NCBI GenBank assembly: GCA_964532425.1
Contig: CAZHIA010000002.1
Coordinates: forward strand, 169,798-233,797
DNA length: 64,000 nucleotides
Direction of reading: 5' to 3'
DNA from: an uncultured Candidatus Saccharibacteria bacterium
Lineage (GTDB): Bacteria; Patescibacteriota; Doudnabacteria; UBA920
Positions 1 to 64,000 of the stretch are shown here, one piece after another. The number at the start of each line of letters is the position of its first letter. Within the stretch, counting starts at the first letter, position 1. The notes below the pieces were generated by a model that saw only the letters and a program-made list of their open reading frames with translations, did no database searches and was not told where the DNA came from. The position numbers and the translations under genes are program-made.

Positions 1-547
1 TTCCGCAGTTGGATACCATAAAGTTGAGCGTCTGGGTGATGCCGTTTATGGTAGCTTGCTTGACCCACTGCCCCACATCGCTGCTGGACCAGGTATTGCC
101 GGATTGGCTCCAGTAGCCGTTGTTGTCCGTATTGAATGTGGTTTGATTCATCATCTGGCCGTTATGCCACGATGTCCAATTTATCGTGCCATTGCTGCCT
201 GATGGGGAACTACCCGGCATGCTTATTGTATAGGTAGGGGTTTGCCCGACGCAGGCCTGCTGATTCCAGGTGAGGGAAAAATTTTGTCCCTGCGGAGTAT
301 AATTTTGGCCAGAGTAATTTTGTTGCGTGTTTCCGGAGTAGTACTGCGGTGCGGTGTCATCATAATCTGTATATACGGGAGTGCTAGGGCTCGGAACTGA
401 AGTGGTGGGGATATATTGGTAGCACGACGAGGCATTACTTCCACCACAACCAGCTTGAGCGACGGTGGCTGCCGGCTTAGGGCCGTAGGTTGACCATATC
501 GCGAGTACGAGAGCGATAATCGCGGTTATAACGATATATTTTTGCAT
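1..547 (-). CDS. secreted or membrane-anchored hypothetical protein, N-terminal part only (gene runs off the window start)
   Basis: ATG at 547-545 with AGGAG about 8 nt upstream. The frame stays open to the window edge, so it is absent from the ORF track. An N-terminal hydrophobic helix is followed by a Ser/Thr/Asn/Gln-rich low-complexity region. Confidence 0.5.
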   Translation of the reverse strand, partial: MQKYIVITAIIALVLAIWSTYGPKPAATVAQAGCGGSNASSCYQYIPTTSVPSPSTPVYTDYDDTAPQYYSGNTQQNYSGQNYTPQGQNFSLTWNQQACVGQTPTYTISMPGSSPSGSNGTINWTSWHNGQMMNQTTFNTDNNGYWSQSGNTWSSSDVGQWVKQATINGITQTLNFMVSNCG

Positions 548-656
548 AATAAATCTCCTTACAGTTAACGTTGCCTGTAAGGAGACGAATGGGATAGGGG
601 GTAATTAAATTGATAAAAGATTTGGGATTTGAGAGACGGGCAGCTTACGTATGCCC

Positions 657-1745
657 CTACAAAGACAAATTCGAGTCCGCCTGCACCGCTGCCGGTTTGG
701 GCAACTTTTTCTTTCCCATCAATTGGAAGGCGGCAGCAATGCCGATCATTTCAGCATTGTCAGTGGTGAGGTTGGCTTCCGGTACAAAAAATTTCAGACC
801 AGCAGCATCGCTAGTTTGGCGGAGAGATTCACGCAACTGCCGATTGGCGGAGACTCCGCCGGAGAGGGAAATGGATTTGGCTTTGTATTCTTTGGCTGCC
901 CGCATGGCTTTGGCGAGCAGGACATCGACAACAGCTTGCTGGAAGCTGGCGCAAACACTAGTTTTTAGTTTATAGTTTATAGTTTGTAGGGGACGGTCGC
1001 GACCGTCCCGTACAGAGCTATCACGAAGATAATACAGGACCGCAGTCTTCAGACCGGCGAATGAAAAGTTGTACTCCTTGGAATTTATCATCGGACGGGG
1101 GAAGGGGATTGATGGTTGTCCTTTTTCGGCCAGCTTACTCACTTCGGGACCGCCGGGGTAGGGAAGTTTGAGTAGTTTGGCGACCTTGTCGAACGCTTCT
1201 CCGGCGGCATCGTCGACGGTTTGTCCCAGCACTTTATAATGGTATGGGTCTTTCATGAGCACCAAGGTGGTGTGCCCACCGCTGACGATCAAAGCGATTT
1301 GCGGGTAGACATCCTTAATCTGTAATCCTAAATCCTGAATCTTGCCTATGGGTGAATAGAGGTGGCCGCTTAAGTGGTTTACCGGAATAAGGGGTTTATG
1401 CATAGCCAGCGCAAGCATCTTGGCGAATTCTACGCCGACAATTAAAGACGGGATAAGCCCTGGGCCCTGGGTGACGGAGACATAATCAATCGCCTCAAGC
1501 GGACAATGGCTGGTAGAGAGTGCCTTTTCGACCACTGGTGCTATGGCAAGAATATGGGCCCGCGCGGCAACTTCCGGTACCACGCCGCCCATCTTGGCAT
1601 GGAGCCTGATTTGGGATTTGACGATCGACGATAGGGTTTGGAGGATCGGGAATTTTCCGGCTTTTTGCATTGAGATAACGCTCGCAGCTGTTTCGTCGCA
1701 GCTGGTTTCTATGGCAAGTATGAGAATTTTTTCGGTATTGACCAT
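657..1745 (-). CDS. tsaD: tRNA N6-adenosine threonylcarbamoyltransferase TsaD (Kae1/Gcp family)
   Basis: 362-aa product with an N-terminal 'LAIETSCDETAASV' motif, a conserved 'SGGHT' motif and a C-terminal 'LSGGVSANRQLRE' motif typical of TsaD. Confidence 0.9.
   Translation of the reverse strand: MVNTEKILILAIETSCDETAASVISMQKAGKFPILQTLSSIVKSQIRLHAKMGGVVPEVAARAHILAIAPVVEKALSTSHCPLEAIDYVSVTQGPGLIPSLIVGVEFAKMLALAMHKPLIPVNHLSGHLYSPIGKIQDLGLQIKDVYPQIALIVSGGHTTLVLMKDPYHYKVLGQTVDDAAGEAFDKVAKLLKLPYPGGPEVSKLAEKGQPSIPFPRPMINSKEYNFSFAGLKTAVLYYLRDSSVRDGRDRPLQTINYKLKTSVCASFQQAVVDVLLAKAMRAAKEYKAKSISLSGGVSANRQLRESLRQTSDAAGLKFFVPEANLTTDNAEMIGIAAAFQLMGKKKLPKPAAVQADSNLSL
959..1009. repeat. four tandem TAGTTTN heptamers followed by a perfect 20-bp palindrome (gggacggtcgcgaccgtccc, 990-1009), in frame inside tsaD
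   Basis: Read directly from the sequence. On the coding strand it translates as '...RDGRDRPLQTINYKLKT...', which appears to be an insertion relative to E. coli TsaD as I recall it. Confidence 0.6.
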
Positions 1746-1926
1746 GGTAAGAAATTAATTTATCCTATTGATACATTGCCTGGCGGAAGCTCTGCTGGTA
1801 ACACAGTACGGAAGACCATCCTTCGGGGCGACCCAGGAAAACTTTCCTCCAACCACCGCATGCAGATGCGCTCCGCCTTTTGATGCAAACCCATATCCCA
1901 GGAGGAATTATAGAATTGTAACCGTA

Positions 1927-1957
1927 CGGGGTGCTGGCCTGGCACCCCCTTTTTTAT
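1927..1957 (+). terminator. rho-independent terminator with no upstream plus-strand ORF
   Basis: Hairpin ggggtgc(tggcctg)gcacccc followed by a T6 tract. The U-tract orientation matches the plus strand only. Confidence 0.5.
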
Positions 1958-2086
1958 TAGTAGTCTCTAATATACGAATCAAGCACAAATATACTAATGC
2001 CGCACACCGTCCTTAATATTTTAGAACGGCCAATGGCCATTCGTATATTTTGCGCTATATTCGTTATATTCGAGATTACTATATTA

Positions 2087-2599
2087 CTATATAAGAGCCT
2101 TGCTATTATGCGTTTGCCGTATTGCTACCAGAAGTGACCAGGCGGTGCCGGTGATGATCAGAAGAATGCCGAGTGTCAGGATGGTATTTGCAATCCCGTG
2201 CGTGTGCCGCAGTTGGCCGGTCATGACAAGGAGCCAGTTCCAGTCGTGGATGGTTGAGTCGCCGCCGAGCAGTGGCAATTCCATAGCCAGAGCATCTGCG
2301 GCATATCGTGCTACATTGGCCAAGCTTTGTCCGGCCCACATGAGGACAATGCCGGCAGACCAGCCATCGTTCCTTTTCCAGAAGTAGGCGGCGAATAAAA
2401 GGGGAATAATCACTTGCAGCAGACTGCCGCCGGCAACCGCTAGGAACTGGCCGAACGGAAGGAATATCCAGTGACCGGCTTCGTGGATTATGAGATTAAC
2501 GCTATCGATAAAGTGCCAGTCGCCCCAGGTTCTCGCGCAGTAGAAGAAGTAGGTAGCTGCCAACAAAGTTCCAAATATCTTAAGGTGGCTTTTAGCCAT
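2087..2599 (-). CDS. polytopic membrane protein with an HExxH (HEAGH) zinc-metallopeptidase-like motif
   Basis: 170-aa product with several hydrophobic helices and the motif 'IIHEAGHWIF'. Confidence 0.55.
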   Translation of the reverse strand: MAKSHLKIFGTLLAATYFFYCARTWGDWHFIDSVNLIIHEAGHWIFLPFGQFLAVAGGSLLQVIIPLLFAAYFWKRNDGWSAGIVLMWAGQSLANVARYAADALAMELPLLGGDSTIHDWNWLLVMTGQLRHTHGIANTILTLGILLIITGTAWSLLVAIRQTHNSKALI

Positions 2600-2637
2600 G
2601 GGAATGATATAATTGAGAGGAACAAGCCATGTAACTT

Positions 2638-2687
2638 GTAGTGCAGGCCCTTGGCCTGCTTTTGGCAGGGCACGGCCCTGCGCTACA
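2638..2687. repeat. imperfect ~22-bp-arm inverted-repeat element; one arm also occurs at 17127-17149
   Basis: Arms tgtagtgcaggcccttggcctgc and gcagggcacggccctgcgctaca flank a 'ttttg' centre. It lies in the divergent intergenic region. Confidence 0.4.
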
Positions 2688-2761
2688 TCTGATTGCCAAT
2701 GGTTACATGTAAAAAAGTTGCTTGCCTAGGCATTATACCAACAATTAACGAACCATGGTAT

Positions 2762-3202
2762 ATGGAAATTAATACGAAGATCAATAAAGTCAGCGATAAG
2801 CTGCAAGGATTCAAGCAGTTCATAATGAGAGGGAATGTCGTCGACTTGGCGGTCGGCGTCGTGATTGGCGCAGCCTTTAGCTCGGTAGTAAATTCTTTGG
2901 TCAAAGGGATGCTGACGCCGCTCATTGGTGCAATTGCCCGGGTACCGGATTTTTCGGGCCTGTATTTTACGCTCAATGGCAGCAAGTTCCTATATGGCGA
3001 TTTCATTAATGCGATCATCTCATTCGTGATCGTGGCTGCGACAGTGTACTTTTTTGTCGTGGTGCCCTTGAATGCTATGGTGAAAAAATTCCAGAAAGAA
3101 CCGCTGCCTGATCCGAATATTACTAAGTGCCCGGAGTGTTTGAGCGATATTCTGAAAGAGGCCAAGCGCTGCAAATATTGCACTGCCCAGCTGAAAGCAT
3201 AA
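2762..3202 (+). CDS. mscL: large-conductance mechanosensitive channel MscL with a C-terminal Cys4 extension
   Basis: Motif 'FKQFIMRGNVVDLAVGVVIGAAF' matches the MscL N-terminus. The start was moved to the internal ATG (aa 24 of the ORF). The C-terminus carries 'CPEC...CKYC'. Confidence 0.8.
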   Translation: MEINTKINKVSDKLQGFKQFIMRGNVVDLAVGVVIGAAFSSVVNSLVKGMLTPLIGAIARVPDFSGLYFTLNGSKFLYGDFINAIISFVIVAATVYFFVVVPLNAMVKKFQKEPLPDPNITKCPECLSDILKEAKRCKYCTAQLKA

Positions 3203-3208
3203 TAAGAA

Positions 3209-3234
3209 CCCGCAGCACCTGCTGCGGGTTTTAT
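3209..3234 (+). terminator. rho-independent terminator of mscL
   Basis: Hairpin cccgcagc(acct)gctgcggg followed by ttttat. Confidence 0.7.
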
Positions 3235-3253
3235 CTGGTATAATACAGGTATC

Positions 3254-3724
3254 ATGAAATTTCGGCATTTTCTCCATCGGGCTAAACGCATCAAGCGGCT
3301 GACTCAGCTGATCGTGCTGATGAGCTTTTTAATAACCTTCGGACTGGTTCGTGCCATTACCCATCTTCAAAAAGCGGGTTACCTGCCGAACCAGACGGGA
3401 GACGTGCATGTCCACCATCTGGTCCCTGGAATTTTTCTGTTGCTTATTACCGGATACATTGGGTTGTCATTCTGGCATCATGCAAAGCTCCGCCAAATGA
3501 TGGCCGTGCTCTACGGCGTTGGCGCCGCTCTCGTTATGGATGAGTTCGCACTGTGGCTGTATTTGCATGATGTCTACTGGAGCGAGCAGGGAAGGGATAG
3601 TATTGATGCGGTAATTATTACGACCGCTCTGATGATCCTGGTCTTTGTGGTTAGCGAGATCTATGATATCCGTAGTAGCCGCATAAAGCACCTGCACGAA
3701 CAGGAGAATCAGGAAAAAGAATAA
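3254..3724 (+). CDS. hypothetical membrane protein
   Basis: 156-aa product with four predicted transmembrane helices; no recognisable motif. Confidence 0.55.
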   Translation: MKFRHFLHRAKRIKRLTQLIVLMSFLITFGLVRAITHLQKAGYLPNQTGDVHVHHLVPGIFLLLITGYIGLSFWHHAKLRQMMAVLYGVGAALVMDEFALWLYLHDVYWSEQGRDSIDAVIITTALMILVFVVSEIYDIRSSRIKHLHEQENQEKE

Positions 3725-3765
3725 CCGCCCAGCCCTTTCCAAAGAAAGAGCTGGACGGTTTTTTG
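3725..3765. terminator. hairpin plus T-tract between convergent genes
   Basis: Arms ccgcccagc and gctggacgg, followed by ttttttg. Confidence 0.4.
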
Positions 3766-3769
3766 TTGT

Positions 3770-4012
3770 TTACTCGGCGGTCCAGCCGCAGCCGGGGCTG
3801 GTGCAACGGGCGTGGACGAGAGGGCCACCTTCAGACATTTTAAGCGTGTCCTCAGTAGTCTCTTTTTCGGTCGGTTTTAGAGTTTTTTGTCCACACTTCG
3901 GACAATCGAATCGTTTGTAGATTCCGGCTGTTGCTGCGCTGTGCTGGCTCTGCTGCCAACGCATGAGGTTGAGCCTGCTGCGGACTGCGCCATAGCCTCT
4001 ATTTCTTCTCAT
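3770..4012 (-). CDS. small zinc-ribbon protein
   Basis: Start re-assigned to the ATG at 4012, which has an AGGAGG Shine-Dalgarno (SD) sequence. The product carries 'CPKCG ... CTSPGC'. Confidence 0.5.
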   Translation of the reverse strand: MRRNRGYGAVRSRLNLMRWQQSQHSAATAGIYKRFDCPKCGQKTLKPTEKETTEDTLKMSEGGPLVHARCTSPGCGWTAE

Positions 4013-4029
4013 GTGATCCTCCTGGTGAA

Positions 4030-4065
4030 AGATTACTTTACCAGATTTATTGTTGTTTGTCAAGA
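4030..4065 (-). promoter_or_regulatory. sigma70-like promoter (TTGACA, 17-nt spacer, TAAAGT) for the zinc-ribbon gene
   Basis: On the minus strand: ttgacaaacaacaataaatctggtaaagt. Confidence 0.4.
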
Positions 4066-4140
4066 CTAAAAATAAAACAGCACAAAGTATGCTTTGTGCT
4101 GGCAGTGATTATTCAATTGGTTGATCGATTGATGGAGCAG

Positions 4141-4380
4141 TTACTTTAGCAAGGAATCCAGGGCATCCTTTGCGAAACCAATGACGATGTAATCATCTAT
4201 TTGGATGACCGGTGTTGAGGTTTGTCCGCTGATTGTTACCATGTGCTCTGCCGCTTGCCCATCCTTGGAGACATCGATGTCCGTGTACTGCAATTTGCGT
4301 TTTCTAAAATATGCTTTGGCCAACTGGCAAAAGGCGCAGGAGGGCATGGAGTAAATAGTGATCTCGGGGATGTTGTTCAT
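4141..4380 (-). CDS. glutaredoxin/NrdH-like thiol-disulfide oxidoreductase
   Basis: Thioredoxin-fold motif 'ITIYSMPSCAFCQLAKAYF' with a CxxC pair. Start set at the internal ATG (aa 27 of the ORF). Confidence 0.7.
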   Translation of the reverse strand: MNNIPEITIYSMPSCAFCQLAKAYFRKRKLQYTDIDVSKDGQAAEHMVTISGQTSTPVIQIDDYIVIGFAKDALDSLLK

Positions 4381-4443
4381 ATTGATATCATACAGCTGCG
4401 ATCTTGGCGGGCCCCTCCTGCCTGCCGGTAGGCAGGGTCGGCA

Positions 4444-4574
4444 GGCCCTACGCTGCAAGACACTGTTCCCTGTAGGGGCGTGCGATAGCAGCCCGCAGAG
4501 ACTCCTGTAAATACATCAGACTGGCGGATAAATCCGGCCCCTACGACTGCAGACCGCCCCTGTAGGGGCAAGCG
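4444..4574. repeat. two diverged ~40-nt hairpin-forming direct repeats separated by ~50 bp
   Basis: Unit 1 (4444-4484) is ggccctacgctgcaagacactgttccctgtaggggcgtgcg. Unit 2 (4536-4574) is ggcccctacgactgcagaccgcccctgtaggggcaagcg. Confidence 0.4.
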
Positions 4575-4676
4575 GTCCTGTCCGCCGAAGCCTTGGCGAA
4601 GGCGGAAGCTTCCCGCCTCTTCATATAACTATCATACCATACGGGAGAGTTCAAGATGGTTTTTATTTACCACAAA

Positions 4677-5327
4677 CTATTCGTCAATGGGTCGAATAAT
4701 CTCCGGCGAGTCATTCTTCGATGAGTTCACTGCGGTTGAAACAGGAATGGCATGCATGACTGCGTCCGGGTAAGGTGCAAGCATGGACAGTAGTTCATCC
4801 GGTGTCCCATCGTGGTTGAGCCACGCCTGTTCGAGTTCACGTGGCAATATGGCGGGCATGCGGTTGTGGACTCGCGCGACGAGCGGATTTGGGTTTAGCG
4901 TGATAATGGCGAACTGCGTGGCGTGATCAGGGCCGGTGTCATACAGTCCGGCGAACGCAAAGAGTTCACCACCGCCCACCGTAAAACGGTATGGCTGTTT
5001 TGTCTTGCCGATGTGGGACCATTCGTAAAATCCGTCCGCAGGCACCAAGCAGCGCTTGCCCGCAAAGAGGGAAGTAAAGAAACGTTTGGTATCGAGACTC
5101 TCTTTGCGCACGTTGAAAATTATTCCGCCTTTCATGAAAGCGGGGGTAAGGCCCCACGATGCAGTAACAAGGCCGTTCTGCAATTCCGTGTCGCGCTTGA
5201 GGATGATCGGCAGTTGTTGAGTAGGACGGGCGTTGTAACGGGGAGGAAGCTCCACTTTGTTGTACCCGGCATTGAACCTTCGGCCGATTTCTTTGAATGG
5301 ATGGATGACTGAAAATGCTCCGCACAT
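4677..5327 (-). CDS. yedK: SOS response-associated peptidase (SRAP; YedK/HMCES family abasic-site processing protein)
   Basis: Motifs 'MCGAF', 'DGFYEW' and 'HNRMP' are present. Start set to the ATG that places Cys at position 2, which is the family's catalytic nucleophile. Confidence 0.8.
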   Translation of the reverse strand: MCGAFSVIHPFKEIGRRFNAGYNKVELPPRYNARPTQQLPIILKRDTELQNGLVTASWGLTPAFMKGGIIFNVRKESLDTKRFFTSLFAGKRCLVPADGFYEWSHIGKTKQPYRFTVGGGELFAFAGLYDTGPDHATQFAIITLNPNPLVARVHNRMPAILPRELEQAWLNHDGTPDELLSMLAPYPDAVMHAIPVSTAVNSSKNDSPEIIRPIDE

Positions 5328-5531
5328 AGATGTATTATAAGCTATAGGCTCTCTCATGCAAGACGGCTTGGCCTGCCAGAACAGACACTTTGGCCGACAC
5401 GGACAGTGGCGGTTTGCGTCTTAAATGACAGGAGAATTTCTTAAGGAGGAAATGCGAAGTTTGCATGGCCGGTTGAGTGAATTCTCCACGGCAGGATGCC
5501 TGCCAGAGGCGGTACCACTAAGGAGAAAATA

Positions 5532-5987
5532 ATGCCACAAAAATCGGTTGCCAAACCGAAGCGTTCCGCTCCGGCATTGACCAAGCGGGAGATTGTCGAA
5601 CAGAACCAGCATTTAAGTAATCAGGATCTGCTCAAATTATTGCACCGGAGCGGGTACACGGAAGCGACTATTTACACCATAAACGGCATTCAATCCCAAT
5701 TGCATCGGCACAGAAAGACCGGTGCCGGATTAAAGACAGTGACGGTCGGGCCCCCGGCTGCCACAGTTAAAAGCGCTGCCGTGCCTGCAGAACCACACAC
5801 ATCGGAATCCGGCGGGTCGCAAGCCGGTCACGGTTCCGAAAAAGACGTGGTCGCCCAAGCACGGGACTGGTATAACCAGCGCGATGCATATTTGCAGGAT
5901 ATCCGCGAAGAGCGGGAGCGTTTGCAGAAGCGTCTTTCCGAACTCGATGAGGCCGAGCGTCTCATTAACGGCATGCAACAATCGTAA
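5532..5987 (+). CDS. hypothetical protein with a coiled-coil C-terminus
   Basis: ATG at 5532 with AGGAG 7 nt upstream; no recognisable domain. Confidence 0.55.
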   Translation: MPQKSVAKPKRSAPALTKREIVEQNQHLSNQDLLKLLHRSGYTEATIYTINGIQSQLHRHRKTGAGLKTVTVGPPAATVKSAAVPAEPHTSESGGSQAGHGSEKDVVAQARDWYNQRDAYLQDIREERERLQKRLSELDEAERLINGMQQS

Positions 5988-6014
5988 CAAGCCAGCCTCT
6001 TTCAGCCTCGTCTC

Positions 6015-6046
6015 CGCCTTCGGGCGGATCGGCGGGGTTGTTTTTA
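6015..6046 (+). terminator. hairpin ccgcc(ttcg)ggcgg followed by a T-rich tract
   Basis: Read directly from the sequence. Confidence 0.4.
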
Positions 6047-6071
6047 AATAGACTTTTTGTACGACCAACTG

Positions 6072-6100
6072 TTGACAGTATGACCTATTTATGGTATTTT
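6072..6100 (+). promoter_or_regulatory. sigma70-like promoter (TTGACA, 17-nt spacer, TATTTT) upstream of acpS
   Basis: ttgacagtatgacctatttatggtatttt. Confidence 0.45.
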
Positions 6101-6137
6101 TATTTGTTTTGTACCTACACAGAAATCAGGGGGAAAA

Positions 6138-6527
6138 ATGAACGAAATTGTGAGTGAACATGTTTCGGCGTCCTTAGCTGCCATACAGGGTTTTCCTGTT
6201 GTTAGCTGTGGTATGGACATTGTTCATATTCCGACTTTCAGAGACCGCATGGTGCCAGCTGTCTTGGAGCGGACGCTGACCGATTACGAGCTTCGGGAAT
6301 TTCCCCGGCTCGAAAGCAAGGCGGGTCTGTTTGCCGCCAAGGAAGCGTTCATGAAAGCAGTTCACCGAAAGATCGACTGGCACGAAGTCTGGGTAGAGCG
6401 CAAGCTGAACGGACAGCCAGTCCTGCACAGCTTGTGCATGCCGGACGGATGTATTGCGCTGGTAACCATTTCACATGACGGCGATTATGCCGCCGCTGTA
6501 GTCTTGATCGGGAGGAAACCAGAATGA
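6138..6527 (+). CDS. acpS: holo-[acyl-carrier-protein] synthase (4'-phosphopantetheinyl transferase)
   Basis: Motifs 'GMDIVHI', 'FAAKEAFMKA' and 'ISHDGDYAAAVV' are present. There is an AGGGGG SD sequence. The TGA stop overlaps the next start (ATGA). Confidence 0.85.
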   Translation: MNEIVSEHVSASLAAIQGFPVVSCGMDIVHIPTFRDRMVPAVLERTLTDYELREFPRLESKAGLFAAKEAFMKAVHRKIDWHEVWVERKLNGQPVLHSLCMPDGCIALVTISHDGDYAAAVVLIGRKPE

Positions 6528-9004
6528 GTCAGCCACAAACTCTCTTTGACCTGCTGTTGACGTTTGAGCAGCGTGGTGGCCAAACAGCTATCATAGAACG
6601 AACTGGCGTGCGCCGGTTCAAGCGCAGCTATCGCGACTTGTTCGAGCGCACCGGCCAGATGGCCCATTTCCTCGCAGAACAGGGTGTAAACAAAGGCGAC
6701 CGCGTGGTAGTCTGGGCGCCGAACAGCTTCTGGTGGGCCGTAACGTACTGGGCCTGCGCATCGCGCGGTGCTGTGATTGTGCCCGTAGATTTTGGTTCGG
6801 GCCTTGAACGTGCCGCCAAGATCGCTGAACTGACCGAGGCAAAAGTTATTGTCCAGAGCCAGTTCAAAGCGGATCGGTTCGATGATTCGCGTGCAGTGCT
6901 CGCTGAAGAACTGAAGTATCTGCTGGATGGCCGTCCGGTCCTGTGTGACGATCCGGGGACTGCCCCTGAAGATCTGGCTGAGATCATGTACACTTCAGGG
7001 ACCACATCGGACCCGAAGGGTGTCATGCTGTCGCATCAGAATTTGACCGCCAACCTGATTCAGGTTACCGGCCATATCACCATCGGCAGCAACTACCGGT
7101 TCTTGTCCTTACTGCCGCTGTCCCATATGTTCGAACAGTTGGCGGGGTTTCTGGTGCCGCTCTATCTTGGTTGCCAGATTGTGTACCTTGGCACATTAAA
7201 GCCGACGGCGATCATGGAGGCATTTGCAGAAGAGGATATCTATGTAACCGTCATCGTGCCTCGGCTGCTTCAGGTGCTCAAGGAGAAAATCGAGAATACC
7301 CTCGCTGAAAAGCACTTGCTGGGAGGATTTGCCGCGCTCAAGTCTTGGGCAGCGGAAAAATCGCTTGGCATACGCCGTACGCTGTTCTATCCGATCCGTA
7401 AAAAATTTGGAAGCAATTTCCAATTTTTCGTCTCGGGTGGTTCAGCCTTGGACGGCGCTGTTTTTTCGTTCTGGCAGGGGATTGGTATCCCGGTCATCGA
7501 AGGTTACGGACTAACCGAGACATCACCAGTCGCCACGGCCAACACGCGCGAGCGGCAGGTGCTGCGGTCAGTTGGCGTGCCGCCCAAAGGCGTCACAGTC
7601 CGGCTGGCTGAAGACAGGGAGATTCTCATCAGTGGCGCCAACGTCTTCATGGGGTATTACAAGAATCCCCACGCAACGCTGGATGCATTCACTGACCAGC
7701 GGGAATTTAGAAGCGGTGATTTGGGCCGGTTCGACGAGGAGGGGAATCTCTACATCGACGGCCGCAAGAAAGAGATGATCGTCCTGCCGTCAGGAATGAA
7801 CGTGTTTCCTGATGATATTGAGGGGGTGCTGAATGCCTTACCGGGCGTTCAACAGTCTTGTATCGTCGGCAAGAAAACGACCGACGGCGAGGAAGTCCAT
7901 GCGGTGTTGATCCTTAATGGTAGCCGCGACCCCAAGGATATCATTCGGGAAGCCAATAGCAAGCTTGAAAGTACGCAGCAGATCACTGGTTTTACCATCT
8001 GGCCTGAAGCAAAGTTTCCGACCACCTCGACCCTCAAGATCCAGCGGACTAAGGTCCGTGACCAGATCGCCAAGGGCACCGGGGACGGACAGGTCAGCAT
8101 GGTGGGGGATGAGCTGCAACAACTGCTCGCCGAGGTTACCAAAAGGAACCCGGGTGAGATTACCGATGCGGCGAGTTTGGTAAACGATCTTGGCCTAACG
8201 TCCATCGGCCGGCTGCAGCTGGTAACCTACCTCGAACAGAAGTTCCGCCTCGACGTGGAAGAAGATGCAATCACTCCGCAGACGGTTGTCGGCGACCTTC
8301 GCCGCATGATCGAAAAGCGCGAACAGGTTCAGAGCGCTAACACTTTGCGGTTTTGGACCAACTCCGCGCCAACACGCGCCTTGCGGCGGGTAACCGATCT
8401 GCTGCTGTGGCTGTGTTTCTACCGGTGGTTCTTGCAGCTGAAGGTGGAAGGCATGGAAAATCTGGACAGGGTGGACTACCCGGTCATTTTTATCTCCAAC
8501 CATGTGAGCTACTTAGATCAGCCGGCCATCTACTTCGCCTTGCCGCGGCACATTCGTGCTCGGTTGGCGACGGCGGCTTGGGCTGAGTTTTTCACGAACG
8601 GGAATTCCATTCTGGTGCATCTGTGGAAGCGGGTGGCGTACGAGCTGGTTACCATCCTGCTCAATGTCTTCCCGTTGCCGCAGACCAAGGGTTTCCGCAA
8701 GTCCCTGCAGTTCATGGGCCGCTTGATCGATAACAAGATCAACTTCCTGATTTTTCCGGAAGGCGAGCGGTCTGCTGACGCGGAGCTTCTGCCGTTCATG
8801 CCCGGTCTCGGGCTCATGGTCAGCCAGTTGCAAGTGCCGGTAGTTCCGATCAAGATTACCGGCATTGAGAATGTCCTGCAAAAGGGCAGCAGCCGGCTGC
8901 GGCGGGGAACAGTCACGGTCCGGTTCGGCAAGCCCTTGCAGTTCGGGTTTGTCCCGCCGTCCGAGATTGTCGAAACGGCCCGCGAAACCGTTGCGACGCT
9001 CTAA
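6524..9004 (+). CDS. tri-domain fusion: AMP-binding acyl-ACP/CoA synthetase, embedded ACP-like carrier domain, and C-terminal lysophospholipid acyltransferase (PlsC/LPLAT)
   Basis: The AMP-binding domain shows 'YTSGTTSDPKGV' and 'GYGLTE'. The carrier domain has 'DLGLTSIGRL'. The acyltransferase domain has H(x)4D ('NHVSYLD') and 'FPEGERS'. Confidence 0.85.
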   Translation: MSQPQTLFDLLLTFEQRGGQTAIIERTGVRRFKRSYRDLFERTGQMAHFLAEQGVNKGDRVVVWAPNSFWWAVTYWACASRGAVIVPVDFGSGLERAAKIAELTEAKVIVQSQFKADRFDDSRAVLAEELKYLLDGRPVLCDDPGTAPEDLAEIMYTSGTTSDPKGVMLSHQNLTANLIQVTGHITIGSNYRFLSLLPLSHMFEQLAGFLVPLYLGCQIVYLGTLKPTAIMEAFAEEDIYVTVIVPRLLQVLKEKIENTLAEKHLLGGFAALKSWAAEKSLGIRRTLFYPIRKKFGSNFQFFVSGGSALDGAVFSFWQGIGIPVIEGYGLTETSPVATANTRERQVLRSVGVPPKGVTVRLAEDREILISGANVFMGYYKNPHATLDAFTDQREFRSGDLGRFDEEGNLYIDGRKKEMIVLPSGMNVFPDDIEGVLNALPGVQQSCIVGKKTTDGEEVHAVLILNGSRDPKDIIREANSKLESTQQITGFTIWPEAKFPTTSTLKIQRTKVRDQIAKGTGDGQVSMVGDELQQLLAEVTKRNPGEITDAASLVNDLGLTSIGRLQLVTYLEQKFRLDVEEDAITPQTVVGDLRRMIEKREQVQSANTLRFWTNSAPTRALRRVTDLLLWLCFYRWFLQLKVEGMENLDRVDYPVIFISNHVSYLDQPAIYFALPRHIRARLATAAWAEFFTNGNSILVHLWKRVAYELVTILLNVFPLPQTKGFRKSLQFMGRLIDNKINFLIFPEGERSADAELLPFMPGLGLMVSQLQVPVVPIKITGIENVLQKGSSRLRRGTVTVRFGKPLQFGFVPPSEIVETARETVATL

Positions 9005-9024
9005 CTCACTCACACCTATACGAT

Positions 9025-9061
9025 CCGCTGCCTGGCGTTTAAGCTGGGCAGCGGTTTTTTT
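9025..9061 (+). terminator. rho-independent terminator
   Basis: Hairpin ccgctgcc/ggcagcgg followed by T7. Confidence 0.65.
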
Positions 9062-9210
9062 ATACCATGGTGCTTTACCCTTGTTGATTGTAGATACTCC
9101 AGCTATACGGTGCCATACACGTCATTGTATGTCTGTTTTTCAGTTTTATATATTATAGTGAATAAGGGATTTGAATGACCTGAAACTTGGCTGGTGGCGC
9201 GGAAAACTTA

Positions 9211-9239
9211 TTGACGTTTAAGGGAAAAATTGGTATACT
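9211..9239 (+). promoter_or_regulatory. sigma70-like promoter (TTGACG, 17-nt spacer, TATACT) for the efflux operon, followed by a ~140-nt leader
   Basis: ttgacgtttaagggaaaaattggtatact. Confidence 0.5.
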
Positions 9240-9379
9240 TACAACTATATTATTCGTGTTTTGCAAAGCGGCTGAAAGCCATCGTTTAGGCATCAGAGAT
9301 TGCCGGCGCGTGGCGGCCTGAGCGCGTGCAATGTGGCTTTCACAACAACAATTTTATCAACTAACTTAATTATTTCCCT

Positions 9380-10945
9380 ATGGAAACTCCTGTCTCATAC
9401 GCGAAGCACCACAAATACATTTTTGGAACTTTGCTGGTCCTCGTTATTTTGGTGACCGCCATTGGTTCCCGTTTTATGGGTAAGAAGAACCAGCAGGCTG
9501 AGGTCAATCAGCTGTCCACGGTGACGCTGGTCAGCGCTCAGGATTATCTTAAGGATCGCGGACAAATTTCCGCCAATGGAATGGTTGAATCTCTGGAACA
9601 GGCAGAACTGCGCAGCCAGGCTTCCGGTCCGGTCACGAAGATTAATGTCCAAATCGGCCAGCAGGTAAGGAGCGGGCAGGTTTTGGTGACTTTGCAAAAT
9701 AATGACATTAGCGCGCAAATAGCCCAGGCCCAGGCTGTACTGAAGAGCCAACAAGCCCGCCTTGATGAGATGCGCAAAGGTGCTCGGAACGAACAGATTC
9801 TGTTGGAAGAAGCTAAACTGAATGCCGCCAAGCAAGGTCTGACTGATACCAAAGCCCAGCAAGACGTGCTGGTTAAAAGCGCTTACACAAGCTTGCTGAA
9901 TGCCGGGCTTACCGCCAAAGCGGGGAGCGGCAATAGCGGTTCGGGTAACCCGACCGTTTCCGGCAGTTATACCGGCACCCAGCAAGGCGAGTATGTGGTT
10001 ACCCTGTACGCCGCAAATGACGGAATGCATTACAAAGTGACGGGATTAGAGAATTATAGCGGTCTGATCAACTCGACTCCGCAATCGCTTGGTTCCCAGG
10101 GTTTGTTTATCCAGTTTCCCTCCGCCAATTTGAACGCGAACGACACATGGACTATTTCCATCCCGAATACCCAAGCTCCGACTTATACGGCTTTGAATAG
10201 CGCCTATCAGGCAGCGGTACAGGGACGCGAGACTGCGGTCAATGGTGCTCAGAGCGGGTTGAATGCCGAACAGAAAGCCTATGATCTCCTGGTAGCCGGC
10301 GCGACCAATGACCAAATTAGGCAGCAGGAGGCAGCAGTTGACCAGGCCAGTGCGGCAGTTGCCGCGGCATCCGCCCAGTATGACAAGACAGTCATCAAAT
10401 CCCCCATAGACGGCACGGTCGCATCATTGCCGGTCAAGTACGGCGAGCTGGTCAGTCCGGGAGCGCTTGTAGCTTCCGTAGTGAACAAGGGCGGCCAGCA
10501 GGTGAAGGCATACATTAGCGATTATGATCTTCCGTTTGTGGAAGAGGGGGCTGAAGTTGCCATTGGCGATAAGGCCACGGGCACGCTGGCACGCTTGTCC
10601 CCGAGTATTGATCCCCAGACTAAAAATGTCGAGGTACAAGTTGTTGTCACTGATCCGGCTGTAGCTGGTTTGGTCGTGGGTCAGAATGTGGCTTTAAAAA
10701 TTTCAACGAAGCAGTCGAGCGGTTCCGGCCCGGTGTTCTTGCTGCCGCTTCAGGCGGTAAAGGTTTCCGGTGGTGGTGCTTCGGTTTTGACCGTGAAAGA
10801 CGGTTCGATTATTGAAGAGCGCCCGGTGGAGCTTGGCTCTGTTTCCGGCGAGAATGTGGAAGTGAAAAGCGGCCTGACTCCCGATATGCAGATTATCTCG
10901 GCTGTGTATGATCTAAAAGCGGGGCAGAAGGTGAACGTGGAATAG
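9380..10945 (+). CDS. RND efflux periplasmic adaptor (membrane fusion protein, HlyD/AcrA family)
   Basis: N-terminal membrane anchor, long coiled-coil region and a C-terminal beta-barrel region with 'SPIDGTVASL'. Confidence 0.8.
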   Translation: METPVSYAKHHKYIFGTLLVLVILVTAIGSRFMGKKNQQAEVNQLSTVTLVSAQDYLKDRGQISANGMVESLEQAELRSQASGPVTKINVQIGQQVRSGQVLVTLQNNDISAQIAQAQAVLKSQQARLDEMRKGARNEQILLEEAKLNAAKQGLTDTKAQQDVLVKSAYTSLLNAGLTAKAGSGNSGSGNPTVSGSYTGTQQGEYVVTLYAANDGMHYKVTGLENYSGLINSTPQSLGSQGLFIQFPSANLNANDTWTISIPNTQAPTYTALNSAYQAAVQGRETAVNGAQSGLNAEQKAYDLLVAGATNDQIRQQEAAVDQASAAVAAASAQYDKTVIKSPIDGTVASLPVKYGELVSPGALVASVVNKGGQQVKAYISDYDLPFVEEGAEVAIGDKATGTLARLSPSIDPQTKNVEVQVVVTDPAVAGLVVGQNVALKISTKQSSGSGPVFLLPLQAVKVSGGGASVLTVKDGSIIEERPVELGSVSGENVEVKSGLTPDMQIISAVYDLKAGQKVNVE

Positions 10946-11098
10946 GAATTGACAAAATTTAAAAAATTGACAAAAATGTTCGGGCAAGAAACTGAAATAC
11001 AATTGTATTTCTACTGTATCTCAACTGTGTTACTACTGTATTCCAACAGTGTTGGCTTGCCAGTTAAGGCATATTAAATCAACTTTACCTTACGTACT

Positions 11099-14000
11099 AT
11101 GTCCGATCCTATTAACCCTTCTACTCCCCGCACCACCGACCAGCGCTACCTCGACCAGCTGGAATTCAAGCCGGAACTCAGAAAGACCTGGTTGAATTTT
11201 TTCGTCTCCAATTTCCGCGTGGTCATTCTCCTTATTATCCTGGTTAGCGGGGCCGGATTATATTCGTTCTTCCGCTTGCCGCGGGAATCCAATCCCGAAG
11301 TGAAGATCCCTATTGCCGTAGTTACGACGGTCTATCCCGGCGCTTCTCCTGCTGACGTGGAAGATTTGGTCACCAAGAAGATCGAAACCCAGGTCTCCGG
11401 CTTGAAGGGTCTCGATAAGATGACCTCGACCTCGGCCAATTCCTATTCGTCCATCGTCGTCGAATTCGACCCGAAGGAAGATTTGAAGGATTCCATCCGC
11501 AGCCTGCGGGACAAGGTGACTGATGCCAAAAAAGATCTTCCCGCGGATGCCAAAGATCCTGTCGTGACCGAAATCTCGCTGGATGACCAGCCGATTGAAA
11601 CCCTCGTCCTGACCGGGCCGTACGACGGTTTTACCATGCGCAAGTACGGCGAAGACCTTAAGGATGAACTGGAGAAAATCCCGGGCGTGCGCGAAGTTAA
11701 CATCTCCGGCGGCGACGAGAAGGAATTTCAGATCGCATATGATCCTGCCAAGTTGTTGTTTTACGGCATTTCCGCAGACCAGGCTAATCAGGCCGTTGCC
11801 GCCACCAATCTCGGCATACCTTCTGGCAACTTTGACGGCACAAAGTTCGTCTATCCTATCCGCACTGACTCGAAAGTCTATACTGCAGAGAGTATCGGCA
11901 ACATTGCCGTGTCCCATACCCAGGATGGGAGCGTGGTAACCGTGCGCGATCTGGGCCAGGTCAAAGAAACCTCCATCAAAAAAACCGTGTTGTCCCGCCT
12001 TTCCATTTTAGGTGACAAGCCGCAATCGGCCGTGACGCTGTCTATTGTCAAGCGCACCGGCAGTTCCATTTTGGACACTGCGGACAAAGCCAAACTGACC
12101 GCAGACAGCATGATCAAAACGTTTGCACCCGGCGTAAAGTACGATCTTACTTTCGATTCGGCCAAATTTGTCCGCGAGGATTTTAACCAGCTCACGCATG
12201 ACTTTATTCTGACCCTGTTGCTGGTCTTCGGCATATTGTTCCTTATTGTCGGACTCAAGGAGGCGTTTGTGGCCGGCCTTGCCATTCCGCTGACGTTCTT
12301 CATTAGTTTTACCGCGCTCGACATAATTGGTATTTCTTTAAACTTCCTTTCGCTATTCTCCTTGATTCTGGCTTTAGGTTTGTTGGTGGACGATGCCATT
12401 GTGGTCGTATCCGCTACCAAGCAGTACCTGCGGACTGGCAAGTACACGCCGGAAGAGGCGGTACTGCTGGTGCTCCATGATTTTAAAGTGGTACTGACCA
12501 CGACCACCCTGACCACGGTCTGGGCATTTTTGCCCCTGCTCTACTCTTCGGGCATTATGGGCGAGTACATCAAATCTATCCCGATTACCGTTTCCATAAC
12601 GCTCATCGGCTCGCTGCTTGTAGCTCTCATGATTAACCACCCGCTGGCTGCAGTGCTTGAACGGCTTCGCCTGACGCGGCGCTTTTTCTGGCTCCTGGAA
12701 GTGCTCATACTTATTATTGCCGGTATTTCCTTCATTGTTGGCGGCTGGGCCGGTTATCTCATTGGTGCTCTGTTGGTGGCGACTGAAATTTGGACTCTGG
12801 TCTGGTACGAGCGCGGGGGACATGCGGTGCTTATAGAGCATGAACAGTTATCCGAAAAAGAGTGGGAGAGCGACGAAGCGGTCAAACAGAAACTGCGCGA
12901 GCAGGCTAGCCACGAGAATCCTTCGCTGTCGAGCCGGCTCATGCATGGTATTATCCGCTTTGATCGGTTCCTGCCCATTTACGAAAAATACTTGCGCGCC
13001 GTTATTACGACCAAACAGCAGCGCCGAAGGCTCTACGTCGCAATAACGCTCCTGTTCCTTGTAGCCGTAGCCATGCCGGTCACCGGCATTGTTCAAAGCG
13101 AGTTCTTCCCGCCGTCTGATTCTGACTATGTCTACCTTGATATTCGCATGCCGGTCGGACAGAAACTGGAAGAGACCGACAAAATAGTAACACAGGTGGA
13201 AGAGAAATTGCTTCACTATCCGGAGATCGCCAATTTTTCCACGCTGGTCGGCCAGCCAAGCCCCCTCTCCGAAAGCAGCCGTGCCCAGACGAACCTAGCG
13301 TCCATTACCATTACACTGAAGGATAAGAAGATTAGAAAAGTAAAATCTTACGACTTTGCCGACCGCTTGCGTAACGAGGTCACTGACGTTGACGGCGCGG
13401 CTATTACCGTGTCTGCCCCGACCGGGGGGCCGCCGTCAGGCAGCGCATTCGAAGCACGCATCAAGGGCGATGACCTGAACAAGCTCAGTCAAATCGCTTA
13501 TGACTTGGAACCGAAGCTAACTTCCATCCCGGGCGTGATCAATGCCGATATTTCCCTCAAGGATAGCGCACCGGAATACACCTTCACCTTGGATCCTATC
13601 AAGCTGGAGCAGAATTCTTTGAATGCCGCGTACGTCGGTTCCACCCTGCGCATGGCTATTGCCGGTACGGATGTTTCCACCGTGCTCATTAACGGCAAAG
13701 AGGTGAAGATTGTCGCCCAGTTCGCGGACAACCAGCTACCAAGCTTGGAAGATGTGCAGAATTTGCAAATCCTGAACTTGCGCAAGCAGCCGGTCTTTTT
13801 GAAGGACGTAGCTCAGATAGATCTGAAGCCTTCCGTGGACAGCATTACCCGCATTGACCAGAAACGAACGGTGCTGCTGTCGGCCGGCGCCAACTCACAG
13901 ACAAACTCTAACATTATTCTGGCGCAGTTCAAGAAAAACATCGCGAACTACCAGCTGCCGGCAGGTTACAGCATTGTCTATGGCGGACAGAACGAACAGA

Positions 14001-14500
14001 ATCAGGAATCCGTAACCTCCATCATTGTGGCTATGATCATTGCCATGGTCCTCATTGTGGCCACCCTCGTCATCCAGTTCAACTCGTTCCGCAAAGCCTT
14101 CATTGTGCTCGTGACCATTCCGCTGGCATTAATCGGCGTATTTCTGGGCATGGCCATGCTGAACGTGCACTTAAGCTTCCCAGGCCTGATTGGTATTTTG
14201 GCCCTGTTCGGTATTGTGGTAAAGAATGCCATCATTCTCGTGGACAAGATCAACCTGAACTTGAAGAGCGGCATTGCATTTATGGATGCCGTAGTGGATG
14301 CGGGTAAGTCCCGGCTTGAGGCAATCTTCATTACTTCCATTTGTACCATTTTCGGCATTCTGCCGGTGACGCTCTCTAACGATCTTTGGCGGGCATTGGG
14401 TAGCGCGGTCATTTTTGGACTCATGCTGTCCTCGTTCCTGACACTCTTTATGGTGCCGACCCTGTTCGTGACACTGATTGGGGAGAAGGAGAGGTTTTAG
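11099..14500 (+). CDS. RND efflux transporter permease (AcrB/HAE family)
   Basis: 1133-aa product with 12-TM topology and two large periplasmic loops; AcrB-like N-terminus. Confidence 0.9.
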   Translation: MSDPINPSTPRTTDQRYLDQLEFKPELRKTWLNFFVSNFRVVILLIILVSGAGLYSFFRLPRESNPEVKIPIAVVTTVYPGASPADVEDLVTKKIETQVSGLKGLDKMTSTSANSYSSIVVEFDPKEDLKDSIRSLRDKVTDAKKDLPADAKDPVVTEISLDDQPIETLVLTGPYDGFTMRKYGEDLKDELEKIPGVREVNISGGDEKEFQIAYDPAKLLFYGISADQANQAVAATNLGIPSGNFDGTKFVYPIRTDSKVYTAESIGNIAVSHTQDGSVVTVRDLGQVKETSIKKTVLSRLSILGDKPQSAVTLSIVKRTGSSILDTADKAKLTADSMIKTFAPGVKYDLTFDSAKFVREDFNQLTHDFILTLLLVFGILFLIVGLKEAFVAGLAIPLTFFISFTALDIIGISLNFLSLFSLILALGLLVDDAIVVVSATKQYLRTGKYTPEEAVLLVLHDFKVVLTTTTLTTVWAFLPLLYSSGIMGEYIKSIPITVSITLIGSLLVALMINHPLAAVLERLRLTRRFFWLLEVLILIIAGISFIVGGWAGYLIGALLVATEIWTLVWYERGGHAVLIEHEQLSEKEWESDEAVKQKLREQASHENPSLSSRLMHGIIRFDRFLPIYEKYLRAVITTKQQRRRLYVAITLLFLVAVAMPVTGIVQSEFFPPSDSDYVYLDIRMPVGQKLEETDKIVTQVEEKLLHYPEIANFSTLVGQPSPLSESSRAQTNLASITITLKDKKIRKVKSYDFADRLRNEVTDVDGAAITVSAPTGGPPSGSAFEARIKGDDLNKLSQIAYDLEPKLTSIPGVINADISLKDSAPEYTFTLDPIKLEQNSLNAAYVGSTLRMAIAGTDVSTVLINGKEVKIVAQFADNQLPSLEDVQNLQILNLRKQPVFLKDVAQIDLKPSVDSITRIDQKRTVLLSAGANSQTNSNIILAQFKKNIANYQLPAGYSIVYGGQNEQNQESVTSIIVAMIIAMVLIVATLVIQFNSFRKAFIVLVTIPLALIGVFLGMAMLNVHLSFPGLIGILALFGIVVKNAIILVDKINLNLKSGIAFMDAVVDAGKSRLEAIFITSICTIFGILPVTLSNDLWRALGSAVIFGLMLSSFLTLFMVPTLFVTLIGEKERF

Positions 14501-14682
14501 GGGAACAATTGACACTTGACCTTTGACCATTAACAGCTGACAAGGGCAAATTGTCAGTGGATGAGTTCATGTAAGAGGTGTAGGGAACGGCTCGCTTCGC
14601 TTCACGGGCGAAGCGGGTTTAAAACCGTTCCCTGAGAGACTGGATCGATGTCTGGATGCACGTTTGGCATCAAAATAAAAAC

Positions 14683-14707
14683 CTTCCCGTTGCGGGAAGG
14701 TTTTTTT
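14683..14707. terminator. bidirectional rho-independent terminator
   Basis: ccttcccg/cgggaagg hairpin with an A-tract before and a T7 tract after. Confidence 0.65.
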
Positions 14708-14715
14708 GTATGAAG

Positions 14716-15309
14716 TTAGGCGCGGGAGGGGGATTGGGCGAGGAGATTGTTCTTGACCATCCAAATGGCCAAATAGCCGGCCAAGGGCAGACCCCATACG
14801 GGCCACAGGCCGAGCAGGCCTAACAGGAGCCAAGCGTCTTTTTTGGTAAAAAGGTAACCGGAGACGCCGAGATAGATCATCCAAACGATCATATCAACAA
14901 AGTTCGGAACAAATGACTGGTTGCTGTTCCAATTGTTAAGCCATAAGTAGAGGGAGAGGCCAGCCAGGATCCAAAATCCGGCATTGAACTTTCGCCAGAG
15001 GGCTTCGGCGTGGTGGGTGGGGGAGGGGTGTCTGAGGCGGAAGCTGATCGAGCCGAGCCAGAGCAGGCCGAAGAAAATTATCAGGAGGTTGATGAAAGCG
15101 GGCAGTACGTCGAACGCGAAGAAATTCCAGGAAAAGTTGTTTCCAATGGCAACGCTCCACGGTGCTCCCAGGATACGAAGGCCGAAGTCCGCCATTTGCA
15201 CATTTTGGTGGAGAATGAAGTCGCGGAACACGAAGATGTAAATGGCAAGATAGATGATCGCAGCCGCCGCGGCTACGGGCACTGCAGGGATATGTTTTTG
15301 TTTCGACAT
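14716..15309 (-). CDS. hypothetical polytopic membrane protein
   Basis: 197-aa product, Trp/Leu-rich with multiple transmembrane helices. Confidence 0.55.
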   Translation of the reverse strand: MSKQKHIPAVPVAAAAAIIYLAIYIFVFRDFILHQNVQMADFGLRILGAPWSVAIGNNFSWNFFAFDVLPAFINLLIIFFGLLWLGSISFRLRHPSPTHHAEALWRKFNAGFWILAGLSLYLWLNNWNSNQSFVPNFVDMIVWMIYLGVSGYLFTKKDAWLLLGLLGLWPVWGLPLAGYLAIWMVKNNLLAQSPSRA

Positions 15310-15526
15310 AGTTTTTGCTTGTTTGATTTTACTGTACCATGTTTTGCGTGAGTATGCAATCTTGTATATTTGTCAAAGTATCTCAATGTAGCGTGCCGAT
15401 TCATCGGCCATATGGACCAACCGGCCCATAAATGGGCACGCTACAGAATCAATAGAGACGTAGTGACTCTTGACTAAAGCAGCAATTTATAGTATCCTAT
15501 ATTTTCAACTTAAGGAGGAAACAACA

Positions 15527-16651
15527 ATGCAGAAGGAGAAAGCGGTGTCGAGCCTTAAGGATCTGGCGGCATTGCTGGGCCGGCAAGGGATTACCGACCG
15601 GAAAAAGTATAGCGAATGGAGCAAAAGGCACGTGCCGGATCTGGAAGACTTGCTGTGGTACCGGCAGGAATCTGGCATGCCGGCAGTTAATACGCTTGTC
15701 AAACCGGCATTCCATCCGAAGCTGCCACTCATGTTGTTCAATTACACGAACGTAGCTCATAACACACTCCACGGTTTTCCGAGCGGCTGGACCGACCCGA
15801 TCCGGCTGTGCCGCGGTATAGTATTTGATCTCTCAGGAAATCTCGTGGCCTTGCCCTTCCCCAAGTTCTTCAACTTCGGGGAGCACGAAGAAACCAAGAA
15901 TCTGCCGGATGAACCTTTCGAGGCAACGGCCAAGTTTGACGGGCATTTGGGCGTCATTTTCGAATACGATGGCCAGTTGCTTCTGACTACGCGGGTCATG
16001 TTCGACGGCCCGACCGGACAGCTCGGTAATGTTATGCTGAACCGGTACGCCGAAAAGTACGGCTGGCAAAAGTCGTACCCGGGCAACGTGACCGTGTGCG
16101 CCGAGATTGTCCATCCCAATACTCATGTGCTGACCGATTATGGCCAGCGCGAAGAACTGGTGGCGATTGGTGCGTTCGACCGGACGACACTGGACGATTA
16201 TTGCCACTGCCGCCTTGGCGATCTTGCCGACCAACTGCAGCTGTCTGCTGCCGATGTCTGGCCGGGGGAGAACGTGGCAGACCTAGTGGAATACATGCGC
16301 GATGATACGGTGACCAACCGGGAGGGGTTCGTGGCCCGGTTCCAGAGCGGCTTGCGGGTCAAGTTCAAGTTCAAAACATACATAGGGAAGATGGTGGCTC
16401 AAAAATTGAGCTATCCCTACTTGATGAACCGTTTTCGAACAGGTAACCTGCGGCGCATGCTGGATACGCTGCCCGAAGAGGTTATGCCCGAAGCCCTGCA
16501 GATGCTCGGACAGATTATGCTCTGTGTGAGCGACGGTGATACGCCTCAGCAGCGGTGGCGCAACCTGTACCCATTGGTGGAAGCCGGTAACTCCTACCAA
16601 CAAGGCGTCTGTCGCGACTTCGTGAAGTCCTTATCTGCAAGTGCCAAGTAA
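15527..16651 (+). CDS. ATP-dependent RNA ligase-like nucleotidyltransferase (KxDG superfamily)
   Basis: Motif I 'KFDGH', motif IV 'EGFVAR' and motif V 'LRVKFKFK' are present. Start set at the ATG with an AAGGAGG SD sequence (aa 20 of the ORF). Confidence 0.6.
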   Translation: MQKEKAVSSLKDLAALLGRQGITDRKKYSEWSKRHVPDLEDLLWYRQESGMPAVNTLVKPAFHPKLPLMLFNYTNVAHNTLHGFPSGWTDPIRLCRGIVFDLSGNLVALPFPKFFNFGEHEETKNLPDEPFEATAKFDGHLGVIFEYDGQLLLTTRVMFDGPTGQLGNVMLNRYAEKYGWQKSYPGNVTVCAEIVHPNTHVLTDYGQREELVAIGAFDRTTLDDYCHCRLGDLADQLQLSAADVWPGENVADLVEYMRDDTVTNREGFVARFQSGLRVKFKFKTYIGKMVAQKLSYPYLMNRFRTGNLRRMLDTLPEEVMPEALQMLGQIMLCVSDGDTPQQRWRNLYPLVEAGNSYQQGVCRDFVKSLSASAK

Positions 16652-16655
16652 TCAT

Positions 16656-16694
16656 AAACCGCCCCACTCTTTATTCGTAAAGGGGGGCGGTTTT
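16656..16694. terminator. bidirectional terminator between convergent genes
   Basis: ccgcccc/ggggcgg stem followed by tttt. Confidence 0.55.
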
Positions 16695-16732
16695 ACTATT
16701 TCGCTATTTCACTCTTCGCTAATCGCTACTTG

Positions 16733-16960
16733 TTACATTGCCGGCTGTACCGGCTGCGCAGCGGTAACCGGCTTGCGGTTGTAGGTAAATGCTTCCCAAA
16801 TGGCAGACAAGCCGACCAGAATATAGACGATCTTCGGGAGCACATCGGTCATGTGCATGCCAAGCATCGTAAATAGGTCTTTATTGAACAGTCCGACGAG
16901 CAGCCAGTTCAATCCTCCAATGACCAGGAGAATAAAAGCAATGATGTGTAAGGCTTTCAT
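16733..16960 (-). CDS. DUF378-family small membrane protein
   Basis: Signature 'GGLNWLLVGLF'. Start set to the internal ATG (aa 79 of the ORF), which has a GGGGGTGA SD sequence. Confidence 0.7.
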   Translation of the reverse strand: MKALHIIAFILLVIGGLNWLLVGLFNKDLFTMLGMHMTDVLPKIVYILVGLSAIWEAFTYNRKPVTAAQPVQPAM

Positions 16961-17079
16961 TATACTCACCCCCTTTCGGAAAAGATGGGTTATTTGATGT
17001 AGTCGTGAGAAAGCGATGTAAGTAACCTTTGGCGTGTAAAAGGAAATTGATTGTTTGTTGGTGAGTTTCCAATTTCTAA

Positions 17080-17095
17080 TCCGCCAGCTGGCGGA
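17080..17095. repeat. perfect 16-bp palindrome tccgccagctggcgga flanked by direct CCAATTTC repeats; the same 16-mer recurs at 60301-60316
   Basis: Read directly from the sequence, ~120 bp upstream of the DUF378 gene. Confidence 0.5.
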
Positions 17096-17217
17096 CCAAT
17101 TTCCAATAGGACATACAACACTTGGCTGTAGTGCAGGCCCGCTTGGCCTCCGAAGTTTTAACGAAGGAGGGTAGCTTGCCGTGTCACAGGTCAATGGTTA
17201 AGTGTCAATTGTTGCAC

Positions 17218-19638
17218 CTATTTGTTCAGTTCCGCCATGGTGAGGGGTCCCATGGTACCGGTCACCCGGATTTTGTGCAGTTTCTGGTACGCTTTGACTG
17301 CTGCCATGGTCTGGCCTCCAAACTTGCCAGTCACGGGTCCTTTATAAATTCCTTCCTCGGTCAGGCGTTTTTGCAGTTCAGTTACGTCGTTGTTGAGATC
17401 GCCGAGCGCCAGCTGTTTGGTAAACTTGAATTTCGTGTTGGTCGGCGTAGTCGGCATGGTCACGGTACCCGTAGAGGGAGGTGGGGTGGCCGGGGAGGTG
17501 ACGGTAATAGCCAGGGTTGCACATTGCCCGCCGCTTTGGCAGATGGATGCGCTGGTTGAACCGGCTGAAAGCGCCATAATGGTGACTGCACTGCCGATAA
17601 TTTGTACCGAGGCGACGCTCGGATTGCTGTTACCCGACAAATAGTAACCGCCGTTGCCGGAAGCGGTCACGGTCTGGGAGAGTCCCGAGGTCAGGGTCAT
17701 GCTGGCCTGGCTCAAAGTGAGGGGAGTAGCGCTGCTGGTGGTTCCCGGATTGACGGTTACGGTCAGCGGCTTGCAGCTACTGGTAGACGCGCAGACCACA
17801 ATTGTGGCCGTGCCACTGGCCTGTCCTGCCAAGGTGAGGGTGGTGCCGTTCATGGTTGGGACAACCGCCGAAGGATTCGAATTAGCTGCCACATAGTAAC
17901 TATTGCCGGTTCCTCCCGAAACTGCAACTGTCATGGTCTGGCCGCCATTGAGCGTAGGATTGCTCTGGCTAAAAGCTGGCAGAGCGGTGGTTGTGGAATT
18001 GTTAGAAACGGAAATGAATAGGATGGCACACTGTCCGCCGCTTTGACAGATGGAGACATTCGTTGTTCCTACCGACAGCGCGCTAATAATGGCAATGCTG
18101 CCTGTAATTTGGATAGAAGCAATGTTTTGATTGGTGCTGTTGGAAACGTAGTAGCCGCCCGCCCCGGACATGGTTATTGCCGTAGCCGCTCCCGTATTGA
18201 GCGTGACATTATTCTGACTGAAGGCGATTGGCGTGCCGGAACCGGACGCGTTTACGGTCACGGCTAGCGCGGAACACGCACCGCCGGCTGAACAGACATT
18301 AATGGTGGTGGAACCGACATTAATGCCGGAGACGGTCACAATGTTTCCGTTAATGCTAGACTGGGCAATGTTGGCAGAACCGCTGGCGGCCACCACGCTG
18401 TAAGGAGTGGTGCCACCAGACACGGTCACGCTTAAGACCTGGCCGGCTAGCAGGGAAATGCTGCTTTGGCTTAATGCCAGCGGCCCGCCGGTGGAAGTGT
18501 AGCTGACCGTGGCAGTAAGCCAGCCGCAGTTTGCCGAAGATGAACAGACGGTAATGGTTGCGGATCCGTTGCTATTTCCGTATAGGTTCAGGCTGCTGCC
18601 GGAGACCGTGGCTTGGACGGAGTTGGCATTGGAGTTAGCGGAAACATAGTACGAACCGTTCGATCCGCCGGAGAGTGCAATGGCCAGGTTTTGGCCGATG
18701 GTCAGGCTGGGATTGTTCTGGCTGAATGTCACCGTGGATGTGCTGGTGCTACTGATAGTGGCATTAATGATGCCGCAGGAGCTCATGTTGGAAGAACAGA
18801 CCGTAATGGCGGAAGTTGCCCCGCTGCTGCCGTTGGCGGTGAGCGTGATGGTCGAGCCTGAAATGCTGGTCTGGACAGCGGCTGAGTTGGAATTATTCAG
18901 GACCGAGTAGGTACCGTTCCCCCCGGAAATGGTAATGGGTACGCTTTGGCTCGTGCCGAGCGTGACGCTGCTCATACTGAAGGTTAGCGGGGTGGAAGCG
19001 GTGCTGCTGACAGTCACATAGATGCTGGCGCAATTGGCCGGATTCGTCGTGCCTACGGCAGTCGTGCTGGCGGGAATGCAGACCGTGGCTACGGTGGATC
19101 CGTAGCTGAGGCCGATGACCGTGATTTGGTTGCCGCTAATGTTGATGTTAGCGATCGGGGGATTAGAGCTATTGGACAGGTAGAGGGAATTGGCAGGGAC
19201 GTTTAAGGCAGTTAAGCTCACTGACTGGCCGACCGTGACCGAAACAGCGGTTTGACTGAGCGTAAACGAACCGCTGGCAGCGGTTGTGGTATCCGGCCAG
19301 ACTGCGGCGGCAGATGTCTGGCCGCCGACGCTGACCGTGATTGAGCTGCCGGCTGTAATGCCGTAGTTAGCAGTCCCAATAGTGGTCGTGTAGTTGCCGC
19401 TGGCATTCGTAGTCCCGAGGTAGGACATAGCCTGTCCGGTGCCGAGCTTGTTGTATGACAAAATGACTCCGGAATTGGCATCGCCATTGACCGTAATATC
19501 GACCGAATCAGAAGTCCCCGAGCGGGACAGCGACAGGGTCGGGGTCGCAGCCGAGGCGGAAGGAGTAAACACAAAAGTCGTTGCCGTGACCATCATCAAA
19601 GCAGCGGCCAAGAGAAGCAGGTTGTATGTTTTTTTCAT
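17218..19638 (-). CDS. secreted cell-surface protein with ~8 tandem Cys-pair repeats and a C-terminal peptidoglycan-binding (PG_binding_1-like) domain
   Basis: Signal peptide present. A repeated unit of ~85 aa ends in '...TITVCSS..C..L..TV'. The C-terminus reads 'GDLNNDVTELQKRL...GPVTGKFGGQTMAAVKAYQ'. Confidence 0.8.
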   Translation of the reverse strand: MKKTYNLLLLAAALMMVTATTFVFTPSASAATPTLSLSRSGTSDSVDITVNGDANSGVILSYNKLGTGQAMSYLGTTNASGNYTTTIGTANYGITAGSSITVSVGGQTSAAAVWPDTTTAASGSFTLSQTAVSVTVGQSVSLTALNVPANSLYLSNSSNPPIANINISGNQITVIGLSYGSTVATVCIPASTTAVGTTNPANCASIYVTVSSTASTPLTFSMSSVTLGTSQSVPITISGGNGTYSVLNNSNSAAVQTSISGSTITLTANGSSGATSAITVCSSNMSSCGIINATISSTSTSTVTFSQNNPSLTIGQNLAIALSGGSNGSYYVSANSNANSVQATVSGSSLNLYGNSNGSATITVCSSSANCGWLTATVSYTSTGGPLALSQSSISLLAGQVLSVTVSGGTTPYSVVAASGSANIAQSSINGNIVTVSGINVGSTTINVCSAGGACSALAVTVNASGSGTPIAFSQNNVTLNTGAATAITMSGAGGYYVSNSTNQNIASIQITGSIAIISALSVGTTNVSICQSGGQCAILFISVSNNSTTTALPAFSQSNPTLNGGQTMTVAVSGGTGNSYYVAANSNPSAVVPTMNGTTLTLAGQASGTATIVVCASTSSCKPLTVTVNPGTTSSATPLTLSQASMTLTSGLSQTVTASGNGGYYLSGNSNPSVASVQIIGSAVTIMALSAGSTSASICQSGGQCATLAITVTSPATPPPSTGTVTMPTTPTNTKFKFTKQLALGDLNNDVTELQKRLTEEGIYKGPVTGKFGGQTMAAVKAYQKLHKIRVTGTMGPLTMAELNK

Positions 19639-19754
19639 GGCTGTATTTGTTGATATTTATGAATTAATTATACCACCAATGAACCGTAAAATAAAGGAAA
19701 TCTTCCGTCCCGACAATTGGTGCGGCCGCTTAACAGTCACCATCAAGCGACAAT

Positions 19755-19783
19755 GTAAAAAAGCGCCGGAAGCAGTTCCGGCG
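19755..19783 (-). terminator. rho-independent terminator of the deacetylase gene
   Basis: gcgccggaa/ttccggcgc hairpin with a T-tract on the minus strand. Confidence 0.6.
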
Positions 19784-19808
19784 CTGGGATGGATTGGCCA
19801 GGAGGAAG

Positions 19809-21032
19809 TTATTCGGGATAGAGATCCTGAATACCCTGGCTAACCGTGATGATGCGAAGTTTTTTATCGAGCGCGTATTTGACCGCGGCTTGGAAGTTAT
19901 CCGGCGTGAATGCAAACTCGCTCCCGGACGTGTTGATCTGGTGAAAGAGGATAATGAGCCAGGTCTTTTGCTGCTGCGCCTGGTCCATCCAGGATTTGAC
20001 GGTCTCGAGCGTTATAGGGACCGGCACATTGTCGATGGCTTTCACTTTTAGCCGGTACCGGCTCGTGGTCGGCGTATTAAAGCCGTCATCACTGGTGCGG
20101 GCGGCGGCAAACGCCGGTTTGACAATGCTATCAGCCACGCCGTTGTATTTGCCATACGGGTAAGCAAATATCGTGATGGCGGTACGGGCAATGCCGCGCA
20201 GCTCTGTCTGTCCCCAGACGATTTCGTTTGTGGCACTCGTGGGATCAAGCAGGGTCAGGTCAGGGTGGGTTCGCGTATGGGCGCTGATCTCGTGGTTTTG
20301 CAAAACCAGCATTCTCAGATCGGCGGAAGTCATGCGGTCCGGTTGGTCAAGGAATTGGGAAACCGCAAAGAAATTCAGCCGCACGCCCAGGTTGGCCGCC
20401 CACTGCCCGAGCGGGACCTGGTTGGCCCAGCTATCGTCCAGGTCAAAGGTTACCCGGCCTTCGGGGAACTGCAAAGCGCTGGTCGGGGTGGTGGCGACGA
20501 GTCCATAGTTGTCCGTATCCAGCGTACCAATGCCTGCAATGAGGTGAAAGACGGTCGCTGAAGTGGTCCCTGGCGGGGGAGTAAATGCCAGACTGGCCTT
20601 GCTCCAACTGCTTGGTGAAGCAGGAATTGCCTGGAAGCCGCCGTAACTGAGCGCGCCCAGCGAATTTCGAAACTGGACAACGAGCCAGGAGGAAATGTCG
20701 CACTTATATTGGTTGGTGAACAGGTAGGTTTGTCCGGCTGTGACGGGGGCGTCCTGAAAGTACCACTTGGCATCACCATCCCAATAGCTGGTGATCTTGA
20801 CCTCGACTGCCCGGTCAGATATGCCGTTCGGTCCATTGACCGGATAGGTATAGGTGCGCGTGTTGGTGCCCCAACCGCCCCGCAGCCAGCCATCCGGGTC
20901 CGTACTGTCTCGTCCCGCGTTTTCCATGCCCGGGTTGGCTATGAGATTGATTTGGGCAAAAGCCGCACCGGGCAAAAATACCATGACAGCCATCAGCAGT
21001 AGCGCAGATGCTATTCTTCGCATTGGGTTCAT
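19809..21032 (-). CDS. secreted polysaccharide deacetylase (NodB homology) with an N-terminal carbohydrate-binding-like domain
   Basis: Signal peptide present. NodB motifs 'TFDLDD', 'HTRTHPDL' and 'AYPYG' are present. Confidence 0.75.
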   Translation of the reverse strand: MNPMRRIASALLLMAVMVFLPGAAFAQINLIANPGMENAGRDSTDPDGWLRGGWGTNTRTYTYPVNGPNGISDRAVEVKITSYWDGDAKWYFQDAPVTAGQTYLFTNQYKCDISSWLVVQFRNSLGALSYGGFQAIPASPSSWSKASLAFTPPPGTTSATVFHLIAGIGTLDTDNYGLVATTPTSALQFPEGRVTFDLDDSWANQVPLGQWAANLGVRLNFFAVSQFLDQPDRMTSADLRMLVLQNHEISAHTRTHPDLTLLDPTSATNEIVWGQTELRGIARTAITIFAYPYGKYNGVADSIVKPAFAAARTSDDGFNTPTTSRYRLKVKAIDNVPVPITLETVKSWMDQAQQQKTWLIILFHQINTSGSEFAFTPDNFQAAVKYALDKKLRIITVSQGIQDLYPE

Positions 21033-21208
21033 GCATTCTCCTTGTGATTGTAATGTGCTAGAAGCGTAACAACATGAGCAAGACAGCAGCGCTCAGCTGT
21101 CGCGTATTCCTTTGAATATCAGCATCATAATTGACGGCTCACGTTATACAAAAATACGCACGGAGAAGCAGGTTTATATTTTTTTCTTTGCTCTCATGCC
21201 GTTTTTAC

Positions 21209-21232
21209 GAAAAAAGCCGGCTCATGCCGGCT
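21209..21232 (-). terminator. rho-independent terminator of the pilin gene
   Basis: gccggc(tcat)gccggc hairpin with T6 on the minus strand. Confidence 0.65.
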
Positions 21233-21241
21233 CTATGCAGA

Positions 21242-21754
21242 CTACCAACTCACTCCGCCCGGGGTTGAAACCTGCCAGGACCACCCTGGCCTGACTGGGT
21301 CATAGAATGGGTCGCTCGCCGGGTATCCTGTTTCAGCCAGACAGTGGGCCATGAGTTTGTAATTTTTTCCGTCGGACAGGTAAATATAACAGGCCCAGGC
21401 TGGGGTGGCGCAAGTGCCGACGCCGGTGCCCGGATCGTGCGGGAGCTTGGTAATGTACTGCGGGGCCAGGTTGGGAATCCAGGCGTTGCTGCCGGTTAGG
21501 CCATGGCTGCCCCCGTTGGAACATTCTCCCCACCAAGTGCCGTCTGTCGTGGGATACTGGTTGTTGTCGCTGTAGTACAGTTCCAAGGCTTTGGACAACT
21601 GGGACAAGTTGCCTTTGCGCTGCGCGTCGCGGCTTTTCATCCGGGCCGCGTTCAAAGACACCAGCACGACCGAGGACAGCAGGCCGATAATGGAAATAAC
21701 AACGAGTAATTCGATTAAGGTAAACCCGTACACCAGCTCCCTCCTCGAGCGCAC
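21242..21754 (-). CDS. type IV pilin/pseudopilin with a prepilin N-terminal methylation motif
   Basis: 'G|FTLIELLVVISIIGLL' is present. Start proposed at the in-frame GTG, giving the leader MRSRRELVYG. The ORF track's upstream ATG would give an implausible >40-aa leader. Confidence 0.6.
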   Translation of the reverse strand: MRSRRELVYGFTLIELLVVISIIGLLSSVVLVSLNAARMKSRDAQRKGNLSQLSKALELYYSDNNQYPTTDGTWWGECSNGGSHGLTGSNAWIPNLAPQYITKLPHDPGTGVGTCATPAWACYIYLSDGKNYKLMAHCLAETGYPASDPFYDPVRPGWSWQVSTPGGVSW

Positions 21755-21971
21755 TTCATTTTTCTGCTGCCTCTCCGGATGAGCCGCCTTGAGGAGTAAA
21801 CCGTGATTGAGTGGTGCCGGGGTAAAATCTTTTTGTTTCGTATGCATATTCTCCGGTGCTTGTATTGTAACAATTCCGTGCCAGATGGCAATCACTTTAA
21901 AAATACCCCGTTTCGTGACGATTTTCACGAAACAGGGTATGAGGTTGCCTGATGTCCGTATTGAGAGCGAG

Positions 21972-22493
21972 CTACTTTTCGGTTTTGATCGGATCCACCT
22001 GAACGGGAGTGATTTGTTCCTGCTGCCCGGGGTGCTCTGTGGAGAGCGTGGGCGGGACGGGAGGCAGTGGGTGCGGTGCTGGTGGTATGGACCTTCGTTT
22101 CCGTTCCGTTTCCACTTGGTAGGATCGGTAGAATACGGTCATAAACAACACCCACCAGATAATGACGCCGATGAGGGATTTGGGAGAAGCTGCGACTTGC
22201 ACGACCTTGTCCAGGGTCCACATGGCCATGAGGACTCCGGAAGCCCAGCGATGCCCGCGGGCTACGAAAAAGGCCAGCGGCGCATAGAGGACAAGCGCAT
22301 ATATGTACGTGTCCTTGCCGATTAATCCGGTGAAGGAAAGTAGAATAGTGATGCACAGCGAGAATGTGACTGCCAGCACCGTGGCTCCGCGGCTGGTATG
22401 GAGGAATCGCAGTGTGTCATACTCGTTTACCTGGCGTTCCAGGTCTTCGGGCTTTAAAGCCCAGAAGGGTGTGTGTTGTTTTTGGTTATCCAT
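21972..22493 (-). CDS. hypothetical membrane protein with a Pro-rich C-terminus
   Basis: 173-aa product with three transmembrane helices. Confidence 0.5.
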   Translation of the reverse strand: MDNQKQHTPFWALKPEDLERQVNEYDTLRFLHTSRGATVLAVTFSLCITILLSFTGLIGKDTYIYALVLYAPLAFFVARGHRWASGVLMAMWTLDKVVQVAASPKSLIGVIIWWVLFMTVFYRSYQVETERKRRSIPPAPHPLPPVPPTLSTEHPGQQEQITPVQVDPIKTEK

Positions 22494-22614
22494 AATTGTG
22501 AGTTGGCTTGTATGTGTTTTTACGTGTCGCTGTAATCATATCAAATTTTCGGCTCATGTAATAGGAATATGGGCATTCTGCCACCGTCCCGTTTTTCACC
22601 GGGGTCCTGAATAG

Positions 22615-22643
22615 GAAAAAGCGGCACCGGAAGCGGTGCCGCT
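22615..22643 (-). terminator. rho-independent terminator of the GH6 gene
   Basis: gcggcaccg/cggtgccgc hairpin with T5 on the minus strand. Confidence 0.6.
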
Positions 22644-22671
22644 TGGGCGGGACAAGATGCGCTGGGGTGTT

Positions 22672-23703
22672 CTACCACAACGCTTTTGAGGAAAGCCCTA
22701 AAACATAATCAGGCATAAACGTTCCGCCGTCGGGCTCGCCCGGCCGGCAGCCGCCGTCGGATTCCCCAGGAGGCTTCCACCAGAACAGAAGAATGGGAAA
22801 TTTGTAGCGCAGTTCAAACTGCGGGCGGTCGCCGAGCGCACGGCCCGGGGGATTGCACCAGGGATACGGGGTGGAATTGTCTTGCAGCGGGCCGCGGCCA
22901 TTCCTGGCGGTATCGATGGTAGCGCCACCAATTTGTATACTGTAAGCGGTCCGCAGGGTTTCATACAGATCATTGGTATAGACCAGAGTGGGAGATAGAT
23001 ACTCGAAACCCGAAACGTTTGCCGAAAATCCGTAGGCTCTGCTGATACCGGCGCGGGCTAGGCGGTCGGCCATGACTTGTACGGAATTCCATGCGGGGTG
23101 CTGCGGGTCGGCCACGGTCCAAGCGGAATTGCCGGCATCCAGGAAGGTATACACATTGGGCGCAGCAGCGAGCGCCTGCACGGCGTAGTTGATAAGATCG
23201 AGCCGAATTTGCTGCTGCGTGGCGTCCATGCAATCCATGTCGGGTAGCGCGTCAGGTTCCAAAACAATGGAAATGACTAGGTCAGGGCGAATGCCGATTC
23301 CCGCAGTGAAACCGTCGACCCAGTTTTTGTAAGCCTGTGGCGCGGGAGAGCCGCCGCCGGATAGCCCGCTGCAGACATCGCGCTGGTACATATTGTAGAT
23401 GACCAGGCCAACAAGCACTTTTTTGCGCTGCGCTGGGTCTGCGTATGAATTGATGGCAGCGGCATAGTTCTGCGCCCGCGACAGCAAGTTGTCCACGTCT
23501 GTCCGTATGTCCGTGTTCCAGTCCCCAAACCAGAATCCGTGCGGCTGGTTGGCAACTTTGGACATGAGGGCCAGTTTGTCCGGCTGGTCCTGGTTCCTGG
23601 ACATCCACTCTTGCATATAGCCGGGTGGTTCGATATAGAACGTGACATCGTCGGCAGCAGCAGGATGCAAAAGGAGCAGAAATAAGCAGAGCGAATTCCT
23701 CAA
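22672..23703 (-). CDS. secreted glycoside hydrolase family 6 (endoglucanase/cellobiohydrolase family)
   Basis: Signal peptide present. 'IVLEPDALPDM' and C-terminal 'WWKPPGESDGGC' match the GH6 catalytic signatures. Confidence 0.7.
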   Translation of the reverse strand: MRNSLCLFLLLLHPAAADDVTFYIEPPGYMQEWMSRNQDQPDKLALMSKVANQPHGFWFGDWNTDIRTDVDNLLSRAQNYAAAINSYADPAQRKKVLVGLVIYNMYQRDVCSGLSGGGSPAPQAYKNWVDGFTAGIGIRPDLVISIVLEPDALPDMDCMDATQQQIRLDLINYAVQALAAAPNVYTFLDAGNSAWTVADPQHPAWNSVQVMADRLARAGISRAYGFSANVSGFEYLSPTLVYTNDLYETLRTAYSIQIGGATIDTARNGRGPLQDNSTPYPWCNPPGRALGDRPQFELRYKFPILLFWWKPPGESDGGCRPGEPDGGTFMPDYVLGLSSKALW

Positions 23704-23753
23704 ACGAATCCTCCTTGTACGCCTTTGTGACGAATCAGCGCAAAATGCCTTGC

Positions 23754-23789
23754 AATAAAAATGCCCGAGCGGGGTATCCGCCCGGGCAT
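23754..23789 (-). terminator. terminator of the cupredoxin gene
   Basis: atgcccg...cgggcat hairpin with a T-tract on the minus strand. Confidence 0.5.
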
Positions 23790-23833
23790 GGTATAAGGAC
23801 TAGAATCATTCGTTAAACTGCGAGTCTTGGCGC

Positions 23834-24259
23834 TTACTTTACATTGAGCGTCCCGACCATACCGCGCTCACGATGACCGTCTATAGAACAATACATCTGG
23901 AACGTGCCGGCATTGTCCGCGACGAACTGTACGGTTTGCGAATTACCAGTTCCGACCGCCTCGGTTTTTACGTGGTAGCTGTCGATAACAAGGTTATGTG
24001 GGTAGTCCGTAGCGACATTTTGGAAATTGATCACCACAGTATCTCCTTTGTTGACCGTGATGGTGTTCGGTGAAAAAAAGTAGTCGCCGCCTTGGATGGT
24101 GAAGGTCTTTGTCTGTCCGGTGGATGGGGTGGAGTTGGAAGTGGATGTTGTGGTGTTTTGGGGAGTCGGAGGACTGTTTTGGGTGGTAGAAGAGTTTTGG
24201 CTGCTGCACCCGGCAGCCAACAGAAGGATTGCAGCAGAAGTGATGATAGTTTTTTTCAT
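23834..24259 (-). CDS. cupredoxin-like lipoprotein (type-1 copper site ligands present)
   Basis: Lipobox 'LLAAGCS' present. His in 'DYPHNLV' plus 'YCSIDGHRERGM' gives a C-x4-H-x4-M arrangement. Confidence 0.7.
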   Translation of the reverse strand: MKKTIITSAAILLLAAGCSSQNSSTTQNSPPTPQNTTTSTSNSTPSTGQTKTFTIQGGDYFFSPNTITVNKGDTVVINFQNVATDYPHNLVIDSYHVKTEAVGTGNSQTVQFVADNAGTFQMYCSIDGHRERGMVGTLNVK

Positions 24260-24345
24260 AATGAATTTGTTTTACATTTAATATGACAAATAATAATTAT
24301 TATAAACCCGGTGTGCCTTGTTCGGCAGCGCCATCGAATAACGAA

Positions 24346-24867
24346 TTACGCATCTGTCTTTACGGGTTCTCCTATATCCCTGGGCGCAAATACCCAGAGC
24401 CGCTTCAGGCTGAAGTTCCAGATGGTACTAAAGATGGTGGAAAAGATCTTGGAGACGAGGTCGTTGATGCCGATCCATCTGATAAACAGGAATAGGATCA
24501 GACTATTAATGAGCAGGCCGCTTAAGGTGGTGCTATAAAAGCGCAGGGCTTCGCCCGGAGTGGGTGCGTTAGTCTGGCGAAACGTCCAGGTACGGTTGGC
24601 AAAGAAGCTAAAAGTTGTGCCGCAGACAAAGGAGATAGCATTGGCCAGGTATTTGGTCGGACCGTGGTAGTCGAAAAAAGCTGTATGCCTGGTCAGCGTT
24701 GCGTATATGCCAAAATCGATCAGTGTATTGATCGCGCCGATAAGGGCGAATTTGACAAACTGGTGGCTGACTTCGCGGTGTTGTTTGGCCGGCAGGAACA
24801 GTGCAAGAATAGTATATATTTTTTGGTCAATGGTATTGAGAAGGTTTTTAAATCTGGAGAAGGTCAT
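24346..24867 (-). CDS. GtrA-family membrane protein
   Basis: 'FVKFALIGAINTLIDFGIY' and four transmembrane helices. Start set to the internal ATG (aa 10 of the ORF). Confidence 0.65.
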   Translation of the reverse strand: MTFSRFKNLLNTIDQKIYTILALFLPAKQHREVSHQFVKFALIGAINTLIDFGIYATLTRHTAFFDYHGPTKYLANAISFVCGTTFSFFANRTWTFRQTNAPTPGEALRFYSTTLSGLLINSLILFLFIRWIGINDLVSKIFSTIFSTIWNFSLKRLWVFAPRDIGEPVKTDA

Positions 24868-24997
24868 GGAGTGTTCCAAGAATGCTGTTTGCACCGGTTA
24901 CTGATAAGTTTGGCGAGAGGTATTGTCTTTGTTAGCGACGACCGGGTTGGCGTGCTCCTTACGAAACCGGAACGCTAAAATACAGGTAGCGGAGAGA

Positions 24998-25441
24998 TTA
25001 TACTCTGGCGGAGTCGGCTTTCCAGTGTTTGATCCTGAGCTTAATATTTTTATTGTTGAGGCGTTCACTGATGGCTTGCTGGATGAGCGGTAAAAATTCG
25101 TCATCAGGAGCAAAGCGCAATGCTATAATCTGGTCCATGCTCAGCCGGTTGTCCAGCAGCTTGCCGGTCAGGGTGAAATGCCGCAGGTTTTCTTCCGCGC
25201 GGATTATGCGATCCTGGACGGTAGTGGCAAATGACCTTGTGTACCATGCGGTGATGATAGCAGTAATAGCCAGGGCCAGCAGCGTCCAGGGTTCGTATCT
25301 GGCGCTTCCGTTGTTGCGGTAGGAGTGGATGAGGGTGATGAGGCTGGTGACTAACGCAAAGAGATTAATGAGTGTCAGCACAATATGGAATATTGGCACT
25401 ATTCTGGCATGATTTTTATAGTCTTGTTTTTTCATATGCAA
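24998..25441 (-). CDS. hypothetical membrane protein
   Basis: 147-aa product with two transmembrane helices. Confidence 0.5.
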   Translation of the reverse strand: MHMKKQDYKNHARIVPIFHIVLTLINLFALVTSLITLIHSYRNNGSARYEPWTLLALAITAIITAWYTRSFATTVQDRIIRAEENLRHFTLTGKLLDNRLSMDQIIALRFAPDDEFLPLIQQAISERLNNKNIKLRIKHWKADSARV

Positions 25442-25509
25442 AAGTTACATTTGGCTTAATATACTACACATGACGATTCGTGTCCGGTAATTTTACCGGG
25501 CGGAAAATT

Positions 25510-25543
25510 TGTCTGGATACAAGAAGAGCCCCGGAGTTTTGAA
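25510..25543 (-). terminator. terminator hairpin gccccgga...tccggggc
   Basis: Read directly from the sequence. Confidence 0.45.
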
Positions 25544-25571
25544 GTTCCGGGGCCTCGGCCAGTGCGGCAGT

Positions 25572-26063
25572 TTACGATTGGGTGCGGACAAGAAGGCTTT
25601 CGACCGTATCGCCGGGCACGGCATGGGCGACTTTGACTGATATGTCCGGCGTACTCGATTCCGTCCAGGGCTGGCTGTAGCCGATGCGATAGGCGAGATC
25701 CAGCCCGTCCAGCCGTTCGGGGGAGGCGAGTATAATGCTGTTGCCACTCCACCGGCATGGAAAATCCCTGTCTGGGACCGAGATTCCTGACACGATTATG
25801 GCCATGCGGCGCAGGAAGTCGTCGCCGGCCTTGTAGCCGTGGGCTTGGTTCACCGCCTTGAGTTGGATGATTTTTATCAGGGCTACGCTCAGCGGTTCGG
25901 TGCGCTGCAGGCGTTGTTCCAGAAAGCTTTCCCCGGCGCTCCAGCTGAACAGCCCGGTCAGCGTGTCGAATGCGAGGCGGCGCCTGGCTTCCTCCAGGCG
26001 CCTTATGAAGGCTTCAAAGCGCTGTGCCGGATCCAGAGGACGGTCTCTATTCTTTTCGTCCAT
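25572..26063 (-). CDS. degenerate GGDEF-domain protein; the GG(D/E)EF active-site motif is replaced by 'WSGNS'
   Basis: 'DTLTGLFSW', 'GDDFLRRMA' and 'RWSGNSIIL' follow the diguanylate-cyclase layout but lack the catalytic GGDEF. Confidence 0.6.
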   Translation of the reverse strand: MDEKNRDRPLDPAQRFEAFIRRLEEARRRLAFDTLTGLFSWSAGESFLEQRLQRTEPLSVALIKIIQLKAVNQAHGYKAGDDFLRRMAIIVSGISVPDRDFPCRWSGNSIILASPERLDGLDLAYRIGYSQPWTESSTPDISVKVAHAVPGDTVESLLVRTQS

Positions 26064-26195
26064 AATTCCTCCTTCCCGATGGTTCGTCTTAGCAGTCTAT
26101 AGGACTGGATGTGTGAGAGGTTTTTACAGTCGCGGGCTTGAATGTCCGGTACTGCTTTGATACAGTGTAGGTGAGACAAACTCAAAAATCAATAT

Positions 26196-27290
26196 ATGCC
26201 AAAACGCGGTGAATATACGCCTATCCGTTTCCCCAAAGACGAGTCCGCTCATAATTTTATCGTCGAATGGTGGTATTTTAACGGGCATGTGTGCGACAAA
26301 TCGGGAAACCAGTATTCGTTCATGGACTGTCTATTCAAGATCGACAATAAAAAAGTACACGTACCGATCTTAAGCCGTTTGCCGGTGAAAACAGTCTACT
26401 TTTCCCATTCGCTCATTTCCGATCTGAAAGCCAAGAAGTTTTATCCCCGTACCTCTCCATTTTCCATTATTTCTGAAGACAGCTTCACCAAACCGCTGCT
26501 CTATATTAATTACCTGAATCCGGAACTGAAGAACGGTTACACGAATTGTGCTATTGAGCAGCTCAACACGTCTACCTACCGCGTGAAAAACGAACGGATC
26601 GATCTGACGTTGGTTGCGACCAAGCAGCCGCTCCTGGAAGGCGGCAGGGGATTTCTTGATTTAAAATCATCAACAACCTACTACTATTCTTTAACGAATC
26701 TCCGGACTGAAGGGAGGATTAAAATAAAGAACAAATGGGTTGAGGTTACCGGCAAATCGTGGATGGACCACCAATGGTCAAACGTCGGCTTTGCCAAAAA
26801 CGGGTGGAACTGGTTTTGCGCCCAGCTGGAGAATAATACGGAGCTGGTTTGCTGCATGTTTGACGATGGTAAAGACAAAACGTACTTCGCCGACATTTCG
26901 TATCCGGATGGCCGACAAGACCACTTTGCCGATGTGCAAATTAAACCATTGGGTAAAAATTGGACCAGCCCCCAAAGCAAGGCAGTCTACCCCGTTGCTT
27001 GGGAACTTGAAATTCCGGCAAAAAAATTGAAACTGACATTTCAGGCTCGAATTGCAAACCAAGAGATGCTGTCCGGATTCGTGAATTACTGGGAAGGTCC
27101 AATGGCTGTGCAGGCCTTGGTAAACGGCAAGAAAATTCGTGGTCAGGGATTTATGGAATTGGTCGGTTACCCGTCCAAATACAACGACGTGCATGTGCTC
27201 GAGGAAGACATTGAGGAAGATTTTAACCGGCTTTTTAAACTCGCAAAAGCCAAGACCGCTGCCATTGTGGGGAATAATAGGCAAAAATAG
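26196..27290 (+). CDS. AttH/CrtC-like (carotenoid 1,2-hydratase family) lipocalin-fold protein
   Basis: 364-aa product with 'SWMDHQWSN' and a beta-rich composition. The family assignment is tentative. Confidence 0.5.
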   Translation: MPKRGEYTPIRFPKDESAHNFIVEWWYFNGHVCDKSGNQYSFMDCLFKIDNKKVHVPILSRLPVKTVYFSHSLISDLKAKKFYPRTSPFSIISEDSFTKPLLYINYLNPELKNGYTNCAIEQLNTSTYRVKNERIDLTLVATKQPLLEGGRGFLDLKSSTTYYYSLTNLRTEGRIKIKNKWVEVTGKSWMDHQWSNVGFAKNGWNWFCAQLENNTELVCCMFDDGKDKTYFADISYPDGRQDHFADVQIKPLGKNWTSPQSKAVYPVAWELEIPAKKLKLTFQARIANQEMLSGFVNYWEGPMAVQALVNGKKIRGQGFMELVGYPSKYNDVHVLEEDIEEDFNRLFKLAKAKTAAIVGNNRQK

Positions 27291-27319
27291 AGTTAGATGG
27301 GATCCATCTCATTCAAGCT

Positions 27320-27348
27320 GCGAGCCTCATATGAGGCTCGCGGTTTTG
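27320..27348. terminator. bidirectional terminator between convergent genes
   Basis: Perfect hairpin gcgagcctca(ta)tgaggctcgc followed by ggttttg. Confidence 0.6.
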
Positions 27349-27349
27349 C

Positions 27350-30300
27350 TTAATAACTCCAGCCGAGATCACCTGTGTTGGTTGTTACCTTTAATAGGAC
27401 TAATCCATCCTGGCTTGCTGAGGTTTTTCCAGCGGGTCCGTTGCCAATAATGGTTGTTTTCTTTCCGTCATACCGGGCAAGCACGCTGAAGTCTTTTTTT
27501 GATTTGATTTCCTGAGTGAGAGATTTGAGATCTTGTTGTTTGTCGAGCCGCCAGGTGAATTTGAATTTGTTCTTACTGATGTCTGCCGGTATACCATCGT
27601 AGGAGATTGATTTGATCTCGGCTTGTTCCGTTCGGCGTCGGTCTTTTTCTTTGAGGCGGATTACTGTTGTGTTGCCGGCCTCGTCTGTTAATATAATTTG
27701 ATCGTCGTTATCCTGTACCTCAACAGTAGGGGAGACGTTGTCTTTGCCTTCAAAGAGCAAATCTTTCTTTTCGGGATTGAACCGGATAGCAGCTTCCGGC
27801 GCGGTTTTGTCGATTTTGATTGTTATTGTGGCGGGGGTTTCTACGTTGCCCACATTATCGGTAGAATAATAGGTTAAGGTATGAATGCCTTCCGCAGTAA
27901 TTAACGTTGATGTGGCTGTGGTTGTTGCTGCTCCGTCAAGGGCAATATATGTTGCCGCCACGCCGCTTTCCGTGTCTGCAGCGTTCAAGCTGATTTGTAC
28001 GTCAGAAGTATACCAGCCATTCTTGCCTGGTGTGCCGGAAACTACTGCCGTAGTCGAGGGGCTGGTCTCGTCAATAATATGTTTAACTTCTAAGTAACCG
28101 AGTTGTACATCGCTGATTTGCACGATCGAATGAACGTCGCTGAACGGATCCAGGCGAAAACCGATTTTATGAGGCCCGGGCTGCAACTCTCCAATGGGAA
28201 TTTCGCCCGCGGTATTCAAACCGGCCGGCGTTCTCCGTTCGTCGATCTTGTATACCGGATTGTCATCGACAAACACCGTCAGAACACCTTGTGCACCTAT
28301 CATTGATAGAAACTGGAAATCGAATTTGAGTATGTTTGATGGTTGGTCCGTAGTGTCCATAATTTCAAACCAGACTGGGGAGCCGGTTTCTTCGCTAAAC
28401 ACTGTTCCCCGCGGACCCAAATAATAATTTACGATACCACTGGCACTTAAAGTAATTGGCAGGTTCAGGATTTTGTCGAGTACTGCGTAGTAAAGGGTGT
28501 CCAAGACAGTAAACTCTTTCGGTGCTATTGGGCAAGAAATGGTATTTGTCGTCAACGCACAATAGTTGCCGGGGTTAAACTGAATTGGCAGGGTAGAAGA
28601 TCCGTGTTCCAACGCAAAAAGGAACCCGTATGCATATGCGTTACTGCTCGAACTTATACTATCTTGGTACCATTCATACGGCCAATTATGTGATTTATTA
28701 AGATCAAGCGCAATATAAGGGTTAGTGGGGGTAACATCGAAATTGTAAGCATTGTGAAGAGCTATATTTGTGTCATGATATAGCGGAACCAGTTCTCCCT
28801 TGGCATCGAGGTACTGTTCTGCCCACCATGAACTTTTGTCTCCAGAGGAACCATGAGTCGGATTGGGGTCAAATCCATATAAAGAAGAATCTCCGAAAGG
28901 GTCGTACGCGTCAAGGAATGTCAGGTGGATTATCGGCTGACTCGGCATATTCAATTTGCGGATCTTCGCGGCTGTATTCTGGATCAAGTTCGCTCCCGCG
29001 CTATGGCCGATCAGATGGATTTTTCCCCATGTGACGGTTGAAAGAGCGGCGCGGATGTCGGTTCCCGAAGCCTGTGCGTTTAGGTCATGTTCGAACCAGT
29101 CTCCCAGTGCCAGAACATCTCCCAATTCCCTCCCATGAATCCCGGCGTTGTTATATGCATCCCATGGGGCATTTACATTTGCCAGTGAAGCGTCCTCATG
29201 CCAATCAAACACGCAAATATTCCAGTTGGTTTTATCAGCCGGCGGGACTTGTGCTGCTATTGAGTCTGCCATATTACGGACCCACCCGTTTGCATCGTCT
29301 CTCCAGCCGTGCGTAATGATGACTAAGTTGCTCGCTGCTGTATAGTAAGCAGAGGAACAATCCAGTGTATTGTTTAATGAAGGTTGAGCAGAAGGGGTGT
29401 TTGCGATGGTTTTGGCGATAATTGTAAAATCCGTATTGCTTGCAACCCCGAACTCCTGCCAGGTCGAGGTGGCGCCGGTGTCGTCGATGGCGCGGGCTTG
29501 CCAGTGATACTGGCCGGGAATTAAGCCGAAGACAGTGGTAGATGCGATGCTACCGGAAGATGCCAGAGTACTGGTTGCCATTGGCTCATTGTAAAATCTT
29601 CCGCCATTTTCATTTGTTCGCCGTAGTTCAATTTGTAGGGAAGCCCTCCTTTCGGCCAGACTGGTTGGCAAACCTTGGAAGGTGACAGTGCTTTCGGTGG
29701 TCGTCGCGCCTTCGCTCATCGCGGTCGTACCATCTGGGAGGATTTGACCCAATGCAGTCAGTGTCGGCAATGAGGGTGTTGGCGCTTGATGGCCAAAATA
29801 ATATTTATTCGTATCAGTAAACCTATAAAAATCATTGGAAACCTGGCTATATGCCAATGTGATATAGTCGTCCGGTTTAATTGCCCGGCCCAAGGTATCT
29901 TCTATTTGGCTGCGGGTCAGGGGATTGCAGACCATTTTGTTGTTGACAATGCTGCAGCCATTATTTGTTTCCTGCCCCTGCCAGGAATGATAATTGTCCC
30001 ATTGCCAAATATGCTTGATGATAAAGTCATAATGTTGGCCGGTTAGAAGATAATCGGTAATTCCGTTGGCATCATCTTCAACAAGCACTGCAACGTCCTT
30101 GGACTGATCGGGCGCAAAATGCAGCTGAGAATCGTTAACATAAGGTGATTCTGAAACCTGGCCATTGAAACCCATAAGCAATACGATTCTCGTTTCCGGC
30201 CCCTGCCAGTCGAAACTGATTTTTAAATTGTCGTTTTGATCGTAATCGAAAGCAACGTCGGAAAACGGCGGCAGCTGGGGTGCATACGTTAGCTGGAAAT

Positions 30301-31315
30301 AAACATCCTGTAAGCCTCCGGGCAAGTCCGCAGTATATACTAGTGGCGAGTAGTTAGAAACAAAAGCATTTTCGTTAGACGTTTTCCATGAGCTGCCGTT
30401 GCTGGAGCCATAAATATTCAATCGTTTTGCGACCCCACCGAAGCTGACGTATGGTTGGAAAATAATGTAATAATATTTTTCCGGATTTAATGTTAGGCCG
30501 CTATAGGTAAGATTTGCGGGAGCAGGGGAGAGCCCTGTTGTGGCAAGACTGATCGGAACGGAAATATCGGTCGGATCAGTCGTGGCAGTGGCATTGTGCG
30601 GACATTGCATCTCTGAACCGCCCCAGACCGCTGTTCCGGTTCCCGGCCCGTTCTCTGGACTATAAGGCGTATCGCTTTGATATATAGTCAGGTAAAACGA
30701 ACCTCCGTCTGGGCAGGAAATTTTTAAATCCAGCCCATTGATGGTACCGCTTAAGCCATTTCCCAAGGATTGGTATAGTCTCTGTATCCAACCAACCGAG
30801 TACTCCGTATTAAAGTCGTTTTGGTTATAAAGGGTTGTCTCGGTTTGCGGAGCAGGAATGGGCACAATGGTAAAATCCGCATTTCCGGTTGAGCCGTACC
30901 CCTGCCAGGCCGATGTATTTCCCTGTTCATCCACGGCACGGGCTTGCCAGTGGTATTGGCCGGGGGCAAGATCGGTCATGGGAATTTGCGCTGTGGACCC
31001 GGAAGCCAGCAGGCTGCTGCTTGCCGTGGGCTGGCCAGTAAATTGTCCCTGGTTTTCGTCCAGGCGCCGCAGTTCGATCTCCATTCGGATTTGGCCGCCG
31101 GAAGAATCGGCTATGAGCCCTATAAATATTAATGAAGTGAGTTGGGTTGCGGTGCCGTCTTCCAGTACATTCCAGTTCGGCCGAAATTGACCGAGGTTGG
31201 CAACGGTCGGGGTTGCCCCAGTGTCTGCGGTTGCTTGCCAAGGAAAGATGAGCAGCCAGCATGGCAGCAGAACCAGGCCGATTGCCAAAACAAGATTAAA
31301 ATATGTTTTTTTCAT
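27350..31315 (-). CDS. giant secreted multi-domain protein with two Fn3-like modules, a central GxSxG alpha/beta-hydrolase (lipase/esterase-like) domain and C-terminal Ig-like domains
   Basis: Signal peptide after the re-assigned start (aa 35 of the ORF). The two Fn3-like modules carry 'QYHWQARAVDEQGNTSAWQ' and 'QYHWQARAIDDTGATSTWQ'. The hydrolase domain has 'IHLIGHSAGANL'. Confidence 0.75.
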   Translation of the reverse strand: MKKTYFNLVLAIGLVLLPCWLLIFPWQATADTGATPTVANLGQFRPNWNVLEDGTATQLTSLIFIGLIADSSGGQIRMEIELRRLDENQGQFTGQPTASSSLLASGSTAQIPMTDLAPGQYHWQARAVDEQGNTSAWQGYGSTGNADFTIVPIPAPQTETTLYNQNDFNTEYSVGWIQRLYQSLGNGLSGTINGLDLKISCPDGGSFYLTIYQSDTPYSPENGPGTGTAVWGGSEMQCPHNATATTDPTDISVPISLATTGLSPAPANLTYSGLTLNPEKYYYIIFQPYVSFGGVAKRLNIYGSSNGSSWKTSNENAFVSNYSPLVYTADLPGGLQDVYFQLTYAPQLPPFSDVAFDYDQNDNLKISFDWQGPETRIVLLMGFNGQVSESPYVNDSQLHFAPDQSKDVAVLVEDDANGITDYLLTGQHYDFIIKHIWQWDNYHSWQGQETNNGCSIVNNKMVCNPLTRSQIEDTLGRAIKPDDYITLAYSQVSNDFYRFTDTNKYYFGHQAPTPSLPTLTALGQILPDGTTAMSEGATTTESTVTFQGLPTSLAERRASLQIELRRTNENGGRFYNEPMATSTLASSGSIASTTVFGLIPGQYHWQARAIDDTGATSTWQEFGVASNTDFTIIAKTIANTPSAQPSLNNTLDCSSAYYTAASNLVIITHGWRDDANGWVRNMADSIAAQVPPADKTNWNICVFDWHEDASLANVNAPWDAYNNAGIHGRELGDVLALGDWFEHDLNAQASGTDIRAALSTVTWGKIHLIGHSAGANLIQNTAAKIRKLNMPSQPIIHLTFLDAYDPFGDSSLYGFDPNPTHGSSGDKSSWWAEQYLDAKGELVPLYHDTNIALHNAYNFDVTPTNPYIALDLNKSHNWPYEWYQDSISSSSNAYAYGFLFALEHGSSTLPIQFNPGNYCALTTNTISCPIAPKEFTVLDTLYYAVLDKILNLPITLSASGIVNYYLGPRGTVFSEETGSPVWFEIMDTTDQPSNILKFDFQFLSMIGAQGVLTVFVDDNPVYKIDERRTPAGLNTAGEIPIGELQPGPHKIGFRLDPFSDVHSIVQISDVQLGYLEVKHIIDETSPSTTAVVSGTPGKNGWYTSDVQISLNAADTESGVAATYIALDGAATTTATSTLITAEGIHTLTYYSTDNVGNVETPATITIKIDKTAPEAAIRFNPEKKDLLFEGKDNVSPTVEVQDNDDQIILTDEAGNTTVIRLKEKDRRRTEQAEIKSISYDGIPADISKNKFKFTWRLDKQQDLKSLTQEIKSKKDFSVLARYDGKKTTIIGNGPAGKTSASQDGLVLLKVTTNTGDLGWSY

Positions 31316-31430
31316 GTAATTGTTCTTATTTGCCTCAATTATACACCTTTTTGACTTTTGGCAAGCGACTTCGGTAGATATCGCGTATACTATTGGCAAG
31401 GGAGTATTTATTATCACATTGAATAAAATT

Positions 31431-31835
31431 ATGGACCAAATTAGCGATACCTTAAAATTTTTATTCCTGGCTTTCAGGGCTGAAGCGATAGCCGGGCGTA
31501 AAATGGGCGGGGCAGGTTTGAATTTTCCGGACCTGGTGGCGCTTTACGCTATCAGCCAGGCGCCAGAGGGGAGAATCAGCGGGGTCGACTTGGTTGAGCG
31601 GATCGGACTTACAGATTCGTACTTGTCCCGGCTGCTGGGTCCTTTGGAAAAAATGAATGTGATTAAAAAAGAGCCTCACGGAAAAAGTTTTGATGTGGTA
31701 ATAACTCCGACAGGAAAGGTGTTGTTTGAAAGCACTCTCAAGTTTGCCGAACTGCGCTGCGCGGATCTGATACCCGAGAACCAAAAAGGGGAGTTGGGAC
31801 GGATTATACTATTTTTAGAGAGCATGCGTCCGTAG
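31431..31835 (+). CDS. MarR-family transcriptional regulator
   Basis: Winged-helix region 'ISGVDLVERIGLTDSYLSRLLGPLEKMNVIKKEP'. Divergent from the giant gene. Start at the internal ATG (aa 38 of the ORF). Confidence 0.75.
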   Translation: MDQISDTLKFLFLAFRAEAIAGRKMGGAGLNFPDLVALYAISQAPEGRISGVDLVERIGLTDSYLSRLLGPLEKMNVIKKEPHGKSFDVVITPTGKVLFESTLKFAELRCADLIPENQKGELGRIILFLESMRP

Positions 31836-31963
31836 CAGTTGATGGACGTTTTTTGTGAGCACATCGCCGCTCAGGCTCGCCTGAACGGTATTTATTAACT
31901 CTTGACACAAGTGAGTAAAAATGATAATTTATCAAGTCATTCATGGACAAGATTGGAGGATGC

Positions 31964-32794
31964 ATGACAAGGGAAAACGAATTGTTAGCGCGTTGTGCCG
32001 GGAGTGGCGTGGCTCAGAGGAAGACGAACCTGGCGGAATTTCAAAGCCTGCCGGAACTTCCTGTGGGGCTGTATGAAATTTCGTGGGATTGGGATGCAAC
32101 TAAAGAAGAGGCTGAGCGCGGTTGGGGTAGGTCGTCCAGCGGCTCCGTGGTGAATGTGGTCGTCGGTGGCTGGACCATGCGCGATGCGGTGTATTTTGCC
32201 CTGGGGCATACGGTTGGCTCGTTTCGGGACAACCGTCTTACCGTAGAGCATCCGTACAATATGGACAACATGGTCAAGTACACGCCACTGGTCCGGAACT
32301 TTGCTCCGCCGGGAATCCAGAGAAACAAGGTGGAAGTGGTATTTATTGGCCAGGATTATCGTTCAGCACAACTCCAAAAAGCGCTTACCCAAACTGTCCG
32401 GCCTGGTCAGTACACCATACGAGGGACGTATGGAGCACTGTTCCATCCCGAAGGCGCGCATGATGCGCGGTTCGGCATGGGGAATTACCGGGAGCTGCAC
32501 GATCCTCGCGGGACCGATCCGCAACTGTATGATCGGGAGATTGCGGTCAGGATCTGTGTGGAAGTGCAGGGGATGACCCTGCGCGACCTGTGCTTTCTGG
32601 CAGCGGGTATGAGCGACTTCAGCGGCCTCGGCGAAGCCATGCCCATCGGCCCGATTGCCGTTTCGGAAGTCGAATATGTTCCCATATCGTTCTCCCAAGA
32701 CAAGCTTTGCCGGTCGGAGTCTGTTTCCCGCCCTGCTACCAAGCCGGCCCGGGAACTACCAGACAGCACGAGACGCCTGCAGTTACCGTGGTGA
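31964..32794 (+). CDS. hypothetical protein
   Basis: ATG at 31964 with a GGAGGA SD sequence just upstream. The start is uncertain; an alternative ATG lies at 31943. Confidence 0.5.
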   Translation: MTRENELLARCAGSGVAQRKTNLAEFQSLPELPVGLYEISWDWDATKEEAERGWGRSSSGSVVNVVVGGWTMRDAVYFALGHTVGSFRDNRLTVEHPYNMDNMVKYTPLVRNFAPPGIQRNKVEVVFIGQDYRSAQLQKALTQTVRPGQYTIRGTYGALFHPEGAHDARFGMGNYRELHDPRGTDPQLYDREIAVRICVEVQGMTLRDLCFLAAGMSDFSGLGEAMPIGPIAVSEVEYVPISFSQDKLCRSESVSRPATKPARELPDSTRRLQLPW

Positions 32795-32811
32795 CGGCAG
32801 CATAAAAAATA

Positions 32812-32847
32812 ACCCGCGATTCTGTTGAATCGCGGGTTTCTTGTTTT
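32812..32847. terminator. bidirectional terminator acccgcgattc(tgtt)gaatcgcgggt; an identical copy lies at 37666-37691
   Basis: The 11-bp-stem hairpin has an A-tract upstream and a T-tract downstream. Confidence 0.7.
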
Positions 32848-32862
32848 CCGAGCCAGTCTTAC

Positions 32863-34083
32863 TTACAGCCGGCTGAGGATTCTGCCGAAGAGCGAGGTGG
32901 CTTCGCGGTCGCTCGCGGCATATACCATAGCTTCCGCTTCTCCATCGGTGATGTGCTCGCCGGAACCGATCTTAGCAAACCCATTGATCAGGTTAAATAC
33001 GTTGGGCTTGTTTTCGATCTGGGCCTGCGGGTGGCAGAAGCGGGCCGTGGCCTTAATCATACCCGGGCCAGACTTATCCGCGTACCGGATCATGCGGTCC
33101 CAGGCGTCCAGGTTCAGCGTGGTGAAGTGCTCTACGAACAGACGCATGCGTTCCAGTTGGATGTCATAGAACGCCGGTCGCCCATCCTGGTAGTAATAAC
33201 CGCAATCGCTGACCATGCCGGCCGCATGGAGAATGCGTTCGTGCAGGGTCGGCGAAGGTTTGAGGGGTGCCCAGCGCCAGGCTTCATAAATCATGTAGCT
33301 CTCGGGGACGGGGATGCTGTCCCACTCGCTGTATTCCTTCCCCTTATAGAGCTTCACGATTTTATGGTTCCAGTGGTGTCCGGTTACCTCCATCATACTG
33401 ATGACCGCATCCGGCTCGATATAGATGGAATACGGATTGTACCGGATGGCAAAGAATTCCCGGCCGTTACGCTGAATGCGCGTGTATTTGTCCTGATTGC
33501 GATCCAACACCTTGAGGGCGTTTTCGGCACTCCAGTCGTTGAGGTTGTTGCCGTCCTCGGGGGTGGGGTAGAGGAGCAGACTCCCCAGCTCATCGTCGTA
33601 GTCGAAGACCTTCATCCGCAAGCTGGGTGAGAAAACTTCCCGATCGCCCATGAAATCGAACCGGACTACGGTGCCGTCCTGGTATTCGATGTACGTGTAC
33701 TCGCCGCAAACCTCGCACTTGTGCTTGTGCGACTGTATGCCGCGGTTGGAGATGTAGGAGCCGCAGCTGTTGCATTTGCCTTTGCGCTCGCAGACATCGT
33801 CCCTGAGGTGTGCGTAATGCGAGCCGGGAGACGGGTGGTGTTCGTCCTTTCCGCAGTCCTTTATCTGGTAACCGTCGGCACGTAGCTGGGCAAACAGGAC
33901 CGGCAGCGCGGTTTTGGTTTTGACATACAAACCGCAGCCGCGGATATCGACCACTTGCTTGGTAATAATGCGCTGACGCTCGGTTTCGCTGAGGTTCTCT
34001 GGGGTGACTAACGTTACAACCGCTCCGGCTTGCTCGCAACGCGCCCAAAAACGCGGGTCGTTGAGTTTACTCGGATTTGGCAT
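32863..34083 (-). CDS. hypothetical Cys-cluster (zinc-ribbon-like) protein
   Basis: 406-aa product with 'CERKGKCNSCGSY' and 'HKHKCEVCGEY'. It has its own strong SD sequence (AGGAGGACAC-ATG). Confidence 0.6.
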   Translation of the reverse strand: MPNPSKLNDPRFWARCEQAGAVVTLVTPENLSETERQRIITKQVVDIRGCGLYVKTKTALPVLFAQLRADGYQIKDCGKDEHHPSPGSHYAHLRDDVCERKGKCNSCGSYISNRGIQSHKHKCEVCGEYTYIEYQDGTVVRFDFMGDREVFSPSLRMKVFDYDDELGSLLLYPTPEDGNNLNDWSAENALKVLDRNQDKYTRIQRNGREFFAIRYNPYSIYIEPDAVISMMEVTGHHWNHKIVKLYKGKEYSEWDSIPVPESYMIYEAWRWAPLKPSPTLHERILHAAGMVSDCGYYYQDGRPAFYDIQLERMRLFVEHFTTLNLDAWDRMIRYADKSGPGMIKATARFCHPQAQIENKPNVFNLINGFAKIGSGEHITDGEAEAMVYAASDREATSLFGRILSRL

Positions 34084-34137
34084 GTGTCCTCCTGTTATTA
34101 TAGGGTTTACCGGTTCTAGAAATACCTATAACGTGTA

Positions 34138-34166
34138 ACTATATAACGAATATACGCTTTCGTCAA
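34138..34166 (-). promoter_or_regulatory. sigma70-like promoter (TTGACG, 17-nt spacer, TATAGT) for the 406-aa gene
   Basis: On the minus strand: ttgacgaaagcgtatattcgttatatagt. Confidence 0.5.
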
Positions 34167-34184
34167 GAGTGAACCTACTTTAAA

Positions 34185-34217
34185 CCACTCCCTCCATGGT
34201 CCCCATGGAGGGAGTGG
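34185..34217 (-). terminator. perfect 15-bp-arm hairpin immediately after the ligase-1 stop codon
   Basis: ccactccctccatgg(tcc)ccatggagggagtgg. The downstream U-tract is weak (tttaaagt). Confidence 0.45.
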
Positions 34218-34224
34218 TAACGCC

Positions 34225-34845
34225 TTATGTTCGTCGGTCTTTGAACCAGCGCCAGCGGCTTGATGCGTGCGTGTATTTTTGGTTGAGTAACTTTACCCAG
34301 ATGCCGGGCAGTTGCGGATCGTAGGTCGAGGTCTTCTGCTTAGCGATCAATCCCTCCCACTTTCTTTTTTGCATCAGCTGGATCAGTTTGGAAGCCTCAG
34401 TAGCTTCGAAGGACGTAACGGGAACAATGTGTCCGCGCGGGCGGGGGAGCAGGCGGCGCAGATACGCTTGTCGTTCCTGAAGCGGTAAAATGCGCAGGTC
34501 GAATCCTTCCAGATACAGAAGGTCAAACACGGCCAGCCTGACTGGCAGCTGGCGCCGCATGAGCGCGGTAAAGTCCGGATCGCCCTGGTCATCCAGGCAC
34601 ACCAGCTCGCCGTCTAATATAGCGCTCGAAAGGCCCCAACCTGCCAGCTCTTCGGCAATTTCATTGAATCCGTTATGGAACAGACCTTTCTTGGTTTGCA
34701 AGGTGACTCTCTTGCCTTCAATGCGGGGGATGCAGCGGAACCCGTCATACTTTTGTTCAAAAATATATCCTGCAGGGTCAGCGAGCACAGCCTCGATATC
34801 GCGGTGAATTTTGCTGGGCAATACTGGCTCTATGGCCGGTAGCAT
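34225..34845 (-). CDS. minimal ATP-dependent ligase-like nucleotidyltransferase (NTase domain only, ~206 aa), paralog 1
   Basis: Motif I 'EQKYDGFRC', motif III 'ILDGELV', motif IV 'EGLIAK' and motif V 'IWVKLL' are present. The product is too short to contain an OB domain. Second ATG preferred because of the SD spacing. Confidence 0.7.
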   Translation of the reverse strand: MLPAIEPVLPSKIHRDIEAVLADPAGYIFEQKYDGFRCIPRIEGKRVTLQTKKGLFHNGFNEIAEELAGWGLSSAILDGELVCLDDQGDPDFTALMRRQLPVRLAVFDLLYLEGFDLRILPLQERQAYLRRLLPRPRGHIVPVTSFEATEASKLIQLMQKRKWEGLIAKQKTSTYDPQLPGIWVKLLNQKYTHASSRWRWFKDRRT

Positions 34846-35005
34846 CATTCCTCCTCTATAACGAATATCGTATATAACTGCAGGCGCGATGTAAAATTAA
34901 CTATAAGATATGAGTGCTTCAACGTTTACAGGGTGGTTCGTACGGGATTGACGGTCAGGCAGAAGTGTGCTTAAATTGAGTGTTACGTTTCAAAGGAGGT
35001 AACAC

Positions 35006-36013
35006 ATGAGTGTCAAACCCTACGATACCATATGGGGTATTGGCAAGGCGCTTGTAAGCCTGGAAGCCTTAAATAAGCTTTTCGGCGACAGGCACCGTGC
35101 CGGCTATGATCGCGGAGAACGGATGGAGGAATACTGCGTTCTCGGCCGCTGGTGGCTGGATAGCTGCGGAAATTGCGCACGCATTATGCCGCCGAATATT
35201 CCCAAAGAGCAGTTTCCGGATTTTCCTGACGTGCTCACAAGGGACGAGTTCTGGGCGTATATTAAAACAAACGCCCAGCCGAACTACCGGTTGAGTTGGA
35301 GCCTTGGTGATGCCCTGCCGCCGGCCACTGTTCGCTGCGCTGACTGCGGCAAGTATTGGAATCTCGACAACTGCCACGATGTGGTAGAGCGCGAATTCAC
35401 CGAGACTCTCCCGTTAACCGATTTTATCGGCAAGACCCTGGAGGAGGCGCAGGCCTTTTGGCGCTCCCGGGAAGACGGCATATATCGGTTCAACGGTTGG
35501 AGCATTCGCAACGACCGCTATATCGATTTGACCCCGAATCCCGAGTACGAAACCCTGAAGGTCAACGAACACGGTTGGGCTGATGAGAAGACCGGCATTG
35601 ACGGCAGTTATGTCATTGTTCCGGGCGACGAAACGCTTTTGCTGGGCTGGCGCCTGTATCATGGGGAGTGCAATCGCAGGCACATTGAGCGCGCAATGCG
35701 GGAACGTTTTGCCCAGCTGTTCAAGCAGGCGGGTTTCCACAGTGTTGAGCTGACGGCCGTTCCAAACCAATACTGCTCCTGCCCGATGTGCGGGCCGTGG
35801 TTCGAGGCAAGAACCGTATTCGGTCTCGTGACCATTGGATGGCGCAAGCGCGTCATTTATCTGGACTGGAACAAGACGGGAATCCAGGTCAATAACGTAC
35901 CGGAGGACTCGAATATTACGCACGGCAGCGGCTGGACCCACGCCTGGGGGTATGAAAAGGCTGCCGAATATCTGCGTACCATTCGCCAAGCCGCGCAGCC
36001 GGTGGTAGCATAG
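35006..36013 (+). CDS. hypothetical Cys-rich protein
   Basis: 335-aa product with 'CADCGKYWNLDNCHD' and 'CSCPMCGPW'. An AAGGAGG SD sequence is present. Confidence 0.6.
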   Translation: MSVKPYDTIWGIGKALVSLEALNKLFGDRHRAGYDRGERMEEYCVLGRWWLDSCGNCARIMPPNIPKEQFPDFPDVLTRDEFWAYIKTNAQPNYRLSWSLGDALPPATVRCADCGKYWNLDNCHDVVEREFTETLPLTDFIGKTLEEAQAFWRSREDGIYRFNGWSIRNDRYIDLTPNPEYETLKVNEHGWADEKTGIDGSYVIVPGDETLLLGWRLYHGECNRRHIERAMRERFAQLFKQAGFHSVELTAVPNQYCSCPMCGPWFEARTVFGLVTIGWRKRVIYLDWNKTGIQVNNVPEDSNITHGSGWTHAWGYEKAAEYLRTIRQAAQPVVA

Positions 36014-36034
36014 GTGCTGGAAGCACGCACAAAC

Positions 36035-36071
36035 ACGCACGCCTCGGATTTCGATCCGGGCGTGCGTTTTC
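36035..36071 (+). terminator. rho-independent terminator
   Basis: acgcacgcc...ggcgtgcgt followed by tttt. Confidence 0.55.
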
Positions 36072-36079
36072 ATTTATGT

Positions 36080-36110
36080 AAAAATCCCCCGATGGTTCCC
36101 ATCGGGGGAT
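36080..36110 (-). terminator. rho-independent terminator on the minus strand
   Basis: tcccccgatgg(ttcc)catcggggga with T5 on the minus strand. Confidence 0.55.
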
Positions 36111-36134
36111 TGAGCAAAGAGGCGACTCTCAAAT

Positions 36135-36437
36135 TTATTCGAATAACGATAAGCTGCTTGCGTCCATTTGCTGGTTTTTAACCAGGTTGCCGCACAGGGG
36201 TTGAAATTTGGAAAAATTTTGATCAGTGATGCCGGTGGGCCGCAGGCCGGTTTCCAACCAGTACAGCAGGTTCGATATGTCATGCTGAAATTCTGTCCGT
36301 TGGGCCGTAGTAAGCTGAGTGGTATGCTTGTCGAGCAGCTTATGCTTTTTGTACGCCATGTTCAAAATGTCCTGCTTGTCCAGGTATTTGATGCTGCTCA
36401 AAAAATCATCAAAGTCGTTAGCCATATAAGGTATCAT
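36135..36437 (-). CDS. hypothetical protein (start uncertain)
   Basis: Open frame with lower GC than its neighbours; no recognisable motif. Confidence 0.3.
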   Translation of the reverse strand: MIPYMANDFDDFLSSIKYLDKQDILNMAYKKHKLLDKHTTQLTTAQRTEFQHDISNLLYWLETGLRPTGITDQNFSKFQPLCGNLVKNQQMDASSLSLFE

Positions 36438-36636
36438 ACTGGATAGTCGAGGCTGCTGTCCAGCCAATATACAAAACTTTGTGTTCGTGCTACGCTTGTG
36501 GTACAAACGCTATGAAAGAAACCTCGTCGAATTCTGCCAACATAGCAGTTTGTAACTTTATCATATAATATTGCATCAATGCGAATTGATGCTTATTATA
36601 GCGAAAAGTGCATTTATCATCTAAAATTGTAATTTC

Positions 36637-36834
36637 ATGAATGGTGTAGTAAAAAAGAAAACCGACAAGGGTTTTGGCTTCATCAGCGTTGAAGGCCAGG
36701 ACAAGGATTTGTTCTTTCACAGCAAGTCCTTGGTCGATGTAACCTTTGACGAAATTCGCGAAGGCGATGAAGTTTCCTTTGACGTGGAAGATTCTCCGAA
36801 AGGCAAGAACGCCGTCAACGTGAGAAAAGCTTAA
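36637..36834 (+). CDS. cspA: cold-shock protein (CspA family)
   Basis: 'GVVKKKTDKGFGFISVEGQDKDLFFH' matches the RNP1/RNP2 cold-shock-domain motifs. Confidence 0.9.
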   Translation: MNGVVKKKTDKGFGFISVEGQDKDLFFHSKSLVDVTFDEIREGDEVSFDVEDSPKGKNAVNVRKA

Positions 36835-36902
36835 AGCTCCTAAAAACCTCTCCGTATCCGCCAGTTGGCGAACGGAGAGGTTTTTGTTATGCGGGCGGAG
36901 CT

Positions 36903-37424
36903 TTATAATGTTTGCTGCAAACCGATTTTGTCCGTTTTACCCTTATCGTAATTAAGGAATACGATCGGGAATAATTCTTTGTTGGTGTCTAAGGGGTATA
37001 TGCCTATGCATTTGAACAGGAAAGTTGGAAAATCTTTAGGATTTAGAGTAGCAAGCAGAAGGTTTCCTTTAAATTTCATCATGTATGCAGCAATGCAACA
37101 ATCAACAAGAGATGCTGAATTGTGCTTTCTAGCCGAGTAAGCATTCGCTATCTTTATCGCATCGGTAACAATATTGATATCAGGCATTCCTAAATCTGCA
37201 TAAGCAATGGTGTGTAAAAATTCTTTTCTTTTTTGTTTATGTTCTTTCTCGAATGCCCCGCGAATGAATTCGAATTCAATAAAAGGGAAGTAGACTGGTG
37301 CACAGCAGCTATCCGTTAAGAATTTAAAAAAAGCCTCGAAATAATCAAAATTAGTCGAAGCTTGGATAATTACCCCGGTGTCTAAGAGTACGTGCTTATG
37401 ATTAATTTCTGATGCCAAATCCAT
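36903..37424 (-). CDS. vapC: PIN-domain (VapC-like) ribonuclease toxin
   Basis: N-terminal 'HVLLDTGVII', then 'LVDCCIAAYMM' and 'LATLNPKDF' match the PIN acidic residues and C-terminal motif. Confidence 0.7.
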   Translation of the reverse strand: MDLASEINHKHVLLDTGVIIQASTNFDYFEAFFKFLTDSCCAPVYFPFIEFEFIRGAFEKEHKQKRKEFLHTIAYADLGMPDINIVTDAIKIANAYSARKHNSASLVDCCIAAYMMKFKGNLLLATLNPKDFPTFLFKCIGIYPLDTNKELFPIVFLNYDKGKTDKIGLQQTL

Positions 37425-37560
37425 AAACACTCAACTCGTTGTTGGTTTGTTGTGGATGCTCTTTGGCTTCCTGTTCCGTATGCTTTTTGATCTCCTCAGC
37501 CAGCCTTTTCAGTTTCTCGAAATTCCAATTATTCTGGTTTTTAGCTTGTATTTCGGGCAT
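37402..37560 (-). CDS. candidate cognate antitoxin (52 aa, Lys/Glu-rich)
   Basis: Unannotated small ORF (MPEIQAKNQNNWNFEKLKRLAEEIKK...) immediately upstream of the PIN gene; its stop overlaps the PIN start. Confidence 0.35.
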   Translation of the reverse strand: MPEIQAKNQNNWNFEKLKRLAEEIKKHTEQEAKEHPQQTNNELSVYGFGIRN

Positions 37561-37665
37561 ATGATATTTGTTATATTATAGCATAAAAGACAGGAAAATT
37601 GAAAAAATGTTACATAACCAAATAAAAGTGAACAATGTCCTTAAATTCAGGCCAAAACAAAAATA

Positions 37666-37700
37666 ACCCGCGATTCTGTTGAATCGCGGGTTTCTTGTTG
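37666..37700 (-). terminator. terminator hairpin identical to the one at 32812-32847, directly after ligase paralog 2
   Basis: acccgcgattc(tgtt)gaatcgcgggt. Confidence 0.65.
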
Positions 37701-37704
37701 TTCC

Positions 37705-38325
37705 TTATGTTCGGCGGTCTTGAAACCAGCGCCAGCGGCTTGATGCGTGGGTGTATTTCTCGTTGAGCAATTTTACCCAAATGTCAGGCATGTGCGGATC
37801 GTACGTCGAGTTTTTTTCTTTGGCAATAACTCCTTCCCAATGTCGTTCCCGCTTGAGGCTCATCAGCTTAAGAACTTCCGTGGCCTTAAAGGAACTCACC
37901 GGAAAAATTGACCCGCGCCGCTCGGGGAGCAGCTGGCGTAGGTATGATTGCCGTATCGGCAATGGTAAAATGCGAAGGTCGAGTCCGTGCAGATACAACA
38001 GGTCGAATACAGCCAGGCTTACCGGCAGCTGGCGCTTCATGAGCGCCGTAAAATTCGGATCACCCTTCTCGTCCAGACAAACCAGTTCGCCGTCTAGGAT
38101 GGCACTCTGTAGGTCCCACTCCGCTAACTCTTCAGCGATTTGATTGAATCCGTTGTGGAGTAGGCCTTTTTTGGTTTGCAGGGTGACGCTCTTGCCTTCT
38201 ATGCGGGGAATGCAGCGGAAGCCGTCATATTTTTGTTCGAAGCTGTAATTTATCGGGTTCGCTATTACGTGCTCGATAGCGCGGCGGTGTTTGCTGGGCA
38301 ATACTGGTTCTATGGCCGGTAACAC
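37705..38325 (-). CDS. minimal ATP-dependent ligase-like nucleotidyltransferase, paralog 2 (GTG start)
   Basis: About 75% identical to paralog 1 and carries the same motifs I, III, IV and V. The GTG start has GGAGGA upstream, giving an N-terminus (M)LPAIEPV like that of paralog 1. Confidence 0.7.
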   Translation of the reverse strand: MLPAIEPVLPSKHRRAIEHVIANPINYSFEQKYDGFRCIPRIEGKSVTLQTKKGLLHNGFNQIAEELAEWDLQSAILDGELVCLDEKGDPNFTALMKRQLPVSLAVFDLLYLHGLDLRILPLPIRQSYLRQLLPERRGSIFPVSSFKATEVLKLMSLKRERHWEGVIAKEKNSTYDPHMPDIWVKLLNEKYTHASSRWRWFQDRRT

Positions 38326-38398
38326 AAATCCTCCTTCTGAAGAGTATTGTATACAACTGCAAATACAGTGTATAATTATGGCATAATTATGCGAATAT

Positions 38399-39331
38399 AT
38401 GCCAGAAATAAACACAGTGGGGGAACCAACCCCGCAACTTCAAACTTTTGAAATAGCGAGAGAAGCTTCCCCGGACAAGCAGTGGGAACTTGCTTCTATG
38501 AAAGCTCGAATAGAACGGGCTTTTGGGGACGAAGAAGTAGCAGGCAAGGTACGGGCTGACTTTGCGTACACGTTTGGCCAACTCGGGTTATCGGCTGCAG
38601 ATGCGGAAGAGCTCTCTACATTCGTTCAGTCAAAACTTTTGGAACCCGCTCCTTTAGATACTATCGAGCGAGACGTCTTGCATCATTTTGAAGGAGTAAA
38701 AGTCAAGACGGAAAATGGCGAATTGAATTTGGTCGAAACGCTGGATGCGATGCTGAAAAGCAGGGCGGAAATTATTTACTCGCAAGTTGCTCCCTATTTG
38801 GCAGGGACAGTTGGCAAGGTGCTGGATTACGGCGCTGGAGACGGGCAGATTGCCCAGCGGCTGCATGATAGGTTAGGATTGGATATTGAAGGGGTGGATA
38901 TTCGGTCTTATGCCGCTGCTGGCGTTACGGTGCCAATCCATACGTTTAACGGGATGAAAGTGCCTGCGCAAGACAAGCAGTACGAAGGCGGCCTCATGAC
39001 CAACGTAGCCCACCACGAACAGAACAACGAACGAATCTTGGAAGAGCTGGACCGGGTCATTAGCCATCGGCTTGTGGTCATCGAAACCGTCCCAGTTGGA
39101 AATACGCCGGTAGAGATTCAAAAGGATGCCGAGCGGACTTTTATGAGTGACTATTTGTATAACCGACTTTTCCATAATGCCGACGTTCCCGTACCCGGCA
39201 CGTTTGATACCTCCGAAAACTGGGAGCAGAGGTTTCAAAAATACGGATGGAAACTGAAGCACTCGGAAAGCTTGGGCCGCGACCAAGCAACCATTAATGA
39301 TGTCCATCACCTGTTAGTTTTTGAAAGGTAA
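38399..39331 (+). CDS. class I SAM-dependent methyltransferase
   Basis: 'VLDYGAGDGQIA' glycine-rich motif I. Divergent from ligase paralog 2. Confidence 0.65.
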   Translation: MPEINTVGEPTPQLQTFEIAREASPDKQWELASMKARIERAFGDEEVAGKVRADFAYTFGQLGLSAADAEELSTFVQSKLLEPAPLDTIERDVLHHFEGVKVKTENGELNLVETLDAMLKSRAEIIYSQVAPYLAGTVGKVLDYGAGDGQIAQRLHDRLGLDIEGVDIRSYAAAGVTVPIHTFNGMKVPAQDKQYEGGLMTNVAHHEQNNERILEELDRVISHRLVVIETVPVGNTPVEIQKDAERTFMSDYLYNRLFHNADVPVPGTFDTSENWEQRFQKYGWKLKHSESLGRDQATINDVHHLLVFER

Positions 39332-39373
39332 TCCACTGCACTCTCATATTTCTTGTTGAATTTTCCAAAATAG

Positions 39374-39410
39374 TAAAAACCCCTACCCGATCGGGTGGGG
39401 GTTTTAAAAA
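39374..39410. terminator. bidirectional terminator
   Basis: cccctacccg/cgggtggggg hairpin flanked by A and T tracts. Confidence 0.55.
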
Positions 39411-39448
39411 AGAAATTTTAATTTCAGGTCAGGGCTTATGTATCTGTA

Positions 39449-39796
39449 TTACCAAATCGGGTGTTTTGTTTCCACTTCGTTCTCGGGCTGCCATGGGGGA
39501 GTGGTTACGAGGATCATGTTGAATCTCCCTTTGTAGTAGATCCGGGTTTGAGGCTGGATAGTCAGAACATCGCCTGCGCTAACCGCCACTTCCTCATCGT
39601 CGAGGTAAAAAGTCCCGCCTCCGTCCAGCACAATGTAAGTGAACGTTGATGCCTTGTCGTAAAATTCCTGGTTGTGCCCGGTCTCCGTGGTGACGTGTAC
39701 CAGGCCCGATCCGCCAATGTTCGGGTAGACATCCAGCTTAATGTCGAACTTTTCTTTTTTGGGGATGTCCGCGGATTTGGTGAGATTATATTTCAT
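39449..39796 (-). CDS. cupin-domain protein
   Basis: Small beta-barrel composition. Start at the internal ATG (aa 28 of the ORF), just downstream of the conserved promoter module. Confidence 0.6.
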   Translation of the reverse strand: MKYNLTKSADIPKKEKFDIKLDVYPNIGGSGLVHVTTETGHNQEFYDKASTFTYIVLDGGGTFYLDDEEVAVSAGDVLTIQPQTRIYYKGRFNMILVTTPPWQPENEVETKHPIW

Positions 39797-39818
39797 AGAA
39801 AGAAAATGATTGGTTGTC

Positions 39819-39864
39819 AACGCCAGTATAGCAGGTTGCCGAGAAAAGCTCGAGGTGTAAGACC
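39819..39864 (-). promoter_or_regulatory. conserved promoter module, copy A (extended -10 TGcTATACT); a near-identical copy lies at 42649-42694
   Basis: On the minus strand: GTCTTACaCCTCGAGCTTTTCtcGGCAAcCTGCTATACTGGCGTT. Confidence 0.45.
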
Positions 39865-39954
39865 TGGTTGGAATCATTTTTGCCTCGGTGCGTAGTTGCT
39901 GGCTGCCCGCGCCGTGGCATTATTGTTTGCAACGGTAATTGACAGGTCCGGGGA

Positions 39955-40431
39955 TTATTGCGGCAAGTTCGACTGGCCGTGCTGAAGCCTCCAACCGTGT
40001 CCGGGTCCTGGGTTTTGAGTCTGACGGTAGAGGCCGCGCATGGGGCCTTTGTGCATCCATAGGGCATCCAGGCCGGTAGCATCAGTCAGCCAACCGGCAA
40101 TAAGAATGGACAGAATGACTCCTACAACAACCAGAAAAAAATTTCTTTTATAGGAAAAATCATATCGTTTGAGTAAGGAGAGGGTAATGGCGATCCCGGC
40201 CGCGGCCATCACGAATGCCCACCAGGGAAAAGACAGAAGTAGCATATTAAGGCGGACGCTGCCCATAGGTCCGTGCGATCGCAGGGAAAAAGCGATCAGA
40301 CTCGCTAGAAACGTTGAAAAAATTAGCGACCCGACCAGTCCGGTGATTCCTGCCACGGCCGCCATGAGAAAATGCCAGCGGGGTTTCATTTTTGCTGCAC
40401 CGCTTTCGATGGCTGTCATGACGGTTTCCAT
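39955..40431 (-). CDS. membrane protein, candidate anti-sigma factor
   Basis: Its ATG overlaps the sigma-factor stop codon by 1 nt (TAATG). Three or four transmembrane helices. Confidence 0.5.
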   Translation of the reverse strand: METVMTAIESGAAKMKPRWHFLMAAVAGITGLVGSLIFSTFLASLIAFSLRSHGPMGSVRLNMLLLSFPWWAFVMAAAGIAITLSLLKRYDFSYKRNFFLVVVGVILSILIAGWLTDATGLDALWMHKGPMRGLYRQTQNPGPGHGWRLQHGQSNLPQ

Positions 40432-40982
40432 TACGCCTGTTGTTTGGTGGTTTGGCATATTTTCTTCATTAATGCTTTTGCCCGGCTGATTCTCGTGCCG
40501 ACGGTACTTATTGGGATCCTCAAGATATCGCTGATCTCTTCGTACGATTTACCATCCAGGTAGTATAGAGATAGTGGTTCGGAAAAGAGCAGGGGAATTC
40601 CGTTCATGCAACGCGTGACCATGGCTTGCAGCTCACTCCGGGTGAGGTTTTCCGTAATGTCTTCTTCGCTGGGTAGCTCGAAATCATCCGGCAATTCGGT
40701 AAGATGTTTCCGTTTTCGAATTTCATTCAGGGCTTCGTTGTGGACGATGCGGTATAGCCATGACGAAAATTTCTTTTTGACGTTAAAGCCGTTGAGGTTT
40801 ATATACGCCTTGATCAGGCTGTTTTGTACGATATCTAGAGATTCCGCTTCGTCTTTCGCGATCGAGTTTGCGTAGCGAGTGAGCCTGTCCTGATAACGGG
40901 CAATAACCTCCCGGTACGATTCGGGGTTGCCGTTCCGTATATGCTCAACCAATTGTTCATCGCTGAGTTCCGAGATGTTCAT
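40431..40982 (-). CDS. ECF-type RNA polymerase sigma factor (sigma-70 regions 2 and 4)
   Basis: Region 2 shows 'ESLDIVQNSLIKAY' and region 4 shows 'LYYLDGKSYEEISDIL'. Start set to the internal ATG (aa 96 of the ORF). Confidence 0.8.
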   Translation of the reverse strand: MNISELSDEQLVEHIRNGNPESYREVIARYQDRLTRYANSIAKDEAESLDIVQNSLIKAYINLNGFNVKKKFSSWLYRIVHNEALNEIRKRKHLTELPDDFELPSEEDITENLTRSELQAMVTRCMNGIPLLFSEPLSLYYLDGKSYEEISDILRIPISTVGTRISRAKALMKKICQTTKQQA

Positions 40983-41014
40983 AAAATAAATGGTATCACA
41001 CGGTTGGTGTTTTG

Positions 41015-41057
41015 CAATATCAATATCCCGCCCGCTCCGGGCGGGATATTGATATTG
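41015..41057. promoter_or_regulatory. 43-bp palindrome (perfect 19-bp arms, 5-nt centre) between the upstream small gene and the ECF sigma gene
   Basis: caatatcaatatcccgccc-gctcc-gggcgggatattgatattg, read directly from the sequence. Confidence 0.5.
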
Positions 41058-41067
41058 ACTGTCTCCA

Positions 41068-41436
41068 TTACCAACCGCAATGAGCCGTTCCGGCTCCTGA
41101 CCGAGGGTTGTGGCCAGTAGACAGCCCAAGCTGTTGCCGGATGGTGTTCGCTTCGGTGATTTTACCCTCTTCAGCGAGGCGGTGGGCTTGGGCAAATTGG
41201 GCGAAATTGTTTTCGTTGACGACAGTACTGGCTCTGCCCCTGCCTTGCATGAGCTGTTTCCAGGCATTATAATCGTTCGTTTCGAACGCTTTTTCCATGG
41301 CCGCGTGCCGGTCTGCGGTGTAGTTTGGGCCGGTCATGGCGGGGTTGCCCCGGTATGCCGAAGCGGAGTGCTCCAGTATGGCAATTGCCGCTATTGCCGC
41401 AATTGCGGACAGTCCAAGAATTTTCACTATACGCAT
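41068..41436 (-). CDS. small secreted protein
   Basis: Signal peptide 'ILGLSAIAAIAAIAILEHSASA'; no recognisable domain. Confidence 0.5.
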   Translation of the reverse strand: MRIVKILGLSAIAAIAAIAILEHSASAYRGNPAMTGPNYTADRHAAMEKAFETNDYNAWKQLMQGRGRASTVVNENNFAQFAQAHRLAEEGKITEANTIRQQLGLSTGHNPRSGAGTAHCGW

Positions 41437-41594
41437 ATGTATGCTCCTGTTTATCTCGACCTTTGCTTCTATTACACTTCAGCAGCGGAATTTCTTCCTG
41501 GGATTTTGGTTTATCGAAAAAACCCTCACCACAGGGCGGGGGTTTGTCGTTCCTCAGGGTGTTTGAAAATCGCGGGTAGTAGAAGGACGAAGAT

Positions 41595-42599
41595 TTAAAC
41601 ATCCATCGGAGCGGAGAGCTCTTCCTGTTTAAGAGAGGCGGCGGGATGCTCCTGCAAATAGCCCAGGGTGGACAAACAACAGCTTACGAAGAACCTCTCC
41701 TGTTGTGATAAAGGTTGTTGGTGAATCAGGTCGTATATATGGCCCCAAGATTCGTGGTTACCATTTTCGGGGACCCCTTGGTTTTTGATATATTCATATA
41801 GTTTCGGAACAATGCGGCTCAGAACAGTCCGGTACACATCGGTTAGTTTTGCGGGGTTGAGGTGATAATCCTCAATGAGTTTGATCAGGCTAAAGTCGCT
41901 TTTGTCCCGATTCTCCTCCATCAAGTCACGGCCAATGTCCCATGCTGCCAGGAGTTGGTTGCGGTCTCGTTCTTTTTGTGTCCAGAGCTCTTCGCTTTGG
42001 CTTTGTTGCCGATCTGCCAAATGTCGAAGGTAAGCCAGGTTGAATGATTTACGGCCAAAATAATTTTCAACTTCTGCATCAAAGGTTTTCTGGTCGGGGG
42101 TTAAGGCCAGGCGCAGTTCCACGAGCGGCAGTTCTTTAATTTCAGGCGGCATATAGGGATCGTAGGTGCGCAGGATTTCTTCGGCCTCGGTTAGGAAATT
42201 CTGCAAGCTGGAGTAAATTTTTTCTTTGTTTTGTCCGTCCGCTCTCGCTACAACTTCCGGCCAGAAGACTTCGTCAATAAAGTTGTCCAAGATACGAACG
42301 GCTGCCGTGGATAGAAATTCCCGGCTGTTAAAATTATTGCTACGATGTGCGGAAGGCCCTACAAGATTATTCATGATGTAATAAAAATTGGCCTCGATAA
42401 TTTCCAAGCTGGGAGGGGAGTAGTGAGAAGCAAGAGTCGGGAAGTGGCGTCGCATGAGGTCTAAAAATTTTGCCCGCATTTCTTCGAACTCTTCGCGATC
42501 TTCGAATTCGAGTGATCCTTCCGGCAAGTTCGCTAAGAAGGCGTTGGCTTCCTTCTGGTTGGAAATACCTTGGCTGCTAAAATAACGTTCGTTGCGCAT
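41595..42599 (-). CDS. hypothetical protein
   Basis: 335-aa helical composition. Start set at the ATG (aa 41 of the ORF) downstream of conserved promoter module copy B. Confidence 0.55.
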   Translation of the reverse strand: MRNERYFSSQGISNQKEANAFLANLPEGSLEFEDREEFEEMRAKFLDLMRRHFPTLASHYSPPSLEIIEANFYYIMNNLVGPSAHRSNNFNSREFLSTAAVRILDNFIDEVFWPEVVARADGQNKEKIYSSLQNFLTEAEEILRTYDPYMPPEIKELPLVELRLALTPDQKTFDAEVENYFGRKSFNLAYLRHLADRQQSQSEELWTQKERDRNQLLAAWDIGRDLMEENRDKSDFSLIKLIEDYHLNPAKLTDVYRTVLSRIVPKLYEYIKNQGVPENGNHESWGHIYDLIHQQPLSQQERFFVSCCLSTLGYLQEHPAASLKQEELSAPMDV

Positions 42600-42648
42600 A
42601 AAGGGGATGAAAATGTATGATACGGGGTAAGGAAAATTACTGCCTGAT

Positions 42649-42694
42649 AACGCCAGTATAGCAGTTTGCCTTGAAAAGCTCGAGGAGTAAGACT
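42649..42694 (-). promoter_or_regulatory. conserved promoter module, copy B
   Basis: On the minus strand: GTCTTACtCCTCGAGCTTTTCaaGGCAAaCTGCTATACTGGCGTT. Confidence 0.45.
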
Positions 42695-42745
42695 TATTCC
42701 TAGTAGTTTCTTGCCGCAAGATAGGGGAATGGGTATTATAAAACT

Positions 42746-43195
42746 ATGTACAAACGCCTCTTTGCTACTTTCATTTTCATCGCCTATTGCGCGGTTCTGG
42801 TTAAATTATTGGTGTTCAAGGCTGTGTCATTTAGAATTGGCCATCTTATGCTCAATTTTTCCGGAGGCGGTACCGGACCGGCCAACTTTGTTCCGTTTCG
42901 GACCATCCTGCCGTACTTGCTCGGTGAGAAGGGGAGCGTGATAGCGTTTTTTGAACTGGCCGGCAATATTGGGTTATTGGTGCCGGTGGGATTTATTGCG
43001 CCTTTCGTTTTTAAAAACATGACATGGAAAAAAACCCTCCTGCTCGCACTAGCCGCCGGCCTTGTTCTGGAGGGAATGCAAGTGGTCCTGCGCGTTGGCA
43101 TATTCGACATTGACGATGTGATCCTGAATGCCCTGGGTGTTATGATTGGGTACTGGATATTTATACTTCTCGCAAAATGGGCGCGGTTTCGTTAA
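42746..43195 (+). CDS. VanZ-family membrane protein
   Basis: 'NFVPFRTI' and 'NIGLLVPVGF' motifs with four transmembrane helices. Confidence 0.75.
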   Translation: MYKRLFATFIFIAYCAVLVKLLVFKAVSFRIGHLMLNFSGGGTGPANFVPFRTILPYLLGEKGSVIAFFELAGNIGLLVPVGFIAPFVFKNMTWKKTLLLALAAGLVLEGMQVVLRVGIFDIDDVILNALGVMIGYWIFILLAKWARFR

Positions 43196-43215
43196 ACCTT
43201 GCTTAAATATTAAAA

Positions 43216-43245
43216 CCCCTTGAAGGCCGTCTTCAAGGGGTTTTT
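43216..43245. terminator. bidirectional rho-independent terminator
   Basis: ccccttgaag(gccgt)cttcaagggg followed by ttttt. Confidence 0.7.
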
Positions 43246-43268
43246 GGTTTGGCAAGTATAGGAGTCTA

Positions 43269-44135
43269 TTATTTGATTTTCACTGACGTGCCGCCTTTAT
43301 AGCCATAAGTTAAGCCGCGCTCATTTACGGCAATAATGTTGACGGGGATTGATTTGCCTAATTGTTCATATAAACTATCGGCCAATGTAATATCACGGCT
43401 CGATAACGCTCCGTTTGTAACAAATCCATTCCCAAGTTCGCTGTCCTTTGCCACGCTCACGCCCCCATATTCGTCAGGATGGTTGTGGGCCAAGTCAACT
43501 CTGAGCACTTGCTTAGATTGAATTACTTTTTGAATGATCGCATCAGTTACCTGCTGGGATACTTCTAAACCACCGCTTAAAGCAACTTCTTTTATTACCC
43601 CCTGTTCTGTAAATGCAGACATTTGTAATATTTCAGTAAACTTGCCTTTTCCGATCCTGCGTGCCTGGCGGCAAAAAGCTTGTTCTAGTTCTGTCGCGGT
43701 CCGGATATATTCCAACCATCGTATATCAAAAAATGATCTTTCAATCCGTTCGAATTGTTTTAAAAAATCGGGGTGGGCGAGTATCAGATCCATTACGTTA
43801 GTTCTTTCCGAGCCTACATTGAACCTTGCCATTTGCTCCTTCCAAAACTGTATTTTTAGCTGCAGTTCTTCTTCACCTTCCGCTATTGCCCGTTGCACCT
43901 GCGGCAAAACAGCAATGCTTTCCAAGTAGGCAATGCTGGCTGGTTCTAATTGTACGCTTTGCTCAGAACATAATTCTGACCAAATATGTTCCTTGATAAA
44001 TTCACCATTATCATAATTCATGCATACAGTATAACAAATGGCACCTTCTTGCAGAAGATGCCATTTTTGGAAGACAGGTTGGATTAAAAAACCTCTGTTT
44101 TTTGGATAGGAAATTAGCGAGAGGTGGTCTCCCAT
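43269..44135 (-). CDS. hypothetical protein
   Basis: 288-aa product immediately downstream of the HIT gene (stop and start adjacent). Confidence 0.55.
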   Translation of the reverse strand: MGDHLSLISYPKNRGFLIQPVFQKWHLLQEGAICYTVCMNYDNGEFIKEHIWSELCSEQSVQLEPASIAYLESIAVLPQVQRAIAEGEEELQLKIQFWKEQMARFNVGSERTNVMDLILAHPDFLKQFERIERSFFDIRWLEYIRTATELEQAFCRQARRIGKGKFTEILQMSAFTEQGVIKEVALSGGLEVSQQVTDAIIQKVIQSKQVLRVDLAHNHPDEYGGVSVAKDSELGNGFVTNGALSSRDITLADSLYEQLGKSIPVNIIAVNERGLTYGYKGGTSVKIK

Positions 44136-44783
44136 TTAAGAATTGAATTTTGGCCGATCTTGTTTGTGCCAGAGTTGGATGCAGTGTGTGTTTTCGCGAT
44201 TCCCTTCTGTCATTAAGGCATTGTTTGTGTGCATTTCTTTCCAATTTCCCCGTTCCGGTCTTCCGAGTGCTGCGGCAAACCGGTCTCTAAAAAACCTCGG
44301 TGCTCCTAAGCTTGCGTCCACAACCCACATTTGAGTTTCGATACTGAAAAACAGATATTGCCCGTCTTTCCGGTATAGGCTTTGGAGATCTTTAATGCTC
44401 GCAATCTCTTGCAATTTGTCGAGGCCTTCCGGCACGATCTGTAGCGGTGTACCTGAGAAGGGGAGAAGGTGTACGTGGGAATGGAATACTGTCTGCCCAA
44501 TTTTGCCGTGTTCAAAAGAGCTGACTGACCCATAATTCGACTTAATGAATTGCGAGACCTTTTCGTATGCTCCCATAAATTCGTTCAATAACTCTTCTGA
44601 ATATTCGCCCACACAGGAGAGGTGCTGTTTAGGGATAATCAAGATATGCCCCTCGGTTAAAGGGTGACGGTCGCAGACGATCCGAAGGTTTTTAGTTTCT
44701 TCGATAGAATCAATAAGGGTCTCCGAATGGGGATCGCAGTGGGGACAGCTGCTCTTGATGGCTTCCTCTGAAAGGTCTTTCAT
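44136..44783 (-). CDS. HIT-family (histidine triad) nucleotide hydrolase/transferase
   Basis: 'HSHVHLLP' histidine triad and 'CPHCDP...HILIIPKQH' are present. Confidence 0.7.
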   Translation of the reverse strand: MKDLSEEAIKSSCPHCDPHSETLIDSIEETKNLRIVCDRHPLTEGHILIIPKQHLSCVGEYSEELLNEFMGAYEKVSQFIKSNYGSVSSFEHGKIGQTVFHSHVHLLPFSGTPLQIVPEGLDKLQEIASIKDLQSLYRKDGQYLFFSIETQMWVVDASLGAPRFFRDRFAAALGRPERGNWKEMHTNNALMTEGNRENTHCIQLWHKQDRPKFNS

Positions 44784-44805
44784 AGTAAATTAGTTTTTAA
44801 TAGCT

Positions 44806-45744
44806 CTATAGAGCGCGTAACATTTGTTCAGGCGTGAGTCTGCCGGCTTGTTCGGCCCGTTCGATAATTTTTTCTGCCAATTTAGTACCATCGTATTTGG
44901 ATAATTTGCGCGGGCCGGCGTAGTCTTCGGTCATAACTTTTGCTATGGCTCGGCCGGTCAGGCGCCGGTGGGAAATTTCTTCGCCGTTGAGAATCATGTC
45001 GAACCCACTGGGAGACCTGCCTTTCCGAGAACCGAGTACGACTCCTTGTTTATCCATTTCGGCTTTTATGATGGCCTGGACCTGTTTACCAACTTCAGGA
45101 TCCGGTACGTACACGACCACGCTGTCTGTATTGCCCAGCAGAACCTTGAGGTCATCTGCAAATTTCATTTTAATATCGACTCCTAAGGAATTGGCGAGTT
45201 CTTCAACTCGTGTCTGTGCTCGCAGCAACGCGTCATAAAACTTGATTGTTTCAGACAACAATTCGTTCGGTTCGTCGTTGGTGGGGACAAAAGTGGCGTA
45301 TTCCTTGTATTGCACCCGTGCCTGTTCGCCGCGTGGTCCATGGATGGTGCGCGGGTAGCTCGTGTCCTGCAAATGAGGATTGCTGACCTGCCAAAAGCTT
45401 TCTCCATTGCCTTTTTCTCCCTTCAATCCTAGTTTTTCTCTGAACATCTTTTTTGTCGTTTCGGTGATTTTTTCAAACTGCCTTAACTGCATTTCCGAGA
45501 ATTTGGAGAGAATTTCATTGACCTGTTCCTGGGACAGACGAGTCTCTAAGCATCCTGAGACGTCTGCTGCCATGACCCGGTAGAATTTATCGGAATTAGT
45601 CTTTTCACCTGCTTTATAAAAATGTTGGATATGCTGCAAAGTCATATCTGCAGCAGGCTTGATAGATGCGGGAGAAAGCCCTCCCCGCGACTCTATCGTG
45701 TATTGCCTTTCCATTTGATTTCTGTACTCTGGCAGCATAGTCAT
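44806..45744 (-). CDS. hypothetical protein
   Basis: 312-aa product, first gene of a three-gene minus-strand cluster. Confidence 0.55.
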   Translation of the reverse strand: MTMLPEYRNQMERQYTIESRGGLSPASIKPAADMTLQHIQHFYKAGEKTNSDKFYRVMAADVSGCLETRLSQEQVNEILSKFSEMQLRQFEKITETTKKMFREKLGLKGEKGNGESFWQVSNPHLQDTSYPRTIHGPRGEQARVQYKEYATFVPTNDEPNELLSETIKFYDALLRAQTRVEELANSLGVDIKMKFADDLKVLLGNTDSVVVYVPDPEVGKQVQAIIKAEMDKQGVVLGSRKGRSPSGFDMILNGEEISHRRLTGRAIAKVMTEDYAGPRKLSKYDGTKLAEKIIERAEQAGRLTPEQMLRAL

Positions 45745-46003
45745 ATATAACGGATTTTGTGTGAAGATCGTACTGAGTAGACCTTCATATAAGGTTTGAT
45801 TATTAATAGCGTATACCCAACTTTTCTTATAATCAAGCGTCCTTGAAGGAAATTTGTCATGATGAACGAAGATGGTTTTTGGACAGCCGGTATTGCTTTT
45901 GATTTTTTTGTAAAAAAAAGACCTAAAAAGGCCAGTTAAACTTTAAGAGGGTGAAGCGGTGGGCACGTCGTACTTTCCGTGCCCACCACCCTCGGAGTAT
46001 CCG

Positions 46004-46393
46004 CTAGTAGTAGCCTTGGAAGTGTTCCAATGACGCCCAGAGGTGTTCGTCTATGACTTCTAACAGGCTTGACCTGTTCAGTGTCAAAAAATCCATGATT
46101 GCCGTACCGACAGAACACAATCGAACTGGTTGTCCGAGGACGGCCATTCTTTTCACTACCCCCAGAATGGTGCCTAGCCCGGCCGAATCCATGCCCTCCA
46201 AGTCTTTGAGCTCGATGATGAGCCCGTAAGGCTCAACATCTTTTTCTCCATTTTTTACTCGTTCGTTGATGGATGTGGCCAGTCCAGCAGGGTATTGGAA
46301 GGTGCCTGTTGTCACGGCTACCAAATTGAAGACCCCGCTGAGTGACAGCACCATTACTCGGCCGTGGTAAGATTCTTTTACTGCGAAACTCAT
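46004..46393 (-). CDS. STAS-domain anti-sigma-factor antagonist (SpoIIAA-like)
   Basis: 'LSLSGVF...DLEGMDSAGLGTILGV' matches the STAS phosphorylation-loop motif. Confidence 0.75.
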   Translation of the reverse strand: MSFAVKESYHGRVMVLSLSGVFNLVAVTTGTFQYPAGLATSINERVKNGEKDVEPYGLIIELKDLEGMDSAGLGTILGVVKRMAVLGQPVRLCSVGTAIMDFLTLNRSSLLEVIDEHLWASLEHFQGYY

Positions 46394-46601
46394 GATGACC
46401 TCCTTACATGTTGCGGTTGGGGTAGAAGTTATTGAGCTGCGCTCTGCGAGCGAAGGACAATGCTACTACCATTGTACTACCTCACGAACAGGCAATAATA
46501 TCATTTAATCGCGTATAGGTCAAAAGCAAACGGGGGATATGGTCTATTGTTGTTTGATCCTTTGGTCATAAGGTGGGACTAGGCTAATTCCTGCTGCGCT
46601 C

Positions 46602-46630
46602 TTGAAAAAAAACCAGCATTATGGTAAACT
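46602..46630 (+). promoter_or_regulatory. sigma70-like promoter (TTGAAA, 17-nt spacer, TAAACT) for the tRNA
   Basis: ttgaaaaaaaaccagcattatggtaaact, 53 nt upstream of the tRNA. Confidence 0.45.
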
Positions 46631-46658
46631 ATGAAAGCTACAAATTGATATATTTGTG

Positions 46659-46678
46659 AATTAACAAATTTGTTAATT
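46659..46678. promoter_or_regulatory. perfect 20-bp AT-rich palindrome (aattaacaaatttgttaatt) abutting the tRNA 5' end
   Basis: Read directly from the sequence; ends 4 nt before tRNA position 1. Confidence 0.4.
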
Positions 46679-46682
46679 ATCT

Positions 46683-46757
46683 GGCCCATTCGTCTAGTGG
46701 CTAGGACATCTGGTTTTCAGCCAGGTAACGGGGGTTCGATTCCCCCATGGGCTACCA
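46683..46757 (+). tRNA. tRNA-Glu (anticodon UUC), 75 nt with an encoded CCA
   Basis: Manual fold: 7-bp acceptor stem (G1-U72 wobble), D-stem GTCT/GGAC, anticodon stem TCTGG/CCAGG with loop TTTTCAG (anticodon TTC), T-arm GGGGG-TTCGATT-CCCCC, discriminator A, CCA. Confidence 0.85.
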
Positions 46758-48258
46758 TCGATTTTTTACCACCCGAAAGGGTGGTTTTCGATTGGAAGAT
46801 ATGCGAGATTTTTGGGGTTGTAAATGTTAAATAGTTGTATACCGGCTTTTCCGGAAAGATCAAACCCATAAGCTTTGTCTTTTGCCAAAAGGTTGCCTGT
46901 CTCCAGTAGTTCGGCAGTTGCTCAATAAAGTTAAATACGAAAGTTACCGCTTCATCGATATCGAATTCTTCCAGGCGAGTTTCCCGGAGTTGGCTCTCCT
47001 TGTCGGCGATCTTCATTTTGACCGCTTCGAATTCGGTTTTAAAATCTTCGTCCGAGATGAGTCCGGTTTTTACCAGGCTAAATACTTTGGCCTTTTCTAA
47101 TTTAAGCTCATCGATCTCAGTTCGCAAAGTTGCGTAATGCTGGTTAAGGTCCGAATACTTGCCTTGCCATACATCCAAAATAACTTCTTTAAATGCGTTC
47201 AAGAGATCTTTCTTTGGGGTGATGTCCTCTAAAAATTTAGCGAACTCCTCTTCCAGTTTGGCTTTGGGTACAGACTTTTTGTAAGCGCATTGTTTGTAAT
47301 AGCAGCGGTAATACGGATAGCGAACACCTAACTTACCCACGCTGTACATAGCCGTTAAAGGTCTTCCGCAATAACTGCAAATAATCATATTCCTTAAAGG
47401 GAATTCCGCGTCATGCCGGGCATTGGCAATATATTGGCCTTTGGTGTAATGTCTTAATAACTTTTGGTTTTTGTAAAAAGTTTCCTCGCTGATCAAGGCT
47501 TCATGGGTTCCCCGGAATTCCTTACCGGCGTATTCAATTACGCCCATGTAGAATTTGCTGGACAGGAACTTATGCATGAGCTGGGCCGTAATTTCGCCGC
47601 CTAATGGGGTTTTTAAGCCGCGCGCGGTAACTTGTTTCCTTAACTCTTCTTCCGTCCAAATGCCGGTGGAAAATTCGTTTAAAAGATATTTAACCAACTC
47701 GGACCGCTCCGGATCTAAAATGATGGTCTTTTCTCCGTTTGGTTTTGTAAAATTCAAATAGCCCAATGTAACCCGATGCGGAAAGCGGCCGGATTCGGCG
47801 CATCTGATCATGCCTTCCTTTACGCGCTCGCTTTTAATGTCGTTATCGAATTGGGCAATGCTGGCCATCATGTTGCCCATAAGTCTTCCGGATGAAGTTT
47901 CGTCTACCGGCTCGGTAGCAGATAATATTTGCACATCCAAACCTTTGAAAAAAGACTTAATTTGATAGTAGTCTTCCGCGTTACGGGTTAAGCGGTCAAT
48001 TTTGTAAACCACTATGCAATTTATATTGTTCTTTTTACTAGCGCAAAATTTAAGCATATCCTGCAAGCCCGGACGGTCCGTAGTTTTGGCCGATTCACCT
48101 GCATCGGAAAAATATTTAACAATTTTAAAATTATTACTCTCCGCGAATTTCCTACAAACTTCTTTTTGGTTGTTTAAACTAAATCCGCGTTCGGCCTGGT
48201 CCGAAGTGGAAACGCGATAATAAATTACAGCTTTTTTATTGCCAATATTTTTTATCAT
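46717..48258 (-). CDS. large serine recombinase (resolvase catalytic domain, recombinase domain and zinc ribbon)
   Basis: 'AVIYYRVSTSDQ', 'IDRLTRN' and 'CSYCGRPL...YYRCYYKQC' are present. Start set to the internal ATG (aa 16 of the ORF). The 3' 41 nt overlap the tRNA on the opposite strand. Confidence 0.85.
   Translation of the reverse strand: MIKNIGNKKAVIYYRVSTSDQAERGFSLNNQKEVCRKFAESNNFKIVKYFSDAGESAKTTDRPGLQDMLKFCASKKNNINCIVVYKIDRLTRNAEDYYQIKSFFKGLDVQILSATEPVDETSSGRLMGNMMASIAQFDNDIKSERVKEGMIRCAESGRFPHRVTLGYLNFTKPNGEKTIILDPERSELVKYLLNEFSTGIWTEEELRKQVTARGLKTPLGGEITAQLMHKFLSSKFYMGVIEYAGKEFRGTHEALISEETFYKNQKLLRHYTKGQYIANARHDAEFPLRNMIICSYCGRPLTAMYSVGKLGVRYPYYRCYYKQCAYKKSVPKAKLEEEFAKFLEDITPKKDLLNAFKEVILDVWQGKYSDLNQHYATLRTEIDELKLEKAKVFSLVKTGLISDEDFKTEFEAVKMKIADKESQLRETRLEEFDIDEAVTFVFNFIEQLPNYWRQATFWQKTKLMGLIFPEKPVYNYLTFTTPKISHIFQSKTTLSGGKKSMVAHGGIEPPLPG
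46733..46757. repeat. attL core: 25-bp direct repeat (3' end of tRNA-Glu)
   Basis: ggttcgattcccccatgggctacca, identical to 60362-60386. Confidence 0.8.
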
Positions 48259-48411
48259 AATTGCATAGTTAAATGCTAAAGGGGCGGCCCCTGATTCACC
48301 CAACTCAACTGTTCCAAAAGGAATAGCTTTGCTGGCAAGGACCGCCCCTAAAGGCAGTAAAGCAAATAAAAACCTTTCGGAACTATTTAATTGAGTGGGT
48401 GAATATTCATA

Positions 48412-48606
48412 TTATACCTCAACCCACCTGACTTCGACAAGTACCTCTACCCATCTTTTTTCGTCATCCAGCCTTTTCTTCTTCCAAAAGTCAAAAGCCA
48501 TATCAGCAATCTGATACATTTGCATCCGGATTAATTCGGTTTCTTCATCGGAAAGCTCCGATCCGGCATGGCCTAATAATTTTTTGAATTTTGTTAAAGT
48601 TATCAT
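48412..48606 (-). CDS. small hypothetical protein
   Basis: 64-aa product; its start abuts the upstream gene's stop codon. Confidence 0.4.
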   Translation of the reverse strand: MITLTKFKKLLGHAGSELSDEETELIRMQMYQIADMAFDFWKKKRLDDEKRWVEVLVEVRWVEV

Positions 48607-48607
48607 T

Positions 48608-49177
48608 CTAAAATCCGATCCTCGATAATTGTTCGAATAAATTATCCAGTTTTATTTGCTTCTTCGTAGGCTTTCCCCGGTAATGAGTTTTAGTTATTTT
48701 TTCAGATAACTTGCTTATTTTTTGGTCCAGTTCAAAACCTTTCAGAATGTGAGGTCCCCGGAATTTTTTGCTTAAGTTCTTTGAGGCATAAACCAGCCGC
48801 TGGCAATGCCTACAGCAGAAATAGGCACCGTTTTTTGCTTTGTAGAGTACTCCCACGCGCTTGCCACAGGCTATAACCGGGCATAAAAACCACCAGCGGA
48901 ATCCTCCGTAAAAACATTTTGACCGGGCAAGTGATATGTTATAATCAATCCGTTTTTTACCCTCCTCGGGGTATATGTCATAAACGATCCGGAGATGGGG
49001 CTTTTGTTGATTTTCAAAGCTTGTCTGGATCGCAGCCATAAATTCATCGGCAGACAGCCACTCGGTCCAGGTAATAACTCCAGCCTTCTCCTCCTTCAAA
49101 TATTTATGCTGGCCCAGCCACCAAATTGAAATTTTGAAAGTTTCAAAATTTGAGAGAGAAGAAGAGGAAGACCCCAT
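48608..49177 (-). CDS. hypothetical zinc-ribbon protein
   Basis: 'CPVIACGKR...CCRHCQRL'. Confidence 0.45.
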   Translation of the reverse strand: MGSSSSSLSNFETFKISIWWLGQHKYLKEEKAGVITWTEWLSADEFMAAIQTSFENQQKPHLRIVYDIYPEEGKKRIDYNISLARSKCFYGGFRWWFLCPVIACGKRVGVLYKAKNGAYFCCRHCQRLVYASKNLSKKFRGPHILKGFELDQKISKLSEKITKTHYRGKPTKKQIKLDNLFEQLSRIGF

Positions 49178-49298
49178 ATTTTACCCATTTGTGGTTCCAA
49201 AAAACCGAAATCATTAGAGATCACAACGGCGAAAAAGGTTTATTGAATAAATTTACTCATTTTTTGCCTTTAACACAGTGTCAGATTTGCTTTATTGA

Positions 49299-51488
49299 TT
49301 AACTCGATAACTCCCTTATATTTTTACATTTCTCGCTCATTATCCAGCTAAATTCATCGGTTAAGCTGATAAATTTTTCGGGTTCTCCCACGCTGCCAAG
49401 ACCGTTTGCCGATAGATTACAAACCTTAAGAATTTTAAGTGCTTCCATTTCTTTGAGTGCTGTGGGCCGGGAACAGTTCAAAGCCTCCATAACTTCCTTT
49501 GTTGCCATTATTCCCTTAATATCTAGCAATGCTCGAAATAGCTTGGCTCTCGTTGTTGGCGCGCTATCGATTGAAATTTCAATGACTAACTTTAAATCAA
49601 AATTATTAATCTGTCGCCTGCCGCAAACTAACGCATGACCCCGGGCCAAGTTGTAGAATAACTGGTTAATTCGGTCCGGTTTTTCTATTACTGGCTGAGT
49701 GTACTCATATTCATTTCCGTCCACAGATTTATCTTTCCATACATTAATCACGCCGCGAAGCTTTGCTAAAAGTTGCGCGCATCGGGATATCATAACTACA
49801 GTCTCCCGATCGTCCTTAGATTTTTCCCATATCACGCCCTCAGGATTTTTAAACCATAAAGTTTGAAGAAAATCTTTTGTAATTTCTCTGCACTGTTTTT
49901 CTTTTTGTTTGTACGACTGATCAATTAACTGTTCGGCCAATTCGGTTTCACTTTTCTCTTTGGACAACATTTTTAAGAAAAACAGCCTGGACCCTAAATT
50001 GCCCATCATTTTCCATACACGCGGCGGTATAGGAGTAGAAGCGGCCAAAAGCATAAAAAGGTATTCGCCGACATATTGTCTTTGCCCATGAACTCCGCTA
50101 TCCGTATTCAACCCTTCCCCGTCCAATACGCGCGTTAAGATGCCTAATGACTCGTTTAAGTCATCATCCCTTTTCGAGAATAAGGTTGCTAAATCTCGGA
50201 TCATAAACATTTTATATTTTAAACGCGGCAATAAATCGATGTCCTTTAATTCCTCTTTGGAGACATTAGCTGAGTTGGACACAAACGAAGCCGGAGTAAA
50301 TTTGTCCGTGGCGTAAGTCAATCCTTCAATTTCAGAGAAGAAGTTTATTGCGATGGTTTTTCCGGATGAAGGCACGTCCACAAAAACTAAAGCAAACGGA
50401 TTTGTAACATCAGTTATTAAAATTTGGGCCATAATGGATAAACCGACTTCAGCTGGAAATTTTAATTCTGGAAAATTTTTTATCACCACACTCTTCCAAT
50501 CCGGAAAGGCTACTTCCCGGTCAATTTTATCGATTTTTTTAATACGTGGTAGTTCTTCCAAATTTAAGATTTCCTTAGCGTATTTGCTGGTTAAGTCTTC
50601 AATGTTTCCATCCAGCTTAATTAAAAAATCCGTTATATCGCCGCCTGTTCCGACTTCTTTAGGCAAAATAACTTTGTACAAGCTTTTATGCCCGGCTTCT
50701 TTAAATTTGTATATAAGTCTTTCGGCTCCTTCTCTTCCTGCTTTGTCATTATCAAAACAAACATAAATTGACTTTACGTTCAAAAGATTTTTTACCCAGT
50801 CATCCTTAAATGTTCCGGCCCCATGAGTGGATGTAACAGCACTGATGCCCCGGCCCACAAGTGCTAAACGATCTAATTCGCCCTCACAGATAATAATTTT
50901 TTCCGTACTGAATGGCACTGTTTCCCAATCGTATAACTGAGCTTCCCCGGAAGGGTAAGTCACTTTTTCTTTGCCTTCTTTTGGGTTTCTTCTTAGTTTA
51001 AAATATGCATAATCCCCACTTTGGTCTTTAATTGGTATAGTTATCCAAGTCTTGCCATAAAAATTGCCAAACCCTAATTTATATTGCTTGATGACAATAT
51101 CTGAAATTCCCCGGTCGTTTAGATAACGCCTAATATCATCTGGTATATTAGCGTGGCAACTTTCAACTAGCGCATTATCAAAATTTACATTATCGCTTTC
51201 ATTGTATTTTTGTTTTTTCGAACTTGGCTCTTTCCAATTTAAAGCAATATCTTTCAGTTCATCGCCCCAAAATTCGCGCAATGTATGAATGTTCCCCTGA
51301 GTACCGCATTTTTTACAATCGTACTGGCCTGTTTTTTCGTCAAAATATAAGTGTGCTTCTTTACCGGAACTGTCTTCATCACAACCACTAAACAAACAAT
51401 GAGTTACAAGTTCACCATTTGCGCGCTGGTATTTTACCCCTTTTCTGTCTAAATATTCCTTTATTGTTATGGTTTCAAAATTTTGCAT
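49299..51488 (-). CDS. DnaG-like primase (CHC2 zinc finger plus TOPRIM) fused to a P-loop NTPase region; island replication protein
   Basis: Zinc finger 'HCLFSGC...DCKKCG', TOPRIM 'IIICEGELD' and 'CFDNDKAGREGAERL', and Walker A 'DVPSSGKT' are present. Confidence 0.75.
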   Translation of the reverse strand: MQNFETITIKEYLDRKGVKYQRANGELVTHCLFSGCDEDSSGKEAHLYFDEKTGQYDCKKCGTQGNIHTLREFWGDELKDIALNWKEPSSKKQKYNESDNVNFDNALVESCHANIPDDIRRYLNDRGISDIVIKQYKLGFGNFYGKTWITIPIKDQSGDYAYFKLRRNPKEGKEKVTYPSGEAQLYDWETVPFSTEKIIICEGELDRLALVGRGISAVTSTHGAGTFKDDWVKNLLNVKSIYVCFDNDKAGREGAERLIYKFKEAGHKSLYKVILPKEVGTGGDITDFLIKLDGNIEDLTSKYAKEILNLEELPRIKKIDKIDREVAFPDWKSVVIKNFPELKFPAEVGLSIMAQILITDVTNPFALVFVDVPSSGKTIAINFFSEIEGLTYATDKFTPASFVSNSANVSKEELKDIDLLPRLKYKMFMIRDLATLFSKRDDDLNESLGILTRVLDGEGLNTDSGVHGQRQYVGEYLFMLLAASTPIPPRVWKMMGNLGSRLFFLKMLSKEKSETELAEQLIDQSYKQKEKQCREITKDFLQTLWFKNPEGVIWEKSKDDRETVVMISRCAQLLAKLRGVINVWKDKSVDGNEYEYTQPVIEKPDRINQLFYNLARGHALVCGRRQINNFDLKLVIEISIDSAPTTRAKLFRALLDIKGIMATKEVMEALNCSRPTALKEMEALKILKVCNLSANGLGSVGEPEKFISLTDEFSWIMSEKCKNIRELSS

Positions 51489-51515
51489 AAATTTTTATTT
51501 CGTAGAGGCTCGGGC

Positions 51516-51761
51516 TTAAAGCATGTTCGCTATAGCCTGAGTTAATTCTTTTAAGCCTTTTTCATACTGGCCGGGATGCAGGGCGAATATTCCGGAGTGG
51601 AATTTTGCTATTGCACTTATTAATTTATAGCTATAGGAAAAATTAAATATCACTTTATATTCCTTGCTATAAATATCAATTACGCGAATTGGAAACAAAG
51701 TACTAAGTTTTACTGCTAACTGAAGATCGCTAATTGGATATAGATTCCCTTGTTTAGGCAT
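51516..51761 (-). CDS. small hypothetical protein
   Basis: 81-aa ORF, AT-rich. Confidence 0.35.
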   Translation of the reverse strand: MPKQGNLYPISDLQLAVKLSTLFPIRVIDIYSKEYKVIFNFSYSYKLISAIAKFHSGIFALHPGQYEKGLKELTQAIANML

Positions 51762-51974
51762 AAATTTATTTTTAATTATTAAAACCTACTTTACCCCGGG
51801 CTGGAAGGTATGGAACCAGCCAAGGATATAGTAGGCTTTGCATACCTTTTGCTATTTACACAATGAACTATAGCAAAGGTAAAAATGAGCAAAATTAATT
51901 ATCACAATTTTTTGGCAACCTCTGTGGATATAACAAAAAAAGCCTGTTTTTACAGGCCAATTTGTTGTACCTAT

Positions 51975-52961
51975 TTATTTTTTTGATAAATTTGCCTCCT
52001 TTTTACGAAAACTATTCCAGCAACTTTCGGAACAAAACTGCCGTGGCACCCCATTCAAAGCATGGATGTTATCCAATGAAGAGTGCTTACCACAACACTC
52101 ACACTTATTTTTTGTCACCGCGATAACAGAAGGGATTTCAAACGTCTGATTTTCCTTACGTCTTTCCAAATAACATTTTCTATTTTCTGTTTGGTTACAG
52201 AAACTTTCCTTTTTTATCCTTTTTAAACTTTTACCACATCTGCCACATATAGTGGTATATTTATTTTTGCACTCGCTTCTTAATAGCTCCAAATCTGAAA
52301 TAATATCATCGTACCCAAAGGAGTCAACTACTAAAGGGAAGTACTTAGAAATGCACTGCTCGAGAAATTGAACAGCCTCAATTTTATCTTTTGGGATTTT
52401 TTTGGTATGGATGTTTATGATTTCCAAAATTTCATCAAAAGCAACATTAGGTAAATTTAAAATTTGTTTTCTTGTAAGATTATATTTTTGGATAAAATCT
52501 CTTATCTGTTTATTTTGAAAATCCTTATATTTTGGTAAAAATATTTTTTCAAATTTGTTATTTAAAGACAACCCCCTGTCACTTAGAGAGCGTAAGCGTT
52601 TCAATGCCCGATATGTAAATAATTTTTTATACTTATCTGAGTGCGAATTTTCAAAAGTTGCAAGAGATTCCTCATCTGCTGTCCTGATACATTCTTCAAT
52701 TTCATTTGTTCCAAAAATAGCACGTTGGCTATCCTGCCTCATAAAATCAATCGGATCAACACCTTCAAATATTTGATCATCAAATTCACTTTCGGCTTGT
52801 TTAAATACAGCTAAAAGAATAGTGCTAACGCTTGCTCCAATTTCTAATAAATAAAGCAAATCTTTATGTACCAACTGGTCTTCGTATTGCTGCAATAAAG
52901 ACTGATAAACCCGGGAAAACCGCTGGTAGGTTTTTTGGTAAATGTGTAATGAATTTTCCAT
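51975..52961 (-). CDS. hypothetical protein with a C-terminal Cys-cluster
   Basis: 'CGRCGKSL...CECCGKHS...CSESC'. Confidence 0.5.
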   Translation of the reverse strand: MENSLHIYQKTYQRFSRVYQSLLQQYEDQLVHKDLLYLLEIGASVSTILLAVFKQAESEFDDQIFEGVDPIDFMRQDSQRAIFGTNEIEECIRTADEESLATFENSHSDKYKKLFTYRALKRLRSLSDRGLSLNNKFEKIFLPKYKDFQNKQIRDFIQKYNLTRKQILNLPNVAFDEILEIINIHTKKIPKDKIEAVQFLEQCISKYFPLVVDSFGYDDIISDLELLRSECKNKYTTICGRCGKSLKRIKKESFCNQTENRKCYLERRKENQTFEIPSVIAVTKNKCECCGKHSSLDNIHALNGVPRQFCSESCWNSFRKKEANLSKK

Positions 52962-53256
52962 ACCTTTTTCTTTATTTTACTCCCTATTTCCAGTTTGGGA
53001 AATTTGCTGTAAAATATAGGTACAATTGAATAGAGTAGCCTAAACCTTGCAGTAATGCAGGGCATGGCGAAAAAATCCGGATAAGAACAGAGACGGTCAT
53101 CGTCTTGCTTTACTTATCCGGTTATCATCCGAAAGGGTGGTAGGCCTATCCCGAAAGGGAAAAGCCATTGCAAGCGGTGGCCCTTTTTGTTATCCGTATA
53201 AAATTAATAATCGAAGTTTATTTTAGAGAAGCAAAAATAATTTTATTTAAAAAGGT

Positions 53257-53775
53257 ATGAAAAGAGAATTGTGGAATTCAATTTTAAACTCATTGCCAGA
53301 TACGAGAGCCTCAATCATTGCACCAGAAGATGTTGAGGAAGCAGCGGATATGCTAGATGCAGACAATATAAATCATCAAAAATTCTTGTCTAATATGGAA
53401 GCGTTTTTTGCAGGGCCAAATTTTAAAACGCGCGCAATTTTACGGGGACAAAATATTGAAGAAGACATGACATCCTCGATGAAATTTTTTGCCGGAAGAA
53501 TTGACAAAAAAGCTCCAGCAATCCCCATATGGTTTTACAGCGCTTACCCTGATGTAATGAACTGGTTTACCGAAAAACAAAAACAGCTAATTTCTTCCCG
53601 GGATACTGATTTCATAACGGCCGAAAATTCCAAATTATATGGTATAAATATTTCTGATCCATTATTAAACATACAGAATATTACAAACAGTAAGGGCGAA
53701 ACCAAACCAAAGTATTTAAAAAATTTGGTACACAATTTTAAGATTACGTTTGGTCAAAAACTTGAAGCACAGTAA
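53257..53775 (+). CDS. hypothetical protein
   Basis: 172-aa product; first of a plus-strand run of genes. Confidence 0.45.
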   Translation: MKRELWNSILNSLPDTRASIIAPEDVEEAADMLDADNINHQKFLSNMEAFFAGPNFKTRAILRGQNIEEDMTSSMKFFAGRIDKKAPAIPIWFYSAYPDVMNWFTEKQKQLISSRDTDFITAENSKLYGINISDPLLNIQNITNSKGETKPKYLKNLVHNFKITFGQKLEAQ

Positions 53776-53789
53776 TTTTGCTTTTAAAT

Positions 53790-54104
53790 ATGGCAAGGAA
53801 AAATTATTATCCCATATTCCAGATAATCTCAATCATTTTGCTATTGCTGGCCATCCCTTCTGTCTGGCCTTACGGTGTTTATCAATTTGTAAAAATTGTT
53901 GTATTCTTAACGTGCATTTACAATATTTATATTTTGAAAGAGAAGGACCAGATTTGGACAATTTTGTTTATAGTATTAGCTCTCCTATTTAATCCCGTCG
54001 TTCCGATATATTTGTCTAAAAACTTATGGCAAATAATTGACGGCATTTCGGCAATAATCATTTTTACAAATTACGCTAAATTTAAAAAAATTATTAATCC
54101 TTAA
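53790..54104 (+). CDS. small membrane protein
   Basis: Three transmembrane helices. Start at the ATG (aa 5 of the ORF). Confidence 0.4.
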   Translation: MARKNYYPIFQIISIILLLLAIPSVWPYGVYQFVKIVVFLTCIYNIYILKEKDQIWTILFIVLALLFNPVVPIYLSKNLWQIIDGISAIIIFTNYAKFKKIINP

Positions 54105-54109
54105 AACAC

Positions 54110-54385
54110 ATGGGCGAGCACTGGCAAAAATTGCTTTTCAAAAACTTAAAACGTGAACCTAATTCTAAACCCCTGGTTTTTGAAATTTTATTTTTGCTTG
54201 GGGAAGAAAAACCTTCGGACCCGGTACAATATATCAAGGACTGGCTTTTAAGCCATCCAGCCGAAACAGAACGATTAAAAGACCAGGAATTGCTTAACAG
54301 GGAAGCTGAATTTATATATAAGCTTTCTACCGGCGAAATTCCTTTCCCGGAATATTGCACACGAGTATATAAAAAGATTGATTAA
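54110..54385 (+). CDS. small hypothetical protein
   Basis: 91-aa product. Confidence 0.4.
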   Translation: MGEHWQKLLFKNLKREPNSKPLVFEILFLLGEEKPSDPVQYIKDWLLSHPAETERLKDQELLNREAEFIYKLSTGEIPFPEYCTRVYKKID

Positions 54386-54456
54386 ATTTAACTCGCTAAA
54401 TATGCTATAATTTAAGCATAAATTAGCGAGTTTTTAATTTTAGTGTTGTCAAAAAA

Positions 54457-56730
54457 ATGACAAATTACGATTTCAAAAATTTATCTCCTCTGGACTTCGA
54501 GGTCCTAGTTAAAGACCTGCTGGAGGCGAAGTTAAAAATTAATTTAGAAAATTTTATTGCCGGTCCGGACGGAGGCGTTGATTTAAGGTATTGCTACGAC
54601 TCGAAAAATGAATTAGTGATCCAATGCAAAAATTATTTTGATTTCAACCAATTACTAAGAGTTTTAAAAAAGGAAGTTAAAAAAGTAAGAGAACTAAAAC
54701 CTAAGAGATATATTGTAGCCACCTCTGTCGGGCTGACTAGGCTACGAAAGGCCAAAATTCATGAGCTGTTTAAGCCGTTCATGCGTAAGCCATCTGACGT
54801 TTACGGGGCAAGCGATCTGAATTCCATAATATCTAAAAATAAGGATATTGAGCGGTCCCACTTTAAGCTCTGGCTATCCAGTACCAATATTCTAAATACC
54901 ATTGTTCACAGTAAAGTCGTCAACCAGAGCCGTTTCGAGATGGATAGGATAAAGGACGCTGTAAAAGTTTATGTCCCAAATGAAAGTTTTAATGAAGCTC
55001 TTAATATCTTGCAGCAAAGACATGCTGTAGTAATTTGCGGCATCCCCGGTATCGGCAAATCCACATTAAGCCGTATACTGGCTTACCATTATTTAGCCAA
55101 TGGTTTTGACGAGTTTATTTATATTTCAAATTCCATTTCAGAAGCCTATGAGCTTTACGAGGATGGGAAAAAACAGGTATTTTTCTTTGACGATTTTTTA
55201 GGGAAACGGCTTTTGGAAGAAAATCTGGAAACAAACGAAGATCAAAATATCTTACGTTTTATGGAAAAGGTCGCGGATTCAGAGGATAAAATTTTGATTC
55301 TGGCCACAAGGGAGTATATCTTAAACCAAGCAAAGGAAAAATTTGAAAATTTAAACCAACACCGGGTGCAGTTATCGAAGTGCATTTTAGATCTGAAAAA
55401 ATACACAAATTTTGTACGCGCAAAAATTCTATACAACCATTTGTTTTTTTCTAAACTGCCGGAAAAATACATTGAAAATTTAGTATACCATAAAAATTTT
55501 CTCGATATAATCAAACACAGAAATTATAATCCCCGGATAGTTCACACGATCACGCAAGATCAAGATGTTTGGAAAAATATCTCACCTGAAAATTTTTACG
55601 ACAAATTTATAGAATATCTTGATAAGCCATTCAGTATATGGGAACATGTATTTTCGCATCAAATCTCGCCACTTTCCCAGGCCCTTCTTCTTATCCTGGC
55701 CCAAACAGACACCCCAATATTGAAAGATGATCTCGCGGATGCGGTTTCCGCGTTCGGAGCTAAGTTTGGCAATAAGTATGGTTTTAAGTTTAATGAGCGG
55801 GATTTTGAACATGCCCTAAGAGAATGCGAGAACACGTTTATAACCATAGACAAGGACCCAAATAACCACCTGTATATAGATTTCCAAAATCCTTCAATTC
55901 AGGATTTTTTGATTTTGTATATTAGCCAGGACGAAAAACTTACATTTGACCTGATTACGGCCGCCCATTTTTTTAACCAAGCAATTAACATGCTTTCGAA
56001 GCCGATCAATAAATCATCCACGATTGAACCGGCACAACTCAAACGTGAAGTTAAGCAAAAAGTAATGGAAAATTTTGCTATACTTCGAAGTTCTGGACTT
56101 ACTAAAACCACTATGGCGGGTAAAGCTGATGACTGGTGGTGGTCAAAAGCCAATGACACCGAACTATCCAGGCTAAACATACTGTTCAATAAATTTGGGC
56201 AGGATCAGGACGTGAGGCAACTTATTAAAGAACGAATTATTGCGATGGATGAAAAGAAGTTTAACAACGCTGATGTGCCGTACTATGTCAACCTTCTTGC
56301 TGGCCTGGGCAAATCCATAGGCAAGGATCCTGCCGAACTAATTAAAAACCTGTCCTCCAGCATTTACTTTACCGACGGCATCGATCAGCTTGAGAGGCTT
56401 TCTAAAGTCTACCCTAAGGAATACCGTGCTTTTATCAAGGGCACTGAATTTTCAAATTTAGTAGACTATACCATAGATAATGAAATGGAAAATACTGACG
56501 ACGATGGTTTAGAAGAATTAAGAGACAACGTACAATCTTTGCAAAGAAGGTTTAACCTGGACCTATCGGAAAAACTCGACACTATCCAGGAGATGTTAGG
56601 AGATGCCCGGTCCCGACACTATGCTGAGATGGACCCCGACGATTACCGGGTTAATTACGATGACCACCGAGAAATTTCTGACGGCGAATTAAGGGCCATG
56701 TTCGACACCCTTCGAACCGGCCAAAAATAA
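54457..56730 (+). CDS. Mrr-like restriction-endonuclease (PD-(D/E)xK) domain fused to a STAND-type P-loop NTPase and helical C-terminal region (Avs-like antiviral ATPase candidate)
   Basis: N-terminus 'LSPLDFEVLVKDLL...GPDGGVDL...VIQCKNY' (Mrr_cat-like). Walker A 'VICGIPGIGKSTL'. Walker B 'VFFFDDFLG'. 'ILILATRE' sensor-1-like motif. About 350 aa of helical C-terminus. Confidence 0.7.
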   Translation: MTNYDFKNLSPLDFEVLVKDLLEAKLKINLENFIAGPDGGVDLRYCYDSKNELVIQCKNYFDFNQLLRVLKKEVKKVRELKPKRYIVATSVGLTRLRKAKIHELFKPFMRKPSDVYGASDLNSIISKNKDIERSHFKLWLSSTNILNTIVHSKVVNQSRFEMDRIKDAVKVYVPNESFNEALNILQQRHAVVICGIPGIGKSTLSRILAYHYLANGFDEFIYISNSISEAYELYEDGKKQVFFFDDFLGKRLLEENLETNEDQNILRFMEKVADSEDKILILATREYILNQAKEKFENLNQHRVQLSKCILDLKKYTNFVRAKILYNHLFFSKLPEKYIENLVYHKNFLDIIKHRNYNPRIVHTITQDQDVWKNISPENFYDKFIEYLDKPFSIWEHVFSHQISPLSQALLLILAQTDTPILKDDLADAVSAFGAKFGNKYGFKFNERDFEHALRECENTFITIDKDPNNHLYIDFQNPSIQDFLILYISQDEKLTFDLITAAHFFNQAINMLSKPINKSSTIEPAQLKREVKQKVMENFAILRSSGLTKTTMAGKADDWWWSKANDTELSRLNILFNKFGQDQDVRQLIKERIIAMDEKKFNNADVPYYVNLLAGLGKSIGKDPAELIKNLSSSIYFTDGIDQLERLSKVYPKEYRAFIKGTEFSNLVDYTIDNEMENTDDDGLEELRDNVQSLQRRFNLDLSEKLDTIQEMLGDARSRHYAEMDPDDYRVNYDDHREISDGELRAMFDTLRTGQK

Positions 56731-56743
56731 TCTTATTTAGCAT

Positions 56744-57301
56744 ATGGAAAACGAGGTCAAACAAATAGTCGAAAAATCTATCCTGGAGATAATTGAGGAA
56801 TTTAATAGTAATCCGGACGTGTTTCTTACGGAAGAAGATGTAAGGTGCCATCTAGTCGCTAAACTTTTACAGAATAAACAGCTATCGACTCTGGCCGATA
56901 CCGCAGACGGCTCAAAATCCATTCCGATTCATACCGAAGTACGGTGGTACGGGGCAAGCGGAAAATTACGTTACAGATCCGATATTGTTCTGCTTAAAAC
57001 AAATTCTTTAAAAACAAAAAGATCCTTCCACTTGCCCACCAAAGGATATTCGTTTGATGAATTCTACTCGATTATAGAAGTTAAATTGCGCCGCATACGT
57101 CCGAGGAGCGACAAAAAATATTTAACTCTCATTAAAGAAGATTTTGAACGTTTACAAGCTTTGATAGAAGATACACCTGGAGTAAACGCAACTTTTCATT
57201 TGATCTGCTTTGATAAAAAATCTGATCTTTCTCCTAACCTGGACCGGTATTATCATGATCCCAAAATAAAATTCCAGTATATTTTTAAAGATTGTCGCTA
57301 A
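56744..57301 (+). CDS. small PD-(D/E)xK-like nuclease-fold protein (tentative)
   Basis: 'RSDIVLL' ... 'IIEVKL' give a D...E-x-K spacing. The gene lies 13 nt after the NTPase gene. Confidence 0.4.
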   Translation: MENEVKQIVEKSILEIIEEFNSNPDVFLTEEDVRCHLVAKLLQNKQLSTLADTADGSKSIPIHTEVRWYGASGKLRYRSDIVLLKTNSLKTKRSFHLPTKGYSFDEFYSIIEVKLRRIRPRSDKKYLTLIKEDFERLQALIEDTPGVNATFHLICFDKKSDLSPNLDRYYHDPKIKFQYIFKDCR

Positions 57302-57311
57302 AAATACGGGT

Positions 57312-58265
57312 ATGAACTTTCTAAGAAAAATATTTGCCAAGAAAAACCTTATTTCCAGGAGCACAACTCCAACAAATGAACTAAGCACCCACGTTGCAAT
57401 TCCAGAACCTACTAAATCTTTACTTTGGATAACGAACGAAAACGCTTCTAAAATCAGATCAGCCGGATCAATCCGAATCACTATCACTCTATCTGATACA
57501 GGGGTAAAAACTACTCAGGGAGACCCCGATGACAGTAATAATTTTTTCTCTGAGCCGAGCCTTATTTGGACCAAGTTGCCGGTTTTGCCGAACTCCAGCC
57601 TGGAAACAAAACCGATGTATTACCCTTCCTACTCCGGCCTTTCCCCGGCTCACCGGTACCAATACTTAAAATGGCTGGCCAATGTTGAACAGCCGACAAA
57701 TTTAAGTTACGTATTCCTTTATTACTATGGTTTAGAAAGACACCTACTTATCGGAAACTACGATGGCGCAGTAGATGAAATATTACGCCTGATAAAATTC
57801 CACGATCGGGGAACTTTTAAAAGCTACGCAACGACGGCTCTATTAGTAGCTAGCCTTGAGCGAAAAAGACCGGATATTTTTCAAAAGGCTCCTTTTTTAT
57901 TGGAACAACTTACCAATGAAGGCATACTGCTTAGATTCCTAACAGGTAATAGCCTTACAGCAAAAGAGGTGATGAGCTTAGCCTCGCAAGTTGGCTTTAA
58001 AAATAAACGCTACATTAAATTGCGCCCGGTAGATTTTGAGGAAGAACTACAAAATAGAATTGACCGCTCTGAAATTTCAATAAAAAATACCATAACTTTA
58101 TATTCTTTAAAAACGGAAAACTCTACAGCTTTTGCTAACCTCTCTATACCCGATCACATCAGGACAATAAAAATACCTCAAATCTTATACGATGAAAGAT
58201 TTAAGGCAAATCTCCTGGCTCTTTTAGAACAAACACACGAAGCCATCAAAAATAGGCCACGTTGA
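57312..58265 (+). CDS. hypothetical protein with a TerB-N-like motif (tentative)
   Basis: 'YYPSYSGLSPAHRYQYLKWL...YVFLYYYGLERHLL'. The gene lies 10 nt after the preceding gene. Confidence 0.4.
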   Translation: MNFLRKIFAKKNLISRSTTPTNELSTHVAIPEPTKSLLWITNENASKIRSAGSIRITITLSDTGVKTTQGDPDDSNNFFSEPSLIWTKLPVLPNSSLETKPMYYPSYSGLSPAHRYQYLKWLANVEQPTNLSYVFLYYYGLERHLLIGNYDGAVDEILRLIKFHDRGTFKSYATTALLVASLERKRPDIFQKAPFLLEQLTNEGILLRFLTGNSLTAKEVMSLASQVGFKNKRYIKLRPVDFEEELQNRIDRSEISIKNTITLYSLKTENSTAFANLSIPDHIRTIKIPQILYDERFKANLLALLEQTHEAIKNRPR

Positions 58266-58532
58266 ATAATTAATGCTTATTTTCCTATAAGCGTACAGAA
58301 TATCATCCTGTGTTTGCCTGTTTTAATACCAAACAAGGTATAGTAAGTAATATCTACTTCGCTAACAGTAAATGATTCAACCTTAGGCGTTAAAATCAAC
58401 GAGGCCGGAAATTTCGGCATGTCCTGAGAAGCTATGGCCGTACAAGAATTGGATCCAAGATCGGGATTTTTAATCACTATTTTTGGAATGAAAATACCGA
58501 CTAATAGAACAAGTAACGCAATAACAATCCAC

Positions 58533-59357
58533 CTACTCATACAAGCTCCTGGTATCATTAAAACCCATAATGTCTCCGGCCGGTGATATAACCACCTGTA
58601 CGAACGGAGCCATATCCTCGCCTTGCGGCTTGTTTTTTAAAACCCATTGGAAGGCGGCTTGCTTGCCGTCTTTGGATGTTTCCGTATAAGTAAAATCAGA
58701 ACTGTTTTTAATTTGCTCGAAATCGGAGACATGTTTGGCTAAAAACTGGTAGCCAATTTGTTTGAGTCGAGTTTGAGTAAGTTCCGGCTTTACGCGGTAC
58801 GCGTCTGCTGAACCCTGGGCCGGAGCGAACTGAACAACTTTGTTTGAAGCCGGATCAACTGAATATTCCATGCCTTTATCGTCCCGGTAAACGTCCACAT
58901 TTTTACCGTTGCTCGAATATAAATTATCCCGAATGTCCCAAAGCGTAATTTGCAAAGACTGGTCTTCCCGGATGTCTTTAATATTTGCCGTTGCCGTAGC
59001 GATGGCTTGCGGATCTTTGTTTTGAATCTGGAGCCGCTTAACCGTATCCTGCAAGTTGGCCCTCTGTTGATTATATCTTAAGTCGTAATGTTCGCACTGG
59101 ACCGTATCATCCGGAGTATCGGTTAAACAGCCGTGCCGGTAGCGATAATTGATTAAGGAATTAAGGTCCGATTGGATAGCCTGGATATCTTTGTTGGTTT
59201 TTAGCCAGACCGGAATCATGCCGTCTACTTCCTGTTTTTCTGAAACTTCAGCGACAAGCGTTTTATTATTTAGTTTTAGCTGTCGGTATATGCCAAAACC
59301 TATTAGGGCAAGAACGACTACCCCACATCCAATGTATAAATATTTTTTTCTGGTCAT
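58533..59357 (-). CDS. membrane-anchored hypothetical protein
   Basis: Start at the ATG (aa 15 of the ORF), which overlaps the upstream gene's stop (ATGA). A transmembrane helix follows. Confidence 0.45.
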   Translation of the reverse strand: MTRKKYLYIGCGVVVLALIGFGIYRQLKLNNKTLVAEVSEKQEVDGMIPVWLKTNKDIQAIQSDLNSLINYRYRHGCLTDTPDDTVQCEHYDLRYNQQRANLQDTVKRLQIQNKDPQAIATATANIKDIREDQSLQITLWDIRDNLYSSNGKNVDVYRDDKGMEYSVDPASNKVVQFAPAQGSADAYRVKPELTQTRLKQIGYQFLAKHVSDFEQIKNSSDFTYTETSKDGKQAAFQWVLKNKPQGEDMAPFVQVVISPAGDIMGFNDTRSLYE

Positions 59358-59635
59358 AAAAATATTCCCATAAGGATCAAAGCCAAAATCGGACCCCAAA
59401 CTAACGCGTAGATATTCCTAATTTGATCAAAATTAAGAGGCACCTTCATCATCTGGTACCTTGGCGATTCCAATGTTAAAAATTTTTGTTTAACTTTGAT
59501 AACCCGATATGAGTCTAGCGGAAATACCGGCAAAAAAAGCAGTATTATCCACTTAGTAGCAATATATGAACCGTCGGCAGGATTAATCTCTCGCTTGCCA
59601 TAGAGCGTTGTCCCAAAACCATTGAAAGATAACAT
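59354..59635 (-). CDS. small membrane protein
   Basis: 93-aa product with two transmembrane helices. Confidence 0.4.
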   Translation of the reverse strand: MLSFNGFGTTLYGKREINPADGSYIATKWIILLFLPVFPLDSYRVIKVKQKFLTLESPRYQMMKVPLNFDQIRNIYALVWGPILALILMGIFL

Positions 59636-60040
59636 AGTCGTATAATTAAGTACGCTTTAAGTATATCCCTTTAGCGAATTAAAATAAATAGCTCTTAACT
59701 ACAGCCAAAATACGATACTACGATGATTACGATATTTTATTTAAAATATCAGAAAGCCAAATTTTGAAGTTTCCTAAATTTTTGTGCGAATAATTTTGGG
59801 GCCCCCTGGGGCGAATTTTCTATAAACGGTCGTCTTGCCCTATGCCCCGGCACCGGGGGTCGATAAAGCAAAACTGACACTGTGATAGAGGGTTGTAACA
59901 AAAAAAGACCGCAAGGGCCTTTTTGAGCGTTAAGGGCTAGGATTGAGTAGCGAGTAAAGGAATTAAGGCCCGAAATTGCTTTATTTCCTCTACCAAAAAA
60001 TGTAAGTTCTGAAAACTGAAGGCTACCATAAACAAAAATG

Positions 60041-60074
60041 CCTCACCCTTGTGGTGGGGCTTTTTTGTTTATCG
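60041..60074 (+). terminator. rho-independent terminator-like hairpin
   Basis: gcctcacc(cttgt)ggtggggc followed by tttttt. Confidence 0.45.
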
Positions 60075-60361
60075 ATGTTCATCGATGGGGAATCGAACGG
60101 GCAGCAGTGAGCTAGTGGAGGCCAGCAGGCCGACACGTAGCGAACGCCGAAGAAGTGCTACGGATAGCACTTCTTTGCTGCCCCGGACAACGAAGCCCGC
60201 CTGGGGCGGGCGAGGCGGAATTCCCCCATGGGCAAGGGGATACAGCCGAGCGATCTAGGAACTGCCACCGGCAGTTTATCGCAATCCATGGACAAGTGAG
60301 TCCGCCAGCTGGCGGACGAGCGCGACAATTCCCCCATGAATCATCGAATGTAGCCGTAGGC
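60075..60361. repeat. GC-rich hairpin-dense block with nested degenerate copies of the tRNA 3' end (island right-arm/attR region)
   Basis: Partial copies 'attcccccatgggc' near 60222 and 'attcccccatg' near 60327 precede the full repeat. Four consecutive inverted repeats are present, including the 16-bp palindrome tccgccagctggcgga. Confidence 0.5.
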
Positions 60362-60386
60362 GGTTCGATTCCCCCATGGGCTACCA
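60362..60386. repeat. attR core: 25-bp direct repeat
   Basis: Identical to 46733-46757. It has no 5' acceptor-strand partner, so it is a 3' fragment only. Confidence 0.8.
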
Positions 60387-60551
60387 CTAACAACCTCATT
60401 CCCCAGAATGGGGTTTTTAGTTTGGTTTTATTGATGCGAAATGAATTTTCCAAAATTTAGGTGTGATTGATATATTTTTGAAATATACTTATAGTTAAGG
60501 TAAATTAGTTTTCAATCCCAGTTTGGTACCCAAAAGCTAAAATAAATTGTT

Positions 60552-61283
60552 ATGGAAAATAATGAATTTGGAACTTTAATGCAGCGTCTTAAAGACATGC
60601 ATAATCGGTATTATAAAACTATACATGCTTTTTATGCCTATGAAGCTCTTCGTGAAGTTATAGCCCCAAATATTGTTGGTGAACACATGGCTCATGGAAA
60701 TGTAGAGGTATTTAATAAGTATAAAAACTTTTTTCTCCCAGCCAAAGAATCTTTAAAAGTATATTTTTTCTTAGAGCTCGCAAAATTATTTGATGCCTCT
60801 AAACAATCCTTGCACATTAATAAAATTATTAATTTTACTGAAAGTAACATTGAAAATTTAACTGTTGATGCATTCCAAGAATATAATCAGGACCGAGAAC
60901 TTGTTACTCAATTGATCAAAGAGTACAAAGGCATGTCGCATAAAGATCTTACAGAAATCAGAAACTCCCTCACTAAGCATCAGGTGGTCCTGGAAAAGTT
61001 GGAAGACTATAGAAACAAATGGCTTGTGCATGATGATTTAAATAAACCCGAGATACCTTCTATAACAGGAGAGGAAATAAAAAGCTTACTTGAAATAATA
61101 GAAAAAATTCTGAATTCTTTCACGGGTAAATTAAATAGTGAAAGTTGGTTATATAGTTATGCGGAAGACGAGACTAAATCTGACGTTCGTTTGGTTATTG
61201 ATCACCTGCGGAGATTTGAACCCTATAGAATAAAAGAGATTGAAGATGAGTATAAAGAGAATTTAAAAAAATTTTCCGTTTAG
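60552..61283 (+). CDS. hypothetical protein (possible HEPN-like R-x5-H motif)
   Basis: 243-aa AT-rich product containing 'RNKWLVH'. Confidence 0.4.
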   Translation: MENNEFGTLMQRLKDMHNRYYKTIHAFYAYEALREVIAPNIVGEHMAHGNVEVFNKYKNFFLPAKESLKVYFFLELAKLFDASKQSLHINKIINFTESNIENLTVDAFQEYNQDRELVTQLIKEYKGMSHKDLTEIRNSLTKHQVVLEKLEDYRNKWLVHDDLNKPEIPSITGEEIKSLLEIIEKILNSFTGKLNSESWLYSYAEDETKSDVRLVIDHLRRFEPYRIKEIEDEYKENLKKFSV

Positions 61284-61437
61284 CCATTCTTTATCAAAAA
61301 TAAGTAAACTTCCCTCACCAAAGCCAAATAAGTTTTCCAGCCGTTCAGACGGTATCTACCACAAAAAACTCGAACATAATTCGAGTTTTTGTTTGCTAAT
61401 ATAATTTTATTATTAGTAAAGGTATTTTTACAGCTAA

Positions 61438-61893
61438 TTGAATATATGGCATAATTATAATATGCAAAACAATAGGGAAACCCATATTTTACCTGAAAAC
61501 GAAATAGTGAACGCAATAGCGCAAAATGCTCAGTGGGAATTGAATTCTCGTGGAAATGATGTCATAACTCTAAGTTATGGAAGGAAAGATTTAATGATTG
61601 TTGCCAGTAAACGTGATAATTCGGTTATTACCAGAGTTGAAAATATGAGGGAGTCTGGCCAAGAAGAAAATGAAACCACCTTGTTATATACTGCAGCTAA
61701 AAAAATAATGGGGCAGCTTGCTCAAAAATACAAAAGCGATTTAAAGTATACTATAAGTACTTCGGATGAAAGTATGAATGCTTGGGCACAAAGTAAAGGT
61801 GTTAACATTTTTAATTTACAACCGGCTTCTGATATCCGTGATGATTTTGATCATCATTATCGAGCAACTATAGCATATAAACCAGAGGAATAG
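61438..61893 (+). CDS. hypothetical protein
   Basis: 151-aa AT-rich product. Confidence 0.4.
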   Translation: MNIWHNYNMQNNRETHILPENEIVNAIAQNAQWELNSRGNDVITLSYGRKDLMIVASKRDNSVITRVENMRESGQEENETTLLYTAAKKIMGQLAQKYKSDLKYTISTSDESMNAWAQSKGVNIFNLQPASDIRDDFDHHYRATIAYKPEE

Positions 61894-62081
61894 GTTTTAA
61901 AACTATAATGCAGATTGCAAAATAATGATTTAGTTAGGTGGCCATTCAAACATTGATTAAATTTAAATAAACACCTTTTATCAAAGCCAAAAATTTTTTC
62001 ACCTGTCTCGACTTGGTCTACCAACAAAAGAACACTGCTTCATAGTAGTGTTCTTTTATTGGTAATTAATATAGGATGTGG

Positions 62082-62342
62082 TTATTTACCCTGTTCATTC
62101 AGTTTGTAAAACTTCGTAACCGCTTTTTTGAATTTTGTTAGCGTACCTGGCAAATCATTCATGTTAACTTCATTCTCATCTAAGCCCATTCCACGCGCGG
62201 CTTCTTTTAATTCGGCCTCCACCGAATCGCCTGCGGTAATGCCGTCTATGGCAAGCTCAAATTCTTTTATCCTCGCGCTTGCTGCTAATTCCCGGTCACT
62301 TAATGGTCGTTCGTGAATTGGCAGCCTATGTTCTCCGTCCAT
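62082..62342 (-). CDS. small hypothetical protein
   Basis: 86-aa acidic product. Confidence 0.35.
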   Translation of the reverse strand: MDGEHRLPIHERPLSDRELAASARIKEFELAIDGITAGDSVEAELKEAARGMGLDENEVNMNDLPGTLTKFKKAVTKFYKLNEQGK

Positions 62343-62527
62343 AATTTGAATAGCTAATTATCTCTATTAGCTTTAGTTTATAAGGTTTTATTTCCAAAAG
62401 CAAACAATCATCTTTTTGGCGAGCCGCACGATGGTTGTCGGACCGATGCCGATCTGCCATGCAAAAATGCCTCCCTATAGGGATGAGGCATTTTTTTCTA
62501 AGATGATCCTTGTGCTAAGCTTTTCCT

Positions 62528-63025
62528 CTACCAACTCTGATCATCACCAGACGGGCCGTAGATTTTAGGTATGGGGATGTTGTTCAGCCGCATGTAGACC
62601 GTGAGCTGTCCGCGGTGGTGGACGAGGTGGCGGATGGTGGAATCAACGTTGTTTTTCTTGGTGTCGGTCATAAGCGTCTGACCTTTCATTTTGAGAGAAA
62701 ACTCTTTCATCAGTTCTTCGTCGGAGACGTGTTCCAATGCTTTGCGGGCGGCAGCCATGCATTCATCGAAATGTTTCGGCAGATCATCCACCGAATTCAT
62801 CTGAAACCGTTCATAGGTAGCAAAGTCTATCTCGCCCTGGCTGATGATGGCATCGATCCATTTTGGTATGTCCGAAACGGTAATGGCCAGGCTTTTCAGC
62901 GGCATGGCTTTTTCTGTCGGCTTGTATTCCATCACTTGGTCTGTCAGCCGTTCGAGACATTTTCGAGTGGCTTCAGCTTCGGATTCCAGCTGGGAGAGAT
63001 AAATTTGTCCGAGGGGAACATTCAT
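62528..63025 (-). CDS. DinB/YfiT-family (DinB_2) metal-dependent protein
   Basis: 'HLVHHRGQL' with a four-helix-bundle composition. Confidence 0.7.
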   Translation of the reverse strand: MNVPLGQIYLSQLESEAEATRKCLERLTDQVMEYKPTEKAMPLKSLAITVSDIPKWIDAIISQGEIDFATYERFQMNSVDDLPKHFDECMAAARKALEHVSDEELMKEFSLKMKGQTLMTDTKKNNVDSTIRHLVHHRGQLTVYMRLNNIPIPKIYGPSGDDQSW

Positions 63026-63265
63026 AGAGCTCCTTTCATTTGATTTAAAAGATGTATTGATAGTATATCAAAAGTTTTGGCAGGTTCTGCGGTCTCGTAA
63101 TGCTATCTATGACGGCAATAAGGCGGGGGAGTTGTGAGGCACAATTGAAAACCGGCACCATAGTATTGGTGCCGGTTCTGGTCAGGCTTGAATGAACTAG
63201 GGTCATACGTCAACCCTTCTTGAAATACCGGAATTGGAGTATACTGTGGCCATGAAAGGAGGGTT

Positions 63266-63541
63266 ATGGGTTGGATGCTATTAGTACTGGTCGGCCTTGG
63301 CCTTGCCCATATGTTGAGTACCGGTTCGACTGGAAATGCTGCCAACGATCCGGAAGCGACACCGCCCGCACCGGAACCCGAATCACTGCCAAACTCCCAC
63401 AACGAAAATTCTTCTGCGTGGGTGGAAGACTCTGAAAGTCCGCCGGAATCCGATAGCAGAGACGAAGATGCTCAGGTCCGCCCGGAGGATGATCCTTACT
63501 ATTGCACCTGTGGCTGCGGCCACTACATGCAGGGTGATTGA
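63266..63541 (+). CDS. small acidic membrane-anchored protein (weak)
   Basis: Transmembrane helix followed by an Asp/Glu/Pro-rich tail ending 'CTCGCGHY'. Confidence 0.3.
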   Translation: MGWMLLVLVGLGLAHMLSTGSTGNAANDPEATPPAPEPESLPNSHNENSSAWVEDSESPPESDSRDEDAQVRPEDDPYYCTCGCGHYMQGD

Positions 63542-63651
63542 CAAATGAACTAACCGGCCGTGTGCCGGCACGAAGCACGCGCTTTCTTACAAGAAAGCGC
63601 GTGTGTTTTTAAATAAAAACAGCGCCCTTGGCAAGGACGCTGTAGGAAAAT

Positions 63652-63975
63652 CTAGCTGATTCCCCAAAGAATGTGTTTGTACTCCTTCGGACACTCGCAC
63701 GGCTGGTAGCCTCCGGTAGCAGCATCTCCCACCCACTGGTACCACCACTGCCGGTACTGCTTCAGGCCGCCAAAGCCATAGAGAGCATCTGCTTGTACAG
63801 TCGCTATAACCGCATAGCGATACGAGTACTCAAAGATGTCTCCCTCGTTTCTTTCTACAATCTGCTTGGCCCGCTTGAGTGTCGAACACATAGCTATGGT
63901 CCGAGCTCCGCCGTATTGCTGGCTCTCCCTACTAGGCCAGCCCTCTACAATTGTAGTAATTGAGTAAAGTCTCAT
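63652..63975 (-). CDS. hypothetical protein
   Basis: ATG (aa 6 of the ORF) with an AAGGGGA SD sequence. Confidence 0.4.
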   Translation of the reverse strand: MRLYSITTIVEGWPSRESQQYGGARTIAMCSTLKRAKQIVERNEGDIFEYSYRYAVIATVQADALYGFGGLKQYRQWWYQWVGDAATGGYQPCECPKEYKHILWGIS

Positions 63976-64000
63976 AGGTTCCCCTTGCAAGGGGGCTACC

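Follow-up and report, generated by a model that had tools for sequence, protein, structure and literature searches.

The GC-rich block studied here, within a stretch of 64,000 nucleotides (the window), consists of 1.7 tandem units: one complete and one truncated copy of a conserved element. As judged from its sequences, this element is a previously uncatalogued structured RNA family of Patescibacteria that fits no described family. We place the probability of this overall explanation, that the block comprises 1.7 copies of a conserved, uncatalogued structured RNA element, at roughly 0.7. Each unit of the family is built from a terminator, a short spacer, a GC-rich RNA element of roughly 160 nt, and the last 17–25 nt of the adjacent tRNA, and measures about 215 bp. 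The length of the element varies from 149 to 187 nt among copies, and the mean GC content of the units is 58%, compared with 38% in their flanks.

The sole tRNA gene of the window, tRNA-Glu(UUC), anchors an array composed of an island, the block, and a cassette (Table 1). The DNA 3' of this gene is AT-rich (33–42% GC) up to about 62.4 kb. Besides the recombinase, whose final codons are the antisense of the tRNA T-arm, the AT-rich stretch codes for Toprim primase-like, nSTAND3/Mrr, and TerB_N proteins (Pfam), and an Rfam scan locates a LOOT RNA within island 1. The cassette behind the block carries an AbiU2-type HEPN gene (60552–61283) and a further ORF (61438–61893); the AbiU2 gene is found at 90% identity, in another context, in locus L159. 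The probable right junction of this cassette is TTGGTCTACCA with its terminator; the match to the tRNA end has two mismatches and is not significant alone, so that the argument is one of position and adjoining terminator. The Logan contig L162 is 100% identical to the window over 58095–62030, and the arrangement is therefore not an assembly artefact of one data set. The host belongs to the Patescibacteria; for its RND pump, every one of the nearest named relatives comes from this group.

Table 1. Features of the tRNA-Glu array and its surroundings in the window
Feature	Position	Strand	Evidence and remarks
tRNA-Glu(UUC)	46683–46757	+	ARAGORN; Rfam tRNA, 60.1 bits; sole tRNA gene of the window, anchors the whole array
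Large serine recombinase of island 1 (P0001, 513 aa)	46717–48258	−	Pfam Resolvase + Recombinase + Zn_ribbon_recom
GGCTACCAT, left copy; probable crossover core of island 1 (attL)	46750–46758	+	Exact 9-mer common with 60021–60029
Island 1	46758–60020		AT-rich; between tRNA-Glu and the right copy of GGCTACCAT
GGCTACCAT, right copy; probable true attR core of island 1	60021–60029	+	9-mer identity; spacing to unit A; ends of related islands
T1, bidirectional terminator hairpin	60028–60072	+	Inverted repeat; terminator scan 60040–60060 + T-run; separates the tRNA-end remnant from unit A; probably the tRNA's original terminator
Leader hairpin ATCGATG-TT-CATCGAT	60071–60086	+	Read from sequence; directly 5' of unit A
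Unit A, complete element copy	60087–60238	+	Covariance model R1; single-sequence fold; family covariation
Unit B, 5'-truncated element copy	60230–60346	+	R1 partial match
Terminal 25-nt copy of the tRNA-Glu 3' end	60362–60386	+	Exact repeat of 46733–46757; comparison with family 3' ends
T2, terminator hairpin	60392–60420	+	Terminator scan; 3' of the terminal tRNA-end copy
Integrase-less AbiU2 cassette	60387–62012	+	AT-rich (GC 28–36%); Pfam HEPN_AbiU2
TTGGTCTACCA, degenerate tRNA-end remnant, with terminator hairpin (62030–62053 + TTTT)	62013–62057	+	Position; adjoining terminator
Host genes, including DinB	62058 onward

The block stands out at 58–62% GC (60100–60399) against 27–42% on both flanks, as a first-pass annotation had noted, and the repeats, inverted repeats, and palindrome listed there, together with the terminator hairpin to the left of the block (T1), are all present. 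An exact 25-bp repeat, GGTTCGATTCCCCCATGGGCTACCA, for which the chance expectation is none, occurs at the tRNA 3' end and at the end of the block. Two shorter copies of the tRNA-Glu 3' end lie inside the block: ATTCCCCCATGGGC at 60220–60233, identical at 14 of 14 positions, and the 11-nt ATTCCCCCATG at 60328–60338. Inverted repeats occupy 60150–60175 (AAGAAGTGCTA/TAGCACTTCTT), 60195–60211 (GCCCGCC(TGG)GGCGGGC), and 60262–60274 (CTGCC(ACC)GGCAG), and a 16-bp palindrome at 60301–60316 occurs a second time at 17080–17095. A perfect 12-bp inverted repeat, absent from the earlier list, relates GGGGAATCGAAC (60087–60098) to GTTCGATTCCCC (60363–60374); GGGGAATCGAAC, at the start of the block, is the exact complement of the tRNA T-loop and 3' T-stem. 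The 9-mer near 60022 had been suspected of being a further tRNA remnant, and this suspicion was sound: GGCTACCAT is found three times across the window, compared with 0.41 copies expected.

The predicted fold energy of the block is −147.6 kcal/mol; relative to shuffles, the z-score is −5.8 for the + strand and −4.3 for the − strand. The checks of fold and Rfam content proposed by the first-pass annotation thus gave a strong fold, yet no tRNA, tmRNA, or other Rfam family. ARAGORN located no tRNA or tmRNA in the window besides the tRNA-Glu at 46683, and a scan of the block against Rfam returned nothing at the gathering threshold and, at E ≤ 10, only a 7.8-bit beta_tmRNA fragment over the T-arm copy. 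With these two negative results and no 5' acceptor strand, a tmRNA, a permuted tmRNA, and an intron-containing tRNA were rejected as identities for the block. Its six-frame translation had zero matches in predicted-protein databases, and BLAST of phage and plasmid collections produced no match to it.

Unit A alone folds into the helices of the family (minimum free energy structure, z = −4.4). P0 is formed by 60087–93 and 60220–26, P1 by 60099–105 and 60177–83, P2 spans about 60107–60146, P3 60150–60175, and P4 60195–60211; the invariant GGACAA lies at 60185–90 and the tRNA-end copy, AATTCCCCCATGGGC, at 60219–33. Its score of 86.9 bits against covariance model R1 is that of a member of the model seed. 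The 5' motif, the 5' strand of P1, and P2 are missing from unit B, which keeps the J2/3 CGAGCGA segment, P3 (60260–60276), GGACAAG (60290–96), P4 (an 18-bp palindrome, 60300–60317), and a tRNA-end copy, AATTCCCCCATG, at 60327–38. With filters off, unit B scores 24.1 bits against R1 (E = 4e-10 for a 176-nt stretch), and its 3' module matches, by eye, that of L061 and L092. The four hairpins described in the first-pass annotation correspond to the helices P3 and P4, one pair from unit A and one from unit B.

The internal tRNA-like strings, which had been taken for decayed copies, are true homologues of the tRNA 3' end; since they align to the 3' module of the family, they are unit ends and not random scars. 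The terminal 25-nt copy is preceded by GTAGGCGG, which resembles the GAGGCGG junction of the family. By comparison with family 3' ends, the 25-bp repeat at 60362–60386 is the element's own tRNA-like 3' end; islands or cassettes inserted at such ends in L059, L109, and L053 strongly indicate that it would also be a secondary attachment site. The 16-bp palindrome, which forms the P4 tip of unit B and not the block as a whole, has the behaviour of a small hairpin that was inserted: besides its copy at 17080–17095, it is found in L096, L098, and L113, each time at the tip of a different helix. Its recurrence may recall REP or BIME repeats, in which short imperfect palindromes dispersed in intergenic regions make up the whole element. 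Unit A starts 58 nt after GGCTACCAT at 60021–60029, within the norm of 44–60 nt found elsewhere. Small hairpins like the leader hairpin before unit A also occur in the spacers of other family loci. A promoter scan between T1 and unit A revealed no convincing sigma-70-like promoter.

The recombinase of island 1 has 442 homologues at E ≤ 1e-20, nearly all in Patescibacteria. The C-terminal peptide of every homologue is encoded by a tRNA T-arm, which gives GIEP-like tails, and all are about 507–520 aa long; overlap of the gene with a tRNA 3' end (tRNA-Glu, -Ala, -Lys, or -Arg) was seen in 79 genome loci. A comparison of the ends of related islands, as the first-pass annotation had suggested, disclosed a homologous GC-rich block at the same place in three related islands, and such a block is present at every visible far island end (L014, L059, and L061, later L032 and L051). 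The far-end blocks start with GG(G/A)GAATCGAAC and finish with GAGGCGGAATTCCCC plus the acceptor 3' strand. A family pattern made of three motifs common to these blocks picked out 78 metagenome loci, about 60 of them clear homologues; neither a closing-helix pattern nor the family pattern had any match in viral contigs. Covariance model R1 finds 92 copies at E < 1e-6 on 68 contigs, nearly all from Patescibacteria. The invariance of the three motifs is partly a matter of ascertainment, because the search pattern fixed them; of 16 copies identified without the pattern, most nonetheless have them. Rfam 15 contains no match to the element in the window, in 16 unit-carrying loci (where only tRNAs were reported), or in L122 at E ≤ 10 (terminator-like noise), and literature searches turned up no description of the element.

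Compensatory changes are found throughout the family fold. RNAalifold, applied to a 60-sequence alignment, gave 16 consensus pairs, 15 of which show such changes. In the R1 alignment (87 distinct sequences), 91.6% of the cells at 24 named pairs are paired, whereas column shuffles give 71.4%. For covariation the score is 0.498 versus 0.168 in the shuffles, none of 500 of which reaches 0.498, and a control in which the partners were slid by 1–3 columns scores at most 0.076. P0, in which 5' GGGGAAU pairs with 3' AUUCCCC, closes the junction of P1–P4. P1, P2, and P3 meet in a three-way junction closed by P1, P4 is the 3' hairpin, and several helices among P1–P4 are capped by GGAA tetraloops. UCGAAC is invariant before P1, as is GGACAA after it, and the two may form a GAAC/GGAC non-canonical helix.

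P0 joins the 5' end of the RNA, GGGGAAUCGAAC, which is complementary to the tRNA T-arm, to the tRNA-derived 3' end. At one P0 pair (columns 6 and 306), A-U is replaced by G-C in five sequences and by U-A in one, with no mismatches. These switches occur exactly where the T-loop of the neighbouring tRNA differs, next to tRNA-Cys and tRNA-Ser; the 5' anti-T-arm reads GGAGUCGAAC behind tRNA-Cys and GGAUUCGAAC behind tRNA-Ser.

The fold belongs to the tRNA strand. In P1–P3, G-U combinations number 34 and A-C combinations 15, and among the stable tetraloops 14 are of the GNRA type on the + strand and none on the − strand; the predicted RNA is read from the strand of the tRNA. No reading frame is open in most copies, none stays open across the family, and indels between units are not multiples of three. 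Both ORFs predicted over the block exist, the string VAHGGIEPP being part of the one on the minus strand, and the first-pass annotation was right to call them artefacts, their frames being unconserved and the six-frame translation without homologues. Its view of the block as structured and non-coding also stands, on the z-score of −5.8 and the lack of a family-wide open frame.

The position of the units was determined for 79 copies not cut by a contig edge. Forty are preceded, at a distance of 44–60 nt and across a terminator hairpin, by a complete tRNA of the same orientation (Glu-CUC 17, Glu-UUC 8, Gly-UCC 6, Cys-GCA 4, Gly-GCC 2, and Ser, Ala, and Arg 1 each). Eleven follow another unit, in tandem arrays with a period of about 220 bp, and 28 lie behind a degenerate tRNA-end remnant and a terminator; many arrays include partial units. 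The 3' end of the unit copies the upstream tRNA and the 5' anti-T-arm changes along with it, although the 3' end of some units has diverged from the local tRNA. Presence is polymorphic: between tRNA-Cys and the DnaA-box cluster (oriC) a unit is present in L061, L093, L112, and L145 and absent from six other loci, and 2 of 14 unselected tRNA genes have a unit behind them.

Copies on the same contig are just 61–86% identical, which speaks against recent intragenomic copying; the exception is L059, where two 100% identical terminator-plus-unit copies flank an island. Neighbouring genes are heterogeneous, with housekeeping genes among them, and no recurrent protein family adjoins the units, so that a partner protein coded beside them was also rejected. 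Among the block-bearing metagenome loci checked, a set distinct from the genome-assembly loci, only one, L109, has an integrase beside a unit. Patchy presence, rarity at tRNAs, diverged copies, and mixed neighbours together mark the unit as a facultative insertion acquired repeatedly, not a housekeeping RNA.

The island junctions bear on which side of the crossover the unit lies. About 20 of the 28 remnant cases have a common 75-nt AT-rich right end (reading ...AAAATTTTGAGAAATTTCAGACTTTAAG and then ACTAC). A profile of this right end (nhmmer) finds 60 copies, often several in series on one contig, and the serial right ends delimit short integrase-less cassettes with GNAT, methyltransferase, acyltransferase, CYTH plus Fic, or R.Pab1 plus N6-methylase genes. 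GACTAC follows the conserved right end. At the 27 right-end junctions of integrase-ascertained loci, the next feature is a unit in 5 and a plain terminator in 22; the notion that every far end of an island abuts a unit is thereby rejected, and the impression of universal far-end units came from the detection method used. One right end joins various terminator and unit subtypes, and the same terminator-plus-unit is found behind a tRNA in L145 and behind right ends in L032 and L143. Because the right end joins varied terminators and units, or no unit, the crossover would lie at GACTAC, the extreme 3' end of the tRNA, with terminator and unit on the target side.

These comparisons strongly indicate that the unit would be on the target side of the serine-recombinase crossover. 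Island 1 would then end at 60020–60029, and its right junction is most likely GGCTACCAT at 60021–60029. The right arm of the window island has no match to the 75-nt right-end profile, so this assignment depends on the 9-bp identity and on spacing. The first-pass annotation had hinted that the block is host-derived, and both the right-end comparison and the GGCTACCAT copy in the window agree with this in placing it on the target, or host, side. In L059, L109, and L053 a unit is immediately followed by an integrase, and in seven contigs (L137, L129, L116, L101, L106, L113, and L061) cassettes separate one unit from another. It is thus strongly indicated that the 3' end of the unit can be used as a second attachment site and that the AbiU2 cassette was inserted behind the copy in the window.

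The unit can be envisaged as a small, non-autonomous cassette; it would spread horizontally and build up at tRNA 3' ends through successive site-specific insertion. It would bring with it a terminator for the tRNA, a folded RNA predicted to be made from the tRNA strand, and a fresh tRNA-type copy of attB. Regeneration of attB by the unit would allow arrays of islands and cassettes to grow without touching the tRNA. Since the ends of the unit resemble attB rather than attP, canonical attP × attB recombination by the serine recombinase should not be able to move it. Two features hint that the RNA may interact with the recombinase system: its free 3' tail would pair without a mismatch with the last ~19–20 nt of the predicted recombinase mRNA in the integrated state, and its two termini correspond to the two strands of the attachment site.

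The 25-bp direct repeat shared with the tRNA might instead be the attR of island 1, as the first-pass annotation proposed, and the block an attP-derived arm that is carried by the island and provides accessory recombinase sites. Five related island ends abut a unit, an inverted T-arm copy opens the block, and the identical units on either side of the L059 island are more readily accounted for by a unit that travels with the island. We nonetheless consider this reading unlikely, given the 40 units behind tRNAs, the single block-bearing locus with an adjacent integrase (L109) among the metagenome loci checked, and the 22 of 27 conserved right-end junctions in integrase-ascertained loci that are unitless. 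The pairing of one right end with different unit subtypes, and of one terminator-plus-unit with a tRNA in L145 and with right ends in L032 and L143, is also difficult to reconcile with a carried arm, and the 3' arm of the unit is like attB and unlike the conserved P arm. To our knowledge, large serine recombinases do not require accessory sites, which further counts against it. In our preferred reading the 25-bp repeat is the 3' end of the element, and the most likely junction is the 9-bp GGCTACCAT that precedes unit A by 58 nt. A bridge-RNA-like role, in which the RNA ends guide or help the recombinase by marking or opening its attachment site, is quite improbable. It would account for the antisense 5' 12 nt and the sense 3' 17–25 nt of the same tRNA segment, both of which track the local tRNA, for the conservation of UCGAAC, which has no partner inside the unit, and for the location of units at integration hot spots. 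Seven of the 12 nt, however, are already explained by P0 pairing, no recombinase gene is consistently near units, units are missing at most right-end junctions, and the resident enzyme is a standard large serine recombinase that reads DNA through its protein domains.

Covariation by itself does not separate RNA from single-stranded DNA, and the structure could act in the latter form, for example as a single-strand origin or priming signal of excised islands, which code for Toprim, Prim-Pol, or HUH Rep-like proteins. We regard this as very improbable, because most units are solitary in chromosomes beside tRNAs and housekeeping genes, the GNRA tetraloops and the excess of G-U over A-C are typical of RNA, and the unit lies outside the probable island boundary; TAGCG-like strings of ssoA-type origins are not conserved across the family. 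Less probable still is that the block is non-functional debris of tRNA-end duplicates and hairpins left by repeated integration and excision. The truncation of unit B, the partial units of many arrays, and the drift of certain 3' ends would suit such debris, but every helix shows compensatory changes across the 87 distinct sequences, architecture and tetraloops are conserved, and a GC content of 58% is maintained in genomes of 38% GC. The earlier picture of a stack of scars from serial integration thus holds for the stacking, with one complete and one 5'-truncated unit, and not for the decay. Finally, if an excised circle were closed at the 25-bp repeat, the frame of the recombinase would run continuous and stop-free down to 60112, and the block could encode an alternative C-terminus giving a protein of 606 aa. 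This possibility is negligible and effectively refuted: the extension is in frame but rich in Cys, Trp, Arg, and Pro, not protein-like, and without homologues; it is not conserved, given the frame-breaking indels and the absence of a family-wide open frame; and homologous recombinases keep to their narrow range of about 507–520 aa.

The reading we prefer, a conserved structured RNA element, adds a widespread and well-supported family to the very small catalogue of non-coding RNAs of Patescibacteria, and one of unusual design, since both termini are copied from the neighbouring tRNA. Island boundaries at these tRNA genes need to be called anew, because the longest direct repeat is not the recombinase junction. 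Through the accretion of cassettes at tRNA 3' ends, organisms with tiny genomes collect defence and accessory genes. If the RNA were to influence recombination or the expression of the recombinase, RNA structure would be linked to serine-recombinase biology, which would matter for mobile-element biology and for recombinase engineering. A role in choosing or opening the site would be the first RNA-assisted step known for a serine recombinase.

Among known systems, CIMEs and their tandem accretion at att sites in tRNA genes have been described for ICESt1 and ICESt3 of Streptococcus thermophilus. CIMEs derive from ICEs by deletion, depend on tyrosine integrases for their movement, and lack a conserved RNA fold. 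Like CIMEs, the units are short, integrase-less, and flanked by att repeats, lie beside integrase islands and in tandem arrays, and offer an extra att site; tRNA-end repeats of 17–25 nt flank each terminator-plus-RNA unit, which contains no ORF and no integrase. They differ from CIMEs in measuring only about 215 bp with a covarying 160-nt structure, in having attB-like ends rather than attL/attR hybrids, and in the co-resident enzyme, a large serine recombinase. LOOT, GOLLD, and ROOL RNAs, among other orphan Rfam motifs tied to mobile elements and to the vicinity of tRNAs, are similarly GC-rich, tetraloop-rich, and supported by covariation, and belong to uncultivated lineages in which they lie near integrases, phage genes, or tRNAs. 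The unit, in contrast, has no Rfam match, takes both termini from the neighbouring tRNA, has its own terminator, and forms arrays.

The bridge RNAs, or seekRNAs, of IS110 and IS1111 elements share with the unit a length of about 150–180 nt, the lack of coding capacity, a place at the edge of what is mobile, and segments that complement each of the two target strands. Their complementary segments lie in two internal loops, whereas those of the unit are terminal and paired with each other in P0; the unit has no DEDD recombinase and no donor-binding part, and most copies have no recombinase nearby. Integrons provide a further parallel, in that short integrase-less cassettes carrying accessory or defence genes (here GNAT, methyltransferases, a restriction-modification pair, Fic, and AbiU2) follow one another at one chromosomal site, every cassette closing with a conserved recombination end. 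It is conceivable, though we think it rather unlikely, that the unit is the RNA/DNA platform of an integron-like, serine-recombinase-driven cassette system anchored at tRNA 3' ends, in which the RNA would help to choose or open the regenerated site. The enzyme of integrons is a tyrosine recombinase and their cassettes close with attC hairpins; here the enzyme is a serine recombinase, the anchor is the 3' end of a tRNA, a terminator precedes every cassette, and the ends are either the 75-nt AT-rich right end or the structured unit itself.

The serine recombinase gene of island 1, the AT-rich island behind tRNA-Glu(UUC), ends inside the tRNA in antisense. In its integrated form the enzyme is 528 aa long, with the C-terminus ...MVAHGGIEPPLPG, whereas the protein rebuilt from the inferred attP has 545 aa and a longer, different tail. 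Since 14 of 14 homologues inspected likewise terminate in GIEP-like peptides encoded by the T-arm, the C-terminus of the enzyme is rewritten upon integration. Within the same island, a LOOT RNA lies between divergent ORFs, and a second small GC-rich patch, followed by a terminator-like hairpin, may be another small RNA.

Positions of features in the window and in compared loci (L-numbers)
Feature	Locus	Position	Strand	Remarks
End of serine recombinase ORF	window	46717-46760		compared with homologues P0002-P0047
LOOT RNA (Rfam RF03000)	window	53037-53166	+	72.7 bits; gathering score 46.4
ORFs flanking LOOT RNA	window	51975-52961; 53257-53775	-; +	
GC-rich patch	window	59795-59930	+	55% GC; hairpins GGGGCCCCCTGGGGC and CCCCGGCACCGGGG
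Terminator-like hairpin	window	~59906-59927		
AbiU2 cassette	window	60387-62057		behind unit array
First palindrome	window; L096, L098, L113	17080-17095, 60301-60316 (window)		
Second palindrome	L051, L061, L092, L093			CCTGCCTGCCGGCAGGCAGG
Serial right ends	L096	3293/1887/813	-	
Serial right ends	L111	2062/2950/5943	+	
Right-end motif directly before integrase-gene 3' end	L048	~6314-6370	-	

In the structured RNA units found behind tRNA genes, two perfect GC-rich palindromes turn up repeatedly as hairpin tips inserted into helices that vary from unit to unit. The more leftward copy of the first palindrome in the window lies in an unrelated intergenic spacer. In their behaviour both resemble tiny palindromic insertion elements. 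Units also occur near a cluster of DnaA boxes (TGTGGATAA) that in many Patescibacteria contigs lies within ~80 nt 3' of tRNA-Cys(GCA) and is probably oriC. In some genomes they are inserted between tRNA-Cys and these boxes (L061, L093, L112 and L145), in contrast to the region downstream of tRNA-Cys in L038, L043, L049, L054, L055 and L137.

The cassette behind the unit array of the window lacks an integrase and carries a HEPN gene of the AbiU2 type; this gene recurs at 90% DNA identity in another genomic context on three Logan contigs (for example L159, 122-1772). Among the related islands, a 267-aa ORF adjoining the integrase in two loci (L059 and L109) shows, by inspection of the sequence, HUH (HYH) and YxxKY motifs, which characterise Rep proteins of the rolling-circle type.

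Sixty islands or cassettes (loci L032-L158) share a conserved AT-rich right end of 75 nt that contains repeated AATTTC motifs; behind it come GACTAC and a terminator. The junction of right end and integrase gene in L048 is an attP-like P-core-P' joint, which suggests that the islands lie in tandem or that the contig is circularly permuted. Right ends often follow one another several times along one locus, and the cargo between them includes GNAT, methyltransferase, acyltransferase, CYTH plus Fic, and a restriction-modification pair. Cassettes that lack an integrase are thereby lined up at tRNA 3' ends in an array resembling that of an integron.
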